A stretch of DNA of 64,000 nucleotides from the human T2T-CHM13v2.0 reference genome, Homo sapiens: the NCBI RefSeq assembly GCF_009914755.1, contig NC_060940.1; one strand, 5' to 3'. Below the pieces are notes generated by a model. That model saw nothing but the letters and a program-made list of their open reading frames with translations, made no database searches and was not told the origin of the DNA. The position numbers and the translations under genes are program-made. Below are positions 1 to 64,000 of this stretch, one piece after another (positions within the stretch are counted from its first letter, which is position 1; each line of letters starts with the position of its first letter).

Positions 1-123
1 AGAGGGGCAGCCCCTACCTTTAAGGACAATTCTCAGAAGTCTTTTCTTTTTTCTCATATGTATGTATACACACACACACATATATATGTATATACACACA
101 CATACATATTTATGTAAAAAAGA

Positions 124-540
124 TTTTTTTTTTTTTTGATATGGAGTCTCGCTCTGTTGCCCAGGCTGGAGTGCAGTGGTGCGTTCTCGGCTCACTGCAA
201 GCTCCGCTTCCTGGGTTCACGCTATTCTGCTGCCTCAGCCTCCCGAGTAGCTGGGGCTACAGGCGCCTGCCACCACACCTGGCTAATTTTTTGTATTTCT
301 AGTAGAGACAGGGTTTCAATGTGTTAGCCAGGATGGTTTCGATCTCCTGACCTGGTGATCCGCCCGCCTCGGCCTCCCAATGTGCTGGGATTACAGGCGT
401 GAGCCACGGCGCCCAGCCCATATTTGTATAAAATTTAATAGAGATAGGGCCTCATTGCATTGGGCCTGGCCGGATGCCGTCCTCCTGCCTTGGCCTTCCA
501 GAGTGCTGGGATTATAGGTGTGAGCTACCACGCCCGGCCC
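124..540 (-). mobile_element. Alu plus Alu fragment
   Basis: Poly-T followed by the reverse Alu consensus. Confidence 0.9.
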
Positions 541-1321
541 ATTACTGTTGTTTTCAGATAGCCCTGATTTAGTCTCTGGTTCTCCCTTTTCTTGCCTATA
601 AATCAGGGAGAACACGTACTTCCTGGGGTGGATGGAAGGGCTAAGCACTTGGGTATGTCAGTGAAGCCAGGAGCCCAGAGCTGCTCAGATCTGCCTGATC
701 TTCTCAAGCCGAGGGGGTCAGAACAGTCACTTTACCAGGTCTAGCTGCTGGGGAGGCTGGGAAATTATGTGACAAACAAAAATGAGGCTCCTCATTCAGG
801 AAGAAGGAGGAGTGATGTTGGGATGGCCTGATTTCTCCTGTGTCCTGGGTGCTCCCTGGGAGACTGGGGAGGTGCTGGCATCGGGTGGCCGCCTCTGACT
901 CTGTGACCCACCCACAGTCATCAGGTAATAAGAGAAGGAGGTGGGACTGGGGCCCACTCACGTTCCCTGTGTCTTCCCCGTGCCTCCCTGTTGGGGTCCA
1001 CGGGCAGCCTGTCCATGGGTGCTTTGTCCTTTCAGGCTGGCGTGCAGGTGCCCAACCCACACTCCTGCCCCACAGGCACAACAGGCAGGACAGGCCCCAT
1101 AGGTGGTGTGGAGTCTTGCCCAGTTGCAGGGCAGCCATGTGGGGTTGGGGTGGCCTCCTTATCCCACTGCCAGTGAGGCAATTAGTTCAAATCCCAGTTC
1201 TTCCAGGCCACAGTGTGACCCTGAGCAGGGCCGTCCCCTCTGGGCTCAGCTCTCTTTCTTTTGGGAGAAGAGACAGAGGATAAATCATAGGATTGATTAT
1301 TATAATTGTGAATTATTTCAG

Positions 1322-1389
1322 ACTGTAGCAGGTGTAGTGAAAGCATAACTAACACTGTAGCAGGTGTAGTGAAAGCATAACTAACACTG
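1322..1389. repeat. Perfect 32-bp tandem duplication
   Basis: ACTGTAGCAGGTGTAGTGAAAGCATAACTAAC x2. Confidence 0.9.
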
Positions 1390-2371
1390 TTGCAGTTACT
1401 GAACAACTTTAAAAAGACATCTCCGACTTTCTATAACATCAACAGACCTTACAGCGAGCTTACTTTGTGCTCAGTCTCTGTTAACTCATTTCACCCTCAC
1501 AATGGCCCATTACGGATGGGGAAATGGAGGCAGAGAGGCTAAGGAATGTGGCCCAGGAAGTTAAGTGGGAGGGCTGGATGCCAACTGCCTCTACTCCCAC
1601 CCCAACCAAAGTCCCTTCCTCCCTGCCAGGAGCCATCAGCCCTGTGTGTTCTGCAGTGTTCTGAGCCTCCGGGTGGGGAAAGAGCAATTCTTGATCCTGA
1701 GCTTCTGCCACGTGGAGAACTAGGCCCTTCCGGCCTGTTTCCTGGGTTCCTGAGGCACAGAGCCGTGGGCCTGGTTCAGGTCGTGTTGCTCATCACAGGA
1801 TCAGAACCCAGGCCAGAGAGCCTGGATGCATTTGTAGGGGGCTTCTCTGTGTGCTGGCAGGGAATCCTCCCAAGATCCCCTGCTCCTGGGCATGGGGAAG
1901 GTGGGCCCTGCTCACTCACCTGTGGCAGAGCAGGAATGGGCCCTGGAACTGTCCCCAAGTGTCCAACCCTAAGTCCTGAGACAGGGGCTGTGGTTTCAGG
2001 GTGCTCTGACAAGAAAGCACCTTTGCTTGGGGCCCAGGAAGGAGGAACCCATTTCTGAGAGGTGTGTCTCACATAGCAGGTGGATAGCAAGCTAGAGCGG
2101 GGCTGAGTGAGTATCTGGGGCTGAGGCCCAGAGAGGATCCCATAGGTAGCTCTAGGGCTGGAGCTCTGCAACATTGGGCAAGAGGACCCTGTGCTGGGAG
2201 GCAGGGAGCTTGGGCCCCTCAGATGGGCCACGTGCCCTCGTGGGACCCTCATTGTCACCGTGAGCTCTTTCCAAGGGGACGCCACCAGTGGGGGCCTGGG
2301 CAGGAGGCAGCTGAGGTGTTTCAGGAAAAGGCTGAAGATCAAGGCTGTGGTGTGAGGACTACCCACTTTAG

Positions 2372-14205
<11,834 letters not shown>

Positions 14206-16283
14206 CGCCGAGGAACAGTGCTGGGCACCCCGCCTGGCCCGCCAGGACCCACCCTGCCAACATCAAGTTGTTCCTTCTGCTCCGGAGACCCCTGGGGTGC
14301 GGCCCTGGCCCCCTCCACCCCTGCTGGGCCAGAGCGGGTGGGCAGTGTCAAGGCCCGCTGTCTCCCAGGTGCTTGCTGGGACTCGGGGCGGCTGCACCTG
14401 GCTGTCACCTGGGTGTGCTGCTGTGAGGGGTCCTTGCGTGGCCCCCATCCTTCCCCCAATGCAGAACTCCATGGGCAGGGAGCTGGGGGGACATCTCACC
14501 TCCCCCATGGCACAGAGCCCTCCACACCCCTGGACCAGGGCATCCGGGCCCTAGAAATTCCACAGCTCCCGTCCTGGCCACCCTGGAAGCTCATCAGGCC
14601 AAGACCCGGACAGAGCTTCAGAGGAGTGTTGAGTGACACCTGAGGATGCGGCTGCACACACTCAGCCAAGGGCCGAGTCTCACCTGCGGTGGGGTTTCGG
14701 CTCTGCCTGGGGGCTCCATCCCTTTCAGCCACTCGTGGCCTTGGGGATTTCTGGTTGTCCCCAGCTGGGACTGTTCACAGTTGTCACCTGCAGACCTGCC
14801 TCTCCCTGGCCTGAGGTTCAAAGGCCTCATCGGATGGTCAGTACAGTGGGGTCACCTGTTGTTTCTATACAACAGCAGGGAAGGGGCCATGGAGCTTTTC
14901 CCTGCTGGGTGCTCCTGCTTTGGCCCAGCCCACCTTTCCTGGTGCTCCAAGCTAGGAGGCTGTGGCCCCAGCCTGAGGAGGGTGTCCTGGCCTCCAGGTG
15001 TGCAGCAGGGGCTGTGTGCTGGGGGAGGTTCCAGTTAGGCGATGGGATCCTGCAGTGGTCTGGTGGCATTTCTTGGAACCAGATTTACCTGAGGAGCTCT
15101 GTCCTGCTCCCTGTGGAGGGCTCCAGATAGCTCAGAAATGACCAGCCAATGGCCTTTTGTTTGGGGGCCTGAGGTCAAGAGAGCTGAGAGTATTCGCTCG
15201 ACTGAGCACATTCAGGAAGATCAGGGCAGGCGTGTGGGAGGTCCCTCACTCCACGGGACAGAGGCCCCTGGACAGCAGAGGAAACCTACAGCTCTGGGTG
15301 AGGGGACACTTGGCTTTGGTGTTTGCACTTTACAGATCCTGCGGTCCACGAGGGGCCTCAGGAGAGGACGTGTCAGGACGTGGCTTCCCAGCCTTCTGCC
15401 TTGGGCAGTGGGGGTGCTCCTGTCTGTCCTTTTCCCCCACACCCTGGACTGTGCTTGGCTGTTGGTGCACATGGTTGGCACACGGTGGGCAGAGGGCAGA
15501 GAATGCCACTGCTTGGTTATTGGTCCCCTTTGACCAGGAAACCCAAGAGGAGACACCTCAGTCAGCAGAAAGGCCACCTGGCTCACTGGCTCATTCCAGG
15601 AGTGGGAGAGACGGCAGGGTCTCCTCTTTGTCCTCCGGCATCAGGAAGGGGATGGTGTCCACTCCCCACTGTGGTGGCTTTAGGCAAGGTTCTTATTGTC
15701 TGCTCTGCCTCGGTTTCCCCATCTGGAAAATGGGGGCAGGGGTCCTGACCTACCTCAGGTGGAACGGTGAGCAGGGAACATGTCGGAGTCCTTCAGAGAA
15801 TGTGATGTGAGGTTGGATCAACAGTGTGGGTTCCTGTCCTGTTTCCCCTTCCTCTTTGGGGCTGAGGAGGAGGTTAAAGGCCAAATGCTGTTTCCCAACA
15901 CCCCAAAGTCTGCACACGTCTCATGAATGCATCACATTTCTGTCATATGGATATTAGCCATTCCGAAATCTGTGTAATCAACTTCACATTATTCAAGTTA
16001 CAAATCACTGTGTCCATAGAAAAACTGTGCTGGTATTTGCTGGACAAAGGGTTGGGCCCCTTTTATTTTTACCTGCCACCCAGCATCTCCCCCACCTGCC
16101 CCTTCTGGGTGACACAGCCGGTAAACGGAATCACGTATGGTTCTTTCTGTGGGTCTGTGGCACAGCAGGAAGAGCCCGGTGCCGCCAGCACCTTGTGGAA
16201 GACCACACATGGGTGGTCCCACAGCATGGGACCAGGCTGGCCTGAGGGATGCCCAGTTGTAACAATGCTGCTGTCACTGTCTC

Positions 16284-16289
16284 ATTAAA
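16284..16289 (+). terminator. DEF8: Probable DEF8 polyadenylation signal (ATTAAA)
   Basis: ATTAAA followed ~20 nt later by a GT-rich tract (ggtgtgtgtgtggt), the usual downstream element. Confidence 0.7.
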
Positions 16290-16489
16290 TATACATCCTT
16301 TAGCCTGGTGTGTGTGTGGTGAATTGCGGACAAAGTAAGAGAAATTGGTCTGTTGACATACAAGTCATTTGCAGGCTTAGGAAAGACAGCCTTTGCCATC
16401 CAATGGGGTTGAATGTAATCTGGTGTGAGGCGAAGTAACATGTCCTGATTGGTTGGGAGAACTACCTGTGGTATCACACAGACGTGTTG

Positions 16490-17990
16490 AACGTCTCTGG
16501 GCCCAAGCTGTTCTCCGGCCTCCGCCTCCCGGGCCCAAGCTGTTCTCCGGCCTCCGCCTCCCGGGCCCAAGCTGTTCTCCGGCCTCTGTCTCCTGAGTAG
16601 CTGGGACTACAGGTGCATGCCACCATGCCCAGCTAATTTTTTGAATTTTTATTAGAGACAGGGTTTTACCATGTTGGCTAGGCTGGTCTCAAACTCCTGA
16701 CCTCAGGTGATCCTCCTGCCTCGGCCTCCCAAAGTGCTGGCATTACAGGTGTGAGCCACGGCGCCTGGCCAGGCATTGATTTTTCTTAGTGTCCGATGTC
16801 CTTCCAGAAGGACATTCCCACCAGCAGTGTATGACAGTGCCCATTACCTATAGCCTCGACAGCAGATTGTGTTGTCATACCTTTCAATGCAGTGTGAGAA
16901 ATGTATCTCTGTCATTTTAATTTGCATTTCTCTAATCATGAGTGAGGTCAAACTTTTCATATGTTTCAGGATCTGTTTATGAATTATGTGCCCATTTTTT
17001 CGATTGGGTTCTTGGTATTTTTTCTTCTTAATCTGAGTTTCTCACATATTGGGAATATTAACCTGTTATTTGTGAGATGGAAATATTTTCTTTGTGAATT
17101 GCCATTTGACTTTGTGTTATTTTCTTTCCTATGGCAAAGTTTTACTTTGCTTACATTTTTATATGGTCACATTGATTAATATTTATTTCATCTAGGTTTT
17201 AATGTCTGGAAGGGCTAGTCTCCCCTTTGCAATTTTTCTTTTCCTTTTTTTTTTTTTTTTGAGATGGAGTCTCGTTCTGTTGCCCAGGCTGGAGTGCAGT
17301 GGTGTGATCTCGGCTCACTGCAAGTTCTGCCTCCCAGGTTCATGCCATTCTTCTGCCTCAGCCTCTGAGTAGCTGGGACTACAGGCGCCTGCCACCATGC
17401 CCGGCTAATTTTTTTTGTATTTTTTAGTAGAGACGTGTTTCACCTCGTTAGCCAGGACGGTCTTGATCTCCTGACCTCATGATCTGCCTGCCTTGACCTC
17501 CCAAAGTGCTGGGACTACAGGTGTGAGCCACCGTGCCTGGCCATTTTTTTGTATATTTTTAGTAGAGATGGGGTTTCACCATGTTAGCCAGGATGGTCTT
17601 GATCTCCTGACCTTGTGATCCTCCTGCCTCAGCCTCCCAAAGTGCTGGTATTACAGGCGTGAGCCACCGTGCCCGGCCTCAATTTTTCTTTTTTAAAAAA
17701 CGTCTTCTGCTGGGCATGGTGGTTCACACTTTTAATCCCTGCACTTTTGGAGGTCCAGGCTAGAGGATCATTTGAGCCTGGGAGTTCCAGACCAGCCTGG
17801 GCAACACACAGACTCCTTCTCTACCAAAATAATTAGCTGGTGGTGGTGGCATGTGCCTGTAGTCCCAACACTCCAGAGGCTGAGGTATGAGGATTGCTTG
17901 AACTTTGGAGGTCGAGGCTACAGTGAACCAAGATTGTGCCACTGCACTCCAGCTTGGATGATGGAGCGAGACCGTCTCAAAGAAAAAAAG
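16490..17990. mobile_element. Alus between the DEF8 and CENPBD1 3' ends: ~16490-16770 (-, with an internal 32-bp x3 repeat), 17233-17678 (-), 17708-17989 (+)
   Basis: Alu consensus. Confidence 0.85.
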
Positions 17991-18048
17991 TTTTCCTGGC
18001 GATTCTTACACATATATGAGCTTTTAAAAGCATATATTTAAATAACAT

Positions 18049-18054
18049 TTTAAT
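18049..18054 (-). terminator. Probable CENPBD1 polyadenylation signal (ATTAAA on minus strand)
   Basis: tttaat on + strand, ~170 nt beyond the end of the transposase remnant. Confidence 0.5.
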
Positions 18055-18219
18055 GACAAAATTTGATGCTCTCAAGTATCAAAATGGAAATACCAACAGC
18101 AAGGTTTCCAGGGATGTCCAACACCACAGAGCAGGGAGGCCTGGCTGGGCCTCCACTGTTGAGGTCATCATGGTGCTTCCGCTTTATTCTGATTAACTTT
18201 TGGTTACACACATTGAAAA

Positions 18220-19600
<1,381 letters not shown>

Positions 19601-19612
<12 letters not shown>

Positions 19613-20164
19613 CACCTGGGGGGTGTACTCACCTTCTTCGATGATGCTTTTCAGCATTTCTATGTACATGTCCTTGTTGCTGGGAGCTGCGCTGTTCATC
19701 TTGAAGTGGGGCAAACAGTGGCACTCCTTGAATCTCACAAGCCACCCTTGACTTGCATGAAACCTCTCCGTTTGAGAACCTTCGCCATGTTCACGCTGTA
19801 AGTCATCAAACTCAGCCTTCTCCTGAACGATGGCGGCGCTCAAGGTCGCATTTGGCTGGCTCTGGTCTTCCAGCCACAAGCTCAGCAGCTGCTCCATGCT
19901 CTCCATCACTGCACTTCGATGGCGAGTCAACCGAGAGGCTCTCAGAGGAGTAGCTATTTGTGAACTCGCTTTGATTTTTTCTTTACTATCTCGAATGGTC
20001 GCCACTGTAGAGATAGCAAGATCTAAGGCCTTTGCGATCTGACTGAGCTTCTCACCCGCTTCAAATCGTCGTAACACTTCCAATTTGAGGTCAAGGGTAA
20101 TCGCTTTCCGTTCCCTTTTGGCACTAGGGATGACAGTTGCATCTGTGGGCCTTTCCCCAGGCAT
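19601..20164 (-). CDS. CENPBD1: CENPBD1 ORF, 187 aa: CENP-B N-terminal HTH (psq-type) plus second CENP-B/Tc5 HTH of a Tigger-derived gene; coding status doubtful
   Basis: ATG at 20164-20162; [64 protein letters not shown] ... [13 protein letters not shown] are typical pogo/Tigger DNA-binding motifs; intronless. Confidence 0.85.
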
Positions 20165-20249
20165 TTCTGCCTCCAAAATGTCAGAAAATCACAGCGGTCT
20201 CAAGCGCAAGAACGCTGTGGTTCCTCTACGTCCCCTTGCAGAACTCGGT

Positions 20250-21450
20250 CAACAGAAAACGAGGCTGCGAAGAGGCTCAGGCTGATGTCCTGGAGACGTG
20301 GACGGGTCCCCATGGGCAGGCCCAGCCCCACTGCCTAGCCCAGCTGCTGCTTCACTGTCCACTCCGAGGAGGCCGCGCGGGTCTCCCGGTACCGCTCGAA
20401 GTCCGCGTGTTGGGGCCGTGCGGCCGCAGGCACATACAAGCGGCCTGGGTCCTGGGGCTCCAGAGAACAACCGACCAAGCAGACAAACGGAACTCCGTGA
20501 GGGGGACACTGCGGCAGAAACGTCCAGGGGCGGTTTTCCAGTGCAGCGGAGGGCGGACCGGGCGGGTGTTGTTTCGGGAGCTGCTTTCCATGGAGGACCC
20601 CAGAAATAAGTGTTGATGCAGATGCCCGATTTAAGATAAGTCTAAAGGCGCTGGCTATCCCCTTAGGGCCCAGCTGTCTGGGCAGGGCGAGGCTGCGCTG
20701 GCGATCAAACCCTCGAACGGTCAGGCGACGGCGTGGACACCCAAGACGGGGCCCCAGCCGGCGCCGCGCCCCTGCCGCGCCTGCGCGAGTCCTCCCTGCG
20801 CTCGCGGGGCCCTAGGACCGCTCTCCCATTGCGCATGCGCGCGCCCGGGCGGCGCGGGATCTGGGTCTGGGGATGTGGTACCGGCTGCTGGCGGCGGCCG
20901 GCAGTAGAGCGGTGGCCAGGCCGCTGGCCTTGCTGTGGCGATGTGGTGGCCCAGGAGGCGGCAGGACGGCCAAGACCAGCGCGAGGGCCCTGGGCAAGGC
21001 CCGACAGGTGAGCGGGGAGGCGCTCTCCGCCGGTGCCGGGCGGCTGGTCTGCTCTGGACGCCGCGTGACGCCATTCGCCTGCGCCGGCCGCGGGGGAGCG
21101 CGGGAGGGCGGCGGCCCTGACCTGGTCCGCGCAGTGAGGCCGACAGCACCTGGCCAGAGCTTCCCGCCCCCCGCCTCCTCCGTCTCCAAACTCCTGCTCT
21201 TCTCCTCGCTACCTCTTCCACCCACTTCTTGCGGAATTCCCGCTGTTTACTGGATGCCCGGTCCGCTCGGACATCGGAACCGCGACCTCCAGCCTCCTTG
21301 CTCGGCTTTGTAAAGCGCCGGGCGTTGAGCGATTTGCGCTTGAGTCCCACCTCCTCGCGAACCAGCTTTGTGGCCCCGCGTGCCAGCCCGTGTCCTCCTG
21401 GGCTCGGCGGCGTTCGGCTTTATCCACCTCGCAGTTACTCAGTGAACCAG
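20250..21450. promoter_or_regulatory. CpG island / bidirectional promoter shared by CENPBD1 (-) and AFG3L1P (+)
   Basis: Very CpG- and GC-dense; the two start codons diverge ~710 bp apart (20164 minus, 20873 plus); GC-box-like motifs. Confidence 0.88.
20830..20841. promoter_or_regulatory. NRF1 (nuclear respiratory factor 1) site TGCGCATGCGCG
   Basis: Matches YGCGCAYGCGCR, ~30 bp upstream of the AFG3L1P ATG; typical of mitochondrial-protein genes and bidirectional promoters. Confidence 0.75.
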
Positions 21451-22431
21451 ACACGATAAGAGGCGTGAAAGGGTTTTGCAAACTGTTCTTTATACAGCGA
21501 CCAGTCACTGTCGTTAACAGCTAATGCTGAGAGCTAAGGGCTTTACGCGGATTATCTAAGTCTTATACCCGCCCTATAGGTAGATATCGCTATAACCCTA
21601 TTGTTATTTATTATATTATTTTTAAAAATTTGGGAGCGGGGCCGGAGTCTCGCTGTGTTGTCTAGGCTGATCTCGAACTCATGGGCACAAGCGATTCTCC
21701 TTTCTCAACCTCTGGAGTAGCTGGGACTACAGGCTTGAGCCACCGTGCCCTGCTCATAACCCTGTTTTATAGGGTTAGGGTCTAAGACCGGAATATTCTG
21801 TATTTTAAGATTGCTTTATTTTTGTATTGATACATCCCAGTGAGCAGCAGTAACGTTGAATTGTTTTTCTAATGCAGAGTTTTTGAATTTTGATCCCAGA
21901 AAGCTGTCATGGTTTTCAGACAGCAGTAAAATAAGAAGAAGGATCCCATGAGTATTTCTGTCCTGTCTTCAGGAATGAACTCCCCGCCCCCCGCCATCTC
22001 CATTCATTTGGGAAAGTGTATGATGGTTTAGTTGCTAGCAATATGAGTGAAAGCAGTCTTTCAGCTTTGGCCATGTGGCATCAGCATTGCAGAGGTCCTC
22101 CTGGTTGCTAACACATATTGAAAGTCAGCGATATGCAATATCGGTGTGTACAGCCTAATATAGCCCAGGAGAGTTTTGAATCATTGAACTGCTATAGACC
22201 CCTTTATGAAGGGAGGACGGACGTTGAATGATCTTTGAGTTCCTTCCCGGACTGGATCATTCATCTGCTTCTCATTTATTAGAGATAGATCTGTTAATCA
22301 TTTACCAGGGAATATCTTGGTGAACACGACAGGCAAGGGCTCTGCCCCACTGGCTTGCTCTCTTTTGAGAGCTTTATGACTTGTGGACTGAGGGTGACAT
22401 GCAGAGGTTGGAGAGGTGGCAGCAATTTGCA

Positions 22432-22905
22432 TTTTTTTTTTTTTTTTGAGACGGAGTTTCCCTCTTGCCCATGCTGGAGTGCAATGGCGCAATCTTGGCT
22501 CACTGCAACCTCCGGCTCCCAGGTTCAAAGCGATTCTCCTGCCTCAGCCTCCCGAGAAGCTGGGATTACAGGCGCATACCACCATTCCCGGCTAATTTTG
22601 TATTTTTAGTAGAGACGGCTGGGCACGATGGCTCACGCCTGTAATCCCAGCACTTTGGGAGGCTGAGGCGGGCAGATCACCTAAGGTGGGGAGTTCGAGA
22701 CCAGCCTGACTGATGTGGAGAAACCCCGTCTCTACTAAAATACAAAATTAGCCCGGTGTGGTGGCACGCACCTGTAATCCCAGCTACTTGGGAGGCTGAG
22801 GCAGGAGAATCGCTTAGAACCTGGGAGGCGGAGGTGGCAGTGAGCCAAGGTCGCACCATTGCACTCCAGCCTGGGAGTGAGACTCTGTCTCAAAAAAAAA
22901 AAAAA
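22432..22905. mobile_element. Inverted Alu pair: truncated (-) copy abutting a full (+) copy
   Basis: ...tttttagtagagac joined directly to ggctgggcacgatggctcacgcc. Confidence 0.88.
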
Positions 22906-24399
22906 CGAAACAAAACAAAAAACACCCTAACAGCTCTCCTCATGGAAGCTTATGCTGTGGAGGCTTCCATGCAGTCATCTTTCATTCATTGAGCTACCTA
23001 CTCTGTCCTTGTTCTCGTAGAGTTTACGTGCTGTGCAAGGAGGAACCAGACAATGGATAAGCAAGTATTAGGCATGTTAGGAAAAGGAAGCAGAATAAAG
23101 GAAATAGAAAATGAAGAAAGGGAATGGAGGAGGGATAAACCCTGTTATTTGTTGTGTCCCCTGCAGGAAGTGAGGGATTGAGATGAGCTTGCTAGGAAGA
23201 TGGAATAGAAAATGCACTGCCCTAGGGTGGGTCCAGCCTTGAGTTCTGTGTGATCAGTATGAGGAAGAGGTTAGTGATAGACAGGTCAAGGAGGGGCAGG
23301 GCCTCATAGGCCTGCTGACGTTGCACCTGTGTGCTGTGTGTGTCTGTGGGACCCGGAATAAGGGTCAACTCATTTATGGCCTGACTGGAAAGAGGACAGC
23401 AGCACTTGGCCCTGTTTAAGGGAGTTTGTGTTTTGCCTACCTTCACATCTTGGCTTTACATATACAAAAACTAATTTAGCAAGGTTATTTACTGTGAGCT
23501 GTGAACTGACTTGCAGAAAACTCCAAGAAGGAATGGTAAACTCCTATCTTAGTGTTTACATTTACTGTGAGAACTGCATCAGGCTTAACCAGATTGTCTC
23601 CTAACCAAATCACAAAAGGACTAAATTGCGAATTAAAGCAAAGGAATTGGATGTTTTATCAAGTTTTGGAAGCCTGAAGAGTCATACTTTGTACCTTCAG
23701 GGCTGTAGGCTACCTGGTATCTACCCAGCCACCAGTACCAGTGCCACACTGTCTTTGAGGTGGTCCTGGGGTAGTCATGGAAAAGCTCTGGAAGATTGGG
23801 GCATCAGAATTCTCATTGCACACTTTCAGCTACCAGCTGTCTTCAGGCACTCACATTACCTCTCAGGTTCTACTTTCTCAGATGGGCAATGGGGATCAAG
23901 TGAGGTAAGAGGCACCTGGCACCCTACAACGTGCAGTATGGCCACCTTCTGTTGTTTGTGTAGGTCTCCTGTTGACCCACACCTTGGGTTCCAAACCCCC
24001 ATCGGGGAAACATTCATGGGATCCTTCGAGAGTCATTGCTAGCTCTGTGTCAGGTACTGTGTGCCATTGGTGCTGGGATGGCTGCTGCAGATCGATTTCG
24101 TTCACGATGTGGAATCGTTTGTTAGCCCCACAGCCTTTACTGTCAGCATTCTCTTTCTGAGCTGCTTTTTTTTTTTTTTATGATTTTAATAATTTTTTCA
24201 TAGTATGTCTTACTTTTTAGTCTACTGTGGTCTTTTTAGGGATATTTGAATAATGTAGTTAATTAGAAAGTTACTAATTGGGGAATGATTTTACTTTGGG
24301 GTAGTAGCCTACAGAGTCAGCCTCCCCCGAATGTTGACACAGCTGAAATAACATAGGTGTTGTCAACTGTGGGTCTTGTTTCATTATAATAAAATATTG

Positions 24400-25570
<1,171 letters not shown>

Positions 25571-26715
25571 TTAAGCTCTTGGTCGACCAAAGATGAGTCA
25601 TAGTGTATTTCAGTATTTAAATTTTACACAATTTTATGTTTTAGTCTTACAGTCTTGTTTTTGAAGCTGCGATATTTCAAGTTACTAAATAAATTGCCTC
25701 AGTTTCTAAGCCGTGTTTTTTGTTTTTTGGGGGAGTTTTTTCTTGCTGTTGGAGGCTATAGCTATAAACATTTGCAGTGCATTTCTGCAGTGAGCTTGCT
25801 CCTGTTTACTCTATTGAATCATATTTCTAATGGGGTATTTAAGGCGATAAGCTCACACTTCACCCTGCTTGCTCCAGTGGTTATGGCCAGTGAGAATGTG
25901 CGGTGTTGCATTGCAGAAGAAGCTAGGAAAGCTCATCTGGCCTCCTGTTCCAGTGCTTCCAGGGGATCCACGTTCAGAAGCTGACTCTGCAGGCAAGACC
26001 GACGTTATTTTCCTGGTGGCTGTGTTCAAAACCACCCAAAGGTACCTGTCTTTCATCCACCATCATTAACAGCATGAGGTTTACAGGAACTGAGTGGCTT
26101 CCTCAGAGTGTGACTTCTACAGTGAGTGACCAGGGGGCGAGGGTCCAGACAACTCAGGGCACACCCCACTCCACCCCGCCCCATCCTACCCCTTCCTGGC
26201 TTCCATATCGAGCCACACAACATCCAGCACCTTCTCCATGTCTTTATGGTGTTGATATCTCACTAAAGCTGGTGAGAGAAAAGCTCTTTCCAAAGGAAGG
26301 TGCTAGATGAATCTTTTGGAAGGTATGGGAACAAACCTTGGTTTCTGCGTATCTGACTCTGAGGACCAGCTAAGCCTCATGTTTGGAAAGCAGAACAGAA
26401 ACAATGTGCAGACTGGCATTACCTCAGAGCACACTTGCCCACTTGGAGTCCTTCTGTAGGCCATGGACCTGTGCTTTGTGCTTTGTGTCCAGGGACAGTG
26501 TTCACTGAAGCCCCTGGAGACCCTGTGTCTCCACAGAGTAGAAGGTGCTCCCTGCACTTCCCTCAGTGTTAGGACCTGAGGGCTCATGCCGATTGTATGA
26601 AGCAAGAAGAGAGGCAGGAGGAGGGAAAACTGGCGTCTCTCTCACTTTCTCTATATCGTCTTGACAGTACGGTTGCTTTTCTTGGTGTGATTCTGTCTTC
26701 TAAAATATTAGAACC

Positions 26716-29714
<2,999 letters not shown>

Positions 29715-30662
29715 CTCTGTCTGGATTTTAACAGACCCCCATAAGAGAGAACCCTAGCAACAGTGGCTCAAACACAGCGCTCTCTGTGGACTTTCTGCTT
29801 CTCCTGAGGCATCTGCTGAGCTGCGGCTTTCAGTGTGTGTCATACACCACGTAAAGATCTTTCCTCATGAGAGGAACTGAGGCTACATTGTGTACGGTCG
29901 GTGGGGGGGGGTTGCAAAACTTTCCTAATAACATCTGAAAAAGGAAATAGCTATTTTCATAAAGAAACTACCTTCATTTAACTGGAAAATGTGTTTTCTT
30001 TTTTCCACAGGGGGGACTTCCCCTGGGATGACGAGGATTTCCGCAGTCTGGCCCTTTTGGGGGCAGGCGTTGCCATGGGATTTTTCTACCTCTATTTTCG
30101 AGATCCTGGAAGAGAAATCACGTGGAAGCACTTTGTACAGTATTACCTGGCCAGAGGTCTGGTGAGAGGAATTTATAGTTTACCTACCTGGGAAGGAGGC
30201 CGCTGTAGTGGTGCACGTGGTCTGCGATGCCCTTAAGAAGCTGTGAGCTCTGAGGCCTGGGTTGAAAACCCGTTGTGTGGTAGATGTCCTGGGCAGTCCC
30301 ACCCTCAGGCCATAGATGAGACACAGGTTTACTTTTCCCAGTAGCCAGCCCAACAGAAGGTTAGGAAGCTCATTTTTTAGATGAGACACAGTTTTACTTT
30401 CCCCAACAGAAGGTTAATAAGCCCATTTTCTTGCAAGGTGGAAGCTTCCTTAACATCTTGGCTTTTTGTTTTTAGCTTCAGCTTCTGTGAGTAAGTTCTG
30501 ATTGTCTGATTGTGTCTGTTTATCATCAAGTATCAATTACATACCTAATGCAGATCTTTTGTTTCCCCTAGTGTACCCGTGTCCCCTCCTGCACCCCTGT
30601 CCTTTGCTGGCTGACCCTGGACAGCGGCTGGGGCTTTGTGTCTGTGCACAGGGGCATGTGGC

Positions 30663-30911
30663 ACCAGCAAGCCTCCGCCTGTCCTTCACTGGGCCTGGTC
30701 TGTCGGGTTGCTGAAGGCCGGTGAAGCACTGCTCAGGGTTTAGTAACCAGCAAGCCTCCGCCTGTCCTTCACTGGGCCTGGTCTGTCGGGTTGCTGAAGG
30801 CCGGTGAAGCACTGCTCAGGGTTTAGTAACCAGCAAGCCTCCGCCTGTCCTTCACTGGGCCTGGTCTGTCGGGTTGCTGAAGGCTGGTGAAGCACTGCTC
30901 AGGGTTTAGTA
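30663..30911. repeat. 83-bp tandem repeat x3 in AFG3L1P intron 5
   Basis: ACCAGCAAGCCTCCGCCTGTCC... starts at 30663, 30746, 30829; near-identical copies. Confidence 0.92.
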
Positions 30912-31046
30912 TAAAGTTACATGAGAGCAGGTGCCGTGCTTCTCAGTTGCCCTCAGAAGGACGTTTGTTAACTGATACAGTGTTAAGATCTGAACTTCTT
31001 TCTGTAGGAAAGTCCTGTTTTCCCACCAGGGTTTGTGGCTAAGGCC

Positions 31047-38580
<7,534 letters not shown>

Positions 38581-39128
38581 TTTTTTTTTTTTTAATTTAT
38601 ATCTATTGCTGCTGAACAAATTACAGTTTTTTTTTCATATGCATGTATTTGCTGGGGAAAATCTGTATGATGGAGTGGGTGAGGCAGTCAGGTACCAAGA
38701 AAGGCCCCTCACGTGGTGTGTTGGTCCCCCTTTCCCAGCAGGCAGGGGCTCCTGCGAGAGGGGGCTCTGTCAGCTTCTGTGTTACATCACAGGCCTCGTG
38801 CTCTGCTGTGGATGTCAGGAAAGAGTTAGTGGGGTCAGGACCCATCTAGGTTTCCCGTTCTTGGGTATGAGGTACAGTGATTTCCCAGAATTACCTCTGC
38901 CTGTGGCATCCCCCATGAGAATCCATCATGAAGAGCTGGCTGTGTGTGCGGCCATGGTGGGTGCCTCTCCTGGAGCACATGGGTAGGACGGAGTGTGCTG
39001 TGGGCAAGTCTGGCCCCCTCCTGCCCTGCAGCTCCTTAGCCATCCCTAATGGGATTCTTCTTAGTCAATCTCAGAAGTCACCAGTTTAAGCAGCTCTCTC
39101 ACCTGTGTATCATCTGCTCCCCTGTTAA

Positions 39129-39338
<210 letters not shown>

Positions 39339-39486
39339 TGACCAGGACTGGTCAACTTGAATAGCTTAGTGTGGGGCCCTGGGCATGGGCATGTGTGGGA
39401 GGTGCTGGTGCACTGAGGCAAAATGGGTCAGAGGTTTCCAAGGAGAGGGTGGAGGATAACTGGCGTTCCCGTCTTCCTACCAGTAG

Positions 39487-39702
<216 letters not shown>

Positions 39703-41544
39703 TAGGAATAGTCTGCACAGCCTTTTTCTGTACAGTCACCCCCAGAAGAGAATCCCTGATTATTCTGTTTTTAAGGAAGGGTTCTCTCAGGCAAACGTAC
39801 TGGAGAAAGCTGTGTTAGATTCACAAGCCTCCTCCAGTGCATTCCCCTGCCCCCAGATGGAGAGGAGTTCTCTGGAGTGTGGAGACACCTGCTTCTCTGG
39901 GGAGGGGGACCAGGTAGCCGAGCATGGCTGCTCCTGACGGTGCCCACAGGGTGGTGTGTGCACAACCCATGCTCCTTCCACTCTGAGCCTTGTCTTGCTG
40001 CCCCTGCATCACCCAGAATCTCACAGACTCCCCAGGCCTGCCTCCTCTCAGAGTGATTGTAGCTAAGATGTGACTGATCGTTGTCTGTCAGTCCTGCTAA
40101 AGCCTCATTGGACACGTCCAGGCTTCTGTGCCAGCTTTCAGATTTGGACAAACTTTCACTTAGACCTTTGGCAGATGTGATTTTCACTTTGGCTTTAGGG
40201 CCGTGTTGGGGTCCCTAAGACCACCCCAGATGTGGTGACATGCTAGAAGTCATAGGACTCAGTCTATAGTAGCACTCAGGGCTTTATTACCGTTAAAGGA
40301 TACAGCAAAATCAGCCAGGGGAGAAGGCGCATTGGGTCGTGGGGAGACCAGGTCCGTGTTGAACCCTCCCCCAATGGAGCCACATGGGACGCGCTGACTT
40401 CCCCCAGCATCAAGCTGTGACCACGCCTGCCTGATGTTGACCAGGAAGCTCAGGAGAGACTTGGTTCCCAGGGTTTTTGCTGGGGGTGCACAAAGCGTTT
40501 GGGCCCAGGGAGCTGTTTTCTCAAGGAATGGTGGGAACGCTCCCAGAATCACAGTGCCCAGACACTGCCCTTGCGAGCAGGCCTTTCTGAGGACAGCAGT
40601 CAGGCCTGCTGTGTTCAACACTTCTCTACGGGCCAGAAGCATTTCCTAAATATTGTTTTGTCTTTAGTACCCAGTAGTAATTCTAATTAGATGATGACTG
40701 TTTTGATATTTGGAGGGGACCGATTGGAGAGGAGGGAAGTGGAGCACTCAGCCTTTCTCCTCCCTTCCCCTCGGCTGGGCATTCCATTTCCTGTGCAGCC
40801 CCTGGCTTGCCCTCCTCCACTCCAGCACCATGTGGTGTCAGAGGCTGCAGGAACCCATAATAAGTCAGGATAAGGAGGGCCCACGCCCTGGACTTCGCTG
40901 TACCCCCTGAGCCAGGCTGTGGGGTTCCCAGGTAGCGGAGGGATGGCTGGTTACCTGCCATGCACACATCCGGCTAGCTGCTGAGGCTCACCTGCTTCTC
41001 CTGTGTCCAGGGTTCAACTCTGCCACCAACGTCGTGGTGTTGGCTGGCACCAACCGCCCTGACGTCCTGGACCCGGCCCTCATGCGGCCTGGCCGGTTTC
41101 ATCGCCAGATTTACACTGGTGAGTACCCCTTTCTCGGGGTTGGGCCTTTATCCCCTTGGCCAAAAAGTTTGTTTAGGTGATTTGCAGTGTATTTGGAGGG
41201 ATTTTGATAGTAATTCCCAGGCAGTTAATGTAACATTTTGAAAATGTGTGAGAGCCCCAGGTTGCTGCCGTCCGTCCTGCCCCTGGCAATCCACTTTTTG
41301 GCAAGAATATATGTGGTTGGGCCTGCAGGGATGTTGCTGCAACACAGAGAGGTGGGAGGGATGTAACAGATACTTATTCTCCAGCTTTTTTTTTTTTTTC
41401 CCACTACTATAAAAATTTGATAGTCGGCTCAGCATGGTGGCTCACACCTGTAATCCCAGCTCTTTTGGAGGCCGAGGCAGGCAGATCACTATGTCAGGAG
41501 TTTGAGACCAGCCTGGCCCATATGGTGAAACCTTGTCTCTACTA

Positions 41545-41703
<159 letters not shown>

Positions 41704-43049
41704 TCAAAAACAATAAATTATGAAAAAGTAAAAATTGATGATTTAGAAGACAGCAATTTATCCCTTACTCTTCACCCTGACGGTCAGCCATCGTCGCCTT
41801 CCCCCTACCCTCTTGTGTTTGTTAGGAAGCATTAATCCTGTGTGGCCCTCGGCTGAGGGGTTTAGTAGCTGTGGAGGCAGATGTGTGTGTGGCCTGGCTG
41901 GTTTCTGCCATTGCTTCCAGCTGTGTCTGGAGGATGACAGCAGAGACCTCCACAGGGACCCCAGCTGTCCTTGCAGTTCTGTGGTATGGTTGTGGGTGAC
42001 TGTTCTGAAGACCCAGAAAGCACAAGAGCCCATGCTTCTTTCTCTGTTTTTCATTAGGTCCCCCTTACATTAAAGGCAGGTCCTCCATCTTTAAGGTCCA
42101 CCTGCGCCCACTGAAGCTGGACAAGAGCCTCAATAAGGACACCCTGGCGAGGAAGCTGGCAGTGCTCACCCCAGGCTTCCCTGGTGAGTGCTGCGGGCTG
42201 TGCTGTTCCCCGTGGTGGGAGCCATGTGTGCTCTGCTCCTTGTCATGGGGGGTGGTGACTGGCCGTTCTCATTCAGTTCTGGCAGTGCTCACCCTTGTCT
42301 GCAGGACTTTTCGCCTGTTGAGAGTGTTCAGAGGCCTCAGAGATCAGTTTCTTAGCCCCAAAACTAATTTGTACCCACTTGAATTTCTGTCTTAATTAAA
42401 GTCAGACTTAGTGAGTCTTACTGCAGAGCTGACAGTAATGTCCCAGGGGGAGAATCTGGCAACCTGATGCTTCCCGCAGCGTTTCTGCCTGGGGCTTGCC
42501 CTCCCTGCTGAGGAAGCTCGTTTGCTTTTCTCTCTTCTTTTCAATGAAATCCTGGTCTATGCTAGGAAACCTACTTCCCTGCCTAGGCGGGATCACCCTC
42601 AGGAATGAGTGGGGACTTTTCCAGGGAGATGCCTGTTCTTTTCACCCATGCTCCGCAGCTCTTTGCTGCGTCAGTACCTCATGGTTATGTGGCCATTGGC
42701 CACGGCTTCTGACCTATGCCCGCCGGCTCCTGCCACCCCTGGAACATTCTGCTGTGGCATCTTATCACCTCCAGCTGCCTTGGCGCCCCCAGTGGTACCC
42801 GTCCCCTGGCTCCCCACAGTGTCCTGCCTAGTGTCAGGTCACGTGTATTCACACAGGATTGTACGTTTGCCTGCTGCAGGATGGTGAGTGAGGTCTTGGC
42901 TGGCAGGTATCTGAAAGGTGTCATCTGTCTTAGACACAAAATGTGCTTCCTCCCTTTTGTTCTCTCCTCTGGCTGACTTCAGATGTCTGTTTACATACCA
43001 AAGTTAAAAAGCTGGAATGTTACCAAGACTGCTTTCTTCTGCCCATAGA

Positions 43050-44430
43050 CGGGGATGACTCAGCACTACCCCTCAACAGAGATGACTTTGATGACTCTGC
43101 CCCTCAGCAGGGCTTACTAAGCACTACCCCTTAACAGGGATGACTCCACACTGCCCCTCAACAGGGATGACTCAGCAGAGATGACTCAGCACTGTCCCTT
43201 AGCAGGGATGACACAGCAAGGATGATTCAGCACTGCCCCTCAGCAAGGATGACTCAGCACTGCCGCTCAACAGACATGACTCAGGGATGGCTTAGTACTG
43301 CCCCTCAGCAGGGATGACTCAGCACCGCCTCTCAACAGGGATGACTCAGCAGGGATGACTCAGCACCGCCCCTCAACAGGCATGACTCTGCAGAGATGAC
43401 TCAGCACTGTCCCTTAGCAGGGATGACACAGCAAGGATGACTCAGCACTGCCCCTCAGCAAGGATGACTCAGCACTGCCGCTCAACAGGGATGACTCAGG
43501 GATGGCTTAGTACTGCCCCTCAACAGGGATGACTCAGCAGGGATGACTCAGCACCGCCCCTCAACAGGCATGACTCTGCAGAGATGACTTAGTACTGCCC
43601 CTCAGCAGGGATGACTCAGTACTGCCCCTCAGCAGGGATGACTCAGCACTGCCCCTCAACAGGGATGACTCAGCAGGGATGACTCAGCACTGTCCCTTAG
43701 CAGTGATGACACAGCAAGGATGACTCAGCACTGCCCCTCAGCAAGGATGACTCAGCACTGCCGCTCAACAGACATGACTCAGGGATGGCTTAGTACTGCC
43801 CCTCAGCAGGGATGACTCAGCACCGCCCCTCAACAGGGATGACTCAGCACTGCCCCTCAACAGGGATGACTCAGCAGGGATGACTCAGCACTGTCCCTTA
43901 GCAGCGATGACACAGCAAGGATGACTCAGCACTGCCCCTCACCAAGGATGACTCAGCACTGCCGCTCAACAGACATGACTCAGGGATGGCTTAGTACTGC
44001 CCCTCAGCAGGGATGACTCAGCAGGGATGACTCAGCACCACCCCTCAACAGGGATGACTCAGCAGGGATGACTCAGCACTGCCCCTCAACAGGGATGACT
44101 GCAGGGATGACTCAGCACTGCCCCTCAGCAGGGATGACTCAGCACTGCCCCTCAGCAGGGATGACTCAGCAGGGATGACTCAGCACCGCCCCTCAACAGG
44201 CATGACTCTGCAGAGATGACTCAGCACTGCCCCTCAGCAGGGATGGCTCAGCAGGGATGACTCAGCATTGCCCCTCAACAGGGATGACTCAGCAGACTCA
44301 GCAGGGATGACTCAGCACTGCCCCTCAACAGACATGACTCAGCAGGGATGACTCAGCACCACCCCTCAGCAAGGATGACTCAGCAGGGATGATTCAGCAG
44401 AGATAACTCGGGGATGACTCTGATTGTCCT
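43050..44430. repeat. Minisatellite of 14-bp GGGATGACTCAGCA and 13-bp CTGCCCCTCARCA monomers (ARE/AP-1 array)
   Basis: About 38 perfect ATGACTCAGCA copies counted by eye; higher-order block marker CTGTCCCTTAGCA at 43192, 43407, 43690, 43891. Confidence 0.95.
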
Positions 44431-44454
44431 TCAGCAGGGATGAGTCTGTTTTGC

Positions 44455-44906
44455 TCCGATGGAAGCATCTGTAGTGTCCATCAGCAGGTGAATGGCCAAA
44501 GTGGTATATACTGTAGTCACATTCAGCTATAAAAAGGAATAAAGTATCGATGCATGCCACAACATGGGTGAACCTAGAAAATACTGATCTAAATGCAAGA
44601 AGCCAGGCACAAAAGGCCACATAGTATATGTTCCCATTTATGTGAAATGTGCAGAATAATAATAAAAATGTATAGAATAGCAAATCTGTAGGGACAGACA
44701 TGAGGTGAGTGGTTGCCAGAAGTGGAAATGGGAGTTAACTATAAATTGCACAGGGTACCTTACAGAGATGATGGAAATGTCCTAAAACTAGATTATGGCA
44801 ATAGTTGCACTACGTGATCAGTTTATTAAAAATCGTTGATGTGTGTGTGTAAAATGGGTGGATTTTATGGTTTATAAATTATACCTTAATAAAGGTTAAC
44901 AAAAAA
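44455..44906 (+). mobile_element. Old L1 (L1MB/L1ME-like) 3' end with AATAAA at 44888
   Basis: Resembles the L1M 3'UTR consensus (gaagccaggcacaaaaggccacatagtatatgttcccatttatgtgaaatgt...gtggttgccag...gatggaaatgtcctaaaactaga) and ends in aataaa...aaaaaa; subfamily not determined. Confidence 0.75.
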
Positions 44907-45242
44907 TGTGGCTAAATAGTGGTGACTGATGGACACCTCCCATTACCTTTAAGTTCTCTACTGAAGTTCAGCCTTGGCCTCTCTGCTGGAGATTTTCCTT
45001 AACAACTGATCTGGGTCAAGCTCCAGCGGCCAGGAGCAGCACTGACTGTTGGCTATTCCTTCCTGGGTCTGGTGCTGATATTTCGAATGTTTGCAATGAA
45101 GCAGCCCTGATTGCTGCCTGGCATCTGAGTTCTTCTGTTCAGGAGAAACACTTTCAGCAGGCCATTGAGAGGGTCATCGGAGGTGAGCCTGGGAGCCCTT
45201 AGGGAGGGAGGGGTGTTTGCAGCTCTGGGCCTGGCAGGCTCA

Positions 45243-45832
<590 letters not shown>

Positions 45833-45899
45833 TCAGGACAGTACTGTTGTGAAAGGAGTGAACAAAGTGAATTTCCTTTTTTCCTTTTTTTTTTTTTGA

Positions 45900-46004
<105 letters not shown>

Positions 46005-46601
46005 TGAGTAGCTGGGATTACGGTCACGTAGCACCACACCTGGCTAATTTTTGTATTGTTAGTAGAGATGGGGTTTCGCCATTTTGGTCAGGCTGGTCTC
46101 GAACTCCTGACCTCAGGTGATCTGCCCACCTCGGCCTCCCAAAGTGTTGGGATTACAGGTGCGAGCCACTGTGCCCAGCCTTACAGTGCATTTGCTTTAG
46201 CTTGGTGGGGAGCAGTATCCGTCTCTGTCTTCAGCTCAGCAGACTGTAGAGTGGGCTGGATCACACAGCCTCCTGCAGCTTAGGGAACTGGAGTCAGCTG
46301 TGAGGAAGGGTCTCCTGGGGCTGCCAGACCAGGCAATGCCAACACGGTCTTGCTTGGCCTGGCTCTCCCTGGTGCTGTTCTGAGGGTGGAGAATAGGGAG
46401 GTGGCCAGTAGCCATCCTTCATGGTCCACCCTAAGCTGTGAGAGCTGACGTTGGTCAGGTGGAAGAGCATTCTAGCTGCTGCTGCTTTATTTAACCATTT
46501 ATCGAAGTATAATGTATACATAAAGTACTTATGATATCGAGTATCCCAAAGCAAACACCAAAGGTGCTTTTTTTTTTTTTTTTTTGTCTGAAATGAAGTG
46601 A

Positions 46602-46784
<183 letters not shown>

Positions 46785-49700
46785 TAGCCAGGATGGTCTC
46801 GAACTCCTGACCTCGTGATCTGCCTGCCTTGGCCTCCCAAAGTGTTGGGATTGCAGGTGTGAGCCACTGCTCCCAGCCCAAAGCTACTTATTTTTATTTA
46901 ACTTGAAAAAATTTTAAAAAATTTTATAGAGGTGGGGTCTTGCTATGTAGCCCAGGCTGGTCTCAATCTCCTGAGTTCAAGTGATTCTCCTACCTTGGCC
47001 TCCAAAGTTCTAGGATTCCAGGTGTGGTCACTGTGTCCTGCCACCAGAGCCTCCTGAGGGCTGTCCTGGTGTGATTAGAGGGCTCTGAGCAGGGCCAGCT
47101 GTGCCATCTGTGCTTTTCCTTTGTCCTGTTACCTACCCTTGCACTGGGCCGTTAGGGCACTGAGATCATCCCTCTCCATCCTGTCATGCTGTGCTGTCAT
47201 CTTTAGTCAAGCCAGAGGATATGGTGCTTCGCTGTGTTTCACACACAGCTGTTCCCATTGGCTTCAAATGGGCCTGTTTAGTTAAGGCTTTGTGTGAAGT
47301 ATGTGGGAAGTGGGTTTCACTTTCAAGAAGGCAGCATGGAGCTGGGGCTTGGCCTCTGCTGTCTGGTATAGAGGAGCCTGGGGATCAGGTGTAGCTGCAG
47401 ACACAGCTGGGCGCAGAGGGAGTGGCCTCATTTCCCAGCCACCTACTCCTGCCGTGCCTCACTCGCCGGGGAATGTGATGTGTAGGTCTTGAGAAGAAGG
47501 CCCAGGTCCTGCAGCCCGGTGAAAAGACAACTGTGGCCTACCACGAGGCCGGACACGTGGTGGTAGGCTGGTTCTTGGAGCACGTGGACCCCCTGCTGAA
47601 GGTTGGTCCTCCCACCCTGAGTGAGTCCACCTGGCAGGCTTGGGCCTGGTATCTCTGGGCCAACCTGTGGTCATGTGGGCATGGTACATTCAAGGATTGG
47701 CCCTTTAGCTTTTTAAGGAATAAACTGCTCTAGAATTTGTCAAAAGATCCCTTCGGGGTGGGAAAGCAGGGCAGTGGGTTCCAAATGGGGCCTTGGCCAT
47801 GCGACTCCAGGGAGCAGCCTCAGTGTTAAACCCGCCTGACTCCTGAGCTCTGGATTCGACCGTTGGCCTCTCCAGAGACTCTGCAGGGTGGGCAGAGCGT
47901 AGGTGGTTTCCACGTGAAGCTCCCAAAGGCGGGTGCACTTCTTGGGGCATCCCCATGGTGTATGGGGGGCCTGGGTCAGGCTGTCTTCTCTCCTGTTCCA
48001 GTAGAAGGACCTGTGGTCAGAGCTAGGGTCAGGTGGCCTGGCCGCTCCAGGGTGGCTCCTGGAGGAAGTGGGGACAGTGTTTGGGGTGATGAGGGCATGT
48101 GTCCTGTCCTCAGGTGTCCATCATACCCCAGGGCAAGGGGCTCCGCTACGCACAGTACCTGCCCCGGGAGCAGCAGCTCTACACCCAGGAGCAGCTCTTC
48201 GACCGCACGTGCATGATGCTCGGGGGCCGGGTAGCCGAGCAGCTGTGCTCCGGGTAGATCACTATGGGGGCTCAGGACGACCTGAGGAAGGTCACCCAGA
48301 GTGCCTACGCCCAGGTAAGGGTGGGCATCCCCCGGCACGGGCCGCAGGAGGCTCTGTTGGGCGCAGGCTCATCCTGGGTTCCGCACTGGCAGGTTGTGCA
48401 GTTTGGGGTGAGTGAGAAGCTGGGCCAGGTGTCCTTCGACTTTTCCCGACACGGCAAGACCCTGGTGGAGAAGCTGTACGGCGAGGCAAGCGCCCAGCTC
48501 CTTGATGACGAGGTCCGGCACCTCGTCAGTGCCACCTACAGGTGCACCCTGGACCTGCTGACACGGTGCCGGGAGCATGTGGAGAAGGTGAGTGTGGCCT
48601 CTGCCCAGACAGGTCGTGGGTCCCATGTTGAGTCACGGTCATGCCACACCCGAAGGCCACACCCGTCCTTCAGCTTGCTTAGGTTTGGGCTGTGATCATG
48701 TCCTCAGAGCCGTCTGACAGGTGGGCCGTTGTTTCCAGGTGGGCCAGCGGCTCCTGGAGAAGGAAGTACTGGAGAAGGCAGACATGGTGGAGCTGCTGGG
48801 CCCCCGGCCCTTCTCGGCGAAGTCTACCTATGAGGAGTTTGTAGAGGGCGTGGGCAGCCTGGAGGAGGACACATCCCTTCCCGAGGGGCTGAAGGGTTGG
48901 AACCGCGGACAGGAGGAGGAAGATGTGGAGAGCAGCCTGTGCAGGGGGCTCTGTGTAGCCTGTGGCGGTCGCCTGCACCTGCTGCTGGGTGGAGTTGGGG
49001 TGACTGCCACTTACCTGGGGCCTTGGCAAAGCAGCTGCGGAATCTCACCCAAAACAAATTAAAACGTGACAACTGTGAATGGGTGTTTTAGATGAGGGTG
49101 CTCTGAGCCCACATGCAGGGAGTAGGAGTGGGAGTGGGCAGAGGGGGTACCCTGAGTCCCTGGGCCCTCCCGCTGGAGGACAGTCGGGTCCAGGCTTAGA
49201 CGGGAGAGGCCCCAGGGCTCTGGCCCCTGTGGTGCTGAGGAAGGCACGACTGTAGCTTCGAGAGGGGCTTGCGTGGGACACCTTGGAGACACCAGGCCTT
49301 CCTGGGGCCTCCGTGGAGGAGCGTTGATATGGTCATAAAGACACTCGGAGGAGCCTGGGTCCAGCACAGAAACCCTCACCGTTTGGTAGAATTCAGAAGA
49401 GGAGAACGTCAGCCAGGCATCAAGGGGAAGTCAGGGTTCTAAAGCAGCTGTTTGGATCGGTAGAAGCCGATCTGCTGTTCTGTCCTTAGAAAGGAAAAAG
49501 CCCACACCACCCACAGGTGCATGGCTGAGGGAGGAGGTGGAGCTGTGGGGCCTCACACCTGGGTTCCCCATCAGGGCACCCCCCGCCACCCCTGCCTGCG
49601 CCTTGGCTCTGTGGCAGCACTGCTGAGTGTGAGGGAATTGAGTTGCTTAGAAAACCTGGCCCCTGTCCTTGGCTGGAGGTGCTTTCACTGCGGGATGTGT

Positions 49701-51516
49701 CTGGATCGTCAGTTCTGTTCCTGTGACCCCTTTTTGTTGGAGTCTTGGAGCGGGAAGCTCTGCAGGGCCCCAGCCGGCTCAGGGGTGTTTGTGGAGAGAC
49801 TGTGGTCCTGAAGCCCCAGCACATGGCTGCCCCTGGCCCTGGTACCTGTTCGTGAACACTTTTCCTGGGGTTGGGTAGCTCCTAATTTTTATTAGGAAGG
49901 CCCCTTCTGGGCTCTGAGCTTCAGGCCCTTTGGCGCCTTGTACTGAGGGAGGGTTTGCTTTTTCTTGTCTGGGGTGTGTGGGACTCGATGAGGATGCCCC
50001 GTGTGCTTTCTGCAGCACACGACCTGCCTCCAGGACTCGCTGGGGTCAGCAACAGCAGGGCAGTGTCAGCCTCAACCACTGCCTTGGGGTGGGTGGATGC
50101 GTGTCTAGGTCACCTGGGATGAGACCTGGGGAAGACGCCCATTTGCATATGTCCTGGGTGAGCGGCCGGAGGAGGAGGCCCTGCTTGTGGGTCAGCTGGG
50201 ATGGGACCTGGGAAGATGCCCGTTTGCAGATGTCCTGGGTGAACAGCGGGAGGAGGAGGCCCTGCTTGCTGCCCCGGGCACTGTTTGTTCTCAGCCTCTC
50301 TCTCGACCTAGGCCAGATCAGACACTGGGGCTTTGTAGTATATTTTATAAATCGCTTGTTATGTTGGCCTCGGAGCCTCAAAAATATAATTTCCAACTGG
50401 GGGTGAACACTTTCAACTTTTGCTGTTTATAAAATGCATATCATTGGACTCAAAAACTCTCCAGCACTCAACCTTCATCATGGCCTCCACCAGACCCAGA
50501 GTAGCTGAGCCCCTTGGGGTCCGGTTGGGGCCTGGTCTTAGGTCCCTCAGATGGAGGTGGGGGTGCTTCCTCAACCCCAGCAGGCCCTGTGACATGGCAG
50601 CATCGGTGGCCTCCGGGATGCAGGGTGGTCACGGGCTGTGGAAAGTCATGGCCCTCGCTCCACCGTGGTTCCCTCCAACACCCCGGGAGAGCCTGGGTGT
50701 CCCTCTTGTCACCTCCCAGACGGCTGCACGTGCCTGGGGTCCTTCATGATGATCTGGGCGTGGGATCCTTGTGCCTCCCCCACTGGGCTGTTCCCTCCAG
50801 ACCTGTGTTCTCGGCGCCTGCCTTCACCCTCAACTTTTCAGGGCTGTCAGGCGCCTTTCCCGCAGCCTTCCCGCACGTATCCTTTACAAGCCGGTCCTTA
50901 TGTAACTCTGGAGCCATCTCACCCCCTGAATCAGACACACTATTTTCCGTGGTCTTTTCCCAGCTGTCCTGAGCATGACCTGCAGTTTGCCTCATCAGCC
51001 TGTCGATGGTGGCTCAGCTGCACCTTTGCTGAGAAGCACCATCGGCCCAGCAGAGTGACACCTGCGGGCACTGCTGTCTGTGCTGTAGCGGTCTGTGCAC
51101 CCTGCAGGGACACGAGCCTTCAGCCCCTGTATTTCTCAGCCTGCCTGCCTCCCTCCCTCTGCCAGAAGGGAAGGTGGAATGGGGTGGAATGCGTGTACCT
51201 GCCAGTAGCTGTGCACCCTTCCCAGAAGATACATCACTGACTGAGGCCGTTTCTGGGTCCATGGTCATAGGACACCTTGCTGAGAATTTTCATGTAGGGG
51301 AGGTCCAGGCTTCTCCCCTCAGAGCCCAGCACGGAAACACACAGAGACCCGTGGGCCTGGCAGAAGGCATGTCAGCCCTGGTCAGGCTCCATGGCCACCC
51401 CATTTCATGAGTAATGACAGTGGGCAGGAGTTTTGGCCTCATCTGGTACCTCCCCAGGACCAGTGCCAGTGGCCTCTGGGACAGGAGTGTGTTGAGAGCG
51501 ACTCCGTTGCTGGGGA

Positions 51517-52560
51517 GTGAATCCCTCCCCTGGCCTGGGCCACCTTTACCAGCACGTGGGGTGGGATTCTGTGACTCCCTCCCCCGGCCTGGGCTACATT
51601 TACATGCACGTGGGGTGGGACTTCTATGACTCCCTCCCCCGGCCCGGGCTACCTTTACATGCACGTGCGGTGGGACTTCTATGACTCCTTCCCCCGGCCC
51701 GGGCTACCTTTACATGCACGTGCGGTGGGACTTCTGTGATTCCCTCCCCCAGCCCGGGCCACCTTTACGTGCACGTGGGGCGGGACTTCTATGACTCCCT
51801 CCCCCGGCCCGGGCCACCTTTACGTGCACGTGGGGCGGGACTTCTGTGACTCCCTCCCCCGGCCCGGGCCACCTTTACGTGCACGTGGGGTGGGACTTCT
51901 ATGACTCCTTCCCCCGGCCCGGGCTACCTTTACATGCACGTGCGGTGGGACTTCTGTGATTCCCTCCCCCGGCCCGGGCTACCTTTATATGCACGTGGGG
52001 TGGGACTTCTGTGACTCCCTCCCCTGGCCCGGGCCACCTTTACGTGCACGTGGGGCGGGACTTCTGTGACTCCCTCCCCTGGCCCGGGCCACCTTTACGT
52101 GCACGTGGGGCGGGACTTCTTTGACTCCCTCCCCTGGCCCGGGCCACCTTTACGTGCACGTGGGGTGGGACTTCTGTGACTCCCTCCCCTGCCCCGGGCC
52201 ACCTTTACGTGCACGTGGGGCGGGACTTCTGTGACTCCCTCCCCTGGCCCGGGCTACCTTTACGTGCACGTGGAGCGGGACTTCTGTGACTCCCTCCCCT
52301 GGCCTGGGCCACCTTTACGTGCACGTGGGGCGGGACTTCTGTGACTCCCTCCCCTGGCCCGGGCTACCTTTACGTGCACGTGGGGTGGGACTTCTGTAAC
52401 TCCCTCCCCTGGCCCAGGCCACCTTTACGTGCAACGTGGGGCGGGACTTCTGTGACTCCCTCCCCCAGCCTGGGCTACCTTTACATGCACGTGGGGTGGG
52501 ACTTCTGTGACTCCCTCCCCCAGCCTGGGCTACCTTTACGTGCACGTGGGGCGGGACTTT
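51517..52560. repeat. 55-bp VNTR, 19 copies (GACTCCCTCCCCYGGCCCGGGCYACCTTTACRTGCACGTGGGGYGGGACTTCTGT)
   Basis: Period 55 (e.g. 51793 to 51848); lies between the AFG3L1P and DBNDD1 3' ends. Confidence 0.95.
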
Positions 52561-52794
52561 CACTTCTTTAATGATTCCTTCTGTTGTGTGACTTTGGGAC
52601 TGGAAATCCAGGTCACTCATCCCCCACATGTGACCCAAGTGAGCACAGCAGAGCCCTCAGGCTGCTGCAGCTGGAGAATGGTCCGGGCACGGAGCCCAGG
52701 GCAGCTCAGCTCACAACCCCTCAGCAGGCACCTCGTTCACTCTGCTATTGGAAAGGAAGAGACTGTGGCCAGGCCTTCGAATGCGCAGTGATGC

Positions 52795-52800
52795 TTTAAT
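52795..52800 (-). terminator. DBNDD1: Probable DBNDD1 polyadenylation signal (ATTAAA on minus strand)
   Basis: tttaat on + strand, ~1.44 kb downstream of the DBNDD1 stop. Confidence 0.65.
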
Positions 52801-54239
52801 CCCCCTGTTTGCAAACGAGCTCTGTGGAAGCTCAGCAGGAAGGATGGAAAGATGGGGAGGAAGACCCTGGCGGGTGGAAGTGTGGCCAGGGACACAAGGC
52901 TGCCCTTATGGGACTGAAAGAGAAAGCTGCTGGGCTCTGTGTGACTGGAAACCAGGGAAGGAGACCTGGCTGAGGCAGGAACTGGGTTTGCCAGCAGTGC
53001 GGAGGGGCAGCGGGTGGCTCAGAAGTGGGAGCAGGTACACAGAAGGAGCTCAGGGCATGCCTGGGGCATCTCCAAAGCTCTGCTGAGAGTGAAGGCCAGG
53101 AGCCTGTTTTCCTTCCCCAGAAGTGTGCTCATGGGAAATGGGGCAGGGGGCAGGCTGGCTTGGGGATGGAAAGTAAGCTTACACTTTGATATTAAACTCA
53201 TTCTTTGACTTGCTGTCAGGCAAGAAGCCCATTCTGTGAGCTTCAGCATATAAGCATTGGGAGGGTGTGAGCTGGGGCTCCCAGACACCCCCAGAGCAGA
53301 GGGAGCAGGGCCTGTCAGCCTCCTCTGCTGCTCCTGGACAGAGACCCACGGGGTCCCATGGGCTCCAAACCTGCCCAGCAAGTTTAAGGGCCGTGGGCAG
53401 GCCTTGTAGCCGGGCAATGGGATGTGAGCAGAAACGAGAATGTGGCCTAGCAGTGGGTGCAGGACAAGGAGAGGTGAACCCCACCCCGAGAGCATTCCGG
53501 GAGGTGTCATCAAGTCTCTTAGGCAGTCTGGTGATATTTGGTGTTCTGAGCTAAGGAGGGAATGGACTTGTCTGTCACGCAGGGGCCAAGAGAAGCAGGT
53601 GCAGGTCTTAGAGCTGAGCCTTGGGGAGGGGACCCTAGTGAGACAGCGCCTCCGTGGAGTAGAAGAAGGGGCAGGATGGAAATCAAGGTGGGAATTTTGG
53701 GGCCGCTTCTCCATGTGTGCTTTGCTGGACAGCACATTGTCCCATTAGCCACTACCAAACCCGCCTCTGGCTTCTGAGCTTGGCAGCACAGGAAAACGCG
53801 GAGGTTGGAGCACCCCCAGGAGTTCCTGGAGTGGCTGTCACAGGCCTGGGTCCCCTTCACCCCAAGGCCGCCGTGGGCCACTCCATTCCTCAGCACGTTC
53901 CTGGCAGTGACTCCGTGACGCTGTCTTCCTGACTCGGGGCCCAGGAACGAGCTGGACGTAAGGCCACTGGGCTGTGCTTGTGCTGGGGCTCCCAGAGGCA
54001 TCCGGGGGCCCCGTGTGTCCCCCAGGAAAGCCGGCTGGTCTCCAAGTGAGGCGAAGACCCGTGCCCAGCAGACAAGGCCGGTCTCGGGGCTGGCAGAGAG
54101 CTGCCCCCAGGGTGTGTGTCAGGAGGTGACGGCTGGAGCCTCGTGGGCGGGTGAAGTGTGTCTGCTGGGTCAGCACTGCCCAGATCTGCCATCGTGTTCG
54201 GACCCCATCCCTGCAGGAGCTGGGGCAGGTGGAGATGGT

Positions 54240-54397
54240 CTAGTCCTCCTGGGGCCTCTCCACAGTGAGAAACGTGTCCAGGACTGTGGCCTGCCGCTCG
54301 GGGTCGCCTAGGGGCTGCTTCTCGTGGCTCTGCTCAGCCCTTGTCCTCGTCCAGGAAGGGGAGCGCAGGTAGCCGGCCCGGGGCAGCGGGTGCAGAC
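54240..54397 (-). CDS. DBNDD1: DBNDD1 last coding exon (3'UTR continues to ~52775)
   Basis: ccctag|GT CTG CAC ... GAG GAC TAG. Confidence 0.95.
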
Positions 54398-57300
54398 CTA
54401 GGGGCATGCGGGAAGGGGAACTCGGTGTGGCTGAGAGGCCTGGGTGGATGCTGCGGAGCTCCAGGTGCCGCCGGCCTCCTGCGCCACTCCTGCCAATGCT
54501 CTGCACCAGCCCCCTGCACCAGGCATGCACACATCTACCTCTAACGGGAGGCCCCCACCACACACTGGCCCCACCAGAGAGGTGGATGTTGTGGTCTGGG
54601 TGGGGCCTGGGCAGGGTCTTTTCTGGTGCTCCCCGGAGTCACTGTATAGTCTAGGCTGAGCCTCTCCTGTTTGGTCATTAAGTGACCCTGGTGGGGCCTC
54701 CCTAAACTGTTCCCCCCGCAGGTGTCCCACCTCAGCCAACCACCCTCCATGAGCCCTGCAGGCCTCTTGGAGCCTCTGCCCCATCATGGGCCTTGTGAGT
54801 CCCCGGCCTCTTGGAGCCTCTGCCCCATCATGGGCCTTGTGTGTCCCCGGCCTCTTGGAGCCTCTGCCCCATCATGGGCCTTGTGAGTCCCCGGTGCAGG
54901 CTCTGTGGGGCTGGGGATTCGGGTGGGCTGGAGTCTGAGCCCCTCACTCCACCTCCCCAGCCACAACAGCCATGCCTGGGCTCACGGGCTGGGTGGGAAG
55001 GGTTGCCGCCAACATGGAGCTGGTGGGAACTGGCCAGGGTCAGGCAATGGCCTTGTCCTGGAGGTGAGCTGGGGGCTGACTCATGAGGCCCCATTCCCTC
55101 CCAGACACCTGGGGCTGCAGCAGCCTGGGACACACAGGCCGACACCCCTTCCTGACAACTCCAGGAACCATGGGAGCAGCTGGCCACCGGCAGGAGTCAC
55201 AGTGGGGCTGGTCCTTTTAATGAGGTCCTGAGTGGCCTGGGGGGTTGGGAAGCAGAGGCTGGGCCAAACTGTCCCATGCGGAGAAGGCTCGGCCCTGATG
55301 CTCTCACAGTTACTGAAGTTCACACAGGTCACGTCAGTGTCCTTCACTGGTCACTGTCAGAGACTGAGGACGCGCTGTCGCATCCTCATGAGTCCTGTGC
55401 TCTCGTCACGGCTTAGGAAGGAGACACGACAATGGCCGTGCTGGGGGCCCTGCTCGGCAGTGTGAGGACACTGGAGCTGCCTTCAGGCCAATGGCAACGC
55501 TCCCGTGGGAATCAGAGGAAGTTAAGTGAGCTGAGGAGGGGCCCGGGCTGGTGATCACCCCCACCTTTCGTTCTTGGCCCATTTTATGATGAAAATTCAC
55601 ATTCATTAAATTCTGCTTTTGAGGGGACAGTGGCTTTAGCCGTCTGTTGCTCACTTGAAAAGTAAAGTTTTAAGCAGCTGTGACGGGGAAGTTGCTTCAA
55701 GTTGGGCAGATAGCAGCGTGGTGAAATGAAGTGCTGAGGGATTCTTGCTAAAACACACGCACACCTCCCAGGACTTCCCAAGGGGCCTCAGCCCACCACC
55801 CACACCTCCCAGGACGTCCCAAGGGGCCTCACCCCCCAAACACACCTCCCAGGACTTCCCAAGGGGCCTCACCCCCCAAACACACCTCCCAGGACGTCCC
55901 AAGGGGCCTCACCCCCCAAACACACCTCCCAGGACGTCCCAAGGGGCCTCAGCCCACCACACACACCTCCCAGGACGTCCCAAGGGGCCTCAGCCCACCA
56001 CGCACACCTCCCAGGACGTCCCAAGGGGCCTCAGCCCACCACGCACACCTCCCAGGACGTCCCAAGGGGCCTCAGCCCACCACCCACACCTCCCAGGACT
56101 TCCCAAGGGGCCTCAGCCCACCACCCACACCTCCCAGGACGTCCCAAGGGGCCTCACCCCCCAAACACACCTCCCAGGACTTCCCAAGGGGCCTCAGCCC
56201 ACCACCCACACCTCCCAGGACGTCCCAAGGGGCCTCACCCCCCAAACACACCTCCCAGGACTTCCCAAGGGGCCTCACCCCCCAAACACACCTCCCAGGA
56301 CGTCCCAAGGGGCCTCACCCCCCAAACACACCCTTCAGGACTTCCCAAGGGGCCTCAGCCCACCACCCACACCTCCCAGGACGTCCCAAGGGGCCTCACC
56401 CCCCAAACACACCTCACAGGACTTCCCAAGGGGCCTCACCCCCCAAACACACCTCCCAGGACGTCCCAAGGGGCCTCACCCCCCAAACATACCTCCCAGG
56501 ACGTCCCAAGGGGCCTCAGCCCACCACACACACCTCCCAGGACGTCCCAAGGGGCCTCAGCCCACCACGCACACCTCCCAGGACGTCCCAAGGGGCCTCA
56601 GCCCACCACGCACACCTCCCAGGACGTCCCAAGGGGCCTCAGCCCACCACCCACACCTCCCAGGACTTCCCAAGGGGCCTCAGCCCACCACCCACACCTC
56701 CCAGGACGTCCCAAGGGGCCTCACCCCCCAAACACACCTCCCAGGACTTCCCAAGGGGCCTCAGCCCACCACCCACACCTCCCAGGACGTCCCAAGGGGC
56801 CTCACCCCCCAAACACACCTCCCAGGACTTCCCAAGGGGCCTCAGCCCACCACACACACCTCCCAGGACTTCCCAAGGGGCCTCAGCCCACCAGGCACAC
56901 CTCCCAGCCCAGCCCTGATGCCGGCCTCACCTGCTGGGGACTCGGTGTTGAGGTTCTCGTCGTCCGAGTCAGCAAAGACCTCGGCCAGCTCCTGGTCCGA
57001 CATGTCGGTGAGCTCAGTGAGGTCCAGGAGGTCGAAGTGGACCTCCAGAGAGGAGACGCTGCTCAGAGGCTCTGAGGGCAGAGGGGGTACAGTCAGCCCT
57101 CAGGCCCTCCCACAAGGCTGCTCAGAGCCCCGGGGGTCTAGGAGAGAGTGCGCTGTGTCCTCCCACAAGGCTGTGGGTGAACCACAGCTTCCTGCAAAGC
57201 CCACACCGGCAGGATCTGATGAGTGTTGCGTATACTCATGACTAGAAGGCTTTCACTTGACAGATGGTGCAGCTGAGGCTCAGAGAACCAGAGCTGCAAG

Positions 57301-57577
57301 AGCCTAGCACACAGCGCCGGACCTAGACCCCCCAGGGAGTGTTTGGACAGGAGGTGGACCCTGCTGCCTTGTCTCTTGGGGGAGCTCACGGGGTCCCCAT
57401 AGCGTGCGCTGGGCAGGGAGCAGTACTTACGCCTCCTCTCCGTGACCTGCAGGAGCCCCGGTGCTGGTACTGGGATGCCCCCGACCTCCTCCTCCACAGG
57501 CGTGTGGCCATTGTCCCCTGTCCCCTGGGCTGGGACGCCCAGCGCAGCCTGCGGCACCTCAGCCTCCTTAACGATCT
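54240..57577 (-). CDS. DBNDD1: DBNDD1 dysbindin domain-containing protein 1, shared coding exons (main first exon lies right of the window)
   Basis: Minus-strand exons 57577-57431 ([14 protein letters not shown]...VTERR), 57071-56931 ([47 protein letters not shown]), 54397-54240 ([18 protein letters not shown]...VERPQED*); canonical splice sites, all phase 1. Confidence 0.96.
54761..54894. repeat. 44-bp tandem repeat x3 in the last DBNDD1 intron
   Basis: GGCCTCTTGGAGCCTCTGCCCCATCATGGGCCTTGTGAGTCCCC at 54761, 54805, 54849. Confidence 0.9.
55757..56908. repeat. 40/41-bp VNTR, ~28 copies, in the last DBNDD1 intron
   Basis: CACACCTCCCAGGAC(G/T)TCCCAAGGGGCCTC followed by ACCCCCCAAA or AGCCCACCACN; variant order recurs at ~567 bp. 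Confidence 0.95.
56931..57071 (-). CDS. DBNDD1: DBNDD1 coding exon (dysbindin acidic motif)
   Basis: ccctcag|AG CCT CTG ... CCA GCA G|gtgagg. Confidence 0.95.
57431..57577 (-). CDS. DBNDD1: DBNDD1 coding exon
   Basis: atgcag|AG ATC GTT AAG ... AGG AGG C|gtaagt. Confidence 0.94.
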
Positions 57578-58103
57578 CTGCATCCAAAGACACAGTGTCA
57601 CCTTGAGATCCACAGGGCTCCCACATCCCCCCAGGACGCGGGGCTGGGTGTGAGGACTTGGCACATCCAGTCCTTTGAAACTCTGGGCAGTGACCAGCAG
57701 GTGATGGGATGGCTGGGCTTGTGGCCTCATGCCTGGACCCAGACAAGGGGTTGAGGGGCTTCAAGGAGGCTGCTCCTTCCCCTTGGGCCCTGGCCTCCCC
57801 TAGTGAACAAGGAATCTGAGATCCAGATCACCTTTGGTACGCAAGCACCCATGAAAGCCGACCATGCAGGCGTGGAAGTCCCACCAGGGCCCGCGTGGCT
57901 GCATTCCAGTGCCGTCCTGGCCTCTGATTTCTAGCTCGGCCCAGGGTCCCCTGAAGGATCGCCCATGGATTTCCATGTCCAGCCTCTTGGTCCCCTTCAA
58001 ACCAGAACAGCCCCTCTCCACTGTGGACTGACTTTTCCTTTTAAAAACTGATGTCGTATTTGAGTTCAGAATAATACATTCTCATTAAATGAAAGTTACA
58101 AAC

Positions 58104-58194
58104 CAGGAGGAATAGGCAGGCCTGCCATTCTGTGATCCCTTAGCCACCAACCATGCCTCACAGTTGAGCAAATATTCTTCCAGGTTTCTCCCAT
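58104..58194 (-). CDS. DBNDD1: DBNDD1 alternative first coding exon (30 aa; would give a 178-aa isoform)
   Basis: aacATGG Kozak context; [31 protein letters not shown]|gtttgt is phase 1, in frame with exon 57577; agrees with my recollection of a 178-aa DBNDD1 isoform. Confidence 0.7.
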
Positions 58195-58195
58195 G

Positions 58196-63295
<5,100 letters not shown>

Positions 63296-63544
63296 CTAGT
63301 CTGGTCCTTCCCCATCTCCCTTTGGCCTGGTCTTTATTCTGTAAAGTCTGGTGCCGTGGTCTGTGTTGGGGCTTTGGGGAAGGAAAATTTGGAAGATGCA
63401 GCTTCTGCCATCAGGACACGAATTTTTTGGCCAGAAGAATGTGATACCAGGGACAAGACCTGAGCCCCCAGGAGGGGCACGATGGATCTTGGCATGAAGA
63501 GCGTGCAGCTGCTATAAGGCATGCTCGTGGGTCCTCAAATGACT

Positions 63545-63724
63545 GAGCCTACTGTGTAATACATGCAGCATACAGATATGTGTTCGTTGACCATATCAGT
63601 AAAGTTCTGGTCAACAGTAGGCTATTAGCAGTTAAGTTTTTGGGGAGTGAAAAGTTCTATGTGGATTTCTGACTTTGAGGGAGGTGGGCACCCCTAACAC
63701 TTAACGTTGTTCAAGAGTCAGCTG
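63545..63724 (+). mobile_element. Tigger2-like DNA transposon end
   Basis: ggtcaacagtaggctattagcagttaagtttttggggagt...gttgttcaagagtcagctg resembles the Tigger2 terminal sequence/TIR. Confidence 0.6.
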
Positions 63725-64000
63725 CACATGCATGTTCATAGCGTGATTCACAGTAGCCAAAAGTGGAAATAATCCAATGTCCTCAGTGGATCAATGGATA
63801 AACAGAATGTGGTCTGTGCCTACCATGGAGTGAGATTCAACCCAAGAAGGACGGCGGTACTGACACCGGATATCACATGCATGAGCCTGATCACCTCATT
63901 CGAGTGAAGGAAGCCAGGCCCAAAAGGACAAATGCTGTGTGACGCCGTTCCTAGGAAATGTCCAGAATAGGCAAGCGCGTAGACATTCCATCAGTGATCG
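63725..64000 (+). mobile_element. Old L1 (L1MB-like) 3' fragment
   Basis: atgttcatagc...gccaaaagtggaaa...aatggataaacagaatgtggtc...gaagccaggcccaaaaggacaaat...aaatgtccagaataggcaa. Confidence 0.7.

What the first reader, a model, noticed from the sequence alone, without database searches (positions are those of the whole stretch)
43050..44430. Minisatellite that is a natural array of ~38 perfect antioxidant-response (ARE/NF-E2/AP-1) elements
Seen: the dominant monomer GGGATGACTCAGCA carries ATGACTCAGCA about 38 times in 1.4 kb, all in one orientation. Variants that keep RTGAYnnnGC (ATGACACAGCA, ATGATTCAGCA, ATGACTCTGCA) and AP-1-only TGACTCA copies add more sites. Established: ATGACTCAGCA is the high-affinity site for CNC-sMAF dimers (NRF2/NFE2L2, NFE2, NFE2L1, BACH1/2 with MAFF/G/K) and contains the AP-1 heptamer. 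Inference: this is denser than multimerised ARE reporter constructs, so it may act as an oxidative-stress/AP-1-inducible enhancer, or a factor sink, whose strength scales with allele length. Candidate targets are AFG3L1P, DBNDD1, DEF8 and the neighbouring MC1R region. A repeat like this would be poorly tagged by SNP arrays.
Basis: partly seen in the sequence, partly recalled or inferred. Interest (0 to 1): 0.85.

Follow-up and report, generated by a model that had tools for sequence, protein, structure and literature searches.

The report
Tandem array of bZIP binding sites
A 1.4-kb tandem repeat inside the AFG3L1P pseudogene carries 38 identical copies of a consensus binding site for stress-response (AP-1 / NRF2-type) transcription factors and already scores as an enhancer in several large reporter screens, but whether it controls any gene in living cells is still untested.

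Summary
The window has 38 exact ATGACTCAGCA, all on the + strand, between 43055 and 44385, plus 10 further ARE-core and 5 AP-1-only sites. The repeat unit is not the 14-mer. The array is about 65 units of 27 bp (36), 14 bp (19) and 11 bp (5), with a 133-bp higher-order block present four times.

The locus is single-copy and holds 1.1% of all exact sites in CHM13. It is the densest array of RTGACTCAGCA but not the largest: a 56-bp VNTR at 4q35 has 70.

The enhancer reading is partly supported. Five RefSeq enhancer records from four kinds of high-throughput assay overlap the array. All three such arrays on chr16 overlap enhancer records, which cover 2.4% of the chromosome. The P300/CBP-dependent class that contains this array is about eight-fold enriched for TGASTCA.

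A 2025 paper reports MORC3, SUMO2/3, H3.3 and H3K9me3 on a tandem repeat at AFG3L1P in monocytes, so the array is silenced in at least one lineage.

NRF2 specificity, inducibility, allele-length scaling and target genes are untested. The factor-sink idea is quantitatively weak. Verdict: new member of a known kind (motif-array VNTR enhancer), moderate interest.

The parts
43052..44399 (+). Minisatellite core: about 63 units of 27, 14 and 11 bp, each starting with ATGAC
   Evidence: TRF gives periods of 27, 41 and 68. The unit parse found 36 x 27 bp, 19 x 14 bp and 5 x 11 bp. The 27-mers average 86% pairwise identity.
43055..44385 (+). 38 exact ATGACTCAGCA (NF-E2 / ARE / AP-1 consensus), all in one orientation
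   Evidence: Spacings between successive sites: 27 bp x13, 14 bp x9, 41 bp x6, 65 bp x4, others x5.
43055..43166 (+). Degenerate 5' units (one exact site at 43055)
43181..44012 (+). Higher-order zone: a 133-bp block (27+14+27+27+11+27) starting at 43181, 43396, 43679 and 43880
   Evidence: The four copies are 96.2-98.5% identical in pairs. A 401-bp self-match at 92% is.
44400..44445 (+). Degenerate 3' units
42983..44910 (+). Terminal exon of AFG3L1P transcript NR_003226.1, which contains the whole array. NR_003227.1 uses an acceptor at 43047-43048, so its exon starts at 43049, 6 bases before the first exact site. In NR_003228.1 the array is intronic.
   Evidence: RefSeq exon table; sequence.
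44460..44910 (+). Dispersed repeat that abuts the array (looks like an old LINE-1 3' end, by recall). Its AATAAA at 44889-44894 precedes the transcript end at 44910.
   Evidence: 2319 first-look candidates in CHM13, 40 scored at 73-83% identity. Other copies align from about 44460-44475 onward. Sequence.
42971..43265 (.). RefSeq enhancer 'tiled region #3926; HepG2 Activating DNase matched - State 25:Art, and K562 Acti...' (holds 4 exact sites)
43369..43448 (.). RefSeq enhancer 'active region_11432' (2 exact sites)
43563..44762 (.). RefSeq 'P300/CBP strongly-dependent group 1 enhancer' (26 exact sites)
42764..44726 (.). Two abutting RefSeq 'NANOG-H3K27ac-H3K4me1 hESC enhancer' records, 42764-43744 and 43745-44726 (16 and 22 exact sites)

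Best explanation
This is a single-locus minisatellite in AFG3L1P. It lies in an intron of the long transcript and in the terminal exon of two shorter ones. Its 27-bp unit, and the 14-bp unit derived from it, carry a consensus bZIP site.

Because the site is copied about 40 times, the array is a multivalent docking platform for TGASTCA-binding bZIP dimers. AP-1 (FOS/JUN) is the likeliest occupant in most cells. CNC-small-MAF dimers (NRF2, NFE2, NFE2L1, BACH1) are equally compatible by sequence.

When accessible, the array acts as a p300/CBP-dependent enhancer. In at least the monocyte lineage the chromosomal copy is instead held in SUMO/MORC3/H3.3/H3K9me3 heterochromatin.

Shown: the anatomy, the genome-wide rarity, the overlap with enhancer records and the motif enrichment of the class. 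Inferred: which factors bind, that the motif drives the reporter activity, and that the published AFG3L1P repeat is this array. Unknown: any endogenous target gene.
For: - 38 exact sites plus 10 ARE-core and 5 AP-1-only sites.
- Five RefSeq enhancer records of four assay kinds overlap the array. The two neighbouring VNTRs in the window (51517-52559 and 55756-56907) overlap none.
- On chr16, 3 of 3 RTGACTCAGCA arrays overlap enhancer records, which cover 2.4% of the chromosome. Two of the 3 lie in the P300/CBP group-1 class, which has 53 records covering 0.066% of chr16.
- In 40 of the 51 other group-1 records on chr16, 27 of 40 hold at least one TGASTCA, at 1.02 per kb. In unselected DNA the figures are 27 of 195 bins of 1200 bp and 0.12-0.14 per kb.
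- An A 5' of TGAC fits Nrf2-MafG-type sites (PMC3488259, section 14).
- This array is the only tandem repeat over 600 bp inside AFG3L1P.
Against: - All the enhancer evidence comes from episomal or ChIP-derived high-throughput assays. I saw only record names, not the data.
- The label 'State 25:Art' on the MPRA tile marks, by recall, an artefact chromatin state, which warns that short-read signal over this repeat is unreliable.
- The array is strongly CpG-depleted: observed/expected 0.11, against 0.33 and 0.27 in the flanks. That fits long-term germline methylation rather than a protected regulatory element.
- The one in-vivo report describes heterochromatin, not activity.
- Only 1 of 40 group-1 enhancers holds RTGACTCAGCA, so that class points to AP-1 and not to NRF2.
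- AP-1 heptamer arrays are common. There are 710 triple matches per strand against 514 for a reversed-pattern control, so a motif array alone does not prove function.
- No factor occupancy, no induction and no target gene were seen.
Confidence: 0.55

Rival explanations
1. The array is a neutral minisatellite with no endogenous regulatory role. A unit that happened to contain the motif expanded. The chromosomal copy is methylated or heterochromatic, and the reporter activity only reflects what naked bZIP sites do on a plasmid.
For: - CpG observed/expected is 0.11.
- H3K9me3, H3.3 and MORC3 are reported in monocytes.
- The locus is subtelomeric and VNTR-rich: two more VNTRs over 1 kb lie within 13 kb.
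- AP-1 arrays are common genome-wide (710 against 514 control).
- The motif (unit positions 1-11) is only about 2-fold less variable than the spacer (21 of 396 cells against 62 of 576), and the units are not independent.
Against: - A DNase-matched MPRA tile and H3K27ac/H3K4me1/NANOG ChIP-derived records imply some accessibility in HepG2 and hESC.
- 3 of 3 such arrays on chr16 are annotated as enhancers.
- The MORC3/SUMO mark is selective, seen at 3 sites in that study, which suggests the cell actively represses something with enhancer potential, as it does at the IFNB1 MRE.
Confidence: 0.3
2. This is the reader's specific version: an NRF2 (CNC-small-MAF) driven, oxidative-stress-inducible enhancer whose strength scales with allele length.
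For: - The sites match the core ARE and carry the A 5' of TGAC that is typical of Nrf2-MafG sites.
- HepG2, where the MPRA tile is activating, has high NRF2 activity (recalled).
Against: - 0 of 48 sites have the extended TMAnnRTGAYnnnGCR form.
- The enhancer class that contains the array is AP-1-type. RTGACTCAGCA occurs in 1 of 40 members.
- No paper linking AFG3L1P/AFG3L1 to NRF2 binding came up in three searches.
- Record lengths suggest that CHM13 and the GRCh reference have equal length over 43050-43265 and 43563-44430, so length polymorphism is not shown.
Confidence: 0.2
3. The array is a factor sink that titrates CNC-sMAF or AP-1 dimers away from other genes.
For: It has many high-affinity sites in one place.
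Against: - 38 sites are 1.1% of the 3420 exact 11-mers in CHM13, and far less once near-consensus sites are counted.
- A larger array exists at 4q35, with 70 sites.
- Published copy numbers of these factors per cell are in the tens of thousands (recalled, not checked).
Confidence: 0.03
4. The function is at the RNA level. The array is transcribed in the terminal exon of two AFG3L1P RNAs and might act as a repeat-containing non-coding RNA that sponges a protein or a microRNA.
For: The array lies inside exon 42983/43049-44910 of NR_003226.1 and NR_003227.1.
Against: - No Rfam match at E <= 1.
- The longest open frame across the array is 53 aa.
- Nothing specific points to an RNA role.
Confidence: 0.03

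Closest known systems
MORC3-regulated element (MRE), about 100 kb downstream of IFNB1 (PMC12311797; sections 36 and 37 read)
   Same: - Both are long tandem repeats that are unique in the genome (for this array; the paper says so for the MRE).
- Both carry an iterated transcription-factor motif.
- Both have reporter enhancer activity.
- MORC3, SUMO2/3, H3.3 and H3K9me3 are reported on both, with MORC3 gain after SUMO inhibition.
- I located the MRE in CHM13 at chr9:20986618-20988724, with periods of 99 and 192.
   Different: - The MRE carries PU.1/IRF motifs: 51 GGAA/TTCC and 0 TGASTCA. This array has 0 GGAA and 43 TGASTCA.
- The unit is 95/190 bp in the MRE and 27/14 bp here.
- The MRE has a proven target (IFNB1). 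This array has none.
- That the paper's AFG3L1P repeat is this array is my inference, because Table S6 and Fig. S4B are closed.
Natural AREs / NF-E2 sites and multimerised ARE reporters
   Same: The same core sequence (TGACNNNGC with an AP-1 heptamer), with an A or G 5' of TGAC as at Nrf2-MafG sites.
   Different: - Natural elements carry one to a few sites and reporters about 4-8 copies (recalled). This array has 38 exact sites plus 10 variants.
- No extended TMA flank is present (0 of 48).
- No occupancy or induction is shown.
Other VNTR or microsatellite enhancers that work through iterated motifs (for example MNS16A with GATA1 sites, abstract seen in the listing; GGAA microsatellites, recalled)
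   Same: Copy number of a motif-bearing unit sets the number of binding sites.
   Different: The factor family is different (bZIP). Length polymorphism and a dose effect are not shown here.
Sister arrays in CHM13: 4q35 56-bp VNTR (chr4:191792081-191796076), ERICH1 39-bp VNTR (chr8:426590-428537), chr16:94399357-94399725, SETX intron chr9:144484210-144484938
   Same: All are tandem units carrying TGASTCAGC, with 70, 38, 8 and 13 sites respectively. The chr16 one is also a P300/CBP group-1 enhancer and an activating MPRA tile.
   Different: - They show no sequence relation to this array beyond the motif (one search found only self-matches).
- Their site density is lower: 17.5 per kb at 4q35 and 19.5 per kb in ERICH1, against 27.5 per kb here.
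- The ERICH1 sites start AGC rather than TGC, and 0 of them are RTGACTCAGCA.

Membership tests
Antioxidant response element (ARE) | Core TGACNNNGC / RTGAYNNNGC | tested here: met
   46 and 48 matches, all on the + strand. The consensus is as given in PMC3488259.
Antioxidant response element (ARE) | Extended 'functional' form TMAnnRTGAYnnnGCR | tested here: not met
   0 matches on either strand. By recall the extension is not obligatory.
Antioxidant response element (ARE) | NRF2-small-MAF occupancy and induction by electrophiles | not testable with these tools
   No ChIP or expression data could be reached. Searches found no paper reporting it.
NF-E2 / CNC-sMAF site | TGCTGAGTCAY on one strand, with A or G 5' of TGAC on the other | tested here: met
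   38 exact sites. The A/G rule is in PMC3488259, section 14. The NF-E2 consensus itself is recalled.
AP-1 TRE | TGA(C/G)TCA heptamer | tested here: met
   43 in the array, against 0.14 per kb in the rest of the window.
Palindromic T-MARE (MAF homodimer site) | TGCTGASTCAGCA | tested here: not met
   0 matches. The 5' base A is reported as unfavourable for MafG homodimers.
Minisatellite / VNTR | Head-to-tail units of 10-100 bp at one locus | tested here: met
   Single locus.
Minisatellite / VNTR | Copy number varies between people | tested here: inconclusive
   Only indirect evidence. The RefSeq records over the array keep their nominal lengths in CHM13 (1200 bp, the class median; 295 bp, nominal by recall). 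Both records over the chr16:94.4 Mb array are 46 bp, one unit, longer. This compares two haplotypes only. The unequal higher-order blocks suggest past unequal exchange.
Transcriptional enhancer | Activates a reporter | tested here: met
   By annotation only. Five RefSeq records overlap: MPRA tile activating in HepG2 and K562, 'active region', P300/CBP group 1, and two hESC records. Which studies they come from is recalled, not seen.
Transcriptional enhancer | Controls an endogenous gene | not testable with these tools
   No deletion, contact-map or eQTL data were available.
MORC3-regulated element type | MORC3/SUMO2/3/H3.3/H3K9me3 on a unique tandem repeat, with MORC3 gain after SUMO inhibition | tested here: inconclusive
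   Published for 'the tandem repeat at the AFG3L1P locus'. This array is the only large repeat in the gene, but the peak coordinates are in closed supplements.
MORC3-regulated element type | Iterated PU.1 sites | tested here: not met
   0 GGAA/TTCC in the array, against 51 in the MRE.

The most novel reading that the evidence does not exclude
The AFG3L1P array is a second element of the MRE type, a latent enhancer built from iterated bZIP sites instead of PU.1 sites. In myeloid cells SUMO-dependent MORC3/H3.3/H3K9me3 heterochromatin keeps it shut. Loss of SUMO or strong AP-1/CNC-sMAF activation would open it into a p300/CBP-dependent enhancer for 16q24.3 genes.

In this reading the determinant that brings MORC3/SUMO to the AFG3L1P and ERICH1 repeats would be arrays of TGASTCAGC-type sites occupied by SUMO-modified bZIP proteins. 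Fos, Junb and Maff are SUMO substrates in that paper's own sumoylome, and MAF-family activity is repressed by SUMO (PMC9903618 passages).

For: ERICH1, the only other locus the paper names, hosts a 39-bp VNTR with 38 TGASTCAGC. GCTGASTC is present in all three elements (39, 38 and 13 in the MRE) and in 0 of 14 control VNTRs.

Against:
- That motif was chosen after looking.
- ERICH1 has 13 VNTRs of about 450 bp or more. One of them carries 27 GAGGAAG, which would fit the paper's own PU.1 model.
- The 4q35 array (70 sites) is not named by the paper.
- AP-1-only arrays are common.
Probability: 0.2. Interest if true: 0.75.

Novelty: new member of a known kind. Interest (0 to 1): 0.55.

Why it matters
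If the array works in the chromosome, it would be an unusually strong, stress- or signal-responsive enhancer. It sits 76 kb from MC1R, in the 16q24.3 block that pigmentation and skin-cancer association signals cover, and SNP arrays and short reads see such a repeat poorly.

It would also give the MORC3/SUMO 'metastable heterochromatin on a motif platform' mechanism, so far shown for one element (the IFNB1 MRE), a second case with a different factor family. That makes the general rule testable.

If it proves inert in the chromosome, it becomes a useful caution: consensus-motif arrays light up reporter screens and annotation tracks without doing anything in place.

Tried and rejected
- 'The AFG3L1P and ERICH1 arrays are the two largest TGASTCAGC arrays in the genome.' This held for gaps of 1-31 (14 and 17 of 43 matches). 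It was rejected once gaps of 31-61 were searched (109 matches, most of the 100 listed from one 4q35 VNTR with 70 sites).
- 'AP-1 arrays are rare.' Rejected: 710 triple matches per strand against 514 for the reversed control.
- 'The 5' flank is also part of the dispersed (LINE-1-like) repeat, so the array is an internal expansion.' Not supported. Window 42760-43060 matches only itself at E <= 1, and alignments of the flank to 5 genomic copies scored below shuffled controls.
- 'The array grew from the 5' end of the 3'-flanking repeat.' The only hint is a 21-of-28 match between window 44461-44488 and a unit (blastn-short E = 0.03 in a tiny database). Kept as a weak lead.
- RNA family: none found. 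Coding: longest open frame 53 aa.
- Literature, all 10 searches used:
  - AFG3L1P + tandem repeat: 2 papers, 1 relevant.
  - AFG3L1P + VNTR: nothing relevant.
  - AFG3L1P + NRF2: 3 papers, judged irrelevant from listing and abstract only.
  - AFG3L1 + NRF2 + ChIP-seq: 2 papers, irrelevant by listing.
  - The 11-mer + tandem: 6 papers, none on this locus by listing.
  - DBNDD1 + VNTR: 0 papers.
  - ARE/NRF2/minisatellite/VNTR: 25 of 998 listed, none on ARE arrays.
  - P300/CBP group wording: 0 papers.
  - ERICH1 + VNTR: 3 papers, irrelevant by listing.
  - MafG + sumoylation.
  So 'not in print' means not found by these searches in this library. Supplements are closed, notably Table S6 and Fig. 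S4B of PMC12311797 and the VNTR-eQTL tables of the VNTR papers listed. They may hold the peak coordinates or an eQTL for this repeat.
- The sources of the RefSeq record classes are recalled, not seen: Sharpr-MPRA, ATAC-STARR-seq, hESC ChIP-STARR-seq and a cofactor-dependence STARR-seq study in HCT116. So are the meaning of 'Art' and the nominal 295-bp tile length.
- No comparison with other primates or other human assemblies was possible with these tools.
Full report
OBSERVATION. ATGACTCAGCA occurs 38 times in the window, all on the + strand, from 43055 to 44385. Shuffles expect 0.05, and 0 of 100 reached 38. The named variants are there: ATGACACAGCA x4, ATGACTCTGCA x3 and ATGATTCAGCA x2, plus ATGACTCAGTA and ATGGCTCAGCA once each. 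By class, 43050-44430 holds 48 RTGAYNNNGC, 46 TGACNNNGC and 43 TGACTCA, and none on the minus strand. The excess over chance is not informative in itself, because a tandem repeat copies whatever its founding unit contained.

ANATOMY.
- The 14-mer GGGATGACTCAGCA occurs 26 times but is not the repeat unit.
- Cutting the array at each ATGAC-like anchor gives 36 units of 27 bp (for example the window stretch ATGACTCAGCACTGCCCCTCAACAGGG), 19 of 14 bp (ATGACTCAGCAGGG x9 is the commonest), 5 of 11 bp and a few irregular ones.
- The 27-mer contains CTCAGCA twice. The 14-mer equals the 27-mer minus the 13 bases between those two copies, the signature of slippage (read).
- TRF sees periods of 27, 41 (27+14) and 68 over 43052-44399.
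- A 133-bp block of six units recurs at 43181, 43396, 43679 and 43880 at 96.2-98.5% identity, while the 27-mers overall average 86%. The array has therefore grown recently by higher-order duplication.
- Units at both ends are degenerate.
- Motif positions 1-11 vary at 21 of 396 cells and spacer positions 12-27 at 62 of 576. The difference is modest, and the units are not independent, so it is weak as evidence of constraint.
- G+C is 57% but CpG observed/expected is 0.11, against 0.33 and 0.27 in the flanks.
- No Rfam family matches and no open frame exceeds 53 aa.

SETTING.
- The array lies in the 5.9-kb intron between AFG3L1P exons 42058-42183 and 48114-48314 of NR_003228.1. It is wholly inside the terminal exon of NR_003226.1 (42983-44910) and NR_003227.1 (43049-44910).
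- The second acceptor sits directly before the first unit.
- From about 44460 to 44910 the sequence is a dispersed repeat: 2319 first-look candidates, 40 scored at 73-83% identity. By recall it looks like the 3' end of an old LINE-1.
- The AATAAA at 44889-44894 of that repeat precedes the transcript end.
- The 5' flank 42760-43060 is unique in the genome.
- The first 28 bases of the 3' repeat resemble one array unit (21 of 28; E = 0.03 in a very small database). The array may therefore have been seeded at the truncated end of that element. This is a weak lead only.

GENOME-WIDE CONTEXT (CHM13 open regions; all counts are lower bounds).
- A 401-bp piece of the array matches only the array itself.
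- The genome has 3420 exact ATGACTCAGCA (1694 + 1726), so this 1.4 kb holds 1.1% of them.
- Of 37 places where two exact sites lie 3-30 bp apart, 30 are here.
- Of 19 triples of TGACTCAGCA with gaps of 1-30, 14 are here.
- With the looser TGASTCAGC and gaps of 1-31 there are 43 triples: 14 here, 17 in one ERICH1 VNTR and 12 in small arrays.
- With gaps of 31-61 there are 109. Most belong to a 56-bp x 71 VNTR at chr4:191792081-191796076 that carries 70 GTGACTCAGCA.
- This array is therefore the largest for the exact A-form and the densest overall (27.5 sites per kb against 17.5 at 4q35). It is not the largest array of consensus RTGACTCAGCA.
- Arrays of the bare AP-1 heptamer are common: 710 triples per strand against 514 for a reversed control.

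ENHANCER EVIDENCE ALREADY ON RECORD.
- RefSeq's functional-element track lists five enhancer records over the array:
  - an MPRA 'tiled region #3926' that is activating in HepG2 (DNase-matched) and K562;
  - 'active region_11432';
  - a 'P300/CBP strongly-dependent group 1 enhancer';
  - two 'NANOG-H3K27ac-H3K4me1 hESC enhancer' records.
- These hold 4, 2, 26, 16 and 22 exact sites respectively.
- The two other large VNTRs in the window (51517-52559 and 55756-56907) overlap none.
- Enhancer records cover 2.4% of chr16. Yet all 3 RTGACTCAGCA arrays on chr16 found overlap one.
- The 46-bp x 8 array at chr16:94399357-94399725 is again a P300/CBP group-1 enhancer and an activating MPRA tile. The 20-bp x 3 array at 71769568 is a 'MED14-independent group 3 enhancer'.
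- Group 1 has 53 records covering 0.066% of chr16.
- I fetched 40 of the 51 other group-1 records.
- 27 of those 40 hold at least one TGASTCA, at 1.02 per kb. The comparison is 27 of 195 bins of 1200 bp, and 0.12-0.14 per kb, in the unselected DNA I held.
- Only 1 of 40 holds RTGACTCAGCA and 11 of 40 hold TGASTCAGC.
- I read this class as AP-1-type. The array belongs to it because of its heptamers, not because of anything specific to NRF2.
- Caveats. I saw record names only, and which studies they come from is recalled. No control class could be fetched. The tile label 'State 25:Art' denotes, by recall, an artefact chromatin state, which warns that short-read signal over this repeat is untrustworthy.

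PUBLISHED IN-VIVO EVIDENCE.
- One relevant paper came up: Goffeney et al., NAR 2025, PMC12311797. I read the outline, sections 36 and 37, and term searches of it.
- In BlaER1 monocytes the paper reports 52 MORC3-specific peaks. [quoted passage not shown]
- Both repeats carry high SUMO2/3, H3.3 and H3K9me3, and the repressive marks fall after SUMO inhibition. THP1 cells behave alike.
- The main text gives no coordinates and no motif analysis for these two repeats. It contains none of the words AP-1, NRF2, MAFK or BACH1. Fos, Maff and Junb appear only as LPS-induced SUMO substrates.
- Inside AFG3L1P the only tandem repeat over 600 bp is this array, so I take it to be the published one. The proof is in closed supplements.
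- The array has no GGAA at all. The PU.1 route proposed for the MRE therefore cannot explain MORC3 arrival here.

A CROSS-LOCUS LEAD AND ITS LIMITS.
- ERICH1 in CHM13 holds 13 VNTRs of about 450 bp or more.
- The largest is 39 bp x 50.5 at chr8:426590-428537. It carries 41 TGASTCA, 38 of them as TGASTCAGC.
- The MRE, which I located at chr9:20986618-20988724, has no TGASTCA but has 33 TGCTGA half-sites and 13 GCTGASTC.
- GCTGASTC occurs 39, 38 and 13 times in the three elements and 0 times in 14 control VNTRs.
- This suggests that MORC3/SUMO-marked repeats may be bZIP-site platforms.
- Against that:
  - the shared 8-mer was picked after looking;
  - another ERICH1 VNTR (487439-488798) carries 27 GAGGAAG, which fits the paper's PU.1 model;
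  - the 4q35 array is not named in the paper;
  - AP-1 arrays are common.

WHICH FACTOR?
- By sequence the sites suit both AP-1 and CNC-small-MAF dimers.
- Hirotsu 2012 (PMC3488259; passages and section 14 read) gives the core ARE and the MARE. It reports that the base 5' of the ARE at Nrf2-MafG sites tends to be A or G, which is unfavourable for MafG homodimers. Every exact site here has A.
- The palindromic MARE and the extended TMA-ARE are both absent, at 0 matches each.
- The group-1 analysis points to AP-1 in the cell line of that screen.
- No call bears on NRF2 occupancy or stress induction.

- Sink. With 1.1% of exact sites and a bigger array elsewhere, titration is implausible.
- Allele length. 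The P300/CBP record over the array keeps the class's nominal 1200 bp and the MPRA tile is 295 bp. Both records over the chr16:94.4 Mb array are 46 bp, one unit, longer (1246 and 341 bp). If records were carried over from the GRCh reference by alignment, CHM13 and GRCh do not differ in length over 43050-43265 and 43563-44430. That compares two haplotypes and says little about the population.
- Targets. Nothing was testable. Distances from the array:
  - AFG3L1P/CENPBD1P promoter: 23 kb;
  - DBNDD1 3' end: 8 kb;
  - DBNDD1 promoters: about 24 kb;
  - DEF8 promoter: 47 kb;
  - MC1R: 76 kb.

VERDICT.
- The best-supported account is a single-locus minisatellite that doubles as a multivalent bZIP platform. 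It shows p300/CBP-dependent enhancer activity in reporter screens and is held in SUMO/MORC3 heterochromatin in monocytes.
- The NRF2-specific, inducible, length-scaled version remains a hypothesis.
- In kind it joins known motif-array repeat enhancers such as the MRE.
- What appears new, within the ten searches listed under Tried and rejected, is reading this published MORC3-bound repeat as an AP-1/NF-E2 site array.

Noticed in passing
L021 (chr4:191792081-191796076, 4q35.2, inside lncRNA LOC105377609 near LINC01060): A 56-bp x 71-copy VNTR at 98% unit identity carries 70 GTGACTCAGCA, which is more consensus ARE/NF-E2 sites than the AFG3L1P array. It has one CpG-containing word per unit (64 CpG).
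   Followed up: partly
L006-L017 (ERICH1; chr8:426590-428537): The largest of 13 ERICH1 VNTRs (39 bp x 50.5) carries 41 TGASTCA, 38 of them as TGASTCAGC. ERICH1 is the only other locus named with AFG3L1P as a MORC3/SUMO-marked tandem repeat in PMC12311797.
   Followed up: partly
L006-L017 (ERICH1; chr8:487439-488798): A 49-bp VNTR carries 27 GAGGAAG (ETS/PU.1-like core). It is a rival candidate for the MORC3-bound ERICH1 repeat.
   Followed up: no
L029 (chr16:94399357-94399725): A 46-bp x 8 array with 8 GTGACTCAGCA overlaps a P300/CBP group-1 enhancer and an activating MPRA tile. Both records are 46 bp longer than their nominal lengths, so CHM13 seems to have one unit more than the reference on which the records were defined.
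   Followed up: partly
L022-L027 (chr9:20986618-20988724): The IFNB1 MRE was located in CHM13 (periods 99 and 192, 2.1 kb, about 103 kb from IFNB1). It has 51 GGAA/TTCC and 0 TGASTCA, but 33 TGCTGA half-MAREs and 13 GCTGASTC.
   Followed up: partly
window 51517-52559 and 55756-56907: Two more VNTRs over 1 kb lie close by: 55 bp x 19 between AFG3L1P and DBNDD1, and 41/81 bp x 28 in a DBNDD1 intron. Both are 92-94% matched, have no bZIP motifs and overlap no enhancer record.
   Followed up: partly
window 44460-44910: A dispersed repeat (LINE-1-like by recall) abuts the array and supplies the AATAAA used by two AFG3L1P transcripts. A splice acceptor lies directly before the first array unit, at 43047-43048.
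   Followed up: partly
window 43050-44430: The array is not in the list of stretches masked as repeats (100 bases or more) in the reference FASTA. The nearest masked stretches are 41426-41741 and 45268-45581.
   Followed up: no
window 30663-30911: An 83-bp unit is repeated 3.0 times at 99% identity in an AFG3L1P intron.
   Followed up: no
chr1:235493393-235494540 and chr1:73025241-73025555 (not fetched): These are long arrays of AP-1 heptamers with 29-bp and 28-bp units. Similar short versions are scattered on chr1, so they probably belong to dispersed elements with internal repeats.
   Followed up: no
L028 (chr9:144484210-144484938, SETX intron): A 41-bp x 18 VNTR holds 16 TGASTCA, 13 TGASTCAGC and 6 RTGACTCAGCA.
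   Followed up: no
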